A stretch of DNA of 64,000 nucleotides, taken from Bdellovibrionales bacterium. GTDB taxonomy: Bacteria; Bdellovibrionota; Bdellovibrionia; Bdellovibrionales; JAUICD01. This document shows, piece after piece, positions 1-64,000 of this stretch. The translations under genes and the position numbers were made by a program. Under the pieces are notes generated by a model, which saw nothing but the letters and a program-made list of their open reading frames with translations, was not told the origin of the DNA and did no database searches. The stretch spans positions 1,440,001-1,504,000 of the forward strand of contig OZ253553.1 of the NCBI GenBank assembly GCA_965262715.1. Direction: 5' to 3'. Each line of letters begins with the position of its first letter. Position 1 is the stretch's first letter.

Positions 1-1191
1 TTTAACATTTTCAGCAAGTGACATGGCGCTTAATATATGTTTTTTTGTAACCTCTTGAGTTTGAAGGTTTTTGGGAACAAGCCCATTAAAACCTTTCTGA
101 ATTAATTTGTTCACACGACTTAAAAGATTACCTAAGTTATTAGCAAGTTCTGCATTCACACACCCTATAGCTAGATCTGTCTTGAATTGAGCATCATTGC
201 CAAAATGAATACTCCTTGTTAAAAAATAACGCAAACCTGAAGATCCAATAATATCCTTAATATCAAGAGGTTTAATGACATTTTTTTTAGACTTACTCAT
301 TTTTTCATTATTATCAGCCAACCACCACCCATGAGCAAATATGCCTCTAGGAAGTTGCGTCTGAAGAGCCATTAGCATAGTAGGCCAATACACAGCATGT
401 GTGATAAGTATATCTTTTCCGATCACGTGCAGAGCATGAGGCCAAAGCCTATCAAAAGACTCTTGCTTTTCCTTTTGTCGATATCCAACAGCCGTGGCAT
501 AGTTTAAAAGAGCGTCAAACCATACATAAGTCACATGATCTTTATCAAAAGGCAATTCAATACCCCAGTTAAGACGGGTCTTAGGACGACTAATGCTAAG
601 ATCTCCTAAAGGTTTTTTTAAAAATCCTAAAACTTCATTTTTTTTAGAAAGAGGTCTTATGAAATCTGGATTTCTTTCTATATGCTCAAGGAGTTGATTT
701 TGATATTTAGACATTTTGAAAAAATAATTTTCTTCTTTAATAACAGATACAGTGTTTCCAAGAGGCGTTTTGCCATCAATCAATTCTTTAGATGTATAAA
801 ATATTTCCTCACTCTCACAGTAAAAACCTTCATAATCCTTTTTATAAATCTCACCTTTATCCCAGAGGTCTTGAAGGCAAGATTGAACAGCTTCTTTATG
901 AAACTCCATAGTGGTACGCATAAAAAAGTCTTCTTTAATTTGCAGTATTTTCCAAAGCTTTCGAAAATGCAATACACACTCTTCAATATGATCTTCAACA
1001 GGTAATTGCCTTTGCTTAGCAGCATTTTGAACCTTTTGCCCATGCTCATCTGTACCTGTTAAAAAAAAGGTGCTTTCTTTAAAAAGCTGGTAATAACGAT
1101 GAATAACATCACATATAACAGTTGTGTAAGCATGACCAATATGAGGTGTATCATTCACATAATAAAGAGGTGTGGTGATATAAAGACCCAT
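1..1191 (-). CDS. metG: Methionyl-tRNA synthetase (runs off the window start)
   Basis: My translation from the ATG at 1191 gives MGLYITTPLYYVNDTPHIGHAYTT (HIGH motif), with KMSKS in frame near 285-303. Not in the ORF track because no stop lies in the window. Confidence 0.96.
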   Translation of the reverse strand, partial: MGLYITTPLYYVNDTPHIGHAYTTVICDVIHRYYQLFKESTFFLTGTDEHGQKVQNAAKQRQLPVEDHIEECVLHFRKLWKILQIKEDFFMRTTMEFHKEAVQSCLQDLWDKGEIYKKDYEGFYCESEEIFYTSKELIDGKTPLGNTVSVIKEENYFFKMSKYQNQLLEHIERNPDFIRPLSKKNEVLGFLKKPLGDLSISRPKTRLNWGIELPFDKDHVTYVWFDALLNYATAVGYRQKEKQESFDRLWPHALHVIGKDILITHAVYWPTMLMALQTQLPRGIFAHGWWLADNNEKMSKSKKNVIKPLDIKDIIGSSGLRYFLTRSIHFGNDAQFKTDLAIGCVNAELANNLGNLLSRVNKLIQKGFNGLVPKNLQTQEVTKKHILSAMSLAENVK

Positions 1192-1246
1192 CGATTTATT
1201 CGTGCCTACTCAAAAATTGCATGGACACCTTTTCTTTTAAAATCAT

Positions 1247-1465
1247 TTATTTATGACGGTACATAATAAGACCATGAGTTGGATCATAAGGAGAAACCCC
1301 AACTGTCACTTTATCTCCTACAACAATACGAATATTAAACTTTTGCATTTTACCACACAGCTTGGCCTGCACTTGAATATCACTATCAATTTGCACTTTA
1401 TAAAGGCCACCTGCTGCTACATCCACAACTTGTCCCTCTAATTGAGCAAGGTCATCCCTAGACAT
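1247..1465 (-). CDS. infA: Translation initiation factor IF-1
   Basis: 72 aa; GKMQKFNIRIVVGDKVTVGVSPYDPTHGLIMYR signature. Confidence 0.95.
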   Translation of the reverse strand: MSRDDLAQLEGQVVDVAAGGLYKVQIDSDIQVQAKLCGKMQKFNIRIVVGDKVTVGVSPYDPTHGLIMYRHK

Positions 1466-1707
1466 TTGTTTGTTTTTCCTTATTTGTTTGTGATTGCTCC
1501 AAAATAACTTAATACCATATTAAGTATTATAATCCCTAAAAAAATGCAAATCAAATCTTCATTTTCCCACTTAAGTGAGAATAGATACATTAGAATGTAT
1601 TAAAAGAGTAAATTGGCTTATTCTAATACATCTCACTTTTGCACAATGCCACACAAATATCAATAACCATTACTTGTTAAATATAGAGCCCTATCATCTC
1701 ATAAGGC

Positions 1708-2781
1708 TCAAAAATCATAGGCACAGGACAACCCACGATAGACGTAATCATCAATTGACTTTGGGCTCGGCATCAAATCTTGCAGATTCTTCACAATTGT
1801 ATCGGACATTAGAGGATGATCACCATCACCATCACCATCACCATCACCATCACCATCATAGTGCCATAAGCCTAATCCATGTCCAAGCTCATGTAATATA
1901 GTAGTGTTTAATATTACATTTCTTCTGCGAAGTTTTTCAGGGTCTATATTTTGGTATGCATGAATAGTTTCCCCTATTATAAGTGCAAAATGTATATCTT
2001 TAACATATCTGTCATAAAGTTCAATTCTTTCATTCAATGAATCTATTATCTCCTCAGCATATACCTCATCTTGTAAAAATTGATCTCTTTTATACTCCAA
2101 CTCTCTTATAGCCAATCTGCGAGCATCTTCAACGTTCATAGCTTGCCAATAAGTAATAATTTTATTTTGAAGAGTTTCAATATCTTCAGCATCACCTGCT
2201 TCAACACCCAAGAATCTTAATCTTTTTAAGAGGAAAAATCGAACAAATTCAATATCAGTTATAAATCTTTCTCTTATTATAATATCAGAGTCAGAAATTT
2301 TTAAATATGATAAAGTATTATCAATGTCTTCCGCATTTATCATAGGAAAGTTATGACCAGTGGTTAAAACGTCTTCTGGAAACATCCTATCGTACATATC
2401 AAGTGTGTCTTTTAATTGATCTTCACTAAACCAATAAATAACATTCTTTTGATCTTTTCTATTATGAATAGGATCAATCTCATTATGATCAATTCCCTTA
2501 ATAATAAAGACTTCACGCTCAAGGGATGTGTTCCATGTTGAAGCTCTCTCATAAAAGAAATTTCTATGTTTCTCAGGTACACTCTCATGAAGATAATATT
2601 CTACCGGAAAGTCTTCTCCCTGAGACAGAGGAAGATGAGGTATATCATTAGGTAAATTAAAAGTATCTCTAAAAACATCATGATAAGGAGCATTGAATCT
2701 ACTCCCATACATTACAAGTTGACAAGGGTCAACTCGAGGGCATCCAGTAAGTACTAAAAACAATATGATAGCAAATAGCAA
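1708..2781 (-). CDS. Lipoprotein with metzincin (matrixin-like) zinc metalloprotease domain
   Basis: LTGC lipobox; HELGHGLGLWH zinc motif followed by a Met-turn-like PLMS. Confidence 0.8.
   Translation of the reverse strand: MLFAIILFLVLTGCPRVDPCQLVMYGSRFNAPYHDVFRDTFNLPNDIPHLPLSQGEDFPVEYYLHESVPEKHRNFFYERASTWNTSLEREVFIIKGIDHNEIDPIHNRKDQKNVIYWFSEDQLKDTLDMYDRMFPEDVLTTGHNFPMINAEDIDNTLSYLKISDSDIIIRERFITDIEFVRFFLLKRLRFLGVEAGDAEDIETLQNKIITYWQAMNVEDARRLAIRELEYKRDQFLQDEVYAEEIIDSLNERIELYDRYVKDIHFALIIGETIHAYQNIDPEKLRRRNVILNTTILHELGHGLGLWHYDGDGDGDGDGDGDHPLMSDTIVKNLQDLMPSPKSIDDYVYRGLSCAYDF
1821..1856. repeat. (CACCAT)6 hexamer microsatellite encoding Gly-Asp repeats
   Basis: Perfect tandem hexamers inside the metalloprotease CDS. 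Confidence 0.95.
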
Positions 2782-3300
2782 TCGATTTATATTTTTTATG
2801 ATAACCTCTTATACCCCCCCTAAATTTCCACTCAAAAATTCTTTTAAAACTCTTAATAAATTTCAACTTATAGTCAACCAACAATTTTATTTTTTATAAA
2901 CTTTATAAATTAGTTATTTTTAACTTTGTAAATTTTACAACTCAATAATTTCTATTTTATAGATAAAAAACTTTTATAGTGTTCCATATATAAAATAGAT
3001 TACATATGTCTCTAAAATGAACCTCTGGCACTCAAGCATTCTGTCAAGCTGTTTACAGAAACTGTTATCGGATTGCCTGATTATTCAATTGCCGGATTGC
3101 TAGAATAAAACAAGGTAATCATTGAATTTTTTATATTGTAAGAGATAAAACTTATTTTGTCAGACCGCTTCAGTTAACTTGCCAATGTAGTACTAATTAA
3201 ACTGTGGTTAAACTGTTCCAGTACCTGGCAATCATACCAACCAGCATTGGAACCATAAAATCTGGCATCAACAATTTGAATTTTTAGTGATGTAAAATGA

Positions 3301-3864
3301 CTATTCTGCTTTTTTGAAGGGAAAGTAGCTTAAATTAGAGATTTCAGAGAAGAACTGTTCAATAGAGGTCACCTCACGTATAAGTGAAAAATCCATATCA
3401 TTCAAAAATCCTTCTTTATTAATGTATCTAAAATGAGTCATTAAAAAATCAAAAAAGTTTTCATGGTTCAATAGAAAAATAGGTTTTTGATGATATTTCA
3501 GCTTAGCCCAAGTAAGTACCTCGCAGAGTTCATCTAAAGTCCCAAGGCCCCCAGGAAGGGCCACAAAGGCATCTGATAACTCATACATCTTTGCTTTTCT
3601 ATCATGAAGAGAGTCAACAATAAAAAGCTCAGTCAATTTATCATGAGCGACTTCCATTTTTACTAACTTTTTAGGAATAACACCATAAGCCTTACCTTTA
3701 TGTTTAAGAACCGAATCTGCAATGACTCCCATTAGACCAATGGAGGCCCCTCCATAAACCAAATCTAAAGAGGCATCAGCCATCTTTTTCCCAAAATCTT
3801 CTCCCAACTCAGTGTATCGTTTAGGAGCATTTATACCACAAAAGACACAAAGGCTTTTAACCAT
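3301..3864 (-). CDS. LOG-family nucleotide phosphoribohydrolase (TIGR00730-like)
   Basis: LVYGGASIGLMG and ALPGGLGTLDEL motifs. Confidence 0.92.
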   Translation of the reverse strand: MVKSLCVFCGINAPKRYTELGEDFGKKMADASLDLVYGGASIGLMGVIADSVLKHKGKAYGVIPKKLVKMEVAHDKLTELFIVDSLHDRKAKMYELSDAFVALPGGLGTLDELCEVLTWAKLKYHQKPIFLLNHENFFDFLMTHFRYINKEGFLNDMDFSLIREVTSIEQFFSEISNLSYFPFKKAE

Positions 3865-4012
3865 AGAGCACCATACTAAAACCTCTTAAATTTAAAGAAC
3901 TAGAAATAAGCTTGATTAATCATTCGGATTAAAGCAAGTTTTCTTAAATAACTATTTTCATTTTTTTAATTGAAAATAAAATTTTTTAAGAACAAATAGG
4001 ATAAGATTTATA

Positions 4013-4312
4013 CTATTTGCTTATTTCTTTTTTGTCTTTGGTTTTATTAAAGTTAGCATAACGTTTTTGAAACCTTTCAACACGTCCTTCCACATCAACC
4101 AACTTCTGTTTACCTGTGTAAAAAGGATGACATACATTGCAAATATCTAATTTAATACTACTTAAAGTTGAACCTGTAATAAAAGAGTTTCCACAAACAC
4201 AAACAACCTTGGCATTTGGATGCCAATTGATCTTATTTTTGACTTTAGGATCTACTTTTTGCTTTTTAATGGTCTTAGCAGACTTATCTTGTTTCTCTTT
4301 TTGTTGTTCCAT
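4013..4312 (-). CDS. rpmE: 50S ribosomal protein L31 (zinc-binding type), Lys-rich N-terminal extension
   Basis: CVCGN...[26 protein letters not shown]. Confidence 0.95.
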
Positions 4313-4371
4313 AATGATTTTCCCGTTTGAGCTTCACTTATAACTTTTTATACATATTACATCACAATCTT

Positions 4372-4782
4372 CTATTTTTCAATAAGAGCAAGCCTTAACT
4401 TTGCTTTTTGTTCCTTGATGTAATTCTTTTCAAGATCTTCACCCTTTTCTATCTTCTCAGTAGACATCTTTAAGGCCTTAAGTGCTCTCTCCTTATCAAT
4501 ACTTTCCGGAAATTCCGCAGTTTCAGCTAAAATATTCACTGAATTATCAAAAACTTCCAAATATCCCCAAAAAATAGCCCTCTTTCTTAATTTGATCTGT
4601 CCTTCTTCAGTCTTTTCCTTATACTTAAGAAGGCCAATCCCTAAAGTTGTTACAAGAGAGGTGTGATCCTTTAAAATCTCTATCTCACCTCTATCAGTCA
4701 CAACTTGAAGACTTTCAATAGGCAAATTAAAAGCCAATTTTGCTGTTGGGGTCAACAAATTTAAACTTAAACCACTGCTCAT
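4372..4782 (-). CDS. atpC: ATP synthase F1 epsilon subunit
   Basis: LLTP...GEIEILKDH, GYLEV...ILAETAE; abuts the atpD stop. Confidence 0.93.
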   Translation of the reverse strand: MSSGLSLNLLTPTAKLAFNLPIESLQVVTDRGEIEILKDHTSLVTTLGIGLLKYKEKTEEGQIKLRKRAIFWGYLEVFDNSVNILAETAEFPESIDKERALKALKMSTEKIEKGEDLEKNYIKEQKAKLRLALIEK

Positions 4783-6360
<1,578 letters not shown>

Positions 6361-6637
6361 AACCACTCAAAGTTTTCTCAAACTCATGTTATTTGCTCTT
6401 TAAGAAGTTAAGCAATCATCTTTATTTACATTATGATGAAATATTTGGTCAAGCCTTAAAAATCTTGTCATTCCCTTCTAGAAATGTGCTAGAGAATCAT
6501 GAAAACATCAGAGCCAAATAGATCGAAAGAGCTTTATCCATTTACTTGAAAATGCTGATGACATCTTTGGGTATGATAGATCATTTTAAGTAAACTCAAA
6601 TCAAGTAGACTCAAAATGACAAAAAACCTATATTACT

Positions 6638-6985
6638 TTAGTTTCTCAATTCTTCCTCTAATTTTCGCAAATTGTCAGTAGGAGATCTATATTCATATCT
6701 TTCTCGTTGTAGAGGGGTCATAAAATCTCCTACGTAAATGATCTTATTGTTTTTCAATTGGATCTCTTTATGAACCCATGATCCATTTTGAAAAAAACGG
6801 TATAACCAATAAATGATGTCATTTCTATATTGGGTTTGAAAAGGTGAGCCCAGTTTTTCAAGCACATGGCTCTTTGTCATACCAACTTCTATTTTGTTAA
6901 ATGCTCTTAAGGAATAAGAAGAACAACCTGATAAAAAGGTTAAAAGTACAATGCAAATAATAATATTGATACTCAAAAGTTTCAT
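6638..6985 (-). CDS. BamE/SmpA-like outer membrane lipoprotein
   Basis: LSGC lipobox; IEVGMTKSHVLEKLGSP...WLY motif; start MKLL behind AGAGG. Confidence 0.75.
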   Translation of the reverse strand: MKLLSINIIICIVLLTFLSGCSSYSLRAFNKIEVGMTKSHVLEKLGSPFQTQYRNDIIYWLYRFFQNGSWVHKEIQLKNNKIIYVGDFMTPLQRERYEYRSPTDNLRKLEEELRN

Positions 6986-7055
6986 TCTATGAACCTCTAT
7001 TTTTAATCTTGTAATTATAACCATCTTCAACTTTGCACAGTCATAATACAACAAC

Positions 7056-7691
7056 TTATCCTTGTTGATCTGGATGCGCTCTTTGAAAAAATTCAAGTTG
7101 ATGACAGTTTTCTACAACACGGCAAATACATGGAAAGTCAGACATATCTACATCATAACGATGAGCACTATAAACCTGTGGAATCAAAAAAGCATCCGCA
7201 GCAGTTATCTGATCACCAAAAGTATATCGACCTCCACAAGTTTTCATCAATGTCTCTATACTATATAACCCCCTAGAAATCCAATGAGTATTCCATGCCT
7301 TAATATTTGATTTAGAAGCTTGAAAGTCTTTAGATAGTTTTTGACCTACAGATAAATTTTGTAAAGGCTGAATTCCTGAGTTAATGATCTCACATATTTG
7401 TTTAACCAACATACAATCATTGACACTATCAGGAAATATTCTTGGTCCTGGAAAAACTGCATCAATATACTCTATAATGACCATAGATTGAGTTAAGCTC
7501 ATATTATTATGTTCAAAAAGAGGTACTTGTCCTAAAGGGTTCTTTTGTATATATTTGGGATCTAATTGCTCTTCTTTTAAAAGATGAATACTGCGAGATT
7601 CAAAATCTATCTGCTTATAATGAAGAACAATCCTCACTCGATAAGCTGAAGAGCTTCTAAAGTAATTATATAAGATAGGCCTCTTTATCAT
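7056..7691 (-). CDS. maiA: Maleylacetoacetate isomerase (GST zeta class)
   Basis: YFRSSSAYRVRI, NSGIQPLQNL and AHPDQQ motifs. Confidence 0.92.
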   Translation of the reverse strand: MIKRPILYNYFRSSSAYRVRIVLHYKQIDFESRSIHLLKEEQLDPKYIQKNPLGQVPLFEHNNMSLTQSMVIIEYIDAVFPGPRIFPDSVNDCMLVKQICEIINSGIQPLQNLSVGQKLSKDFQASKSNIKAWNTHWISRGLYSIETLMKTCGGRYTFGDQITAADAFLIPQVYSAHRYDVDMSDFPCICRVVENCHQLEFFQRAHPDQQG

Positions 7692-7856
7692 AACAACTCA
7701 CCCTTAAGTAAATATTATCTCATAAATAAATAATATTACTATATGTCACTTCTTATAAAAAAGAATTTTCACCAAAAAATAACGCCTCTTATTGGTACAA
7801 AATAAGATATTGTTATTTGAAGTCAGGTAGTAGGGTGAAGTGGTTCTTATAAAGAA

Positions 7857-8021
7857 TTAAGAAGAATGTGATTTAAGAAGAGTAGAGGATTTGTCATCAC
7901 CAAAAAGCTGAGCATGAGGCTTTGTTGTTCCTTTGTTTCTATTATGCGTTTTACGCACTTGACCCTGCTTGATTTTCTTTCTATGTCTTCTCGTGCGAGT
8001 CTGACCGGTTGGTGAAACCAT
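7857..8021 (-). CDS. Small basic protein, 54 aa (not in ORF track)
   Basis: MVSPTGQTRTRRHRKKIKQGQVRKTHNRNKGTTKPHAQLFGDDKSSTLLKSHSS, with an AAGGAG RBS 5 nt upstream of the ATG. Confidence 0.7.
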   Translation of the reverse strand: MVSPTGQTRTRRHRKKIKQGQVRKTHNRNKGTTKPHAQLFGDDKSSTLLKSHSS

Positions 8022-8305
8022 AAAGTCTCCTTATCTATGCCTTTTCCAATGTCTTCATATTTTTTACTCTAGCTAAATTTTATTAGATAACAAGAATATC
8101 AGATAAGCACAAGTTTTAAAATTATTTTTCCCAATATTTTTGATTGAGCTTTGCATTAAATTGAAAAAATAAACCTTACTAAGTGAAAAAGTTTATAGTA
8201 GTGTCTAGTTTTTATTAACTCTTTCTTTACTTTAAAAATAAATCAAATACTGTCATATTAGCTAGTGATCTTTAAAAATTAAATTTTAAATGAGGGGGAA
8301 CTTTA

Positions 8306-9268
8306 ATGGAACCTATTTTATCACCTCACAGTGATAGATTTGTCCTTTTACCTATAAAATATAGAGATATATGGGATATGTACAAAAAAGCAGAAGCCAG
8401 CTTTTGGACAACAGAGGAAATTGATCTATCTACGGATTTATTGGACTGGAAAAAACTTAATGAGAATGAAAAGCATTTCATTAAGCATGTCCTGGCGTTT
8501 TTTGCTGCAAGTGATGGAATAGTCAATGAAAATCTGGCTCTTCGGTTTTGTCAGGAAGTTCAGATTCCAGAGGCTAGATGTTTTTATGGCTTTCAAATGG
8601 CTATGGAAAACATTCATTCTGAAACCTATAGTTTGCTCATTGATACTTATATAGAAGACACACAAGAAAAAAACTATCTCTTTAAGGCACTAGATAACTT
8701 ACCAGCAGTTAAAATAAAGGGAGAATGGGCCTTAAAATGGATCGAAAACAGTAAATCCTTTGCAGAAAGGCTTGTGGCTTTCGCAGCTGTAGAAGGTATC
8801 TTTTTCTCAGGCAGTTTTTGCGCTATATTCTGGCTTAAAAAACGAGGTCTTATGCCAGGTTTAACTTTTTCTAATGAATTGATCAGTAGGGATGAAGGAT
8901 TACATACTGATTTTGCCTGCCTCCTTTTTGAAAAGCTCAAAGACAAGCCATCAAACCAACGTGTTTTAGATATCATCACTGATGCTGTATCCATTGAGAA
9001 ACAATTTGTTACACATGCCCTGCCTGTAAGCCTTATTGGTATGAATGCTGGGTTAATGACTCAATATATTGAGTTTGTGGCTGACCGTCTTTTAATCTCT
9101 CTTGGTTTAGATAAACACTATAAAGTGAAAAATCCTTTTGATTGGATGGAGTTGATTTCTCTTCAAGGAAAAACAAACTTTTTTGAAAAAAGAGTGGGCG
9201 ACTATCAAAAAGCAGGAGTCATGGTCAACAGATCTGATCAAGTCTTTACATTAGATGCCGAATTTTAA
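8306..9268 (+). CDS. nrdB: Class Ia ribonucleotide reductase beta subunit (eukaryote/Bacteroidota-like)
   Basis: [28 protein letters not shown] iron/radical motifs; FTLDAEF C-terminus. Confidence 0.97.
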
Positions 9269-9753
9269 AAGCTTTTTGCATATAGTCACATATATATAAT
9301 TTTGGTTCATGACACTTTAAGGTTAGTTTTTTATTGATTAGAAATATTTTTTACTTATTTTTTTAAGCTCCCTTTACTCCGGTATCTGGCAGTCGATCAA
9401 ACCGGCATGCTGTATCTGAAATCATGAAACCTGGCATCAATAACTTTAATTGGTTATAGAATAAAGATTCTTTTAAAATCTTTATGTCATAATACTCTGA
9501 TCTGAGATGACTCGCCATCACTAGCTCATAAACCTACCAAAAGACATTAGTGACAACTCACTGTAACTACATGTATTTCTAAGATCAATATTTGTGCAGC
9601 AAGGTCAAAAAAAAATATTTATATTTTTTTATTGCCTCTTTCCTGACTCTTGTTAATATGAAATCTCTAATTGTTTTGAACGTCAAACTAACTTAATCTA
9701 AAAAAGAGAGGGGTTTTCATGTACCTATACATACAAATTAAGAGGGTGCTTCG

Positions 9754-12297
9754 ATGTATGTGATTAAGAGAGATGGTAGAAAAGAATCTGTTAAATTTGA
9801 TAAAATCACATCTCGTATCAGAAAGCTTTGCTATAGTTTAGATAGAGAGTTTGTTGATCCTACAGAGGTAGCCAAAAAAGTTGTAATAGGTGTATATGAT
9901 GGTGTTACAACTATAGAACTAGACAATCTAGCAGCAGAAACAGCAGCTTATCTTACAACCAAGCACCCTGATTTTGCACTTCTTGCTGCAAGAATTGCTA
10001 TTTCCAACCTCCATAAGTGCACAGAAAAATCCTTTTCTAAGACCATGAGCATGCTCTATAATTACGTGTCTCCTAAAAACAATAAAAAAGCATCTTTACT
10101 TGCAGATGACGTATTCAAAATCATTATGGACAATAAGGATCTCCTAGATTCTGTTATTATCTACGATAGAGACTTTGACTATGACTACTTTGGATTTAAG
10201 ACTCTTGAAAGGTCTTATCTCTTAAAAATTGACGGAAAGATTGCAGAAAGACCTCAACACATGCTCATGCGTGTCGCACTTGGCATCCATAAAAAAAATA
10301 TTGAAGCCGCTATTGAAACTTATAACCTACTTTCTGAAAAGTGGTTCATCCATGCCTCTCCAACTCTCTTTAATGCAGGAACTCCTAAGCCACAAATGTC
10401 ATCTTGTTTTCTTTTATCCATGGCTGGAGATAGTATCGATGGCATTTATGAAACCTTAAAAAACTGCGCATTGATTTCTCAATCAGCAGGCGGCATAGGT
10501 TTAAGCATTCATAACATTCGTACAACAGGTAGTTATATACGCGGCACAAACGGCACTTCAAATGGTATTGTGCCTATGTTGCGAGTCTTTAACGACACGG
10601 CAAGATATGTTGACCAAGGTGGAGGCAAGCGTAAAGGGGCTTTCACAATTTATCTTGAGCCTTGGCATGCTGATATTTTTCATTTTCTCGATTTAAGAAA
10701 AAATCATGGTAAGGAAGAGCAGCGCGCGCGCGACCTCTTCTATGCTCTTTGGGTCCCTGATCTATTCATGAAACGAGTTAAGGAAAACGCAGATTGGTCA
10801 CTTTTTTGTCCTAATGAAGCACCTGGTCTTGATGATTGCTACGGCGAGGAGTTTGAAAAGCTCTATTTAAAGTACGAGCAAGAAAACCGCGCTAGAGAGA
10901 CCATCAAAGCGCAGCATTTGTGGTTTAAAATCCTAGAAGCTCAAATTGAAACAGGAACTCCTTATATTCTTTACAAAGACCATGCAAACAAAAAATCCAA
11001 TCAGAAAAATTTAGGCACTATCAAGTCCAGTAATCTTTGTACTGAAATTATAGAGTACACCTCTAAAGATGAAATTGCTGTTTGCAACCTTGCATCTATT
11101 GCTTTACCTAAATTTGTTAATAAAGGGACTTTTGATCATCAAAAGCTATTTGAAGTCACTCAGACTATTACTAAAAACTTAAATAAAGTTATCGACTTGA
11201 ATTATTATCCTGTTAAAGAAGCTAGAAACTCCAATATGAGACACCGTCCTATTGGTATTGGAGTACAGGGACTCGCTGATACCTTCATTAAACTGCACAT
11301 GCCATTTACTTCTAAAAATGCTCAAAAACTGAATAAAGAAATTTTTGAAACCATTTACTTTGCAGCTTTAAAAAGTTCTATAGAACTTGCAAAGAAAGAT
11401 GGCCCTTATGAATCTTTTAAAGGTTCTCCTACTAGCTTAGGTATTCTGCAGTATGATATGTGGGATGTCACTCCTTCTGACAGATGGGATTGGAACACAC
11501 TCAAGGCAGATATTAAAAAGTTTGGCCTTAGAAACAGCCTATTACTTGCTCCTATGCCAACAGCATCTACATCTCAAATTTTAGGTAACAATGAATGCAT
11601 TGAGCCTTACACTTCTAATATCTACAATCGCCGTGTCCTCTCTGGGGAATTCACTGTTGTCAATAAGCACTTAATGAATGATTTGATCCGCTTGAATTTA
11701 TGGAACTCCAAGATCAAAAGTAAAATTATTGAATCTGGAGGCTCCATTCAAAGTATCCCTGAAATTCCAGACCACATAAAAGCTCTTTACAAAACTATTT
11801 GGGAGATTTCACAAAAAGATCTTATTGATATGGCCGCTGATCGTGGTGCCTTTATTGACCAAAGTCAAAGCTTAAATCTCTTCTTAAAAACTCCTGATTT
11901 TGGTAAAATGACATCCATGCATTTTCACACATGGAAGATGGGATTAAAGACAGGTATGTATTACCTTAGAACACAGGCAGCAGCACAAGCCATTCAGTTT
12001 ACAGTTGATAAACAGCAGTCTTTAACAAAGCAAAAAACTAATGAAGATGAACTTGTACTTAAACCCAATTATGAGTTTAATGATGAAATCAATCTTAAAG
12101 ATCAACCTCCTAAACCTAAAATAGAAGTCCCCATCTCTGACACAGGGAATATCAATTTTGATAAGGATATACCACATGACACATCTCCAACAGATCAGAC
12201 AACTGATAAGTTGTCTTCAATTGATTATGTGCCAGAGATGGTGTGTTCTGTGCAACCAGGCGCAAGCGCAGAAAACTGTATCTCCTGTGGCAGTTAA
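9754..12297 (+). CDS. nrdA: Class Ia ribonucleotide reductase alpha subunit with ATP cone
   Basis: [11 protein letters not shown] cone, SSCFL, SNLCTEI, TGMYYLR, terminal CISCGS. Confidence 0.98.
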
Positions 12298-12467
12298 ATA
12301 CATTACATTGGCAAGTTATGCAGGTCATGGCAGGGTATCCAAAGACCTTTATAGGCATATATAAATTTTTAAAAGCTTATTAATAATAAAGACAGATTTG
12401 TAGAATCATTGTTTTTATATTTTTTTGAAGTTGGTGTAAAAACCATTAACTTACCAATGCAGTACTA
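12298..12467. mobile_element. MITE-like element family B with TAGTACTACATTGGCAAGTTA-type inverted ends
   Basis: Left TACATTGGCAAGTTA and right TAACTTACCAATGCAGTACTA. The same end recurs at about 3175, 19679, 47314, 49263 and 61355. Confidence 0.7.
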
Positions 12468-12572
12468 GTCATAGCAAAACTTTGTAGCTTTTCAAATCAT
12501 AGTTCCACAAAAAAGCTGACCTTCAAACTAAGTGATTTTTCTAAAATGTAACTTTTACATCTTAAAATTATC

Positions 12573-12630
12573 CGTAACTTCAAATCGCAAGTGCAACTTT
12601 TTTGTGTTTATAGATATTTTTAAAAGTTGT
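12573..12630. mobile_element. Solo IS30 terminal fragment (58 bp)
   Basis: Near-identical to the IS30 ends at 23037 and 42449 (CGTAACTTCAAATCGCAAGTGCAAC...TTTTAAAAGTTGT). Confidence 0.9.
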
Positions 12631-12850
12631 GTGTAAATATTCTTTATGATTTTATGATTTCTTAAAGCCCTTAAAATAGAGCTTTTTGACCATGAAGATT
12701 GAGTTAGCTTCTCAATATCACGAGTGGAAAGCTTGAGATCAACATAAAGTTTCCGTAATATTTTAGAGTCTTTTTTTGGAGTGTTAAGAAAATGTGTAAT
12801 AAATATCGATACATAACTAGAACTATCGGCGGAAATGCCTATAAACATGG
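12631..12850 (-). pseudogene. Truncated HTH-like protein remnant
   Basis: LRKLYVDLKLSTRDIEKL...SKSSILRAL looks like an HTH; the frame runs into the IS30 end fragment. Confidence 0.4.
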
Positions 12851-15800
12851 CTACTGCAATATAAATTTTAGTTTTCGACAATTTGTAGCAGTACTGCCTC
12901 CAAGTAAACCTTCACAATGCCATCTATAGCGAATCTCTGTATCTGTTATAGCTGAGTCATTTGCAGTTCCAGCAGAGCAGCTATTTCGTTGACTGTTATT
13001 ACAAACACCGTTGACAGGTTTTATTTTCGTTTGAGACATGTTACTGTCATACCGCCATTTAAACCTTTACAATACCATTTATAAGTTGTGTCTGAATCTG
13101 GCAAATCATTTGCAGTACCGGCAAAACAACCATTCCTTTGCCCCAGATTACAAGAACCATTGATAGGTGTTTTCTGTATCTGACAATTTGTAGCAGTAGC
13201 GCCGCCATTTGCACCCATACAGAGCCATGTATAATGTGTATCTGTATCATTTATTGCGCCATCGTCTGGAGTCCCAGAGCTGCAGCCATTTCGTTGGCTG
13301 TTATCACAAACTCCTTCGATGATACTTTTTAATCTAGTACAACTTTGATTTCCACCTCCATGCAAACCTTCACAAGTCCATAGATAAAGGGTGGAATGTG
13401 TATTATCTGGCAATGCCTTTGCAGTCCCAGCAGAGCAACCATTTCTTTGGCTTTGATCACAAACGGCATCGATAGGTATCAGCTTTTGACAATCTATAGC
13501 AGTAGTGCCGCCATTTGCACCTATGCAGTACCATGTATAATGTGTATTTGTATCTGCAATAACGCCGTCGTTTGGAGTGCCGGAAGAGCAGCTATTTTGT
13601 TTACTGTTATCACAAACGCCATGGATAGGCATTAGTTTTTGACAACTTTGTGCTGTAGTGCCGCCATTTGAACCTTCACAGTGCCATGTATAATGTGTAT
13701 TTGTATCGACTATTACGGCGTCGTTTGCTCTGCCAGCAGAGCAGCCATTTCGCTGACTGTTATTACAAACACCGTTTACTGATGCAGGTTTCGCCTTTTG
13801 ACAATTTGTAGCAGTACTGCCTCCATTTTTACCCACACAGTGCCATGTATAATGAGTATTTGTATCGGTTATAGCTGAGTCATTTGCTGTGCCGGAAGAA
13901 CAACCATTTTGTTGACTGTTATTACAAATACCGTTAACAGGTTTTGCCTTTTGACAGTTTGTAGCAGTAGTGCCGCCATTTGCACCTACACAATGCCATG
14001 TATAATGTGTATTTGTATCAGCTATTGCGCCATCGTTTGCAGTGCCCGAAGAACAGCCATTTCTTTGAGCATTATTACAAGCACCGTTAACAGGTTTCTC
14101 TTTTTGACAATTTGTAGCAGTAGTGCCTCCATTTGCACCTACGCAGTGCCATGTATAATGTGTATTTGTATCGGCTATTGCGCCATCGTTTGCAGTGCCC
14201 GAAGAACAGCTATTTCTTTGATTATTATTACAAACACCGTTTACTGGTGCAGATTTTGCTTTTTGACAATTTGTAGCAGTGCTGCCTCCATTTGAACCTT
14301 CACAGTGCCATGTATAATGAGTGTTTGTATCGGCTATAGCTGCATCATTTGCTGTGCCCGAAGAACAACCATTTTGTTGACTGTTATTACAAACGCCGTT
14401 TACTGGTGCAGATTTTGCTTTTTGACAATTTGTAGCAGTGCTGCCTCCATTTGAACCTTCACAGTGCCATGTATAATGTGTATTTGTATCGGCTATAGCT
14501 GCATCATTTGCTGTGCCCGAAGAACAACCATTTTGTTGACTGTTATTACAGACGCCATTGATAGGAGGGATAGCTTTTGTACAACTTGCTGTTGCACCAC
14601 CATTTGAGCCAACACAATGCCATGTATAATGAGTACTTGTATCAGCTATTGCGCCGTCGTCTGGAGTCCCAGCAGTACAACCATTTCTGATGGTGTCATC
14701 GCCGCAAACACCATTTATTGGTGCTGCTGTATCAATGGCCATACTGCAGCAACCTGTAGCATCAGTGCCATCGTTGGTACCTAAACACTGCCACTGATAA
14801 TGAGTTTCTGAATCATCTATGTCATTTAAAGTACCTTGAATACAACCATTTTTGACGGAGTTATTACATTCTCCATTTACGATTGAAGATGGATTGCGTG
14901 TAACAGCTTGGCCTAATATAGAATTGTCACAGGTCTGATAACTTAATGGGCCAGGTAAAGGTCCGGAAAAATAACAATAGCTGCCTTCTGATGGACAGTA
15001 ATGATAATAAAACTGTTCAATTATATCATCTGCATCATCTACCGAAGTTTGACTATCTATAGTGGTAGAAGAAGAGGTTGAAGCTTGTATTGCTATAGTA
15101 CTTTTTACACAGACTTCAGTTGAAGTGATGTCTATTACACCATCACTGCAATTTAGTACATCCTCACTGCCACTATCAATTTGAAGTTCACATTGATTAG
15201 CATTTTGAATATTTGTATGTAATGTCCAAGTTCCACCTTCAGGTCTTAAATACTTATAAATGTTATTACTTTCTAACATCACAGCAATTTCTTCATCATT
15301 ATGTTTAATAATTATTGGATTAAAATGAGGTTTAGAATTAGAGCTCACTTGCAAAACTTGTTTTCGATAGGTGAGGCAATCAGAATTGTCAGGATCTTCT
15401 GCAGACACCTCAATAGTAACAGAACCAGCAGATTCATTGGTAAAGTCTAATTCAATACTTTCACTATCATCTTCGTTTGTCTCCTCAGTTGAAGAAGGTA
15501 ATGTGACCTTCCATAAGATGTTCGAAAAATCTATAGCATTCTTTAATTCAAAAGTGGCAGTCTGTCCAACAGTCAAAGAACCGCTTTCAAGAAATATCTC
15601 TAAGACATCTGTTAATGAGCATTCCTCACCAATCACAAGTCTTTTACTGGCCACGGTTAACAAATCAGAGCTTTTATAAGATGTAGCAAAAATATCGTAA
15701 CTTCCATATTGTTCGAATTTATGTTGGTATTCTGGTTCAGTTGTTGTCTCTTCTCCATCAGTAATAGTTTCAAAGGCTCTAGTGATTTTCCATTTAAAAT

Positions 15801-16110
15801 CTTCAGAATCAGAATGACTATTCATAACCTTTAGTTTCACATCACTATCAATTAGGAAATAATCTTCTATCGAGATGCTTTCATCTTCTGATGGTAAATA
15901 AGCAATAATATAACCTTTATCATTAGATACCGTTTGTTCAGAAAACAGGTTAGGAGCTTGACTTACATTTGAACCGCAGTTTTGAAAAGCTAATAACAAG
16001 AAAAGTGAAGCCAATAGAAGTAGATAAAAGGCATTATTAAAACTTAACAAAAAATGCTTTTTTATGTTTCGTTTTTTTATAACCCTAAAGAATTTCATTA
16101 TTTTTTTCAT
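12851..16110 (-). CDS. Large surface lipoprotein: Ig/PKD-like N-terminal region plus 13 Cys-rich repeats; last repeat frameshifted near 13025
   Basis: LAFQNC lipobox; 12 in-frame units of about 50-53 aa (NGxCxxxxxNGCxxGT...HYTWHCxGxNGG...C), and a 13th in ORF 12851..13039. Confidence 0.85.
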
Positions 16111-16264
16111 TGCTCTATACTTTCATCATCGTTGTATTACGAACCTTCTTTTATGTGCTATGTACTGCTAGTTGTCCAAAAATTTGAAAGGTAAAATAAG
16201 TAAAAATATCAAAAATGTAAATCTTTAAAACCAAGCTAAAAGACTTGGTTTTTAGCCTACCTGG

Positions 16265-16427
16265 ACTGTAACTTACGTACAAAAGTTACAGTATTAAGTT
16301 ATTGAAATAACTACCGATACAGGTATTGAAGGGCTTTAATTGCTAATAGTCTTTGGTGTAGAAAACGACCAAAAACATCAATGATTTTAAGGGGACAGGA
16401 CTGTAACTTTTGTACGTAAGTTACACT
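16265..16427. promoter_or_regulatory. Pair of 28-bp loxP-like sites with inverted 8-bp cores around 107 bp
   Basis: ACTGTAACTT-ACGTACAA-AAGTTACAGT (16265-16292) and ACTGTAACTT-TTGTACGT-AAGTTACACT (16400-16427), each followed by an IHF-like AAGTTATTGA. Confidence 0.5.
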
Positions 16428-16592
16428 ATCAAGTTATTGATTTCATTGAGTTATTCGAAGTTTCTATCTTTTTTCGATATGGCATTAAGGTCATGAAAAA
16501 GTCCAGGACTGTTGTAAATTGATACAATATGTGCTTCTATATGCCTTTCTTAAAAATAACTTCTTATATTTCCATTTTAGTGAGTTTTAAAG

Positions 16593-16780
16593 ATTTCCTT
16601 AACATTTTGTTAAAAAAGAAAAATTATCTTTCTTACTAAAATGTATCTCTTTCTAGGCAATCAGCGTGACGATTAACACTACAGGATGTATCCTCGTCAA
16701 CAAAATGCTGATTGCCTCAAAAATCTGTTTATTTTGAGTAGGGAGGATCTCTTCGTTTCTTTACATCATGTTAAGGAAAT
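16593..16780. repeat. Palindromic element family A, copy 2 (symmetric, 13-bp terminal inverted repeat)
   Basis: ATTTCCTTAACAT...ATGTTAAGGAAAT ends; GGCAATCAGC/GCTGATTGCC stem. Confidence 0.85.
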
Positions 16781-16880
16781 TTTCCTTCATCCTGCTTTTA
16801 CTCAAAATGAATAGAAGACAAGCCTTTTTGAAGATTGTCCATGAAATAAATCTAGGCACTGATCCGATGGCAAGAATAAA

Positions 16881-17028
16881 ATTTCCCTAACATTGTGTTA
16901 AGAAGCAAGAATATTCTCCCTACTAAAATGCATCAGCCTTTCTAGGTAGTCAGCTATTTGCTGACGATGTGAACCGCCTGAGCTGACTACCAGAAAGTCG
17001 CCAGAGGCGACATGCATTTTAGTGAAAA
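16881..17028. repeat. Palindromic element family A, copy 3 (reverse orientation)
   Basis: GGTAGTCAGC/GCTGACTACC stem; GTCGCC-AGA-GGCGAC side hairpin. Confidence 0.85.
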
Positions 17029-17368
17029 AAAATAAACACTGATATACATTGTAGTTAGATAAAGTTATGAATCACTAGAAATTCTTATCAAATTTTTATT
17101 TTTGAGACCGGCTCTAGAGATACTTCAATAAAAGAGATTGAGTTTCAAGTTTCCTTCCGGAAATCTGGCAGCCTACGCAAACCGGATGCCATTTCCATGA
17201 ACAGATTGCCGGACTCCCGGATTTCATAGAAAGCTATTAATGGCATAACGTAGACAAAGTCCCTTAAATTTATAAAAACAGCGTAAGGTAGGTTATAAAC
17301 TTACTTTTATGATTGACAAAAACAATTTTCTATTTTATAAGTCTTCAAATCAAATAAGGCTTTTTATC

Positions 17369-17913
17369 ATGACAAGGCATAAATATTTTCTTTTATTTTT
17401 TCTGTTAATCTTTATTTCTTCTGAGATATTATATGCTAGAGAAGCAATATCTTTAAAACAAATCTTAGAAATGCCAACAGAGGACAGATTAGAACTACTA
17501 AAAATATCTGTAAATTCTTTGATATCTGCTGATAAACTCAGAGATTGTCCAAGAGCTCTAATTGTTGATTATGAAACTGCAGAAGCTAAAGTAGATATAG
17601 ATAAAAACCTAACAGCATTTATGATTACATTATATTATGATGATCTTGAAGTATTCAATTTTCTGTTAGAAACAATAAAAAAAGGAGATATAAATATTCA
17701 ATTTAAAAAGAACACAATACTACACTATGCCGCTGAGATGAATAATGTAGAAATGGTAAGAGCTTTAATTGAAGCAGGAGCAGATGTGAATGCTTTAGAT
17801 AGATATAAAAGAACACCATTGTTTATAACCACACAAAGAGGTTTGTAGAAGCAGCAATAGCATTAATTATGGCAGGAGCAAACCTCAGATGCATTAGACC
17901 TCTTTGCTATTAA
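17369..17913 (+). pseudogene. Secreted ankyrin-repeat protein, frameshifted near 17843
   Basis: Signal peptide; TILHYAAEMNNVEMVRALIEAGADVNA. The next repeat continues in another frame (VEAAIALIMAGAN). Confidence 0.7.
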
Positions 17914-18177
17914 ACATAGAAGTGCAAAAAAGATGATATAAAAACTTTTCAATTTACTCTCTAAATTGTGTTTCAACTGGATAAATAACTACTAGAAGCC
18001 ATTTCAAAAGCCTTAAATTGTTATAAGTAACTGTGCTTTTCAGGCAATCAGGCAACAAGTCCCTGAAACAATTGCCAGACTGCCGGATTGCCAGATTCCT
18101 TAAGCAACGAAGATTTACCATTTTAATTCTTAATATGTGTTGCATAATAAAAAAACTTATTTTTGAGAGCAGTTCTA

Positions 18178-18618
18178 CTAAGAGGAAACTTGTAATGTAT
18201 CTCTTTGGATACTATCTAACACTCCATTGATAAAACAACCTGAATCTAAAGTAGAATATTTTTTAGCTACCTCAATTGTCTCGTTAATCACAATAGAAGG
18301 ATCTGTATGTAGATATTTAATTTCATAAGTCCCTATCCTTAATATAATTTTATCAACACTGACCATGCGGTCTAAACTCCAACTTGTAGTGTGTATAGAA
18401 ATAAGCTTATCAATTTGCGCTTCGTGAGATCTAATTCCATTAACAAGAATCTTAGCATATTCTATAACATCAGGAGGAAGATCCCCCCGATTAATAAAAA
18501 TAGAAGGAGAAAGATCAAAAGCAGAACCTATATTTGCCTGCCCTTGACCTGGGACCTGAAACTCATAAGGAAAAAGTATTTGCAAGGCAAGTTCTCTTGC
18601 CTGCCTTCTAGCACTCAT
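18178..18618 (-). CDS. nusB: Transcription antitermination factor NusB
   Basis: RRQARELALQILF...WSLDRM...ILR...INETIEVAKKY...FINGVLD. Confidence 0.95.
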   Translation of the reverse strand: MSARRQARELALQILFPYEFQVPGQGQANIGSAFDLSPSIFINRGDLPPDVIEYAKILVNGIRSHEAQIDKLISIHTTSWSLDRMVSVDKIILRIGTYEIKYLHTDPSIVINETIEVAKKYSTLDSGCFINGVLDSIQRDTLQVSS

Positions 18619-18730
18619 AAGACACCTGCTTTTTGACCAAAAGACTAGACTTATTTGATATTTCCATAAATTGCCCTGCTTTATTATCGTATTTATGACA
18701 TATATCAGTTACTATAAATAGGCAAGGTTT

Positions 18731-19363
18731 ATGATGATACCTATAAGATTTTTTCTAGCACTTTTCTTTATTTTACTTTGGGAAATTGACCACCTCAAGG
18801 CAAATACAACTGATAAAATAAGTATTTTACCTCATTTAAGCTCCCAACAAAAACCCTCTGTAGGTAAAAAAGCCGCAGATGCCTATATACGTTCCACTCA
18901 AAATACACCTCATCGATATAAAAAAAAATCATACTCTATAGGTATTTACTTTAGCCATTTTACATCATCAACAGCCTATCAATCCCCCTTCTCACCTCAA
19001 CAACAAGGATTCTCATCTGGCCTGACCTACTTACAAAAAATTTCATCAGAACATGTACTTTTTCGTGGGGACCTATCACTAGAAAAGTCTAAGAATAACA
19101 CATGGCATACATCACTAACCCCATCTTTTCTATTAAGCTATATGCCTATCTATGTAGGAGTTGGAATACCCAGTTTGAACCTCACCTTTCCAAACAATAC
19201 TTTTTATATGGATTGGCAGCTCTTAACAGGTATACGTCTTTTTGAAGTTTTAAATTTTCTTAATTTTTTTATAGAAGCTAAATGGAAAAATCCATTCAAT
19301 ATCTTTGACACTTCTCAAAGAAAAACTATGCACCTTCTAGCAGGAATTTTATTATTATTTTGA
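18731..19363 (+). CDS. Exported protein, possible outer-membrane beta-barrel
   Basis: Signal peptide, alternating hydrophobic strands, terminal Phe. Confidence 0.55.
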   Translation: MMIPIRFFLALFFILLWEIDHLKANTTDKISILPHLSSQQKPSVGKKAADAYIRSTQNTPHRYKKKSYSIGIYFSHFTSSTAYQSPFSPQQQGFSSGLTYLQKISSEHVLFRGDLSLEKSKNNTWHTSLTPSFLLSYMPIYVGVGIPSLNLTFPNNTFYMDWQLLTGIRLFEVLNFLNFFIEAKWKNPFNIFDTSQRKTMHLLAGILLLF

Positions 19364-19397
19364 TAACCCACCTTACACGAATTTTAAAACTTTGGGA

Positions 19398-19615
19398 GGC
19401 CTTGTCGCATAAAGATTTACGATGAGATTTGTGGCAAGCTTGAAATAAGCGTGAGGCCAGTGCCTTAAAAGACAAAGCTTTTATGAAATTCTTATCCTAT
19501 AAGAAAGTCATAGATTAAAAGAGATACAAGGCTCTTCGGGTTGCCTGCTGCTTATGGAAGAAATCTGTCATAGCTATTATTATATCTTTAAATTGAAAGG
19601 CCTCTGCAACAAGAA
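19398..19615. mobile_element. MITE family C, copy 1 (IS903-like ends)
   Basis: GGCCTTGTCGCA...TGCAACAAG ends; AGGCCAGTGCCTT core shared with 30374, 47131 and 61023. Confidence 0.75.
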
Positions 19616-19895
19616 TTCAAAAAAGTTATAAAAACAACAATTCCACAAATAAGTTTTTTTATGGTTCATGACATCAAGTAACTTACCAGTGGCCAATGTA
19701 CTACCAATAAACAAGTTAAAAGCCTTTTTAAGGCTACCTTACAATGATTTATATAAACCTTTTTAAAATTCTAAAAGGTTTTTAAGTAAAAACTTGATTT
19801 ATTATTTTAGCCGTGTATAGTAATAAAAATCAAAGATTACTGGATCGTTATTCCTCTATTTATCATAATAATCATAACAGTATAAAGGAGATACA

Positions 19896-21026
19896 ATGAA
19901 AAACCTCAATTCAAGTTTTATGATAGTTACAGTTATTCTTATAAGTCTGTCAAACCATTTGCTAGCACAGCAAGATCAAGGACCACAAATACAGACAAAC
20001 CAAGACACACAACTTGAGGAAGAGCAACATGAATCATCACCAGGAGATTCATTAGCACAAGAAATTATTGATTATGCAAGGGAATTACTCTTAGAAAGTA
20101 CTGCATACACCACTTACAACATCACATCAGATGAAATTTTAAAGTCTTCAAAGAATCTTCGCTATCAAGGAGGTATCAATAGATCCTATTTTCTTTCTGA
20201 TACAGTAAATGATGTGGCAGAAAGAGTAAATTTCAATAACATGGAGCGATTGGAATTTCTCAAATATCTTTTGGACACAGGTTTTTCTCCTTCACATTCT
20301 TATATCAATATGGCTGATTATTTTGTTCAAGATGACCTTTCAGATGAAACCTTCTTTCCTACAGTTGAAGACTTCACTCGATTAAAAGATATCTGTCGCA
20401 CGCGAGATTGGCCTTGTGATTCTTCCCCTCTCTCTTTTACAAGGCTGTCCCTCTTCTTAACACTTTTTCCAAGAGGACCTCGTCAAGAAAATGCATATCT
20501 TGGCTCTGCATATATTGAAATCTTATTGGATAATCTTGGATATACTTTGGAAGACCTTACCCCTCATGATTTAATGGTTCTTGAACAATTTTTAAGAGAT
20601 TTAAACTATGTTCCTGGCTGGTCTTCTGGCTATCAACCTGTTCAAAGACAGCATATAAAATATGTGACTGATGATGATTTTCAAACAGAAGTGATTGAAG
20701 CTAGTAGAGATAATCCTGTTATTGTCTATTTTTATGCTTCTTGGTGTCCCCCCTGTCGAACAATGACTCCCATGATGGAAAGGCTAGCTGATGAATTTGA
20801 AGGAGATTTCACCTTAGCTAAGATCTATTTGGACGGCAATCCTAATAGTCGAGAGATTCTATCTACAAGAGCCATTCCAGCCCTTGTGTTTTACAAGGAT
20901 GGTGAAAGCATCTCAGAATATATAGGGCTTAGCGGAACTATGACAACAAAACATCGAATAATAACCCAATTAGAATTAAGTAAAACTAGATATCTTCCAA
21001 ACTCTTTGAGAGAGATGCTCTTTTGA
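19896..21026 (+). CDS. Exported protein with C-terminal thioredoxin domain
   Basis: Signal peptide; FYASWCPPCR and cis-Pro RAIPAL; AAAGGAG RBS. Confidence 0.85.
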   Translation: MKNLNSSFMIVTVILISLSNHLLAQQDQGPQIQTNQDTQLEEEQHESSPGDSLAQEIIDYARELLLESTAYTTYNITSDEILKSSKNLRYQGGINRSYFLSDTVNDVAERVNFNNMERLEFLKYLLDTGFSPSHSYINMADYFVQDDLSDETFFPTVEDFTRLKDICRTRDWPCDSSPLSFTRLSLFLTLFPRGPRQENAYLGSAYIEILLDNLGYTLEDLTPHDLMVLEQFLRDLNYVPGWSSGYQPVQRQHIKYVTDDDFQTEVIEASRDNPVIVYFYASWCPPCRTMTPMMERLADEFEGDFTLAKIYLDGNPNSREILSTRAIPALVFYKDGESISEYIGLSGTMTTKHRIITQLELSKTRYLPNSLREMLF

Positions 21027-21086
21027 TTTATTCAATTTTTTAATGGTAATAATACTCCTTAGTTACGCATCAAAAGAAATATCATG

Positions 21087-23037
21087 TTAATCATCTTTTA
21101 TTCCAGCTAAAGAATGATGAGGCTGTTCAAGAGTTAACCATTTTTTCATTCCTACAAGATAAGTTTTAAATTCATCTTCCAATTTTGACTTAACCAAAGG
21201 GTTATCCAATGGTACCTTAACTTGATCATCTGTCATTTCAAAAGCTTGTATATCTTTGCTTGAAAGATGATATGTAACAAGATATTGGCCTGTTCTATAA
21301 TAATAATAATGAGCATCTGAAAAAAGACTCACACCCTTTTTATCAAATTGAAGTAAGTTTTTTCCTAAAAAAGAATGATATCCCTCATAACCAATCATAT
21401 GAAGCATGGTAGCTGGCACATCATGATGAGAACCTACCTTTAAGCTAACTCCTTTGCGAGTTAAACCTCTGCGGTCTAAAATAATTAAAGGCACCTGCAT
21501 ATGTTCTAAACTGTTTTCTGTATAAGCTATTTTATTCCACGATCTATGTTCACCCGTTAAGATAACAATAAGATTATCCTCTAATAAAGCAGAAATCTTT
21601 TCAACAAAATCCTCGACAAGCCAATTAGTATAACACAAACCTTTTTGAAGCCTCTCATGATAAGCATCTCTCTCAGAAGAAATTGTACAAACATCGTCAA
21701 AAGAAAATCTTTGAAAAATAGTGCTTGAAGAAGAATTGATCACATCACCAAAATGAAGTGAGTTGAGCATTATTTTTACAAAGAGAGGATTGGATTTATA
21801 AACCTTTTTCATCTCTAAAAAAGCTCTTTCAAGAAGCTGTTGATCATCTACTTTGATATACCCTGAAAAGTTAACATCAAACTCTTTTGGTCCAAAAGCT
21901 TGATCTCCACCATATTTTAAAAAACGAGAATCCATATTATATATATTGCTTCCTATAAATATTGAAGATTTATAGCCCATAGATTTAAGAATTTCAATAA
22001 TAGAAACTTTATGTGGACTCTTAGAGTGATTGTACAAGTTATTACCATCAATCATAGGAAAACCCAATAACAGAGATGTAAAAGCATTGATACTGCACTG
22101 CCAATGGAAATGAAAATTTGTGAAAGAAAGTCCTTCTTGAGCCATCTTATCTAAATAAGGAAGATACCGTATAGAGTGCGATTCATCTAAAAATTTCTGT
22201 GATAAAGAATCTATATTTAAAAGTACAATATGAGGTTTTGTCTGTAGTTTTTTTAAAGGATTTTTAAATTTTCTAGAAGAAAAAATAAAATGATCTATCA
22301 AAAACTCATCTTCACTCTCTCCAATAATACTTTGAAATTTATATTTAAAAAAACCCTCTTCATTCATATCATCTGATGCTGATAAAAAAGATAACAAGTT
22401 ACTATAAATGGAATTACCTGCAACAGTCAGATAAAATATATTGTTAAAAGAATTATAAAGGTGTTTAGAAATTTTTGTGTGAAAAGCTAGACCCATAAAA
22501 CTTAAGCCCATTATAAATAAAAATATGAAAAAAGGCAATCTTATAATTACTCTTACTGTTTAATGAAATATTTAAATTTAGTAATTTTTTTAAAGGGCAA
22601 AAGAAATAATTGGGTGAAACAGCAAACCAACTAATGATTAAAAGTAAAGGCACAATTAACATACCATAAGGGTATTTATGATAAACAGTCAAAAAAGTAC
22701 CTGTCAAAGCAGAAAAATCTGATATGTTCTTAAGGATATTGATATCAAACCTACTGTAAAAAGCTTGAAAAAAGAAAATATCAATAACAGAGAATAGTAA
22801 AAATAAAAAAGTTACAACATAGAGGTAAAATGATTGTAGAACCTTAAGAATACGATGCTTAAAAAATGTAAAAATATAAGCAGGGAAAAAGAAAATAGAG
22901 ATGGCCATACCATCTATGAAAATACCTACAAGAAACACTTTAATAAGCTCAATATCAAAACCTTCTCCACCATTTATGACAAAGAATAGTAATCGAAGGA
23001 TAGTCCCTAAAAACAAAAGCAGAAAAAAACTCATCAC
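21087..23037 (-). pseudogene. LTA synthase/sulfatase-family membrane protein, frameshifted, with IS30 at the start codon
   Basis: Membrane part (22465..23037) and sulfatase-like part (21087..22538; PHIVLLNIDSL, GSHHDVPATML, GKNLL) lie in overlapping different frames. Confidence 0.75.
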
Positions 23038-24375
23038 GTAACTTCAAATCACAAGTGCAACTCTTTTATGTTTATAGATATTTTTAAAAGTTGTATCATT
23101 TTAAGATTAATATTTCAACAAAGTTTTAATTATCATGAAAGATTATTGTAAATTATTTAATTTGAATGAATGTATTTTGATGTTTATGGCAAAGCCAAAG
23201 TAGTCTTCGAGCTAAAACTCTGCGGAAGAACGATCCTTTGCCATAAACATCAAGCTGTTAAATAAGCATTTTCAGAAGTTATTATATATAAGTAAAATTA
23301 AATGGATAAACTATGAATAACTTCAGCAAACCATCTTTTGTCTATGAAACTCATTAGGAGTTAGAAAACCTAAACTCTTTCGAGGGCGATGGTTTAAAAG
23401 AAACTCAACCTTTTTTACATCCTTAGAGGCAATTTCTCTAAAATCTGTCTTCTTTGGAAAATACTGACGGATTAAACCATTCGTGTTCTCATTTAAACCT
23501 CTCTGATATGAACTGTAAGGATGTGCAAAATAAACTTTACATCCGGTATATTCACTGATCTTCTCATGACACGAAAATTCTTTACCATTATCCAAAGTCA
23601 TTGTATGAACAACCTCTCCTTTAAGAGCTTTAGAAATAGCATGAAAAACTGCCTCAGATCTCTTAGATTCTATTTTGACAATCCTCGTCTTCTTAGAACA
23701 TCTATCTACCAGCGTGACTAAAGCTCCTTTATGATGTCTACCTATCATTAGATCACCTTCCCAGTCTCCTATCCGACTCTTCTTATCTACTATCTTAGGC
23801 CTTTTATCAATGCTCACTCTATTCTTTATCTGACCCCTTTTATCAAATCTACTTGTACCATATCGCTTCTTCCGTTGCCTCTGACATCTTAAAAATTTGT
23901 AGAGATCTCCTCCTGATTGCTTATCTCGAAGAATATGCTGATAAATACTCTCATGACTTATAGACAAACCTTTTCGTTTAAGAAAACTGGATATCTGTTC
24001 CGGACTCAAACGATCACGAAGAAACCTCTCAAGCTTATTAATGACTTTTTGTGTTATCTTTATATGTCTATGAGAGTTTTGAAGACGATAAACCGTTTTT
24101 TCATGGGCTTGTTGAGGACGATAACCTCGCAAACCTTTGTTACGATTCAATTCCCTATATATGGTGCTTTTATCTCGACCTAGTTGCGTAGCAATTGAAC
24201 TTATTGATTTTCCACTTTGCAAAAAAGCTAAAATCTGGTATCTATCACTTTGGGTTAGATGAGTGTACTTACTCATGGAATACTCCTTTCGTTATGTAAA
24301 GTTATTGATTAGAGTATTCCTCTAACCCCCTTTAAACAACTATGCAAGGAGTTGCACTTACGACTTGAATCCACC
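23037..24375 (-). mobile_element. IS30-family element, copy 1, TCATCA target duplication
   Basis: 27-bp imperfect TIRs (...AAGTGCAACTC); TCATCA at 23031-23036 and 24376-24381. Confidence 0.93.
23323..24276 (-). CDS. IS30-family DDE transposase
   Basis: HTH (KSTIYRELNRN), GDWEGD, DNGKEF, NENTNGLIRQYFPK. Confidence 0.97.
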   Translation of the reverse strand: MSKYTHLTQSDRYQILAFLQSGKSISSIATQLGRDKSTIYRELNRNKGLRGYRPQQAHEKTVYRLQNSHRHIKITQKVINKLERFLRDRLSPEQISSFLKRKGLSISHESIYQHILRDKQSGGDLYKFLRCQRQRKKRYGTSRFDKRGQIKNRVSIDKRPKIVDKKSRIGDWEGDLMIGRHHKGALVTLVDRCSKKTRIVKIESKRSEAVFHAISKALKGEVVHTMTLDNGKEFSCHEKISEYTGCKVYFAHPYSSYQRGLNENTNGLIRQYFPKKTDFREIASKDVKKVEFLLNHRPRKSLGFLTPNEFHRQKMVC

Positions 24376-24474
24376 TCATCATATAAGAGTTTTTAGAAAA
24401 ATAACACAGAACTTTTAATCTGATATTGGATATTGCATTTTTCAATTATTTATCTCCTTCTTGAAAAGCATCTT

Positions 24475-25416
24475 TTACCATAGTGTTAATGTGTATATAT
24501 AAATTCCATAAAGCAGTAACAGAAAGATACCTAAGCTACGATGAAAGAGTTTTGTATAAGCAGATAATGCTATTAGAAATATGGTTATTCCAAAAAGCCA
24601 AAAGTAATCATATTGCATGATAGACTTAGATATCAAGAGTGGCATGCTTAGAGATGCTAAGCCAGTTATTAAAAGAGTGTTCATAATATTTGATCCAACA
24701 ACATTAGCCATAGAAATATCATATCGCTTCTTAAAAATAGCGACTATAGAAGTTGCAAGTTCTGGAAGCCCTGTTCCTACCGAGACAATAGTTAGACCAA
24801 TAATTCTTTCTGTCATTCCTACACTTTTTCCTAAATAAATGGCTCCTAATAAAAGCAAATGAGCTCCTCCTAGTAGAAAACCAATACTTACAGAAAGAAG
24901 TACCCAATCCATAAAAAGGGAAGAGTTGTTTAATACATTGGTACATTGATCCTGAGATTGTATGTCTTTTTTTTGCTTAATAGCAAAATATAAGAAAAAG
25001 CAAAATAAAATAAGGAATACAAATCCATCTAAGCGAGTAATGCTTAGGTCCTGGCCTAAAATCCATAAAAGGCAGGTGGCCAAGAAAAGGAATATCCATT
25101 CTGTTTTTATAGATGTAAATATACTTTGGAAAGGCCTTAAAACGCAAGCAAATCCAATCACAGCTAAAAGATTGAAAATATTGGATCCTACAATATTTCC
25201 TAGTGAAATATCTGGAATACCTTTAACAGATGCCATAATAGAAGTAATCAACTCTGGAAGAGAGGTGCCAAGAGCTACAAAAGTCACAGTAATGAAAGAT
25301 GCTGGAAGATTTGTTTTTTTAGCAATATCAATGACTTTTTTAAAAAGTAAATTTGCTGATGCAATAACTAAAGCCAGACCTAATATTAATTGTAAAACAG
25401 AGATGACCATTTCCAT
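24475..25416 (-). CDS. Calcium/sodium antiporter (YrbG/CaCA family)
   Basis: Duplicated GTSLPE/GTGLPE and GNIVGSN/NVVGSN alpha repeats. Confidence 0.93.
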   Translation of the reverse strand: MEMVISVLQLILGLALVIASANLLFKKVIDIAKKTNLPASFITVTFVALGTSLPELITSIMASVKGIPDISLGNIVGSNIFNLLAVIGFACVLRPFQSIFTSIKTEWIFLFLATCLLWILGQDLSITRLDGFVFLILFCFFLYFAIKQKKDIQSQDQCTNVLNNSSLFMDWVLLSVSIGFLLGGAHLLLLGAIYLGKSVGMTERIIGLTIVSVGTGLPELATSIVAIFKKRYDISMANVVGSNIMNTLLITGLASLSMPLLISKSIMQYDYFWLFGITIFLIALSAYTKLFHRSLGIFLLLLYGIYIYTLTLW

Positions 25417-25486
25417 CTTTGATAAGTCCTTTTATGCCTTTTTAAAATCAAACAAACCCATAAGAGCTGTTATAATACAAAGGAAG

Positions 25487-26761
25487 TTATTGTGATGTTT
25501 TATTTGATGTTTTAAAAACTTGATAAGCAGTTAAATAATTATAAGCTGTAAGCACATCAAAGTCTTTTTCTAAAAGATTTTTCTTAGATGGATTTTCTTT
25601 TACCTGTAAGAATTCTTCCTCTTCTTTTTTTAAGGCTCCTTTTATATCACTTTCTCTTCTTATTTTATGCTTTTTTAATGCCTTTTTATAAGCAGTTAAA
25701 TCTACTGGATCAATTTTGACATTTGGAGTAATACCTTGAGCCTGGATAGACTGTCCATTAGGCGTATAATAACGCGCAACAGTTATTTTTAAAGCAGAAC
25801 CATCTTCAAATCGAACTAATGATTGAATAGATCCTTTTCCAAAACTCCTCCTCCCCATAATTAATGCTCTATTATGATCTTGAAGAGCCCCTGCAAGAAT
25901 TTCACTCGCGCTTGCTGAATATTCATTGATCAATACAATAACAGGAAAATTCTTATCAATAAAACTATTCTCTTTTGCATAAATAGTATCATTTTTACTT
26001 TTATCTTTTCCCTTTATAGAAACAAGTGTTCCTTTATCAATAAATAAATCTGTAACCTTGATAGCTTGGTCAAACAATCCTCCTGGATTATTTCTTAAAT
26101 CTAAAATGATGCCCTTTAATCCGCTTTCTTTGTTTTTATGTTTTATTAATAAATCTTTAAGATCATCATAGGTCTTTTTGATGAAACTGGTGATTCTGAA
26201 GTAAGCGTAACCAGAATCTAAATCAATATACTTCACAGAATGAACAATCACTTGACCTCTTTTAATTTCAAAAGTTTTTGGAGCCTTCTCTGCTTGACGT
26301 ATAATTTGTATCTTTACTGTTGTGCCAATCTCACCCCTCAGTCTTTGTCCAATCTCAGATAAACTCAGTCCCTTTATTGATTCATCATTGATAGTAATAA
26401 TTTTATCACCTGCTTGAATACCCACCTTCCATGCTTGAGAATCTTCAATAGCAGAAAGAACTGTTAGAGCCTCATCTTTAAGAGTGACTTCAATGCCAAG
26501 ACCCCCAAACTCTCCTGAAGTACTAGATTGAAAAGATTTATACATTTCATCCGAGAGAAAGTGTGTATGAGGGTCTAGTTCCTTTAACATACCCTTAATA
26601 GCACCATATATGAGATTCTTAGTATTCACTTCTTCCACATAATATTGTTGTACAATGTGCAATGCCTTTGTAAACACAGAAAGCATTACATAATTGTTCT
26701 TCGCAGCATTGACTCCAAGAGAAATTAATAAAATAAAAATAATTAATGGCCATTTCCACAT
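25487..26761 (-). CDS. ctpA: C-terminal processing protease, S41 family with PDZ
   Basis: LDPH, GEFGGLG, DLRNNPGG, SASASE, SFGKGS. Confidence 0.93.
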   Translation of the reverse strand: MWKWPLIIFILLISLGVNAAKNNYVMLSVFTKALHIVQQYYVEEVNTKNLIYGAIKGMLKELDPHTHFLSDEMYKSFQSSTSGEFGGLGIEVTLKDEALTVLSAIEDSQAWKVGIQAGDKIITINDESIKGLSLSEIGQRLRGEIGTTVKIQIIRQAEKAPKTFEIKRGQVIVHSVKYIDLDSGYAYFRITSFIKKTYDDLKDLLIKHKNKESGLKGIILDLRNNPGGLFDQAIKVTDLFIDKGTLVSIKGKDKSKNDTIYAKENSFIDKNFPVIVLINEYSASASEILAGALQDHNRALIMGRRSFGKGSIQSLVRFEDGSALKITVARYYTPNGQSIQAQGITPNVKIDPVDLTAYKKALKKHKIRRESDIKGALKKEEEEFLQVKENPSKKNLLEKDFDVLTAYNYLTAYQVFKTSNKTSQ

Positions 26762-26850
26762 AACTATTTACTCCTCATAATCATAATAAGATAACTATTA
26801 TTGTAACTAGTTTTGTGGAAGATTAACTAGAATCCTATAAGTCTAGTTTC

Positions 26851-27192
26851 TGTTTCCCTAAAAATAAACCAGCCTCTGGCTGTTTTTGGGCAGTCAGCCT
26901 GAAGACTCACGTCTTCAAGAAAATGCTGACTGCCTCAAAAATCCGTTTATTTTTAGGAGGGAGACTCCCCTTGTTTTTTTACATCATGTTAAGGAAACTT
27001 TTTTGTAAAATGTTAGATCATTGTCTGGAAAAATCCGTTCATGCTGTTTCACTAAAATGTATCTAGCCTCTGGCTGTTTTTGGACAGTCAGCCTGAAGAC
27101 TCACGTCTTCAAGAAAATACTGACTGTCTCAAAAACCTGTTCATTTTTAGGAAGGAGATTCCTTTCGTTTCTTTACATCATGTTAAGGAAAC
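26851..27192. repeat. Palindromic element family A, tandem copies 4 (26851-26998) and 5 (27045-27192)
   Basis: Near-identical direct copies with a compensatory G-C to A-T stem change (GCAGTCAG/CTGACTGC vs ACAGTCAG/CTGACTGT). Confidence 0.9.
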
Positions 27193-27345
27193 TATTTCAC
27201 ATTAAAAATGTCCCTTACTCTTGACAAGCAGGCAAACTAGAAAATCTGGAAAACTTTATCCAGCAATAGTTCCCTGATACTGGCACTGTTTGCCGGTTTG
27301 CCAGAATCCCGGATAAAAAGATTGCATTAGTTATAAATTAAAGAC

Positions 27346-27494
27346 ATTTCCTTAACATCTAGTAAAAAAACGAAGAGTATCTCGTTTACTAAAATGTATC
27401 AGGCTTTCTAGGCAATGACCTATTTGCTGATGGTGTCAACCATCAGGGTCATTGCCAGAAAGTAGCCAGAGGCTAGATGCATTTTAGTGAAACA
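27346..27494. repeat. Palindromic element family A, copy 6 (reverse orientation)
   Basis: GGCAATGACC/GGTCATTGCC stem; abuts the stop codon at 27495. Confidence 0.85.
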
Positions 27495-27773
27495 TTAGTG
27501 AAATAGCTGCCCCGAGTGAAGGAGAGTCATTACCGTGCGATGTTGGCTTTGCATAGCTAACTGAATGCAACTTAACTTATTATTACTGATAGAAGAATTA
27601 TTTTCTGTAGAAATAAAATCTGTATAATTGGATGTCACAGTTTTAACAACAGCTCCATTTTTAAAGACCTTTGTCACAATAGAAGACTTAGATTCTCCCC
27701 AATCTTCTGTTTGAATATGATAAGAACAACCTTTAAGACAAATATCAGAGTTAAATCCTTTTACAAATATCAT
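27495..27773 (-). CDS. Conserved hypothetical small protein
   Basis: KGFNSD...YHIQTEDWG...VFKNGAV resembles a Bdellovibrionota/myxobacterial domain (from memory); AAGGA RBS. Confidence 0.7.
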   Translation of the reverse strand: MIFVKGFNSDICLKGCSYHIQTEDWGESKSSIVTKVFKNGAVVKTVTSNYTDFISTENNSSISNNKLSCIQLAMQSQHRTVMTLLHSGQLFH

Positions 27774-27923
27774 TTCTATTAGTCCTTTTTTAACTATTTT
27801 TTAAGCTCTACTTAATGACATATTTTTTTAAATAGCTCTAAGTCTTAAATACCATATTATAAGTCTAAAATTCAATCCTCTTATTTAAAGTTATATTCAC
27901 TATGTTATATCATTACATATTAT

Positions 27924-29741
27924 ATGCAGTTACAATCATTCAGACTTCTTTTTGGTATCATGTATCTATTCACACTCTTTTTATCTGAAGGGTGTTCTAA
28001 GAAAAAAGAGGATACATCAGGCTTACCTTTGCCCAGGGAAGAGCCCCTTTGTGATACAAAAAATTTTACAAATACTGTTGCCTTTTCAGGAAAAGCTGTT
28101 TTTGAATATAGGGCACCTAAACCTGACCCTAATATTGATGAAGGATGCTTTGAAGAAGGGGTCTTAAATGGTCTTAGTAAAATTTGTTCACCAAAAAGTA
28201 TCCGCTTTGCAGATATAGAGATTTTATCATCACAGAACTGTATTACATCCGGACAAACAGATAAGAATGGTGAGTTTTCCTTAGAAGTTCCTTATGAAGA
28301 TCAGAGAGAATATACTATTAAGGTTATGTCTAGGGCTGATAACAATCAAGTTAAAGTGAGTGTTCAGGATGATCCTCATAAAGCTCAAAATCATTTTGTA
28401 TCAAAAAAAGTTACACTAGAAAATAGGTCTTCAATTGAAAATATAACGCTTACAGCACCAGCAGATGAGACCGGAGGTGCCTTTAATATTTATAATCAGA
28501 TATTAGAAGCTAATCTTTTTTTAAAAGAACAAACTAAAGGCTGTCAAAACTTTGTTTCAAGTTGTCAGCCTTTCACAGAAGCACCTAAAGTCTATGCATA
28601 TTGGAAAAAAGGGTTTAACCCTGTCAAATATTTAAGTGACTCTTCAACAAGTAGTTTTAGTTTTTATCTTCCTGACCGCAGGCAGCTTTTTATTGTGGGA
28701 GGGTCTAATGATAACATAGAAACAGCAAATACTGACCATTTTGATAACGTTATTATTTTACATGAATACGGTCACTTCATTGAAGAAGTCTTTTCTAAAA
28801 TAGATACTCCTGGAGGTTCTCATAGCGCTAAATATACTATTGATCCCAGGCTAGCTTGGTCAGAAGGTTTTGCCACATTTTTTGCAAGTGCTATTTTAGG
28901 TAAAGCCAGTTACGTTGACTCTCAAGGAATTGCTCCTAAAGGACTATTAAAGATAAATGAAGACCTAGAAGCTCACCCTCCAACAAGAGATATTTCTAAA
29001 GCTGATGGAGAAGGAAATTTTCGAGAGTTCTCTATAATAAGAACTCTTTGGGATATGATAGAACCTTATACCCACAATTCTACAACCATTGAAAGTCAAG
29101 ATGATGACCTTGTTAATGAGGGTAGTATTAAGGAATTTTGGAGTATTTTCTCAGGACCTTTTAAAGATGAAAAACATCGCTTCAGAGATTATGGATTGTT
29201 TATGTCTCTGCAAAATGAATTAGCAAATAAAACAAACTTAAGCACTCTTTTTGAAAGAGAAAAACAAAAACCTAATAGAGAAGACTTTGCTGCTCCTTTC
29301 CCTATTCCACAAGATAGAAGATCCTCTGACTGCCCTACAGCAATAAAAGCAACAGACCCAGATAGAGGAGAAAGAGACCGAATCCTCTCTTATCCATTAA
29401 GTTCGAATCAACACAGCTCTAATGATTTTTATCTCTATGAACATAAAGGAGGACGCTTATCAATAGACTTAACCTATAACCCAACAGATGCAAATACTCT
29501 AGATAAGAATAAAGCTGATTTGAATCTTTATCTTTATAATGATAAATACTCTTACCAAGAAGAAGATGATATGGTAGGATCAAGTGACGATGGAGATGAT
29601 GAGGGATCAGAAAACATACAAGTTGACACACCTAAGGGTATTTATATGGTGAATGTAATGGTATGGACAAAAAGAGGAACAAGCTTAGGAGATGAATCCA
29701 CTTATAATCTTAAAATTAATGGAAAATCATTATGTCCTTAA
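27924..29741 (+). CDS. Secreted or lipoprotein zinc metallopeptidase with C-terminal PPC-like domain
   Basis: SEGC lipobox-like; ILHEYGH...AWSEG gluzincin pattern; DLNLYLY...GIYMVNV. Confidence 0.8.
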   Translation: MQLQSFRLLFGIMYLFTLFLSEGCSKKKEDTSGLPLPREEPLCDTKNFTNTVAFSGKAVFEYRAPKPDPNIDEGCFEEGVLNGLSKICSPKSIRFADIEILSSQNCITSGQTDKNGEFSLEVPYEDQREYTIKVMSRADNNQVKVSVQDDPHKAQNHFVSKKVTLENRSSIENITLTAPADETGGAFNIYNQILEANLFLKEQTKGCQNFVSSCQPFTEAPKVYAYWKKGFNPVKYLSDSSTSSFSFYLPDRRQLFIVGGSNDNIETANTDHFDNVIILHEYGHFIEEVFSKIDTPGGSHSAKYTIDPRLAWSEGFATFFASAILGKASYVDSQGIAPKGLLKINEDLEAHPPTRDISKADGEGNFREFSIIRTLWDMIEPYTHNSTTIESQDDDLVNEGSIKEFWSIFSGPFKDEKHRFRDYGLFMSLQNELANKTNLSTLFEREKQKPNREDFAAPFPIPQDRRSSDCPTAIKATDPDRGERDRILSYPLSSNQHSSNDFYLYEHKGGRLSIDLTYNPTDANTLDKNKADLNLYLYNDKYSYQEEDDMVGSSDDGDDEGSENIQVDTPKGIYMVNVMVWTKRGTSLGDESTYNLKINGKSLCP

Positions 29742-30304
29742 AACATAGAATTTATTTTAACAAATCAACATGGACTAACATATTAATTATCATGCTAGTG
29801 ACTTTAGGACTGTATCAAGTGACTTCTTATTCTATTTCTTTATCCCAGATATCTAATGAAAATAAAATAGATGTTTTATCAAGAATACCAAATAATTTTA
29901 ATCATTTTGGAATAGAAATTCAAGCCGAATCCACAAGTCAAAATTTAATACTGCAAAGCAAAATAGGCATTCAAGTTGTATTAACTATTTCTGGATCAGT
30001 AGAAGATCTTTATTTGGACTGGGCCTTAGAGCAAGATATTAATATCACTCAGTCAGAGCTACCTACAGAAACTATTTCTTTTAATGAAGCCCAAGAATCA
30101 CCTATAACATACAGTGCAGAAATTCAAATCACAGGAGATCGTCCTCATATCATTGTTCAAGCATACACTCTAGGAGATGAAGGAGAAAAAATAGGAGAGA
30201 GCGCTGAGCTTTACTTCAATTCAAATGGAACTCATTTTCTTCCCAACACACTTTCACAAGATGAAATAAACATCAGAATTGATCCTAACAAAATCATTCG
30301 ATAA
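29732..30304 (+). CDS. Exported hypothetical protein coupled to the peptidase
   Basis: Overlaps the upstream stop; N-terminal hydrophobic segment. Confidence 0.65.
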   Translation: MSLKHRIYFNKSTWTNILIIMLVTLGLYQVTSYSISLSQISNENKIDVLSRIPNNFNHFGIEIQAESTSQNLILQSKIGIQVVLTISGSVEDLYLDWALEQDINITQSELPTETISFNEAQESPITYSAEIQITGDRPHIIVQAYTLGDEGEKIGESAELYFNSNGTHFLPNTLSQDEINIRIDPNKIIR

Positions 30305-30373
30305 ACTCTATAGGATGAGGATATTTTTGTTTTCTTACATAACTTATCTTATGCAACTTTTATAACTTTAAGA

Positions 30374-30594
30374 GACCTTGTTGCACAAACATCAACTTTA
30401 GTTTATCTGCTAGAGATTTGTGACAGCCTTCTGAAATAGGACTAGGCCAGTACCTTAGGAGACAAAGTTTGTATGAGATATTTTATTCTAAATAAAATCA
30501 TAAAGTAACAGCAATGCAAGGTACGGGGGTTGCCTAAGGCCTATGAAAGAAGGCTGTCACAAATCTCATTCTTAAATCTTTGTGCAACAAATCC
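30374..30594. mobile_element. MITE family C, copy 2
   Basis: TTGTTGCACAAA/TTTGTGCAACAA ends; perfect 20-bp internal stem GAGATTTGTGACAGCCTTCT/AGAAGGCTGTCACAAATCTC. Confidence 0.85.
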
Positions 30595-30677
30595 AAATCC
30601 GTTCATAACTACTTAAGCAGCTTTTTTTCTGGGATCCAGCCTCCGGGATCTGAGGAAAAGTTGAACCAAAAAAATAT

Positions 30678-33350
30678 CTATTCTCTGACTAAGGCACTTG
30701 CGCATTCTGCATTTCTATCTTTAAAAAACCTTCCTATGTCATAGTTATAAGCTCTATTTTCCGCAGAAAGAGGTATGTAATGCTCTTGAGTCGAAACTCT
30801 TTCTCTTGCTTTTTTCTCATCGCTATCAAGAGTATCTATTAATTGATCTAGATTTTCTCTAGGACCATAGTTTTTCACAAGATTTTCAATGTCTTGATTA
30901 TCAATATAAGACCTAAAAGCTTCCCAATTTTGTTCATAAAATAACCCAACTTCCTCAAGCATCCTGTAAAATAAAATATCTGGCTCTTCTGATACCCTTA
31001 CACTCTCATTCAAAGTTTCATCATCTGCCATAAGATTAAGCCCACTTCTTAGATAAAAGAACTCCTCTGTGGTATTCTGTTCTAAAAATTTAAACAATTC
31101 TTCTTGTTCAAGATTTTCATATCTTTCCCAAAAAGACAGATAAACATCTGCAATCTGTGAAATATCCGCATCAGGACCTAAAGTTATAGAGTAATCATGG
31201 GCCTTAACAGTTTCAAACAAACCATGAATCACTGCTGCTAGATTCTTAAAAGAAGCTCTGGCTTGTTCTCTATAAGTATTTGTCATTGCTACATTATTTT
31301 GTTTAAGTGTTTCAAAGAAGTCCCTTTCTAAAACTGCTAAAAGTCGGCTGATTTGTCTTCGGTTATCATATAAAATTAGCTCCTGCATAGACAAAAACAA
31401 CACTTCCTGATGAACTTGCAATCTTTGTAAATGCTGCTTTTCCTCTTCAGTTAAGTTTAAATCTAAATCACCATCTTTAAGACCCTCCCTGTTTTCCTTA
31501 CTAATATGCCATCTATGCCATAATGAAAGTATTCTTCTATAAGTTCGCTCTATATCTAAAAATGCTTTCCCTAATCCGGACTGCAGAGAGTTTAAATAAT
31601 TCCATGCTCTCCTATCATCTAGGAGACCTCTTTGTTGAAAGCTAAGCACCTTCCTTAATAAGATAAACTTTCCTACTAAAGAAGAACCAATTAAAGAAAA
31701 TAACCCTAGATTAATACCAAAATCATCTAAATTAAGACCAATAGAACTAGCCATACGATTCATAGATTCAGGTAGTCTTCCAAGACCTGCTAAGTGAAAA
31801 AGACGAGTTACATCATAAAAAAAGTATCTTGTCCAAAGATAGTCAAAGTTTTCTCGATTCCAATTCGTGAATTTCATTTTCCCTTTTTTCACACCTGCAA
31901 GTTCATTTACAAATGCTTGTTCTGCCCACCACACTCTAGCAACACCATTTAAAAGGATATTAGGAATAGCAATTAAATTGATGACAGTAAAAAGGTATAA
32001 TGTTGTTAACCAATTATCTGAGTATCTCAAATCATTAAAGTATGTAGAAAATAAAAATCCATAAGCTAAAATGATGCTCGAAATAGAGGATCGAACAGCC
32101 TTAGATCTAAGTGTTTCTTTCCAATCGATAGAGTTGAAATATTGCCGCATATCTCTCATAGTAGCAGCATGGTCTTTTCTTTGTATAAGTCCCATTGGAC
32201 CCATGTTAAGCCAATAGCGATAACTGGAAGGAAAAGAGCAAGGAACAAAAGCTAGCAGAGCTCCCATAGTCATAATAGATGTAAAGTTGACACTCTCTCC
32301 AGTTAAGCTTTCTTTAGCAAGTCCCACTCCTCCCATAAGACAAGCTTGAAATACCGCTTTAGAAGTTCCAAAACTTAAATCATTCCATGTTATTGGAGAT
32401 CTAATCACATTCCAATAATCTATAAAATGCAATCGCCTATGCTTCCTTCTTGCTGACTGATAGTTATCTGGATCTGTATAAAACGGGATAGGCCTTTGGA
32501 ATTCACCTAGTGACTTCTCAATGCGAGGTGAAACAACTGCTCTGGTACTACCTAAGCCGTCAACCCATAAAAAGATCACATCTCTTCCTTTCTGATGATC
32601 TAGGCGGCTCGCACCTGCTACAAAATGTTGCCTTGCTTCAAGTCTTCTTAAATGAAGACTGTCTCTTGAAATAACTGACTCATTTAAAATATAAAAGACA
32701 GTATCTGTTGTCTCATTGATGACTCTAACCACAAATTGAAGATCAACTTGTGATAGCTCGGCTATGCCTATCCCCTTTACTTTAAAAAAGAGGTTGTTCG
32801 TATGCATTAATCTCTGTAATTCTTCTAAGACAACTTGATCATCCTGACCATGCTCGGCCTCTATATTCTGAATGATGTCTTCAACCTTTAAAAGCAGTGC
32901 GTTATGTAAATAATAAATCTCATGAATCATTAACTGAGGGTCTTGCAAGTATTCAATAGAACGGCCTAACTTGGTATGAGGGATATAATGTTCATCTGGA
33001 AGTGGCAAATTGGAAGGCCCTTCATAGTCTCCGGGCATAAGAGAAAATGATCCCTCATTGATTGTAAGAGGTACATTTGGATCATAAGAGTCAAGATATT
33101 CAAGTTGATCTAGAGATTTTAAGGAACGCCCGTTAGGTTGATCTATTAAAACATCACTATCTGGAACAGGGTTATCTAGTTGAGTTGTCTGAGAAAAAGT
33201 GTATGTATTTTGAAAAGTAATTAAAATAATTAACAAATAGGATAAAAACTGCCTCTTAAGAACAGAAGTCTTGTCCTTAGATGCATTTTTTAATAAAAGA
33301 TGACCTAACATTAATCTCATTTCTTTATGAGTTCCAATAAAATTGTGCAT
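30678..33350 (-). CDS. Large exported or membrane hypothetical protein
   Basis: 890-aa ORF with a signal-like segment and central hydrophobic helices; start uncertain. Confidence 0.75.
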   Translation of the reverse strand: MHNFIGTHKEMRLMLGHLLLKNASKDKTSVLKRQFLSYLLIILITFQNTYTFSQTTQLDNPVPDSDVLIDQPNGRSLKSLDQLEYLDSYDPNVPLTINEGSFSLMPGDYEGPSNLPLPDEHYIPHTKLGRSIEYLQDPQLMIHEIYYLHNALLLKVEDIIQNIEAEHGQDDQVVLEELQRLMHTNNLFFKVKGIGIAELSQVDLQFVVRVINETTDTVFYILNESVISRDSLHLRRLEARQHFVAGASRLDHQKGRDVIFLWVDGLGSTRAVVSPRIEKSLGEFQRPIPFYTDPDNYQSARRKHRRLHFIDYWNVIRSPITWNDLSFGTSKAVFQACLMGGVGLAKESLTGESVNFTSIMTMGALLAFVPCSFPSSYRYWLNMGPMGLIQRKDHAATMRDMRQYFNSIDWKETLRSKAVRSSISSIILAYGFLFSTYFNDLRYSDNWLTTLYLFTVINLIAIPNILLNGVARVWWAEQAFVNELAGVKKGKMKFTNWNRENFDYLWTRYFFYDVTRLFHLAGLGRLPESMNRMASSIGLNLDDFGINLGLFSLIGSSLVGKFILLRKVLSFQQRGLLDDRRAWNYLNSLQSGLGKAFLDIERTYRRILSLWHRWHISKENREGLKDGDLDLNLTEEEKQHLQRLQVHQEVLFLSMQELILYDNRRQISRLLAVLERDFFETLKQNNVAMTNTYREQARASFKNLAAVIHGLFETVKAHDYSITLGPDADISQIADVYLSFWERYENLEQEELFKFLEQNTTEEFFYLRSGLNLMADDETLNESVRVSEEPDILFYRMLEEVGLFYEQNWEAFRSYIDNQDIENLVKNYGPRENLDQLIDTLDSDEKKARERVSTQEHYIPLSAENRAYNYDIGRFFKDRNAECASALVRE

Positions 33351-33584
33351 AGTGACTTATAGTGTGATAGTGAGCTATTTGCTTTTGTAAGCTTCTGGAG
33401 GTGCAATACTTGCCTCATACCTATCTCACCTTTATTTTTGATTTAAAAAGATCTTAACTTATTAGCCTTTTACCCTTGATTTCTTTTGATTTCTTTTCCA
33501 CATGGAAATATCTTATAAGATGTATTAAATCAATTTATTTTTTATAGACAAAATTGGGTATTTATCATATCTGAAACCAAATAT

Positions 33585-35360
33585 ATGAAGGGGAGTGCTT
33601 TGTCTTATCAAGTTATTGCCATTAAATGGCGACCTCAAACGTTTCAAGAGCTTATAGGACAAGAGCATGTCACACAGACATTAACAAACGCCATTAATAG
33701 CCAAAGAATTCCACATGCCATTTTATTTACAGGTTCTAGAGGTGTTGGAAAGACATCAGCTGCAAGGATTTTAGCTAAAAGCTTAAAATGTTCTCCTCAG
33801 CCTTGCAATCAGTGCGCTATTTGTAAAGAAATTTCTAGTGGATCTCATATCGATGTGATGGAAATTGACGGAGCAAGTCACAATGGTGTAGATGCTATAA
33901 GAGAAATTATTGACAAGGCTAGTTATTTGCCTTTGCAAGGTCAGTACAAAATCTGCATTATTGATGAAGTTCACATGCTTTCTACCAGTGCTTTCAATGC
34001 TCTTTTAAAGACTTTAGAAGAACCGCCTGCTCACATGAAGTTTATATTTGCTACCACTGAAATTCAAAAGATTCCTCGAACTATTTTATCACGTTGTCAG
34101 AAGTTCCACTTCCGACAAATCTCTACAAAGCTCATATTTGAACACCTCCAAAAAATCTGCAGAGAAGAGAAGGTGCAAATTGACAAAGAAGCATTATGGT
34201 CTATAGCTCGTCATGGAGAAGGCTCTATGAGAGATAGTCAGAGCCTACTTGATCAAACCATTACTTTCACTGGTAAAGATAACCACATCGCATTAGAGCA
34301 AGTCATTGAGCTTCTAGGATTAACTGACCGTCGTTTTATATTGGACACAGTCACTGCCCTTTGTGAGCAAAATCCTTCACAAATCTTAAGTATTCTCTTA
34401 GAACTTCACAGCTCAAGTTATGATCTCAAATCATTTATTAATGATTTGATTGAAGAGATTAAAAATCTACTTTTTATTAAAGAATGCGCAGCAAGTGATG
34501 TGACCTCATTTGTAGATCTACCTGACACAGAAATTGCAAAACTAAAAGAGCTGGCTCAAAAAATCAAAAAGGAGGATATTCACACTCTTTTTGATATGGC
34601 TTTAAAAGGAAGCTTAGATATTTTAAAAGCTCAAGATGGCAAAATCGTTTTAGAAATGCTTTTATTACGAATGGTTCATGCTCCCAGGTACGTCAATATT
34701 TTAGATTTAGAAAAAGCTATTTTAAATACATCCAGTCAGACCATTAGACAGCATATAGAAACTCAGCCAGTCATTAAAGAACTAGCAACACCGACATCAA
34801 ACAAACTTGCAGATAGTAGCCAAATAGAAAAACAAAAGCAAGTGCCAGCTAATGTAAACCAAAATAATGAAAGTGAGAATAATAACCTTTCTTCTCAAAA
34901 CAACCAGATACCACCTACTCAAAAAGTTACAGGAAAAAAAGAAGAGACACTTATATCTCAGCAATTTTCTGAGTTTGTTGCAAAAATAAAGCAAAAATCC
35001 CCTTTATTAGGAGCTAAGCTTGAAAAAATTTCTTTAGAAAATGTAGATGGTCATACAGTTTTTTTATCTCTTCCTACTGATAGGAGTTTCTTATTATCTC
35101 AACTCAAGTCTCAACAGAATCTTAAAGAGATGCAAAAAGAAGCTTTAGACTTTTGGCAGAAAGATTTAACATTTCAATTTCAAATAAAACAAAAAAATAT
35201 ACAAAATTTTTCAAACAACCATATAACTGAAAATACAGATAAACAAAGTAAGCTTATTGATGAAATTGAAAGCCTTCCTATCATTCAAAAGATAAAATCT
35301 ACATTAGATGCAAAAATGCAAAATGTTGTTAAGAGCCACCCTCAAAATACACTTAATTGA
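33585..35360 (+). CDS. dnaX: DNA polymerase III gamma/tau
   Basis: KWRPQTF, GSRGVGKTS, IIDEVHML, SRCQ. Confidence 0.98.
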   Translation: MKGSALSYQVIAIKWRPQTFQELIGQEHVTQTLTNAINSQRIPHAILFTGSRGVGKTSAARILAKSLKCSPQPCNQCAICKEISSGSHIDVMEIDGASHNGVDAIREIIDKASYLPLQGQYKICIIDEVHMLSTSAFNALLKTLEEPPAHMKFIFATTEIQKIPRTILSRCQKFHFRQISTKLIFEHLQKICREEKVQIDKEALWSIARHGEGSMRDSQSLLDQTITFTGKDNHIALEQVIELLGLTDRRFILDTVTALCEQNPSQILSILLELHSSSYDLKSFINDLIEEIKNLLFIKECAASDVTSFVDLPDTEIAKLKELAQKIKKEDIHTLFDMALKGSLDILKAQDGKIVLEMLLLRMVHAPRYVNILDLEKAILNTSSQTIRQHIETQPVIKELATPTSNKLADSSQIEKQKQVPANVNQNNESENNNLSSQNNQIPPTQKVTGKKEETLISQQFSEFVAKIKQKSPLLGAKLEKISLENVDGHTVFLSLPTDRSFLLSQLKSQQNLKEMQKEALDFWQKDLTFQFQIKQKNIQNFSNNHITENTDKQSKLIDEIESLPIIQKIKSTLDAKMQNVVKSHPQNTLN

Positions 35361-35372
35361 TAAGGAATATCC

Positions 35373-35987
35373 GTGACCTCTTTAACTCCTTCACTTGATC
35401 AACTCGTTAAACAGCTTTCTAAGTTTCCTGGTGTTGGAGAAAAAACAGCATTACGCTTAGCTTATTTTATCCTAAAATCTAAGACTTTTAATAGAGAGCT
35501 GACAGAAGCCTTTAAATTGGTCAAAGAAAAAATAAGAACTTGCTCAGAATGCTTTGCTTATACAGAAGAGGTATCTATTTGCCCTATCTGCTCTGATCAA
35601 AAGCGTCCATCTCATACGCTTTGTGTCGTAGAGGATGCTTCAGATATTTTTAGAGTGGAATCTTCAGGCGTCTTTCATGGAAAGTACCATGTCCTTCAAG
35701 GCAGCTTATCTCCTTTAGAGGGTATTCAACCAGAAGATTTAACTATAGATGCCTTACTTCAAAGGGTGATGAATTCTCAAAAGGCAACCGATCCATTAAA
35801 AGAAATTATATTTGCTCTTGACGCTGATTTAGAAGGCGACACAACAGCTCTTTATATCTCTAAAATGTTACAGTCTTATGAGATAAAAATAACAAGGCTA
35901 GCATCAGGTGTTCCTTTTGGTACAGATATAGACTATATTGACAATAGGACTTTAGGTCGCGCATTAGAAAATAGAGTTCAACTATAA
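35373..35987 (+). CDS. recR: Recombination mediator RecR
   Basis: PGVGEKTA, C4 zinc finger, Toprim EGDTTA. Confidence 0.97.
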   Translation: MTSLTPSLDQLVKQLSKFPGVGEKTALRLAYFILKSKTFNRELTEAFKLVKEKIRTCSECFAYTEEVSICPICSDQKRPSHTLCVVEDASDIFRVESSGVFHGKYHVLQGSLSPLEGIQPEDLTIDALLQRVMNSQKATDPLKEIIFALDADLEGDTTALYISKMLQSYEIKITRLASGVPFGTDIDYIDNRTLGRALENRVQL

Positions 35988-36004
35988 ACAAAAAGTAAAC
36001 TACT

Positions 36005-36595
36005 ATGTCATTTGTCAACTATAATGCTAAAGAAATTCATTGTAAGGTTGTCTATTATGGTCCATCTTTAGGTGGTAAAACAACCAATGTGCAGTGGATT
36101 TTTCAAAAAACCGCTACAGACGCTAAGTCCAAATTGATGACTTTAAATATAGAAAACGAAAGAACAATTTTCTTTGACTTTCTACCATTATCCTTAGGTG
36201 AGATTAGAGGATTTAAAACGAGACTTCATCTCTATTCCGTCCCAGGTCAAATGGTTTATGACGCTAGTAGAAAGCTTATTTTAAAAGGTTTGGATGGAGT
36301 TATCTTTGTAGCTGACAGCCAAACCGAGAGAATGGAAGAGAACTTACAATCTCTCAAAAATTTAAAAACCAATCTTGAACAGCAAGGCTGTGATATTCAT
36401 CAAATGCCTCTTGTTTTTCAATACAATAAGAGGGATTTACCTAATATCATGCTTGTCAATGAACTCCGTTCAGAACTCAACAAATACAATGCACCTGACT
36501 TTGAAGCCAGTGCAGTCCAAGGTGTGGGAGTTTTTGAATCACTCAAGACTCTTTCTAAAAAGATCATTACCATTCTCAAAGGAGGAGAGGCTTAG
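36005..36595 (+). CDS. mglA: Ras-like GTPase MglA
   Basis: MSFVNY...KVVYYGPSLGGKTTN, ERTIFFDFLP, VPGQ, NKRD. Confidence 0.95.
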   Translation: MSFVNYNAKEIHCKVVYYGPSLGGKTTNVQWIFQKTATDAKSKLMTLNIENERTIFFDFLPLSLGEIRGFKTRLHLYSVPGQMVYDASRKLILKGLDGVIFVADSQTERMEENLQSLKNLKTNLEQQGCDIHQMPLVFQYNKRDLPNIMLVNELRSELNKYNAPDFEASAVQGVGVFESLKTLSKKIITILKGGEA

Positions 36596-36655
36596 AAGTT
36601 ATTTTTAGAATGAGTCATATAAAAGTTACATATTTTTAAATAAGGAAAATGAAAA

Positions 36656-37669
36656 ATGCAACAAAGGATAGTTGATGGAAGAAAGGATACTAAAGAAGGT
36701 TCTTTGGAGCAAAAACTGCGTCCGCTTTCTTTTAAAGATTTTCCAGGACAAGATAAAGTTAAGGAAAAATTAAAAGTTTTTGTACAGGCTGCAAAAAAAA
36801 GAGGCGATGCCCTTGATCACACCATTTTATGTGGCCCTCCCGGTCTTGGAAAAACCACCTTGAGTCATATTTTAGCTTCTGAAATGAAGGTCCCCATCAA
36901 AACAACATCAGGCCCTACAATAGAGAAAAAGGGTGATATTGCAGCTATTTTAACTCACCTTACTCCTCACTCTATATTATTTATTGATGAGATCCATCGT
37001 TTAAACCGCATAGTTGAGGAATATTTGTATTCTGCAATGGAAGACTTTTACATTGATTTGCTTACTGGAGAAGGCTTAGGAGCAAGGTCCATGCAGTTTA
37101 AGTTAGTGCCTTTCACATTAATTGGAGCTACTACACGTATTGGCTCTTTGAATGCGCCATTTAGAGATCGATTTGGTATTACAGAGAGATTAGATTTCTA
37201 CGCCCCATCTGCGCTTCATCAAATTGTTTTGCGTTCGGCAAAGCTTTTAAATATCAAAATCGATGAGAAAGCTGCTTACGAAATTGCTACAAGATGTAGA
37301 GGCACACCTCGAATTGCCAATCGTCTTTTAAAACGCATTAGAGATTATGCTCAAGTTCAATCTGATGGACATATCACAGAATCTATTGCAAACTTTGCTC
37401 TTCAAAAATTAGAAGTTGATCAGATGGGTCTTGATGATATGGATAGAAAGATATTAAAATTTATTATTGAAAAATTTAATGGGGGACCTGTTGGCATTGA
37501 GACGATGGCCTCAGCATTGAGTGAAGAAAAGAGCACATTAGAGGATGTTTACGAGCCATTTCTAATTAAGGAAGGATTTTTACAAAAAACACCAAGAGGC
37601 CGTATCACAAGCCATATAGCTTATAAGCATCTTGATAAAAAATATCCACTTTCTTTTGAAATAAAATAA
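36656..37669 (+). CDS. ruvB: Holliday junction helicase RuvB
   Basis: GPPGLGKTT, FIDEIHR, RGTPRIANRLL, YEPFL. Confidence 0.98.
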   Translation: MQQRIVDGRKDTKEGSLEQKLRPLSFKDFPGQDKVKEKLKVFVQAAKKRGDALDHTILCGPPGLGKTTLSHILASEMKVPIKTTSGPTIEKKGDIAAILTHLTPHSILFIDEIHRLNRIVEEYLYSAMEDFYIDLLTGEGLGARSMQFKLVPFTLIGATTRIGSLNAPFRDRFGITERLDFYAPSALHQIVLRSAKLLNIKIDEKAAYEIATRCRGTPRIANRLLKRIRDYAQVQSDGHITESIANFALQKLEVDQMGLDDMDRKILKFIIEKFNGGPVGIETMASALSEEKSTLEDVYEPFLIKEGFLQKTPRGRITSHIAYKHLDKKYPLSFEIK

Positions 37670-37753
37670 TAAAGATAATTAGAAGCCATTATTATAATAA
37701 TGAAGACTGTATTTCTGATTTAAAATTTAAAAATACAGAAGAGGTTAAAGTTA

Positions 37754-38950
37754 ATGAAACCTTTAAAAAAAACAATTAGTTTCCTACAAGAATTTTCTAT
37801 CCCTCTTATTTTAGGAGTTGTAGGCGCGCTCATTTGGGCAAATATAGATATTGAAGGTTATCAAGCTTTTGTTAACTATACTCTTTTCCCATTCACGTTT
37901 TTTGGTCACAACGTTAGCTTGCACTTTTTGGTCAACGATATCTTTATGGTTTTCTTTTTTGGTATTGCTGCTGTTGAAATTGTACAAGCCGTAAATCATG
38001 GAGGCAGCCTCAATCCCATTTCAAAAGCCATTAACCCTCTTTATGCAACAGCAGGTGGTGTTATAGGGCCTGTTCTTTTATTCTTTCTCCTTTGCTATAC
38101 TCTACCCCTCCAAGATCTTTTAGAGTATGTCAGTTTCAAAGAGATCATTAATGGGTGGGGTATTCCAACAGCTACAGATATTGCTCTTGCTTGGTTGATT
38201 GCTCGTATGGTGTTTGGGAAAAGCCATCCTGCTGTTAGCTATCTTCTATTATTGGCTGTAGCTGATGATGCTATTGGCTTAATTATTATTGCTGTGTTTT
38301 ATCCTGATCCTGCATATTCTATTGAAATAGGCTACTTAACTTTGAATTTATTAGCTATGGGTGTTGCTTTTTTCTTTAGAAAGCATAATGTACAAAGCTT
38401 TGTTCCTTACATTGCAGTGGCAGGAACATTATCGTGGTGTGGATTGATCATGGCTCACCTCCACCCAGCACTTGCTTTGGTTTTTATAGTCCCTTTTATG
38501 CCAATAAGTCAAAAAAGGCACGGTGAGATTTTTGAAGATGAACCACAACACTCAACTCTCATTGAATTCGAACATGCTTTTAAATTATTTGTAGACTTAG
38601 GCCTTCTTGCTTTTGGACTTGTGAATGCTGGGGTGCTTTTAACTGAGGTCAATTCACTCACGTGGATTATTTTATTATCTCTCATTGTAGGTAAGGTATT
38701 AGGCGTTACCTTTTTTGGAATACTTGGAGATAAAATGGGCTTTGGCCTGCCTCAAGGAATGAATTACACATCTTTAGCCATTGCCGGATTGATTGCAGGC
38801 TTAGGTTTAACAGTAGCTCTTTTTGTTTCAGGAGAGGCTTATCATCAGCCTTTTTTACAAAATGGCGCTAAAATGGGAGCTTTATTTTCTCTGATAGCAG
38901 CTCCTATTGCATTCTTCTTAGGAAAATTTTTCAAGGTGAAAAATAAATAA
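37754..38950 (+). CDS. nhaA: Na+/H+ antiporter NhaA
   Basis: PTATDIA, LAVADD, GLTVALF motifs. Confidence 0.92.
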   Translation: MKPLKKTISFLQEFSIPLILGVVGALIWANIDIEGYQAFVNYTLFPFTFFGHNVSLHFLVNDIFMVFFFGIAAVEIVQAVNHGGSLNPISKAINPLYATAGGVIGPVLLFFLLCYTLPLQDLLEYVSFKEIINGWGIPTATDIALAWLIARMVFGKSHPAVSYLLLLAVADDAIGLIIIAVFYPDPAYSIEIGYLTLNLLAMGVAFFFRKHNVQSFVPYIAVAGTLSWCGLIMAHLHPALALVFIVPFMPISQKRHGEIFEDEPQHSTLIEFEHAFKLFVDLGLLAFGLVNAGVLLTEVNSLTWIILLSLIVGKVLGVTFFGILGDKMGFGLPQGMNYTSLAIAGLIAGLGLTVALFVSGEAYHQPFLQNGAKMGALFSLIAAPIAFFLGKFFKVKNK

Positions 38951-39025
38951 ATTAAGAATTTATCGACACAGCCTGTTATTAAATATGGCTTGCACTACAT
39001 GTCAATACATTGTAGGAAAAGAACC

Positions 39026-39751
39026 ATGAGACATTTTAAACTATATTATCTATTAGGGATCATATTATTTAGCTTTTCTGCTCAAAACGGATTATCTCAA
39101 CAACCTACTGGTATTTGCAGCTATGAATTCTGGCCAACAGCCACACCATCTGATGTGATATTAGAACTTGAACTGAGTGGAATAGATATCAATAGCCCTT
39201 GTGATGAAGAGACTGGAGATAGGCCTATCCATATAGCACTTATGAGAAGTAATAATTATTTAGCTATTGAAGTCCTTTTTGAGTTTGGCGCAAGCCTGCT
39301 TGTCAGTAATAAAAATGGAGAAACACCTGTTATCCTTACAGAGCAAATGTATCATACTGCACAAACAATGCTAGAACAAAATAAACCTCGTTTGCTGCGC
39401 AGTATGAAAGATTTTCTCACACAGAGAGTCACTGAACATTCAGGTGCTTTTGATGAAGTCCGTCAACAATTGCAAGATATCATGAGAGATTTTTTAAATA
39501 ATAACCTGGAAGATATCGATGAAGGTACTGATAAAGCATCTTATTTACAAGCTAAGTTTGAAGAAGCCTTAGGAGAACTTAGAAGCGAACATCAATACGT
39601 GCACTTTTCTCAAGATATGCAAGACTTTGAATCAACTGATATTTATACAAATCAGCTTGGAATTAGAAGACACCGTGATTTTCTTAGAACACTTTTAAAT
39701 AACCTTAGAGAATTGGAAGAGCAAGAACAAAGAGCAAAAGCTCTTCTTTAA
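39026..39751 (+). CDS. Secreted ankyrin-like protein with helical C-terminus
   Basis: Signal peptide; GDRPIHIAL...LFEFGASL...NKNGETP. Confidence 0.7.
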   Translation: MRHFKLYYLLGIILFSFSAQNGLSQQPTGICSYEFWPTATPSDVILELELSGIDINSPCDEETGDRPIHIALMRSNNYLAIEVLFEFGASLLVSNKNGETPVILTEQMYHTAQTMLEQNKPRLLRSMKDFLTQRVTEHSGAFDEVRQQLQDIMRDFLNNNLEDIDEGTDKASYLQAKFEEALGELRSEHQYVHFSQDMQDFESTDIYTNQLGIRRHRDFLRTLLNNLRELEEQEQRAKALL

Positions 39752-39909
39752 GATTTTCAAAAAACAAAATGATCAATATCATCTCAATTAGACCAAAAAG
39801 CTAAAACAGATATTGCTACTTGGTACAGTTTTCTAGACTACCTGTTTGCGCAAGTTACCTGAATGCCAGATGCCAGAACAACGGTGACTGCTATTTTAAC
39901 TTTTAACCC

Positions 39910-40246
39910 ACAAACTATGAAAAAGTCCTAAGCTTAATGAGTTTTATCAATTAATTAAACAATATCTTAGTTTAATTAAATCATTGTAAATATTATCCAT
40001 TAATACAATATTTTTTTGAAACAATAATGCTATCTTTATTAATTCTGTCAAACTTATGTTTCCTATTTTAATCTAAAGAGAGGCCACGAGTCCTAAAAAT
40101 AGTTTTTATAATCTCAGCATACCTTGTGCCTGTACTTTCATCAAATAACTGCTTAGCTAAGTTTACAATCTTAACCCCAGCTGTTACAAAACGTAACTTC
40201 AAATCGCAAGTGCAACTCTTTTGTGTTTATAGATATTTTTAAAAGT
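39910..40246. repeat. 337-bp direct repeat (second copy 42167-42503) flanking IS1634-1
   Basis: Both copies abut the IS TIRs and read identically. Confidence 0.95.
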
Positions 40247-42166
40247 CCTGACTTCGACGGTTTAAACTTATAAGTTACTGGGATCATTGGATGATACATT
40301 ACATCATAGGCACTACAATTGATTTTTAGTTATGTATTAAGTGTATTTTTATTCAATAAGATAAGGTGTTGTAGAGTGCTTAAGTCCCATAATCTGATAG
40401 ATTTTCAGAGCTTCCTTACTTATATTTGAAGGTATAGAGTACTTTCTGTTATTGGTTTGATCTACTAATAAACTATGCTGTACATGGATTAAAGCATTTC
40501 GTATAACTTCCGGTGAACAGGATTGGTATTGTATCTTAATTCTGTAAGCTAAGTGTCTTATACAGACTAAACAGATAAAAGCAATGGCTATGTGTGCTTT
40601 GATCCGATCTGATGTCCAGTGAAATATAGGACGTATTTTTAAATCATGCTTAGCTATCCGGAATGTTTCTTCGACTTGCCATAACCCCTTATATTGGCTA
40701 ATAATGTCTAAATCATCCATATCTTTGAGGTTTGTTATGACTCCAAACAAACCATCCCACTTTTGATCTTCTTTGACTCGATTTTCATTGACTGAAAGCT
40801 TTTGTTTCTTGCCTGTGACTTTTAAATACTTCTTATAACCGTAATTGTTTAATAAAGTCTTCACATCTTGAGCCTTTGAGAGTTTCTTAACTAAACTATC
40901 TATAGTTTGTTGACGATCATGTCGATCTTTCTCCGCTCTCTTATAAGAATAACAAACTATCACTTTCCTCTTATTATCTTTATCTTCTAATGATTGAATC
41001 TTGAAACCTTCTTGTTTACTGACAATTTTGTACTTTGACTTATCTAATACAAGCTCTTGTTTTACTTTTGGTAATTTCTTAAGCTTAGCTCCTACAATAT
41101 AATGAAGATTCTCATCTTCTAGTGCTTTTAAATTATCTTCACTTAACATTCCTCTATCAGCGACATAAATAGCTTGTTCTAAGTTATATTTAGACTTCAT
41201 CTCTTTTATCACTGGATTTAAGGTATGACCCTCGAAGATAGCACCCGGGAAAGTCTCGTAACTGACAGGAAAACCTTCTTTGGTCACAACGACTGCTAAA
41301 CACACTTGAGATTCTTTAAACTTAGCATCTTTACTGTAACCTCTTTGTCTTAAATCATCTTCAATAATTGATTCAAAATACAGTGTCGTACAATCAAAAA
41401 ACAAAACTTTCAAAGGCTCTTTAAAAACCTTTTGTGCCACTTGACCTGCCAGTCTCTTTATCTTATCTATCCTTTTGCTATCTAAACGATCCATCATGCG
41501 ATAAATCTTCTCTAACGAAATATGAACTCCAAAATCCTCTTCTAAAAATCGACTGCTCTCTCTTTTACTTTGAGGATTAGCTATCCGAGCCATCACTGTA
41601 TGAAATAAAACCCAATGTGATGAATGATAACGACTCACTGGTAAAATGCGATCTAAACCTAATTCCTTGTACATAGCTCCATAAACCTCATGAATACCTA
41701 CAATGACTCTTTGATCTTCCCTTAGTTTCTTAAGATCTACTTTTAAGGGTTTATTGCAATGACGAAACTTGGACTCAATCACTTGTTTAGAAATCTCTTC
41801 CGGAGCAAAAAAAGATAATTGATTTTCATTTGTTAGTTTAGCTTTGATGAATTCTCCAAGCTCTTGAAGACGAAATAGCTCATCCTCATCTTGAGCCACT
41901 CCGACATGACGGATGATCTTTTGGCGAACTTTATTGCCATAACGGATAGAATCAACGATCTGAACTGACTGCCTTGGACTGTTTGGTGTGCTTTTGATTC
42001 TTACAAACATAAAAATAATTTAATGCTTATTAAAAAAAAAGTCAAAATAAAAATAAAAATAATCTGACATGGTGTGTTACTAGGCACTACATCGAAAACT
42101 TACTCCAAAATCCTATAACCATCAATGTTACAAAATCAATACCGAACATAAACCGTCGAAGTCAGG
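40247..42166 (-). mobile_element. IS1634-family element 1 (1,920 bp)
   Basis: Perfect 18-bp TIR CCTGACTTCGACGGTTTA. Confidence 0.95.
40349..42010 (-). CDS. IS1634-family transposase
   Basis: FFDCTTLYFE, GYSKD, VADRGM, YKGLWQVEETFR, RPIFHW. Confidence 0.96.
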   Translation of the reverse strand: MFVRIKSTPNSPRQSVQIVDSIRYGNKVRQKIIRHVGVAQDEDELFRLQELGEFIKAKLTNENQLSFFAPEEISKQVIESKFRHCNKPLKVDLKKLREDQRVIVGIHEVYGAMYKELGLDRILPVSRYHSSHWVLFHTVMARIANPQSKRESSRFLEEDFGVHISLEKIYRMMDRLDSKRIDKIKRLAGQVAQKVFKEPLKVLFFDCTTLYFESIIEDDLRQRGYSKDAKFKESQVCLAVVVTKEGFPVSYETFPGAIFEGHTLNPVIKEMKSKYNLEQAIYVADRGMLSEDNLKALEDENLHYIVGAKLKKLPKVKQELVLDKSKYKIVSKQEGFKIQSLEDKDNKRKVIVCYSYKRAEKDRHDRQQTIDSLVKKLSKAQDVKTLLNNYGYKKYLKVTGKKQKLSVNENRVKEDQKWDGLFGVITNLKDMDDLDIISQYKGLWQVEETFRIAKHDLKIRPIFHWTSDRIKAHIAIAFICLVCIRHLAYRIKIQYQSCSPEVIRNALIHVQHSLLVDQTNNRKYSIPSNISKEALKIYQIMGLKHSTTPYLIE

Positions 42167-42448
42167 ACAAACTATGAAAAAGTCCTAAGCTTAATGAGTT
42201 TTATCAATTAATTAAACAATATCTTAGTTTAATTAAATCATTGTAAATATTATCCATTAATACAATATTTTTTTGAAACAATAATGCTATCTTTATTAAT
42301 TCTGTCAAACTTATGTTTCCTATTTTAATCTAAAGAGAGGCCACGAGTCCTAAAAATAGTTTTTATAATCTCAGCATACCTTGTGCCTGTACTTTCATCA
42401 AATAACTGCTTAGCTAAGTTTACAATCTTAACCCCAGCTGTTACAAAA

Positions 42449-43786
42449 CGTAACTTCAAATCGCAAGTGCAACTCTTTTGTGTTTATAGATATTTTTAAA
42501 AGTTGTATCACTTTAGGATTAATATTCCAACAAAGTTTTAATTATCATGAAAGATTATAGTAAATTATTTAATTTGAATGAATGTATTTTGATGTTTATG
42601 GCAAAGTCTCGTAGTCCTCGAGCTAAAGCTCTGCGGAAGAACGATCCTTTGCCATAAACATCAAGCTGTCAAATAAGCATCTTCAGAAGTTATTATATAT
42701 AAGTAAAATTAAATGGATAAACTATGAATAACTTCAGCAAACCATCTTTTGTCTATGAAACTCATTAGGGGTTAGAAAACCTAAACTCTTTCGAGGGCGA
42801 TGGTTTAAAAGAGACTCAACCTTTTTTACATCCTTAGAGGTGACTTCTCTAAAATCTGTCTTCTTTGGAAAATACTGACGGATTAAACCATTCGTGTTCT
42901 CATTTAAACCTCTCTCATATGAACTGTAAGGATGTGCAAAATAAACTTTACATCCAGTATATTCACTGATCTTCTCATGACACGAAAACTCTTTACCATT
43001 ATCCAAAGTCATTGTATGAACAACCTCTCCTTTAAGAGCTTTAGAAATAGCATGAAAAACTGCCTCAGATCTCTTAGATTCTATTTTGACAATCCTCGTC
43101 TTCTTAGAACATCTATCTACCAGTGTGACTAAAGCTCCTTTATGATGTCTACCTATCATTAGATCACCTTCCCAGTCTCCTATCCGACTCTTCTTATCTA
43201 CTATCTTAGGCCTTTTATCAATGCTCACTCTATTCTTTATCTGACCCCTTTTATCAAATCTACTTGTACCATATCGCTTCTTGCGTTGCCTCTGACATCT
43301 TAAAAATTTGTAGAGATCTCCTCCTGATTGCTTATCTCCAAGAATATGCTGATAAATACTCTCATGACTTATAGACAAACCTTTTGGTTTAAGAAAACCG
43401 GATATCTGTTCCGGACTCAAACGATCACGAAGAAACCTCTCAAGCTTATTAATGACTTTTTGTGTTATCTTTATATGTCTATGAGAGTTTTGAAGACGAT
43501 CGACTGCTTTTTCATGGGCTTGTTGAGGACGATAACCTCGCAAGCCTTTGTTACGATTCAATTCCCTATATATGGTGCTTTTATCTCGACCTACCTGAGT
43601 AGCAATTGAACTTATTGATTTTCCACTTTGCAAAAAAGCTAAAATCTGGTATCTCTCATGTTGGGTTAGATGAGTGTAATTGCTCATGGAATACTCCTTT
43701 CATTATTTAAAGAGATTGATTAGAGTATTCCTCTAACCCGCTTTAAATAACTATGCAAGGAGTTGCACTTGCAACTTGAATCCACC
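42449..43786 (-). mobile_element. IS30-family element, copy 2, AAA target duplication
   Basis: Same TIRs as copy 1; removing it plus 3 bp restores the host reading frame. Confidence 0.93.
42734..43687 (-). CDS. IS30-family DDE transposase
   Basis: Nearly identical to 23323..24276. Confidence 0.97.
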   Translation of the reverse strand: MSNYTHLTQHERYQILAFLQSGKSISSIATQVGRDKSTIYRELNRNKGLRGYRPQQAHEKAVDRLQNSHRHIKITQKVINKLERFLRDRLSPEQISGFLKPKGLSISHESIYQHILGDKQSGGDLYKFLRCQRQRKKRYGTSRFDKRGQIKNRVSIDKRPKIVDKKSRIGDWEGDLMIGRHHKGALVTLVDRCSKKTRIVKIESKRSEAVFHAISKALKGEVVHTMTLDNGKEFSCHEKISEYTGCKVYFAHPYSSYERGLNENTNGLIRQYFPKKTDFREVTSKDVKKVESLLNHRPRKSLGFLTPNEFHRQKMVC

Positions 43787-44696
43787 AAATCATCATTGTG
43801 CCCTAATAATGGAAGGTGTTCTGAAAATAAAATGGCTATATCCTTCTTATTGACGTTTGGGTGATCATAAATTTGCCTCCAGATGGTTGTATAAACAAAG
43901 ATGCCCATTGTGTGTCTTTGGCCCTTTGGGAATCCCCTGTCACAATTATTATATATCTCTGTAGCCGTCGATTCTAGAGTAATAGTAGATTTGCAACGTT
44001 GTGTATTCATCAGTGATGTACGTGAGATCGTACGATTATCAATTAAATATCCATGAAACTCAGCCTGTCCTTCATTTATTGCAAGAAGGCAACCTTTATA
44101 TGTATTACAACAATAAAAGCTTGAACCACCTCTATCGCACACCTTATAATTTAGACTGCTTATATACTTTCCTCCTACTGCATAAGAAAAATTCGCATGA
44201 CCTCCTTCATGGAAAGCTAACACATAAAGATTATAAAAAAGATTAGGTGTACTAAATGTTCTTGAATTTTTTTGAAAACCTATCTTATTCTCTGAAAAAT
44301 ACCAAGCACCTATATGTGGTATATCCTCTATCTTCACTTTTATATCTTTATTTGAAGCATACCAAGTATTTGCGTTCAACTCCATCCACTCTTTTTGATA
44401 CATAAGCCAGTGATAGAGGTTGGCTTGTGAATTTTTAAGGTCAGGATCTGAATTATAAGGTCTTGTCCATTTTCCACTTACTAATGTTGCCCTTTGTTGG
44501 CCATCTATGAGTACCTTGTAAGAGTTATTTTCAAGAAATGTATTAATGGTATCTAAAATATTGACCCCATAGTTTTTAGTAGAATAACTCTGCCCATGAG
44601 CAAAAAAAATACATGCATTATACCTAGAATCACTTTGACAATTTTCGACTGTTCTACCCACTCGATCAGGGGTTCTAAGATGCGTTATAGTTCGGA

Positions 44697-44983
44697 CACA
44701 TGAACTGCCACTCTGTGTATAGCCGCTATTACATGACCAGCCATAACATCTATTATCTTGAGAGTTACATGTGGAATTACTAGGATTTGCAGAGTCACAT
44801 GCAGTTTGGGAATTATATTGATCACTTGGACAAGATGGAAGACAGGAATTACCACTTTGCGTATAGCCGCTATTACATGACCAGCCATAACATCTATTAT
44901 CTTGAGAGTTACATGTGGAATTACTAGGATTTGCAGAGTCACATGCAGTTTGGGAATTATATTGATCACTTGGACAAGATGGA
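44697..44983. repeat. Two tandem 144-bp repeats encoding 48-aa six-Cys (EGF-like) units
   Basis: PSCPSDQYNSQTACDSANPSNSTCNSQDNRCYGWSCNSGYTQSGxSC occurs twice. Confidence 0.9.
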
Positions 44984-46611
44984 ATTGTTGTGTTTGTGAT
45001 TTTTGCTTCTTGGCAATCCTCGGTAGTTCCACCTCCTGAGCCTACACATTGCCATTGGTAATGAGTTTCTGTCTCTTGAGTATCTCGTGGTTGACCTGTT
45101 TGGCAAATACCTTTACTAGATCCACAACTCCCACTGACTGGACTTCCAGTTTCAATAGGACATACATGATGACTTTGTCTTTCACTGACAGTGCCAAAAT
45201 AACAATAATTACCATCTGCTGGACAATAATGATAATAGCTTTGTGAATCAACATCTCCCTGATTGTAAGATGCAAAAAGTGTGACTGCTTCATTTATACA
45301 ACCCGCACCTAAATCAGATGAAACCTCTACCAATTCACTATCACAATTAAAATCAATCTTACTCTCTTTGTTAATTTGATACTGGCAACTATCAGCATTA
45401 AGAATTTCTATTTGAAAAAAAAGCATGTCTGGCTTTTCGTATATATAAATATCGTTTTCTTCCAATATAGCTAATATACTATCTCTACCATCTGTAAAAT
45501 TTATGGGATTAAAATAAGGTCTTACATTTGAAGTCACAATAACCTCTTTTCTTCTATAGATCAGACATTCACTCTTTGAAGCATCAGAACTTGTAGCAGA
45601 AACTTCAATCACTAAAAGCCCATTACTCTCAGATGAAAGATCCACTTCTAATGTATCTACACCATCCTCATTTTCAATAACTTGTCCAGATGGAAGTGTA
45701 GCTTTCCAGTTAATGGAAGAAAAGTCTGAACTATCTTTCAAACCAAAAATAGAATATCCAGATTCACCCACTTTAAAAGAAGCCGAAGTTTCTGGTAAGA
45801 GCTCTATTTCTAAAATATCAGTAAGTGAGCAAGATTCTCCAACCACAAATTTTTTACTAGCTCTAGTTTTAGGCTCTGTAGCTTCATAAGAATTAGCAAA
45901 AACATCATAAGACCCTAATTCCGAAAACTTCGCTGAATATGTACCTGTCTGTGTCGAAGCATCTGTTACAATAGATTCAAAACCTCTTTTGATTGTCCAT
46001 TTGTAGTTATCAGATTTAGGATCAACATTTAAAAGCTTAAAGGTTATATCTGAATCAATAGGAAGAAGCTGATTTTCTATAAAGTCCCCACTTTCGGGAT
46101 TTATTTGAACAATAAATCCTCTTTCATAATTTATATCCACTGGGTTAGATACTGGCTTATCTTTTAGATTATCCTCTGGAGATTTTATATGTTCTTCTGG
46201 TAGTAGCTCATCAGTAAACATTTTACAATTTTGAAAAACTATTAAGAAAGCAGGAATACAAAAAAACTATAATATATAAAGTATTCAAATACTTCGCACT
46301 TGAATATTTAAAGAAAGAAATCACCTTTTGCAATTTCTTACTATAGAAATGATTTTTCTGAATCTGACTCAAAACTAAGTCCCTTCTATCTCTATTGTTT
46401 CTTTTTGATATAAATAATATTCGGCTAAAACCTTAAATTACATAAGATCACCTGAGTTCATGAGTATAGAGAATGCGGTAAACCAAAGATGAAAATACTA
46501 AAAGTTCTTGGTCAATCAAGAGATAGAGAAGAGATAGAATATTTTAAGAAGATGGGAGAAGCATTGAAGTAAGAGTTAGAGACAGGGATAAAAGCGAATC
46601 CTATTCTTCCA

Positions 46612-46735
46612 CCTCTGGCGATTTTCTGGCATTGCCCCTGATGGTTTTACCATCAGAAAATGGGCAATGCCTAGAAAAAATAGCCATTTTTAGGAAGGAG
46701 AGACTTTTTCTTCTTTAACACCATGTTAAGGAAAC
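46612..46735. repeat. Palindromic element family A, copy 7 (one end truncated)
   Basis: GGCATTGCCC/GGGCAATGCC stem; ATGTTAAGGAAAC end. Confidence 0.85.
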
Positions 46736-46767
46736 TCTTTCATTAGAGCATCTTTTGGATGGAGACT

Positions 46768-47127
46768 CCTGAGTTTGACAGTTGCAAAAATAAAGTTGAC
46801 TTATCTTAGTTAGTTACAGTGGATGGGTGATTTTGTACCACCTTAAGTTGTTTAGAAGGTATCTTTGCTCCTATAGCTTTAAATACATCAGCATTGTTAC
46901 CGTTAAATATCTGTTCTGATCCAAAGTGTCTTATCCTTTATTCTCACAGGTATGGCTCGTACTTCTTTCAGCTTTGACATAGCTTTCGCTACACTCAATG
47001 GCCTTGGCTTTATTCTCTTATCTGCGATTGCTTTGTCTTTTAAGATAGTCCTTTTCTCATCTAACTTCAGCTCTCAACAAGATGATAATATGTGTCTCCT
47101 CTCGGATTTCTTGTAGACCTTATGAAC
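46768..47127 (-). mobile_element. Internally deleted relic of an IS1634-2 relative
   Basis: CCTGAGTTTGACAGTTGC end plus segments matching the transposase 3' part (about 57518-57730) and 5' part (about 59090-59148). Confidence 0.9.
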
Positions 47128-47477
47128 CTAGAATAAAATACTTTATACAAACCTCATTTCCTAAGGCACTGGCCTAAACCTATTTCAGAAACCTGCCATA
47201 ACTCTTAAACCGTTGAAAGAAACTATATTAGATATTGTTTGTCATATTTCAGATGTAAGTCCAAAATGCTTCCATCAAAGTCTCTGGACACCATCCTTTA
47301 TCATGATACCGGATAACTTGCCAATGTAGTACTAATTATGAACCTATGAGTATTACATTAACTGAATGCATATATGATTGACAAGTAACTGAACTTAATA
47401 TACAGGACCAGCTAGTTATGAAAAGAAATCAGTATAAATAAAAATGATTATATTAAAATTTTTGAGGTAATAAAATA

Positions 47478-49265
47478 ATGAAAAAACTTTTTTTAATAAT
47501 ACCTCTACTTACAATTTCTATAGATACTTTAGCTAGTCAGTGCGCATCATCTCTTTTAGCTAAACTTCAACTAACATCTTATATTTATCAAGTCATTAAC
47601 TCTGATATGAGTGAAGTCCATAAACTCCAAAAGCTTCAAAAACTTATGGGAATTCAAGTAGAAGGTTGGCATAGATCCTATCCCGAAGGACAAACTTATA
47701 AAAAACACACTCTTGTAATTGGAAAAATCATGGATATAAGAGTCGAAGACTCTGATAAAGGACTTTATAAAATGATAGTTTTTTCAGAAGAAGATGGCCC
47801 ACAACAATTCCTTTTTTCTGGAAGCTATAGCCCTGCTTTTTTTGTCTTAGGAACAACAAGTATCCCAAATATTAAGGCATCGAAAAGAAATCAATTATTT
47901 GATGATATATCATATGCACAAAGATCTACTACTTCTCCCTTTGACCTTTTATCTATAGACTTAGATGCTCATCCAGAGGTTGCAGAATATAAAGAGCGTC
48001 TTCGCAAGCAAAAAGCTGTTGTGTTTTATAGTCAAGAACATCCATTTTCTGAGTTTTCAGATTCCTATGAAGCACCTATTGTAATTGATAGAAAGATATG
48101 GCTTTCTTCTGGAGGTTATTTTCAGGCTAAAGAGTTTATGAGTTTTAATAATCCTAATACTGAACATGTAATGAATATTCAACTAGACAACTCACTTGCA
48201 GAAACTATAAGAATAGGTAGAGATAGATCACTCCCTCCTGATTCAGATTGGGAAGAGGTTAAGAATGAAGTTATATTTAAAGCTTTAGCCGCAAAATTCA
48301 CACAACATAAACATCTCTATGATTTATTAATGTCTACTGGAGATGCGCTTATTGTGGAACACAGTGAAAGAGACCTTTATTGGAGTGATGGTGAAAGTGG
48401 CGGTGGAAAATCAATGTTAGGAAATCTTCTTATGAGATTGAGAGACCAGCTTAGGGAAGGGATAATGCCTGGTCATGAAAAATCTATAAAAGAATTTCTG
48501 AATGATTTACTTAGTGACATCCAATCTTTAGGTTCTCAAGATACCTCTCATCTAGCAGGACAGATTGCTTCTTCAAATCTAAGTGATATAGAGAAAATAG
48601 ATAGAATACAAATGATTCTTAATTCAAAACATTTTTTCACAAAAAGAACTACCGAACATAATCATCATACATCTAGCAGTGAATGGATTACCTTCATTAA
48701 TGCAAAATATCCTGACGCTACAGATGAAGATTTTAGATATCAACTTGTAAAGGCTGGTGTCTCTCTTGCAGGTTCAGGTGTTATAGTTACAAATTTGGAT
48801 GAGTTAAATATCTCCCATAATAAAAAAATAGAAATTTATAGAATAATGGCTGGTCAATCGGCAGATGATTTTATAGGGAAATTACCTTATTTAAATTTAA
48901 GCCATTCAGAGATAAAACAGCTTTACCTTCATTCCCTTCAATTTGAGGCATCAACAAATGTTATAACAGGATTTCCTCGAGAGGTTGTCAATGACGCTTT
49001 TATCCAAGAAGTTATCAGCACACTTAATAAACATCACTTTCCCACACAAAAGTATTTATCAATGGAAGTTCGTCGTCAGTGGCGTGGAAAGGCTATTAAA
49101 GATTTAATACAAGCTGCTGCTTTTCATGGGTTAAATTATAGTGCTATTTATGCTTTTGATAATACACCTTTTAATGAACATAGTGAGAGAAATAGATGGA
49201 TAGAGCCAGATCTTTATCCAGAAATGAGTCAAGATCTTATTAGGTTGATTCTCAGTAATAACTAA
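47478..49265 (+). CDS. Signal-peptide protein with central NADAR (YbiA-like) domain, paralog 1
   Basis: DWEEVK...AKFTQHKHL...LMSTGDALIVEHSERDLYWSDG...LGNLLMRLR. Confidence 0.85.
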   Translation: MKKLFLIIPLLTISIDTLASQCASSLLAKLQLTSYIYQVINSDMSEVHKLQKLQKLMGIQVEGWHRSYPEGQTYKKHTLVIGKIMDIRVEDSDKGLYKMIVFSEEDGPQQFLFSGSYSPAFFVLGTTSIPNIKASKRNQLFDDISYAQRSTTSPFDLLSIDLDAHPEVAEYKERLRKQKAVVFYSQEHPFSEFSDSYEAPIVIDRKIWLSSGGYFQAKEFMSFNNPNTEHVMNIQLDNSLAETIRIGRDRSLPPDSDWEEVKNEVIFKALAAKFTQHKHLYDLLMSTGDALIVEHSERDLYWSDGESGGGKSMLGNLLMRLRDQLREGIMPGHEKSIKEFLNDLLSDIQSLGSQDTSHLAGQIASSNLSDIEKIDRIQMILNSKHFFTKRTTEHNHHTSSSEWITFINAKYPDATDEDFRYQLVKAGVSLAGSGVIVTNLDELNISHNKKIEIYRIMAGQSADDFIGKLPYLNLSHSEIKQLYLHSLQFEASTNVITGFPREVVNDAFIQEVISTLNKHHFPTQKYLSMEVRRQWRGKAIKDLIQAAAFHGLNYSAIYAFDNTPFNEHSERNRWIEPDLYPEMSQDLIRLILSNN

Positions 49266-49617
49266 TACTACATTGGCAAGTTAACTTAAACCTATCTGAC
49301 GAAATAAGTTTTATGTTTTGTGATATTTGTGATATTGAGAGTCCGGAAAAAAGAATGCTTAACTAGTTATGAACCATATTTTATAGATATTCTAGATGGA
49401 TCACTAAAGATAATAGTTGATCTTATTTGGAAATCATCTTTTTATAAATTTTACATTATTTAAGAATATTAAATGACCCCACTCATGTAAATATTACAAT
49501 AACTGCAATTATGTTGTTTGTGCTTGACAAGTAGCTGAATTTATCATACCTAATTATGAATAAAATTAGTGTAAACATGACCATATCAAACATATTAAAA
49601 TTTTTAAGAAGTAAACA

Positions 49618-51372
49618 ATGAAAAAACTTTTTTTAATAATACCCATACTTGCCACTTCTATAGATCTTTTATCTAGTGAGTGCGCTCCAGCTCTAACCAC
49701 AACCAAGCTTCAGTTGGCACCTTATATTTATCAAATCATCAACGCCAATATTGATGGAGCTTATAAGCTCGAAGAACTTCAAGAACTCGTAGGAATGGAA
49801 GTGAGTGGCTTGCACAGATTCTACCCTAAAAGAGCAAATCATCAGGAACAAACTTTAGTCACTGGAAAAATTGCAGATATAAAACCTTTTAAAACAATAT
49901 CTCCTGGTAAAACAATTTATCAAATGATAATTCATTCAAAAAAGCATGGACTCGGACAATTTCTTTTTTCAGGAACTTACAGCCCTGCTTTTTCTACTCT
50001 AGAAACAACTAGCATACCACGAAATACTCCACTAGGCACTTCTATAGAAAATGCAGTTGCCCCTTCTTTTGAGTTTTTATCTATAGGCTTAGATACTCCT
50101 CCAGAGGTTGCAGCTTATAAAAATCATCTTCACCAGCAAAAAGCCGTTGTATTTCATGGCCAGACAGATCCCTTTTATGAGTTTTCAAATTCCTATAAAA
50201 TACCTATTGTTATTGACAGGGAAATTTGGCCTTCTGTTATACACTATGTTGAAGCTCAAAAGCTTGCAAATGCTGAAGATGGTAATGAGTTTTTTAATAA
50301 ACATGTAATGGCTATCCGATTAGCCAGCTCACCAGAAGAGGCTGTAAGAATGGCTAGAGATAGATCGCATTCTCTCCGCTCAGATTGGGAGGAAGTTAAG
50401 GATGAAATTATGTTGAAAGCACTGACTGCAAAATTCACTCAACATAAACATCTATATGATAAATTAATGCCTACTGGAAATGCGCTTATTGTACAACATA
50501 CAGGAGAAGACCTTTATTGGGGAGATGGTGAAAATGGCAGAGGACAATCAATGCTAGGAAATCTTCTTATGAAATTAAGAGACCAACTAAGGCGAAAGGT
50601 CATGCATGGACATGAACATCCTATGGTAGCAATTCGAGATCAACTGCTTATACAAATGAAAGGTGTAAGTGAAGAACATTCTAATCTACCAGATGCCTAT
50701 AACCTTGCAAGACAAATTGCTTCTGCAGATATAGATCTTATAGAGAAAATAGATAGAATACAAACGATTTTTGATGTAGCACATTTTTTTCGGATAAGTA
50801 ATAGATATCCAAATCATACAACCAGCGATGAAGCAATTGCTCTTATTAGCAAAAAATATCCTGATGATACAGATGCAGATTTTAGATATCAACTTGTAAG
50901 AATTGCCGTTTCTATTGCTGGCCCACTTGTTATACTTACAGATCTCAGGCCATTAAATATTTCTGATAACCAAAAAATAGAAATTTATAAAATGATGGCT
51001 CGTCAATCACCAGAGTTTTTTATGCGCGCTTTACCCTATCGTTTTGGCTTAGGCCATTCAGAGATGAGGGAACTCTATCTTCATGCACTCCAATTTGAAT
51101 CATCAGTACTCTATATAAAAGAACTTCCTCGAGAAATTGTTGATGATGCTTTTATTCAAGATGTTGTCAAAACACTTAATGAAAATCATATTCCTGCACA
51201 AAAACATGCATCAATAGAAGAACATCACCAACGGTGTGAGAAAGTTATTACAAATTTAATAGAAGCAGCAGCTCATCATGGTTTAAGATATAATCCTATT
51301 TACACTACATATAGACTCACAAATAATGCTGCAAATCTCCCTTGTCGAATTGATCTTGCTAAGATAGATTAA
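49618..51372 (+). CDS. Signal-peptide protein with central NADAR (YbiA-like) domain, paralog 2
   Basis: FSNSY...DWEEVK...AKFTQH...IVQHTGEDLYWGDG; colinear with paralog 1. Confidence 0.85.
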   Translation: MKKLFLIIPILATSIDLLSSECAPALTTTKLQLAPYIYQIINANIDGAYKLEELQELVGMEVSGLHRFYPKRANHQEQTLVTGKIADIKPFKTISPGKTIYQMIIHSKKHGLGQFLFSGTYSPAFSTLETTSIPRNTPLGTSIENAVAPSFEFLSIGLDTPPEVAAYKNHLHQQKAVVFHGQTDPFYEFSNSYKIPIVIDREIWPSVIHYVEAQKLANAEDGNEFFNKHVMAIRLASSPEEAVRMARDRSHSLRSDWEEVKDEIMLKALTAKFTQHKHLYDKLMPTGNALIVQHTGEDLYWGDGENGRGQSMLGNLLMKLRDQLRRKVMHGHEHPMVAIRDQLLIQMKGVSEEHSNLPDAYNLARQIASADIDLIEKIDRIQTIFDVAHFFRISNRYPNHTTSDEAIALISKKYPDDTDADFRYQLVRIAVSIAGPLVILTDLRPLNISDNQKIEIYKMMARQSPEFFMRALPYRFGLGHSEMRELYLHALQFESSVLYIKELPREIVDDAFIQDVVKTLNENHIPAQKHASIEEHHQRCEKVITNLIEAAAHHGLRYNPIYTTYRLTNNAANLPCRIDLAKID

Positions 51373-51433
51373 GAAGTCATTTGATAAAATAAAGCTGTGC
51401 TTAAGAGATCAAGAAGTAACACATATATTTGTA

Positions 51434-52411
51434 TTAACTCAAATGTGATAGAAGCTTTTTAATGATTTGATCACTTGTGTATTCTTCTGCCTCTGCCTCA
51501 TAGGTTAACAAAAGGCGATGTCTTAAAACACGATAAGCAATGGTTTTGATATCATCCATCGTAACATAGCTTCTATTATGAATATAGGCATAGGCACGGC
51601 TAGCCCTCGTTAAATAAATAGTTGCCCTGGGCGAGACACCTATTTGTAAAAAGTTTTCTAAGTTAAGTCCATATTCTTTTGGTGATCTAGTGCACATAAC
51701 CAGATCTACAATATAGTCCTTAACCTTTTCGTCTATGTAAATATTATTGATAGCTTGAGATATTTGAATAAGATGTTGTCTTGTCATAACAACATCTGGT
51801 TGAATATTTTCATCTTTGGACATGCTCTCTAAAATTTGTTTTTCTTCTTGTCTATTAGGGTATTCTACCAAAACTTTAAACATAAAACGGTCCATTTGCG
51901 CTTCTGGCAGAGGATATGTTCCTTCTTGTTCTATAGGATTTTGTGTTGCAAGTACCAAAAACGGATAGTCAAGTGGGTAAGAGTTATCTCCAATAGTCAC
52001 TTGCTTTTCTGCCATAGCTTCTAATAAAGCAGATTGCACTTTTGCTGGTGCTCTGTTGATCTCGTCAGCTAAAACAAGGTGAGTGAAAATAGGGCCTTTT
52101 TTAGATACAAAATCTCCTGTCTTTTGATTGAAGATCATCGTACCGATCAAGTCTGAAGGCAGAAGGTCTGGGGTAAATTGCACTCTTTGAAAGTTGAGTG
52201 AAACCACTTTTGAAAAAGTAGAAATTGCAAGAGTTTTTGCAAGACCAGGAACACCTTCTAATAAAATATGCCCTCCTGTAAGCATACCTATCATAATGGA
52301 CTCAAGCATTTCATGCTGACCTACAATGACTTTACCTATCTCACCTAGCGCATTATTAATGAGTTTTGATCCTTCTGTGATTTGCTCTTCAAGTGATGCC
52401 AATTTGAACAA
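51434..52411 (-). CDS. MoxR-family AAA+ ATPase
   Basis: EGVPGLAKT, QFTPDLLPSD, DEINRAPAKVQSALLEAM, EAQMDRF. Confidence 0.95.
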   Translation of the reverse strand: MFKLASLEEQITEGSKLINNALGEIGKVIVGQHEMLESIMIGMLTGGHILLEGVPGLAKTLAISTFSKVVSLNFQRVQFTPDLLPSDLIGTMIFNQKTGDFVSKKGPIFTHLVLADEINRAPAKVQSALLEAMAEKQVTIGDNSYPLDYPFLVLATQNPIEQEGTYPLPEAQMDRFMFKVLVEYPNRQEEKQILESMSKDENIQPDVVMTRQHLIQISQAINNIYIDEKVKDYIVDLVMCTRSPKEYGLNLENFLQIGVSPRATIYLTRASRAYAYIHNRSYVTMDDIKTIAYRVLRHRLLLTYEAEAEEYTSDQIIKKLLSHLS

Positions 52412-52840
52412 CTCCTCTTTTGACGTTTATAACTTGATTATTTAAGTCCTTATTTTATGGATATTTTATTCAGAGTCAATATTATTGATTATGTACCTTT
52501 CTTGACCTGCTTGACTTTATTTAGTTACAAATCTCTGATATACATGCGCAACAAAGCCTAAATCTACTAATGATCTTTCTAGAAAGATCATTGCATTTTA
52601 GAAATGTTTATAATGTCCAAAGAACTAGACTTTCAAATCGATCATAAAAAACCAGTATAGTTAACTCTAAATAAAGTTTGAATTAGACTTATGACAAGCT
52701 TAAACAAAAAAAGCTACATTCAACCTCAAAAAATAGATAATAATAGAGTAAATCAGAATCGCTTAATGACAGACTTATGTCAAAGCTTTAGTTCTTTAAA
52801 AGTTTATTCAAAATAACTGTAGTAAATGAGGAGATAAAAA

Positions 52841-53354
52841 ATGGTAAGATATTTATTTCTGTTAATACTTATTGGATTCTTTGGAATATCAACTGCAATC
52901 GCAGATGTATGTGATTTAAAGTGGTGGGAGACTGCTACAGTTCCTGAGCTAAATGCTCTCGCCGCAGAAGATGCTTTTCCTGAAACTTGTAATTCATGGA
53001 ACGATACACCTCTTCACCTTGGAGCGCAAGCCTGCAAAAACGCTAACGTTATTGCTGCCTTTATTGCTATAACAAGAGCTAATGTACATGCAGTCAATAT
53101 TAATGAACAAACACCTCTGAGTCTTGCCCAAGATAGACTAAGTGCAGCTAGGCTGATAGCAAATTATGCTCAAGACATATTTAATCAAGCAACAAATGAT
53201 CTCTTTAGATACCAACGAGACGCATCTAAAGCACATTTAATGACGGAGATTACTCAAGCAGCCGTTGATGCTCGAGAAAGTAAGGATAGCTGAAAATGAA
53301 CAGGCAGTAGCAGAAGCTATATACAGAGCACTCTTGGAAACAGTCTTTTTATAA
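52841..53354 (+). CDS. Secreted ankyrin-like protein, probable C-terminal frameshift near 53280
   Basis: GAGGAG RBS, signal peptide, DTPLHLGA...ANVHAVNINEQTPL. Helical text continues in another frame (IAENEQAVAEAIYRALLE). Confidence 0.65.
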
Positions 53355-53473
53355 GTTTTACATTATTTAAGAATATTAAATGATCCCAATGAAAATATTT
53401 ATTTACCTTACTTTTAAAAAACTTATACCTTTAATTTAATCAAAGCATTCTTTTGTATAAAGAGGAGTATATT

Positions 53474-54310
53474 ATGAAGCAATATTTAATAACCCTTATT
53501 TTATTTTGTTTTCTATTCCAAATAACAGATTTACAAGCACAACAAACAATAACCCCTGACCTTCAAGAAGCTGTAGAAGCCTGCATTACATTAAATGATT
53601 CTTCTACAACTTATCCAGTGGAGATAAAAGTTGTTTTCATCGTTGATAAAGGAAGTCACAATTATATATCTACTGATCTTGCTCCCGAAGGAAATGATCG
53701 TTTTGCATTAACACGTACATACCATGTCCGTCAGCTCTTTGAAGACTATAAAGAGAATGAATGTTTTTCTTGGAGCATGATCACTTTCAGAGGAGAAGCA
53801 GGTGGAAGAAGAGGGATCGCTACAGCTTCTATTTTTGATGATACTGCTATTGATCCCGTCTTTACAAGAGATCACAGCATTGTAAATCAGGCAATAAATA
53901 ATTTATATTATACAACAGATAATCATTCAAATGCTGGAAAAATACAATATGGAGAGGCACTGCAATTAACAAGGCGTCTTATAAGAGATGATTTAGAACA
54001 AACGGATAATACATATTATTTTGTTTTCTTTATTACAGGAGCAGCTCCTAGTGATAGATTCTTCCCAACGTATTACCCTCTTGATGAATATCTCTATAGA
54101 GATATAGAAAATATTGTAAATATCAAGCCTGAAAGGACTTTCTTCTCTACAGCTTATTATGGAACAAATCACCTTACTGAATATACCTACGACAGTTATG
54201 GTAGTGAAGGTCCAAATATTCCTAACGTGATAACTATTTTACAAAATATGGCTAATATTGGAAAAGGTCAGTTTTTCAACCTCACAGAAGGAGAAACATT
54301 AGACCTGTAA
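53474..54310 (+). CDS. Secreted vWA-like protein with degenerate MIDAS
   Basis: Signal peptide; VVFIVDKGS, VFFITG, LQNMANIGKGQF. Confidence 0.65.
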   Translation: MKQYLITLILFCFLFQITDLQAQQTITPDLQEAVEACITLNDSSTTYPVEIKVVFIVDKGSHNYISTDLAPEGNDRFALTRTYHVRQLFEDYKENECFSWSMITFRGEAGGRRGIATASIFDDTAIDPVFTRDHSIVNQAINNLYYTTDNHSNAGKIQYGEALQLTRRLIRDDLEQTDNTYYFVFFITGAAPSDRFFPTYYPLDEYLYRDIENIVNIKPERTFFSTAYYGTNHLTEYTYDSYGSEGPNIPNVITILQNMANIGKGQFFNLTEGETLDL

Positions 54311-54358
54311 ACAGAATGTATTGATTTAATTCCCCTCTTTTACAAAAAGTAGGCTAAG

Positions 54359-54422
54359 TCGGGCAATATTATAGACTTACTTATTGCCCGATCTTGCCCA
54401 TTCTTCCCCTTTAAGTTACAAT
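54359..54422 (+). promoter_or_regulatory. Sigma70-like promoter and operator palindrome of the fic gene
   Basis: TTGCCC-17 nt-TACAAT ends 7 nt before the ATG; TCGGGCAATA/TATTGCCCGA inverted repeat adjoins the -35. Confidence 0.55.
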
Positions 54423-54429
54423 AATAGGG

Positions 54430-55557
54430 ATGCTATCATTTCCAATAGACAACAGACTGACCAAAGACCTTATAACTCTTAACGAGCTTGTATCAGAAAA
54501 ATACGCTCTTTTAGAAACATTACCAAAAGATGAGAGGGAAAATATACATCGTTATGCGCGAATCAGTATGATTGGGGCTTCTACCCGGATAGAAAATGCC
54601 ATATTAACAGATAGCCAAGTGGATTGGCTAGACTCTATTTTGGGTGAACCCAGCAAAAGAACAGCTTTAGATGAACACAGAATTCAAATTGAAGATAAGT
54701 TATCAAAAGATAAGAAAAGAAGTATTGAAGAGGTAGTTGGCTGCCGAACAGTTCTTTTACTGATATATGGACAAGCTAAAGATTATCTTCCATTAACAGA
54801 GTTTTTATTAAGGTCTCTTCATTATGAACTTTTACGTTTTTATACAAAGCCAGGAATAAAAAAAGGTCAGTATAAAGATCATTCCAATTCAGTTATTAAA
54901 GAAAACCAAAAAACAAAAGAAAAAAGTCATGTTTTTAAAACTGCAGATCCAGGAGTCATCACCCAAATGGCTATGAAAGAGTTGATTCAATGGTATAATG
55001 CAGCTATTCAGACAGAACCTTGGCCTATTGCAGTTGCAACAGAGTTTGTATATAGATTTTTAGCTATACATCCATTTCAAGATGGTAATGGCCGGTTAGG
55101 CAGATCCCTTATGTTGATGTCACTACTTCATTGCCCTGATAAAAAATTATCCTCTGTTATATATTATCTTGCAATAGATCGTCATATAGAAAAACATAGA
55201 GAAGAATATTACCTTGTCCTTAATCAATGTTCTGGAGGTGAATACAAACAAAATCCTACTGAATACAAAATTCACTTTTTTCTAAAATTCATGATAAAAA
55301 TTCTTAAAGAAGCAATGGCAGATATTGATTTTTATTCTAGAAGAGCAAAAGCTTATAAAAAACTCTCGGAGTCTTCTATAAAAATTCTGTTGTGTTTTAA
55401 AGAGAAAGCTGAAGAAAAATTAAAAACAAGTGATATACTTAAGGAAACTAAGCTACCAAAAAGAACAATTACAAATTCCCTGAAAACATTAATAGATAAA
55501 GAGTTTATCGCAAGATACGGACAAGGTGCCGCTACTTATTACCGCCTCATATTTTAA
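54430..55557 (+). CDS. Fic-family protein with C-terminal winged HTH
   Basis: HPFQDGNGRLGR motif; GASTRIEN resembles the Fic autoinhibitory motif. Confidence 0.93.
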   Translation: MLSFPIDNRLTKDLITLNELVSEKYALLETLPKDERENIHRYARISMIGASTRIENAILTDSQVDWLDSILGEPSKRTALDEHRIQIEDKLSKDKKRSIEEVVGCRTVLLLIYGQAKDYLPLTEFLLRSLHYELLRFYTKPGIKKGQYKDHSNSVIKENQKTKEKSHVFKTADPGVITQMAMKELIQWYNAAIQTEPWPIAVATEFVYRFLAIHPFQDGNGRLGRSLMLMSLLHCPDKKLSSVIYYLAIDRHIEKHREEYYLVLNQCSGGEYKQNPTEYKIHFFLKFMIKILKEAMADIDFYSRRAKAYKKLSESSIKILLCFKEKAEEKLKTSDILKETKLPKRTITNSLKTLIDKEFIARYGQGAATYYRLIF

Positions 55558-55766
55558 GTTGTCTTAAACCAAAGTGCTTTAAAAAAATCAGTACAAATTC
55601 AGATGTTTCATGTTCTTACTCTTTTTAAAATTTCTCTTGCTTTTTTTTCAAAAATCATTTAAGAAGTAATATTTAGACTCAGTCAATAAAAGAGTATAAC
55701 TAAAGTTTTTTAAAAACCGTTGAAAAGATCGACAGGCTTAACAAAATCAGAGGGGTTAAAAACATA

Positions 55767-56186
55767 ATGAAAATGTATATATCATTTTTACTCATTTTAG
55801 GAATAGGATTTACCGGTCAGACCTTTGCTCAATCACAAGAGGAGGACGCAACAGGAGTTATATTTGGCTGTTCATTTTCTGGTTATCTTCAATGTGTCCT
55901 TAATGCAATTGCATCTGGAGGGGATGTGAATGCTACTTTGGATCAGACCCCTCTTATGATTGTTTCTGGCTTAGGACATATTGAGCTTGTTCAAGCTTTC
56001 ATTGGTGCAGGTGCAGATATAAATGCTTCTACTCGTACGGGATGGACGCCACTCACTTATGCTGTGAATGAAGGGCATACTGACATAATTCGGCTCCTTC
56101 TCGAGCGTGGTGCGAGTGTAGAAGTTCTATCTGAAGCGCAAACAGCAAAGATGAATCGATTATTACAAGAAAACCCACCACTTTAA
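55767..56186 (+). CDS. Secreted ankyrin-repeat protein (copy 1)
   Basis: Signal peptide; TPLMIVS...GADINA...GWTPLTYA. Confidence 0.88.
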   Translation: MKMYISFLLILGIGFTGQTFAQSQEEDATGVIFGCSFSGYLQCVLNAIASGGDVNATLDQTPLMIVSGLGHIELVQAFIGAGADINASTRTGWTPLTYAVNEGHTDIIRLLLERGASVEVLSEAQTAKMNRLLQENPPL

Positions 56187-56272
56187 TTAGAACTCATCTT
56201 AAAATTACTTCTTGCGCTCACGTTTTCAAAACAACCTCTTAATTTAGACTCTATATAAAAGGGCTGTCTCAC

Positions 56273-56336
56273 TCAAAATGGACAGACTCTCTTAAAAGCG
56301 CGTATACACGCTTTTAAGAGAGTCTGTCCATTTTGA
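56273..56336. terminator. Perfect 28-bp-arm hairpin between convergent genes (duplicate at 59892-59955)
   Basis: TCAAAATGGACAGACTCTCTTAAAAGCG-CGTATACA-reverse complement. Confidence 0.5.
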
Positions 56337-56508
56337 CTAGAAGCCATCTCATAAAATAATATTTTGCATTTCGACTTCTTAAATATTATAAAACTTTATT
56401 TTTGAGATGGCTCCTAAAATCACGAGCAGCTTTTTTAATATTCAAGCAGATGACCAACGCTATTTCAAAAAACTGATAACTTTACTTTATTAGATAGCTT
56501 CTAAGAAC

Positions 56509-57210
56509 CTATCCGAAAAAGACACCTACCCCTAATGTGATATAAAAACCATTCAAATTCATTTTATTATCATCAGGTACTTCTCGATCAGTGCCATCAT
56601 ATTCCACTTCAAGATCAGTAAAAGAAAACAAATCATACCCAGCTTCTAACTTAAAAAGAAAGTTAGAAGTTGGCATAAATCCAAATTCTACGCCTAATTG
56701 ACCAGTAAGTTGATCCCATAAGAACTGGTTACTTCTAGTTTCCATTTTTTTAACATTTGTACCACCAACACTAACACCATTGCCAAAATCTTCTGGGAAT
56801 TTGACAGATTTCCAAATATCTAAACCAAAAATAGCTCCTACAAAAAACTGATCCATAAGAAATCTGTAATTTGTAAGGAAAGCTATTCGATGAGTGGTAA
56901 ACTTATACTTACCTGTGATATCATTACTCTCTGCTTCCTTTTCTCCTTGAAAATCAAAACGATATCTAAGTCCCAAACCAAGACTAGCATCCTGCATTGG
57001 ATTTCTATAGAAAACATCTGCACCTAAATGCCATGGTTGATTTTTTTGTACCGTATTTAATGATATAACCGCATTTGAAATACTGACTTTACCTCCAAGT
57101 TTTTTACCAAAATGACCTGAAAATTCTATATTGCCATAAGCAACATGAGAACCCATCACCATTGTAAATAAACAAATGAATAAAACTTTTGATTTATTGA
57201 AAAATAACAT
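56509..57210 (-). CDS. Outer-membrane beta-barrel protein (copy 1)
   Basis: Signal peptide, amphipathic strands, C-terminal FYITLGVGVFFG; AGGAGG RBS. Confidence 0.8.
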   Translation of the reverse strand: MLFFNKSKVLFICLFTMVMGSHVAYGNIEFSGHFGKKLGGKVSISNAVISLNTVQKNQPWHLGADVFYRNPMQDASLGLGLRYRFDFQGEKEAESNDITGKYKFTTHRIAFLTNYRFLMDQFFVGAIFGLDIWKSVKFPEDFGNGVSVGGTNVKKMETRSNQFLWDQLTGQLGVEFGFMPTSNFLFKLEAGYDLFSFTDLEVEYDGTDREVPDDNKMNLNGFYITLGVGVFFG

Positions 57211-57381
57211 AAGATACCCCTCCTAAATGAAACTATTAATTGCTATTAACCTTATACTAAATACTTACTTAAATACAGAGAGGTAGCAAGAAGACTTAAT
57301 GCCTTAAGTCAAAGACGAGATCTTCCGCAGAGTCATCGCTACCAAGCGATGACTCGAGGACTTTGAGGATTTGGCTTAAGG

Positions 57382-59334
57382 CCTGAGTTTGACAGTTGCG
57401 AAAATAAAGTTGAGTTATTTTAGTTAGTTACAGTGGATGTGTGATTTTGTACCACTACATTTTGATTTTGTGGTAGAGATTTAAGAGATTGTTTGTAGGT
57501 TTAAGTAGATTCAATTTTAAGTTGTTTTGATGGGATCTTAACTCCTATAGCTTTAAATACATCAGCGTTATTGCCATAAATATCTGTTCTTATCCAAATA
57601 GTTTTGTTTTTATATCTGACAGGTATAGCTCGTACTTCTTTCAGCTTTGACATAGCTTCCGCTACACTCAATGGCCTTGACTTTATTCTCTTGTCTGTGA
57701 TCGCTTTATCTTTTAATGTGATGTTTCTTTGATGTAACTTCTTTGCAAAATAAGCCTCACATAAGTAAGATAAAAAACACACAACTAAATGACCTAATAT
57801 CCTCTTATCTGTCCAGTGGAACATAGGACGTGTCTTTAATGTACCCTTCAACTCTCTAAATGAATTCTCTACCTTCCATAATTGCTTATAGTTCATTATA
57901 ATCTCTTCAGAGCTTAAATCTGTATTTGTAATTATTCCAAAAAAACCATCTGTCCTCTCTGATTGTTCTATAGCTGACTTATTTAAAGTAGGCTTGCCTT
58001 TACTCTTAGGATGAACAATATACTTCTTATAATTACTATTAGATAAAAAAGATCTTGTGCTTATGGACTTCTTTGATAATTGAGCTTCTATCTTAGATAG
58101 AATATCTTCTCTTACTTTCTTATCTCGTTCTGCTCTCTTTCTCGACCAGGTAATTATACAACGATCATTATTATAGCTTGTCTCGTATATAGCTAAATCT
58201 TCATTTATAAATTTAAAATTCTTTAAATTGTATATCTCTGCATGACGATCCTTTAATAAACCTAGCTTTAATCCTACTATAAATTCATCTCCCTTTGCTT
58301 TTAATGATTGGAGATTCTCATTAGAAAATAAACCTCTATCTCCTACTAATATAAATCTTCTGATCTTAAACTTCTTTTTTAGCTTCGTCATAACTGAAGG
58401 TATTGTTTTACCTTCAAATGTATTCCCAGGATAAACATCAAAGCCTAAGGGCATACCTTCTGTATCTACTAAAAGTCCAAATACCACTTGTGTGCAATCA
58501 CTCCTCTTCTCTTTGCTATAACCAAACCTTCGAAGATTATCTAAATCCTCACGGGTACTCTCAAATCTCAATGTCGTTAAATCATACAAAATAACATCAC
58601 ACTCATTGAAAAAACTTAATTGAGACTTACCTCGCATATAAAGAGTCTTCTCTATATCTTCTTTATGCTTACTTAGAATATCTAAAGAACGATAAATGTC
58701 TTGAAGATGAAGCTCCCCTTCTAAAAAATCAGGATAAAATAACTTCTGCCAGTGTGAAAATACTTTAAGCTTAGAACAAGGCTCTACAAAACGACTTATA
58801 ACCAATGTAAAAATAATCTTAACAAAATCAAATTGCACTTTACGATGCTTCTGTTTTAAATCTGTTAATAATCTATAGAGATTTAATTGTTTAAAAATAG
58901 TATCTATTATAAGCAAAGGACCTAAAATAAAAGTGTCTTTTACATCAATCTCTTTTAATAACTTACTAGCAGGAATTATCTCTAACTCTTTAGATAATAC
59001 GTCTAGAAGCTTCTTCAAGTTAACTTCCTTATCCGCGGCTTTACCTAAAGACATTAGAATCCTTTGCTTCACTTGAGAACCTAATCTGTAGCTCTCAACA
59101 AGATGATAATATATGTCTCCTCTCGGATTTCTTGTAGACCTTATGAACATAAAAATACATTACAAGAAAAATATAAAAAATAAAAGAAAATAAGGTATAT
59201 GACGCGTAGTGTATGATAAATAAGTACACTACACTTTTTGACCAAAATACAAACACAATAACCGCTAATGACTATAAATACAACATTCCTTGAAAAAAAT
59301 ATCACGAAAATTCAAATTAAGTGTCAAACTCAGG
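57382..59334 (-). mobile_element. IS1634-family element 2 (1,953 bp)
   Basis: 13-bp TIR CCTGAGTTTGACA/TGTCAAACTCAGG. Confidence 0.95.
57501..59150 (-). CDS. IS1634-family transposase
   Basis: LYDLTTLRFE, GYSKEKR, VGDRGL, YKQLWKVENSFR, RPMFHW. Confidence 0.96.
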   Translation of the reverse strand: MFIRSTRNPRGDIYYHLVESYRLGSQVKQRILMSLGKAADKEVNLKKLLDVLSKELEIIPASKLLKEIDVKDTFILGPLLIIDTIFKQLNLYRLLTDLKQKHRKVQFDFVKIIFTLVISRFVEPCSKLKVFSHWQKLFYPDFLEGELHLQDIYRSLDILSKHKEDIEKTLYMRGKSQLSFFNECDVILYDLTTLRFESTREDLDNLRRFGYSKEKRSDCTQVVFGLLVDTEGMPLGFDVYPGNTFEGKTIPSVMTKLKKKFKIRRFILVGDRGLFSNENLQSLKAKGDEFIVGLKLGLLKDRHAEIYNLKNFKFINEDLAIYETSYNNDRCIITWSRKRAERDKKVREDILSKIEAQLSKKSISTRSFLSNSNYKKYIVHPKSKGKPTLNKSAIEQSERTDGFFGIITNTDLSSEEIIMNYKQLWKVENSFRELKGTLKTRPMFHWTDKRILGHLVVCFLSYLCEAYFAKKLHQRNITLKDKAITDKRIKSRPLSVAEAMSKLKEVRAIPVRYKNKTIWIRTDIYGNNADVFKAIGVKIPSKQLKIEST

Positions 59335-59385
59335 ACCGTTGAAAAGATCGACAGGCTTAACAAAATCAGAGGGGTTAAAAACATA

Positions 59386-59805
59386 ATGAAAATGTATATA
59401 TCATTTTTACTCATTTTAGGAATAGGATTTACCGGTCAGACCTTTGCTCAATCACAAGAGGAGGACGCAACAGGAGTTATATTTGGCTGTTCATTTTCTG
59501 GTTATCTTCAATGTGTCCTTAATGCAATTGCATCTGGAGGGGATGTGAATGCTACTTTGGATCAGACCCCTCTTATGATTGTTTCTGGCTTAGGACATAT
59601 TGAGCTTGTTCAAGCTTTCATTGGTGCAGGTGCAGATATAAATGCTTCTACTCGTACGGGATGGACGCCACTCACTTATGCTGTGAATGAAGGGCATACT
59701 GACATAATTCGGCTCCTTCTCGAGCGTGGTGCGAGTGTAGAAGTTCTATCTGAAGCGCAAACAGCAAAGATGAATCGATTATTACAAGAAAACCCACCAC
59801 TTTAA
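59386..59805 (+). CDS. Secreted ankyrin-repeat protein (copy 2)
   Basis: Identical to 55767..56186. Confidence 0.88.
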   Translation: MKMYISFLLILGIGFTGQTFAQSQEEDATGVIFGCSFSGYLQCVLNAIASGGDVNATLDQTPLMIVSGLGHIELVQAFIGAGADINASTRTGWTPLTYAVNEGHTDIIRLLLERGASVEVLSEAQTAKMNRLLQENPPL

Positions 59806-60127
59806 TTAGAACTCATCTTAAAATTACTTCTTGCGCTCACGTTTTCAAAACAACCTCTTAATTTAGACTCTATATAAAAGGGCTGTCTCACTCAAAATGG
59901 ACAGACTCTCTTAAAAGCGCGTATACACGCTTTTAAGAGAGTCTGTCCATTTTGACTAGAAGCCATCTCATAAAATAATATTTTGCATTTCGACTTCTTA
60001 AATATTATAAAACTTTATTTTTGAGATGGCTCCTAAAATCACGAGCAGCTTTTTTAATATTCAAGCAGATGACCAACGCTATTTCAAAAAACTGATAACT
60101 TTACTTTATTAGATAGCTTCTAAGAAC

Positions 60128-60829
60128 CTATCCGAAAAAGACACCTACCCCTAATGTGATATAAAAACCATTCAAATTCATTTTATTATCATCAGGTACT
60201 TCTCGATCAGTGCCATCATATTCCACTTCAAGATCAGTAAAAGAAAACAAATCATACCCAGCTTCTAACTTAAAAAGAAAGTTAGAAGTTGGCATAAATC
60301 CAAATTCTACGCCTAATTGACCAGTAAGTTGATCCCATAAGAACTGGTTACTTCTAGTTTCCATTTTTTTAACATTTGTACCACCAACACTAACACCATT
60401 GCCAAAATCTTCTGGGAATTTGACAGATTTCCAAATATCTAAACCAAAAATAGCTCCTACAAAAAACTGATCCATAAGAAATCTGTAATTTGTAAGGAAA
60501 GCTATTCGATGAGTGGTAAACTTATACTTACCTGTGATATCATTACTCTCTGCTTCCTTTTCTCCTTGAAAATCAAAACGATATCTAAGTCCCAAACCAA
60601 GACTAGCATCCTGCATTGGATTTCTATAGAAAACATCTGCACCTAAATGCCATGGTTGATTTTTTTGTACCGTATTTAATGATATAACCGCATTTGAAAT
60701 ACTGACTTTACCTCCAAGTTTTTTACCAAAATGACCTGAAAATTCTATATTGCCATAAGCAACATGAGAACCCATCACCATTGTAAATAAACAAATGAAT
60801 AAAACTTTTGATTTATTGAAAAATAACAT
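60128..60829 (-). CDS. Outer-membrane beta-barrel protein (copy 2)
   Basis: Identical to 56509..57210. Confidence 0.8.
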   Translation of the reverse strand: MLFFNKSKVLFICLFTMVMGSHVAYGNIEFSGHFGKKLGGKVSISNAVISLNTVQKNQPWHLGADVFYRNPMQDASLGLGLRYRFDFQGEKEAESNDITGKYKFTTHRIAFLTNYRFLMDQFFVGAIFGLDIWKSVKFPEDFGNGVSVGGTNVKKMETRSNQFLWDQLTGQLGVEFGFMPTSNFLFKLEAGYDLFSFTDLEVEYDGTDREVPDDNKMNLNGFYITLGVGVFFG

Positions 60830-60909
60830 AAGATACCCCTCCTAAATGAAACTATTAATTGCTATTAACCTTATACTAAATACTTACTTAAATACAGAGA
60901 GGTAGCAAG

Positions 60910-61011
60910 AAGACTTAATGCCTTAAGTCAAAGACGAGATCTTCCGCAGAGTCATCGCTACCAAGCGATGACTCGAGGACTTTGAGGATTTGGCTTAAGG
61001 CATTAAGTCTT
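60910..61011. repeat. Hairpin element family D (CCGCAG-stem-GAGGA core)
   Basis: AAGACTTAATGCCTTAAG arms with an inner GAGTCATCGCT/AGCGATGACTC stem. IS-truncated copy at 57291-57381; partial arm near 63905. Confidence 0.8.
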
Positions 61012-61022
61012 ACCCTCAATAT

Positions 61023-61240
61023 GGTCTTGTTGCACAAGCAGCAAGTTTAATGAGCTAAGAGATTTGTGACAGGTTTCTGAAGCAGGCCTAGGCCAGTGCC
61101 TTAGGAGACAAGGTTTTTATAAAATACTTTATTCTATAATAAAATCATAAAATGAAAGTAATAGAAGGCACGGGGGTTGCCTGCCCGCTGCTTCAAGAAG
61201 CCTGTCACAAAGCTCATTCTTAAATCTTTATGCAACAAAA
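61023..61240. mobile_element. MITE family C, copy 3
   Basis: TTGTTGCA/TGCAACAA ends; colinear with 30374-30594. Confidence 0.85.
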
Positions 61241-61418
61241 GAGATCTTTAATTATAAAAATAATGAAAGTTTATTGCTCGGAGGCCTTCTGCTGCTAGTG
61301 AAGATGCCTGCCATAGCTACTATATACAAATGCTATTTATGTAATATAAAACCATAACCTTGCCAATGTAGTACTAAAATCATCAACGGATTTTTTAATA
61401 TTCGAGTAGATGATCAAA

Positions 61419-62402
61419 TTAAGGGGAAAAATCAAAACGAGAAGGTAATCCTCCACCTTCTGTGTAGTTTCTTTTTCTATTTCTAAGCCTATCTCTATGT
61501 CTATGCCACCAATTTTTATTCCTTCCTTTATCCTGATTATAGTAATAAGTTAATGCAGCAACATATTCTGCAATACCCTGTCCTTGATTTTGAGGTGACT
61601 CATAATCATTGTTAGCATAACAATAATGTTGTTGCGCTTGGACACTCTTACCATCATGGATCAACTCTCTTGTGATGGTCGTTGCTCCTCCTTGTCCTTG
61701 TTCAACAAACATCAAACCATCAGGATACTTATTGAAAATTTGAGCAATATTACTATCTTGAGGCTCTGCTAATAATCTTTCTCTTTGAGTTTCATCTTTT
61801 CTACCTTTACCATATTTTGTTTTGACCTTATACTCACTATGGTATTTTTCTTTTTCTACTAAAAAGTCTGCTAATTCATTAAGGTCTGAATATGTTATCG
61901 ATTCTTTGCTAAGCTTGTCTTTAAGCCTTTGAACTGTTTTATAAGTATCCCCACAGTGTTTGAGTGCATTGACAGTCTGATCACCATAACCAAATTGACC
62001 TTCTAGACCTTTCGGTTTTGCTTTACACACGGTCTCTTGACATTTTTTAACTAGCACATCCAAACGTGATATCAAGAATGGACGTATATACTCCCAATTA
62101 GGGACTGTATCGTTCGAATTGGATTCTCCGCATTCATAGTGCTGTTTCAACATAGCTTGCACAGCAATCAAAGAGACCAATCCATCATCGTCTTCAACTG
62201 TTTTCTCACAATGTTTATATTCCGGTTTTCCATCAGTCTCACCAGCGCATATATGAGTAAACACTAAATTGATCTTATCGCCTCTTTTTTTCTCTATACC
62301 AATTAAACCAAAAGTTGGATTCCATTGCGGCTGAGGTTGAGTTAGAGCTGATTGGCTAATCATTGTAGTCAAAATAAAAAATAATATTTGTGATAACTTC
62401 AT
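61419..62402 (-). CDS. Secreted Cys-containing hypothetical protein (paralog of the next gene)
   Basis: Signal peptide; shares WNP...DGL.SL.AVQ..LKQHY.C..SNSNDT.P.WE. Confidence 0.8.
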   Translation of the reverse strand: MKLSQILFFILTTMISQSALTQPQPQWNPTFGLIGIEKKRGDKINLVFTHICAGETDGKPEYKHCEKTVEDDDGLVSLIAVQAMLKQHYECGESNSNDTVPNWEYIRPFLISRLDVLVKKCQETVCKAKPKGLEGQFGYGDQTVNALKHCGDTYKTVQRLKDKLSKESITYSDLNELADFLVEKEKYHSEYKVKTKYGKGRKDETQRERLLAEPQDSNIAQIFNKYPDGLMFVEQGQGGATTITRELIHDGKSVQAQQHYCYANNDYESPQNQGQGIAEYVAALTYYYNQDKGRNKNWWHRHRDRLRNRKRNYTEGGGLPSRFDFSP

Positions 62403-62405
62403 TTT

Positions 62406-63341
62406 TTAACGTACTCCTCTAACCCGTCTTCTCCAAAAACTTCTTCTATTGTTGCTATTATAGTTTGTGATTAATTGATGCAGATGCGCTGAAACTTCAG
62501 TAGAATTGTTTGATACAGGGCAGTTAAACTTATCCTCCACAGTCAATGACCTATTACTTCCTGAGTCAGTAAATTTTAAACTATCCTCTCTAAATCTTTT
62601 GTGGTGCTTAGCAATCAAATTATCACTATAATTTTCATTTGATGAAATTGTATCGGATAGTATGTGTTCTCTTGCATCATAATCCTTCCCTTGATCAAAA
62701 TCAGTTTTAACCTTGTATTTATAATAAGGTTCGTGTTTTGAAAGAAAATCTCCTAATTTATTCAGATCACTATAGATTGGATTATCAGAAGAAAGAAGTG
62801 TTTGCATGCCTTCATAATCAGTAACCAGGCCTCCACAAAACTCCATTTTATTTTTGCTATTGTCACTTCCACTCTGACTATTTATCTGAGTGTGAAATTC
62901 ACTATCCCGACGGCATCTATCTTCGTTTCTTCTCCTATAGTCTTCATTACTACAATAAGCTATACGCTCAGATGATGTATCACATAAGGCTTCATGACAT
63001 CTCTTTAATAGCAATTCTAGACGGGACTCAATAAAAGGTTTTATATTTTCCCAGTGAGGGATTGTATCATTAGAATTACTACTGGAACATACATAATGCT
63101 GTTTTAAAACAGACTGCACAGCTACTAAGGAGGCAAGTCCATCTTTATCTTCAACCTCTTTTTTACAGCTTGTTGCTTGTCCACGTCTATTTTGACATTC
63201 AAATTCAAAGATTAACTTTGTATTATCACCTTTTTTCTCAATTTGAACCAATCCCGGCTCTGGATTCCAATTTGTACCTTGACTCCAAACTACTGGACTG
63301 ATGATTATAAAAGACATAATTAAAGATAGTGATAATTTCAT
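62406..63341 (-). CDS. Secreted Cys-containing hypothetical protein
   Basis: Signal peptide; 3 bp from its paralog. Confidence 0.8.
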   Translation of the reverse strand: MKLSLSLIMSFIIISPVVWSQGTNWNPEPGLVQIEKKGDNTKLIFEFECQNRRGQATSCKKEVEDKDGLASLVAVQSVLKQHYVCSSSNSNDTIPHWENIKPFIESRLELLLKRCHEALCDTSSERIAYCSNEDYRRRNEDRCRRDSEFHTQINSQSGSDNSKNKMEFCGGLVTDYEGMQTLLSSDNPIYSDLNKLGDFLSKHEPYYKYKVKTDFDQGKDYDAREHILSDTISSNENYSDNLIAKHHKRFREDSLKFTDSGSNRSLTVEDKFNCPVSNNSTEVSAHLHQLITNYNSNNRRSFWRRRVRGVR

Positions 63342-63637
63342 TTTTGAGCTCTCTTAGACTCACTAGCTGATTTTCTACTTGCAGATTTTATAGAGATGGC
63401 ATCGCTTGGAATACCTATTTGTATTCTACGGCCTATTTTTTTATTAAGCCTTTCCTTAAGCTCAGCACTCAACTCTGATGCACGAATTAAAGTAAGCTCT
63501 GGCTCTTTATCGACTTTCACTGTATAGATGCCTTTTTTGTAAGATACAATCATTCCACGAACATAAACATTCATATCAGCAAAGCATTTCTGCGCTATGA
63601 AGAATATACATAAAAATGCCAATATTTTATAGGTCAT
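63338..63637 (-). CDS. Small exported basic protein, first gene of a three-gene operon
   Basis: Signal peptide; ATGA overlap with the next gene. Confidence 0.7.
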   Translation of the reverse strand: MTYKILAFLCIFFIAQKCFADMNVYVRGMIVSYKKGIYTVKVDKEPELTLIRASELSAELKERLNKKIGRRIQIGIPSDAISIKSASRKSASESKRAQK

Positions 63638-64000
63638 ACTACATCACTTAATAGTTTATAAAACTTCAATATCCTTTATCGAGAAGTATTAAATAAAACT
63701 TTAGGATTTTCTTCAAATTTCAAATAATAAGTAAGAAATTTCAGGCTTATAAACTGGTGTGTAACTTCTTGTTTAAACCTTCTCAATAAATAGAGGGTCA
63801 GTTACTACTTCGTCATAACTACTTTATATTTACATTTTCAAATCCTAGAGCTAATGAAAAACTTGTACTTTATCCATTGTAACAGGAATAGCCCTCACTT
63901 CTTTGACTTTGAGGGTTTGGCTTAAGGTATTAAGTTTTTCTTAATATTATTAACTGACCTTAGGCAAAAACTCTTCAATAAAGAGAACTTGATTTAAGTT

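Follow-up and report, generated by a model that had tools for sequence, protein, structure and literature searches.

Can a single transposition event copy a target interval more than a kilobase long, along with the genes it contains? This question is raised by an insertion sequence (IS) of the IS1634 family that lies between two long direct repeats in the genome of a Bdellovibrionales bacterium. We analyzed the locus in a 64,000-nucleotide stretch of contig OZ253553.1, referred to here as the window, and compared it with related IS copies in the same genome and elsewhere.

Structure and gene content of the focal locus

The intervals 55716-57381 and 59335-61000 agree at every base (1,666 bp, 0 differences). 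Both can be extended by one base, to 1,667 bp (55716-57382 and 59335-61001), and this 1-bp ambiguity at the right end arises because copy 2 is followed by a C, the base with which the IS also begins. Both 1,667-bp copies abut the 13-bp inverted ends of the IS exactly, without a spacer; the element (57382-59334) starts with CCTGAGTTTGACA and ends with TGTCAAACTCAGG, a perfect inverted repeat. The original prediction, of direct copies ending at the 13-bp terminal inverted repeats (TIRs) of one IS1634 element with a 1-bp ambiguity, was thus exact on both points. Short dispersed repeats inside it excepted, the repeat sequence is confined to these two places in the 2.94-Mb genome, and it is therefore not a chance match. 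A genome-wide census detected no further IS copy bordering the repeat on the outside; the nearest IS-related sequences are a fragment about 8.5 kb off and a copy of another lineage, type B, about 13.5 kb off.

Table 1. Features of the repeat–IS–repeat structure, in window coordinates
Feature	Position	Strand	Remarks
Direct repeat copy 1 (target-site duplication, left of IS)	55716..57381	.	Native left flank; right edge joins IS left end; identical to 59335-61000
Ankyrin-repeat gene copy 1, 139 aa	55767..56186	+	Native upstream region; signal-peptide-like N-terminus
64-nt perfect-stem palindrome, terminator-like on both strands	56273..56336	.	Between the two convergent genes; second copy 59892-59955
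Likely outer-membrane beta-barrel gene copy 1, 233 aa	56509..57210	-	171 bp before ATG, then IS left end
IS1634-family insertion sequence, type A, 1,953 bp	57382..59334	-	One of six copies 99.9-100% identical
Left terminal inverted repeat CCTGAGTTTGACA	57382..57394	+	Perfect 13-bp inverted repeat with right end
Transposase gene, 549 aa, DDE type	57501..59150	-	PF01609 and NF033559 matches
Right terminal inverted repeat	59322..59334	-	Reverse complement of left TIR
Direct repeat copy 2 (right of IS)	59335..61000	.	Native right flank; ambiguous C is base 61001
Ankyrin-repeat gene copy 2	59386..59805	+	51 bp native DNA before ATG, then IS right end
Likely outer-membrane beta-barrel gene copy 2, 233 aa	60128..60829	-	Native upstream region

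The 549-aa transposase matches the IS1634-family model NF033559 at 365.5 bits (cut-off 100), covering profile positions 1-482 of 483, and PF01609 (DDE core, IS4-type fold) at 51.3 bits (threshold 23); other transposase lineages score 262-382 bits against the IS1634-family model. Residues D190, D271, and E428 are invariant in transposases of five lineages. A degenerate YREK motif is present (Y421-x2-L-x3-E428-x6-K435), with leucine at the arginine position and Y421, E428, and K435 invariant; the consulted portion of a 2008 family review lists a YREK motif with the arginine mostly missing as an IS1634-family criterion, together with a length of 1.5-2.0 kb and the terminal consensus C-----YT (PMC2266710). 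The focal IS agrees with the latter two in its 1,953 bp and its ends, CCTGAGTT. It departs from the family norm of a 5-6 bp target duplication, copies in this genome carrying 50-1,667 bp, and the long repeats match the known exceptions IS1634 and IS1549 instead.

Each repeat copy holds two whole open reading frames (ORFs), of 139 aa (+) and 233 aa (-). A Pfam scan of the 139-aa ORF returned Ank (3e-16) and Ank_2 (1.6e-15), and its N-terminal start is signal-peptide-like as judged by eye. For the 233-aa ORF, Pfam scans gave no match even at E 10, and a profile search against solved structures gave a chance-level match only. A 46%-identical homologue matches OMP_b-brl (1.2e-5; 26 bits, under the 28.7-bit cut-off), PF13505 is precomputed for this homologue and 8 further proteins among 42 homologues, and language-model neighbors include OMP beta-barrel clusters. 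Judging from these relatives, the ORF likely encodes an outer-membrane beta-barrel protein. Where the locus was originally read as holding a secreted ankyrin gene and an outer-membrane barrel gene, the ankyrin assignment stands on the Ank and Ank_2 matches, secretion is suggested by the signal-like start, and the barrel is a likely identity. The reading that each gene has one copy with its native upstream region and one with IS DNA upstream holds. The frame of ankyrin copy 2 is open back to a TTG at 59290, within the IS, and barrel copy 1 lies downstream of the transposase gene in the same orientation, 171 bp from the IS left end.

Flanking repeats across copies and genomes

Four lineages account for the 33 full-length IS1634-family copies of the genome, A with 21, B with 8, and C and D with 2 each, with lineage A sharing 30-33% protein identity with B, C, and D. 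Abutting direct repeats are found at both termini in 31 of them, at lengths of 50-1,667 bp, and all differ among copies in both sequence and length. Type A copies have exact repeats of 50, 92, 95, 107, 117, 119, 146, 189, 246, 305, 312, 779, 855, 1340, 1594, and 1667 bp, inexact repeats of 576 bp (99.8%) and 735 bp (96.5%), and one repeat of about 327 bp that is split by a later insertion. Type B repeats measure 87, 233, 238, 290, 294, 337, 345, and 1663 bp; those of type C, 164 and 1182 bp; and those of type D, 84 bp and 251 bp (97.6%). Five of the 31 are at least 1.18 kb (1.18-1.67 kb). A clear repeat is absent at two copies (genome positions 1340305 and 2845957), and a short 5-6 bp duplication was seen at none of the 33. 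Tabulating the flanking repeats of all copies had been proposed as a check of the original prediction, and the outcome favors target duplication. The IS copy that has diverged furthest, at 80% identity to the focal element, is also flanked by one of the least conserved repeat pairs (96.5%), which fits age and makes an assembly artefact impossible there.

Whole ORFs are enclosed in six events: three ankyrin genes, lgt, the barrel gene, and two unknowns. The proposal that the transposase could duplicate surface and secreted genes is therefore upheld in that whole genes are doubled, but not in its specificity, since lgt and the unknowns are doubled as well. In the older ankyrin pair, within the 735-bp repeat, both genes are open and differ by 12 non-synonymous and 5 synonymous codons; we considered retention of this pair under selection and rejected it, these counts giving no sign of purifying selection.

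The pattern extends to other genomes. In two related Bdellovibrionota genomes, repeats occur at all three full copies examined: 308 bp (100%), 761 bp (97.6%), and 882 bp (99.9%). A search for related loci, based on an alignment of three transposase lineages (all five being too divergent), covered 11 sponge-symbiont assemblies (76 loci) and yielded 52 distinct events of 21 to about 1,690 bp, the longest about 1,685-1,695 bp and the others 21-929 bp. The transposases of these symbionts are 51-59% identical to type B, and the TIR is the same. Base-exact, dated events thus total 86: 31 from this genome, 3 from the Bdellovibrionota relatives, and 52 from the other assemblies.

The two joints lie anywhere from 21 to about 1,690 bp apart, with lengths widely scattered over the 40-400 bp range, and no repeat exceeds the element length. 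Helical phasing was not significant among the 65 repeats under 400 bp (Rayleigh test, p = 0.15). At the joints, T occupies position -1 in 49 of 54 half-sites, against a background T frequency of 33%; the focal left junction has G (or C) there, not the usual T. We also considered the promoter -10 box as a target and rejected it: hexamers before the joint average 2.59 matches to TATAAT, and random T-ending hexamers 2.57. A consensus promoter scan of the region was likewise at chance, with 23 found versus 22.3 expected.

Routes to a kilobase-scale duplication

Such repeats accompany almost all related copies in this genome and in others, so the focal one most likely records a single insertion. 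From the sequence evidence, we consider it probable that one 1,953-bp IS1634-family insertion produced the two 1,667-bp copies as its target-site duplication, likely when the IS ends were joined to opposite strands about 1.67 kb apart and host synthesis copied the interval. The kilobase-scale target duplication of the original prediction is thus supported by both the census of this genome and independent assemblies. In the proposed mechanism, the transposase would join the two IS ends to opposite target strands about 1.67 kb apart, and host DNA synthesis would then copy the interval on both sides of the IS. One local rule may guide each end to its target phosphate, but the distance between the ends would not be set as it is in ordinary transpososomes; a looped target would be an example of how such unfixed spacing could arise. 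The long single-stranded gaps would presumably be filled by strand-displacing repair or restart replication, and homologous recombination across the long perfect repeats is predicted to excise the IS, restoring the original site. Reading the two distant joints as a 1.67-kb stagger in one duplex is our inference; the sequence alone would be the same if two sister duplexes had been captured.

That other route also involves one transposition: the IS ends would be joined to two sister duplexes behind a replication fork, 1.67 kb apart, leaving the interval in two copies on the IS-bearing chromosome, with degradation of the broken arms. It would account for variable, long, unphased distances with no need to open 1.7 kb of duplex. 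At 1594, 1663, 1667, and about 1690 bp, the longest repeats would match the sizes of Okazaki fragments in bacteria and of gaps close to the fork; the lack of a repeat at two copies could represent the deletion-type product that capture of sister duplexes predicts. However, this route presupposes either two double-strand breaks or resolution of a branched intermediate, its deletion products would be unrecognizable without a reference strain, and nothing in the sequence demands it. We regard it as unlikely.

Other explanations dispense with a long target duplication: the IS would have entered the junction of a pre-existing tandem duplication, or unequal recombination would have joined two independent insertions with short duplications. 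There is precedent in Mycoplasma mycoides PG1, where IS1634-flanked tandem repeats of 13 kb and 8 kb are ascribed, in the portion of the report consulted, to the flanking IS elements (PMC1798306). Here, though, 31 insertions in this genome alone would each have to fall precisely where two tandem copies meet. Unequal exchange between IS copies yields an IS-X-IS-X-IS arrangement, whose outer IS copies are absent here, and no copy shows the short duplication that the second route supposes. The scenario named in advance as refuting the original prediction, recombination of two insertions with short duplications, is therefore not seen, there being neither an outer IS nor a 5-6 bp duplication. We consider these explanations very improbable and, given the census, close to refuted.

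An empty allele of the focal site was sought in three ways. No syntenic locus turned up when 41 related genomes were searched at the DNA level; two regions of a same-genus genome held only barrel paralogues of 43-44% identity, the flanking genes being absent; and an exact 40-mer scan of metagenome contigs for the empty site gave no match.

The focal structure itself rests on the submitted assembly and on depth. The public contigs are short-read de Bruijn assemblies, none of which spans both repeat copies. In runs X2 and X3, from one sample, contigs wholly within the repeat have a depth of 23.6-24.9 versus 10.5-16 for unique flanks; in X6, from a third study, repeat and flank contigs are equal in depth, at a level (about 2) too shallow to interpret. 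Contig breaks fall at 59335, at 55745 (30 bases into the repeat), and in X6 at 61001, the pattern anticipated if two junctions share the repeat. An X3 contig runs straight across the left edge of the focal repeat despite the approximately 2x depth there, so such contigs can hide a junction. At the 1,663-bp type B event, X3 and X4 contigs read left flank-repeat-right flank with 3,583 bp skipped, and de Bruijn contigs may collapse duplications; IS-repeat junction contigs for this event occur in X2 and X5 (same sample), at depths of 6 and 13.6 versus 7.9 and 13 for the flanks. Since hidden junctions are possible, we did not count the skipped form as proof of an empty site.

Within these data, a 128-bp stretch that includes the palindrome is present in both assembled copies, and roughly half the repeat copies among the public contigs lack it; the assembled copies may therefore be more alike than the real ones. 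That the assembler wrongly doubled sequence beside a multi-copy IS is nonetheless hardly credible, given repeat contigs at about 1.7-1.9 times flank depth in X2, diverged repeat pairs (96.5%, 97.1%, 97.6%) that are impossible from collapsed or copied reads, and the same pattern in 13 other independent assemblies.

Relation to known elements and consequences

That IS1634 and IS1549 make long target duplications of variable length was already known in the late 1990s. The focal element resembles these two in transposase family, size (IS1634 is 1,872 bp; PMC1798306, consulted in part), TIR start (C-----YT), and copy-to-copy variation in repeat length. Their published duplications span 8-514 bp in the consulted portion of PMC2266710, in agreement with the range of tens to a few hundred base pairs given in the original prediction; according to that 2008 review, no mechanistic model for them had been put forward. 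By contrast, five events here reach 1.18-1.67 kb in one genome, with one of about 1.69 kb elsewhere, and the focal repeat is three times longer than any described for the family in that published range. Long repeats are also near-universal here over four lineages about 30% identical (31 of 33 copies, none under 50 bp), and whole genes are doubled. The literature searched contained no kilobase-scale target duplication in the IS1634 family. Typical members have 5-6 bp duplications in the review's table (PMC2266710), and ISGka5 of Geobacillus kaustophilus, placed in the same family by its authors, has one of 6 bp (PMC8024623), a type of duplication found at no copy here. The M. mycoides PG1 segments are similar in that a segment of several genes is present twice with an IS1634-family copy in between, but they are also IS-flanked outside, and their authors, in the portion consulted, assume that the flanking IS caused the tandem duplications (PMC1798306); here there is no outer IS, and the repeat ends at the termini of a single IS. 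The focal case is accordingly a real, gene-duplicating, kilobase target duplication, one that extends a known trait and not a new kind of element.

For the family as a whole, the 86 events constrain any model: the trait is obligate or nearly so in these lineages, spans 21 to about 1,690 bp, is unphased, strongly favors T at each joint, and gives repeats no longer than the element. As a tentative generalization, a widespread IS1634-family clade may have dropped fixed-stagger capture, its ends picking separate T-flanked sites up to roughly one element-length apart, such that each insertion would copy tens to about 1,700 bp and duplicate small genes, reversibly by recombination. In three lineages the element is 1.9-1.95 kb long, and an upper limit slightly below this, at about 1.6-1.7 kb, might then reflect IS DNA acting as a tether between the two joints.

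For genome annotation, kilobase repeats beside IS copies of this type are genuine and should be retained in full, not merged. A single insertion can double complete genes, including the essential-type gene lgt, a consequence absent from the portions of the literature consulted. A gene wholly inside the interval is duplicated, a gene crossing one edge keeps an intact copy, and one copy of every duplicated gene acquires IS DNA upstream. Because an intact copy survives on one side, such an element can insert "in" an operon without gene loss.

The focal transposon and the genes whose copies it separates

The two copies flanking the focal type-A element are identical across their full 1,666 bp in the window. 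The identity extends to 1,667 bp, since copy 2 is followed by a C that matches the first base of the element; this agrees with the original prediction of two direct copies abutting 13-bp inverted ends with a single ambiguous base. On NF033559, the NCBIfam model for the IS1634 family (cut-off 100), the focal transposase scores 365.5 bits. Models of the IS4 family score far lower, and the protein carries Pfam DDE_Tnp_1. Residues D190, D271, and E428 do not vary across an alignment of the genome's five lineages, and the YREK region takes the form Y-x2-L-x3-E-x6-K. The absence of its arginine is, according to De Palmenaer et al. (PMC2266710), the trait that separates the IS1634 family from IS4, and element size and terminal consensus (C-----YT) agree with the table of that paper. 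Because transposase score, DDE residues, YREK form, size, and ends all fit, the element belongs to the IS1634 family, departing from it only in the family-typical 5-6 bp duplication.

Within each repeat copy lie two complete convergent ORFs, of 139 and 233 amino acids. The shorter encodes ankyrin repeats (Pfam Ank 3e-16, Ank_2 1.6e-15) behind a hydrophobic N-terminus (last residues TFAQ) that resembles a signal peptide by eye. The longer resembles it at the N-terminus, contains alternating hydrophobic stretches, and ends in FFG at its C-terminus. Our Pfam scans of this protein returned no match, a 46%-identical homologue matches OMP_b-brl at 1.2e-5 (under the family cut-off), PF13505 is precomputed for it and 8 further proteins among 42 homologues, and its language-model neighbors include OMP beta-barrel clusters. 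It had been proposed that whole secreted ankyrin and outer-membrane barrel genes were copied; both ORFs are indeed complete, with the second a likely barrel judging from these features. Barrel copy 1 lies downstream of the transposase gene and is co-oriented with it, and ankyrin copy 2 is left with 51 bp of native upstream sequence.

Coordinates of the focal event and related features (window positions, or positions on the genome contig G000:C1 where marked)
Feature	Coordinates	Remarks
Focal repeat, copies 1 and 2	55716-57381, 59335-61000
Focal element, 1,953 bp	57382-59334	perfect 13-bp inverted ends, CCTGAGTTTGACA
Single long ORF in focal element, 549 aa	57501-59150	minus strand
Short dispersed repeats in duplicated segment	56182-56420, 57284-57381	repeat positions 467-705 and 1569-1664; dozens of genome-wide copies, 70-90%
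23-bp inverted repeat	60910-60932 / 60989-61011	right edge of duplication (61001) inside second arm
Fic-domain protein	54430-55557	directly left of duplication; Pfam Fic 5.6e-14; weak C-terminal winged-helix match
Paralogue cluster of 233-aa barrel gene	G000:C1:2491155-2496930	68-74% DNA identity over gene parts
128-bp palindromic stretch	56242-56369, 59861-59988	present in assembly at both copies
Skipped 137-bp segment	61110-61248	just right of duplication
Type-B element, 1,920 bp	40247-42166	ends CCTGACTTCGACGG
Exact 337-bp repeat of type-B element	39910-40246, 42167-42503
Decayed type-A fragments	46451-47145	IS positions 1-74, 136-335, and 1709-1781 matched at 87-95% identity
Unit with two type-B transposase genes	G000:C1:2903764-2907847	4,084 bp
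1,594-bp repeat of a type-A copy (L091)	G000:C1:1700151-1701744 / 1703698-1705291	complete lgt (Pfam LGT 2.2e-50)

A series of abutting repeats in this and other genomes

The genome, a single contig of 2,939,090 bp with 33.6% G+C, contains four IS1634-family lineages (A-D) with ends CCTGA[GC]TT. Element fragments are also present, as is a fifth lineage that is more remote. Lineage A shares only 30-33% protein identity with B, C, and D. A genome-wide tabulation of IS1634 flanking repeats, as had been proposed alongside the original prediction, revealed direct repeats of 50-1667 bp abutting both termini in 31 of 33 full-length copies. The other two copies (genome positions 1340305 and 2845957) have no clear repeat and lie in locally repetitive DNA, and a short duplication was found at none of the 33. 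Since these lengths form a continuous series, the focal event is its longest member rather than an isolated case, and a near-equal repeat was made by lineage B. One type-B locus bears two transposase genes head to tail in one TIR-bounded unit with a 345-bp flanking repeat, a nested or tandem IS structure.

Direct repeats abutting full-length IS1634-family copies in the genome
Lineage	Element length	Copies	Abutting repeats (bp)
A	1,953 bp	21	exact: 50, 92, 95, 107, 117, 119, 146, 189, 246, 305, 312, 779, 855, 1340, 1594, 1667; further: 576 (99.8%), 735 (96.5%), ~327 (right copy interrupted later)
B	1,920 bp	8	87, 233, 238, 290, 294, 337, 345, 1663
C	1,996 bp	2	164, 1182
D	1,954 bp	2	84, 251 (97.6%)

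Similar repeats occur in other genomes. Both full copies in a same-genus genome have them (308 bp at 100% and 761 bp at 97.6%), as does the sole full copy in a related Bdellovibrionota genome (882 bp, 99.9%). A wider scan of one genome per species yielded 76 loci from 11 assemblies, public MAGs labelled in their titles as Gamma- and Alphaproteobacteria associated with sponges. Under strict criteria these loci hold 49 distinct repeat events of 21-929 bp (51 rows, two of which are one region fetched twice); three more events (464 bp, 572 bp, and ~1,685-1,695 bp) fail the TIR filter and are clear by inspection. At 27 of the 76 loci no repeat of at least 18 bp was found under the same criteria; these loci may carry shorter or decayed ones. 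The transposases of the 76 loci are 51-59% identical to lineage B and many of the loci share its 14-bp end, which suggests that a type-B-like lineage has spread between unrelated bacteria.

Halved coverage had been named as a sign of misassembly. We instead found contigs lying wholly within the focal repeat to be deeper (23.6-24.9) than its unique flanks (10.5-16) in X2 and X3, two public short-read runs from one sample in which multi-copy IS depth is ~90-140. Contigs end at 59335, 55745, and, in run X6 from another study, 61001, the points at which the assembly graph would have to branch if the repeat had two different neighbors per side. The X2/X3 sample may be the source of the genome assembly, so the depth result checks the assembler rather than the biology; X6, too shallow at a depth of ~2, has no excess over the repeat. 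A systematic assembly artefact is excluded, since diverged repeat pairs exist and the pattern recurs in 13 other assemblies.

The contigs also contain a joint that skips 128 bp of the repeat, with CAA in its place, at about half the repeat depth (13 in X2, 12.6 in X3) and again in X6. The skipped stretch holds a 64-nt perfect palindrome. It may thus be a difference between the real copies, or between two sub-populations: either a mobile hairpin element that just one copy of the repeat carries, or a polymorphism in the population. Contigs of X2, X3, and X6 also skip 137 bp beside the duplication, which may be another small polymorphic insert.

No empty site for the focal locus was found among related genomes, same-genus genome regions, and metagenome contigs. 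Where lineage B made its 1,663-bp repeat, X3 and X4 have contigs that connect the two flanks through a single copy of the repeat and leave out exactly 3,583 bp (1,663 + 1,920). The IS-repeat junction is present in X2 and X5, which come from that sample too. This is only a hint that the insertion is polymorphic, because graph simplification can yield the same contig.

Joint sequences and a possible mechanism

We compared the joints of 27 exact events, which give 54 half-sites. At 49 of these, T adjoins the IS end, against a background of 33%, so the duplicated segment typically has A as its first base and T as its last. The five exceptions include the focal left joint. Weaker preferences are T at -5 (32/54) and A at -3 (29/54), and the hexamer before the joint is not more -10-like than random T-ending hexamers. 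By a crude mask, and with half-sites of short events being non-independent, 30 of 54 fall outside ORFs of at least 100 aa, as does 22% of the genome; this excess may reflect target choice or survivorship.

Repeat lengths are spread broadly over ~40-400 bp and are sparser above, with no 10-11.5-bp periodicity below 400 bp. All remain within the length of the elements, 1.9-1.95 kb, and the four longest, 1594, 1663, 1667, and ~1690 bp (the last from locus L015 of the wider scan), come from three lineages and cluster just below it. Given this apparent ceiling, IS DNA may limit the spacing of the joints, which we offer only as a lead.

Each insertion comprises one element and two joints that follow a common local rule, and the spacing of the joints varies 80-fold. 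We infer a transposase without a fixed stagger. The two 3' ends of the element would each attack a different site, one on either strand, and a looped target is the simplest setting for this. Such attack would leave the interval single-stranded on each side, and host fill-in would convert it into two duplex copies. Attack across sister duplexes at a replication fork would give an identical product, and we regard this route as unlikely.

Duplicated genes and the known range of the family

Seven complete ORFs fall within the duplications of six events in this genome. Besides the two focal genes, ankyrin genes lie in the 1,182-bp repeat and an older 735-bp repeat, lgt lies in the 1,594-bp repeat, and the remaining two ORFs (151 and 143 aa) are unknown. 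With lgt complete within its duplication, the genome has two identical copies; the adjacent D-Ala-D-Ala carboxypeptidase gene has one intact and one truncated copy. Like it, the other genes overlapping a duplication edge, encoding an M16 peptidase and a TonB-C protein, retain an intact copy, and a gene wholly containing the interval is broken (1,340-bp event). In the older ankyrin pair both copies are open and differ by 12 non-synonymous and 5 synonymous codons, so far as these sequences tell persisting without evidence of constraint. The predicted kilobase-scale target duplication that copies genes is supported by this series. Its proposed role for surface and secreted genes would fit the ankyrin and likely barrel genes and is too narrow for lgt and the unknown ORFs; ankyrin genes are three of the seven, no measure of enrichment in a genome with 142 Ank_2 matches.

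According to PMC2266710, the family norm is a 5-6 bp duplication, IS1549 and IS1634 are exceptions at 8-514 bp, and no model exists for their long duplications. ISGka5 duplicates 6 bp (PMC8024623). For M. mycoides PG1, PMC1798306 reports tandem repeats of 13 kb and 8 kb that involve IS1634, and assumes them to be due to flanking IS elements. In contrast to the norm, the elements here make no 5-6 bp duplications, producing 50-1,667 bp instead, the longest about threefold greater than those of the two exceptions. A full-text literature search, with ISfinder/TnPedia and the original IS1634 and IS1549 descriptions outside its scope, returned no kilobase target duplication by an IS. Set against the published 8-514 bp, our finding extends the known duplication range about threefold and adds the duplication of whole genes, and its main value is that the series of events is large and clean.
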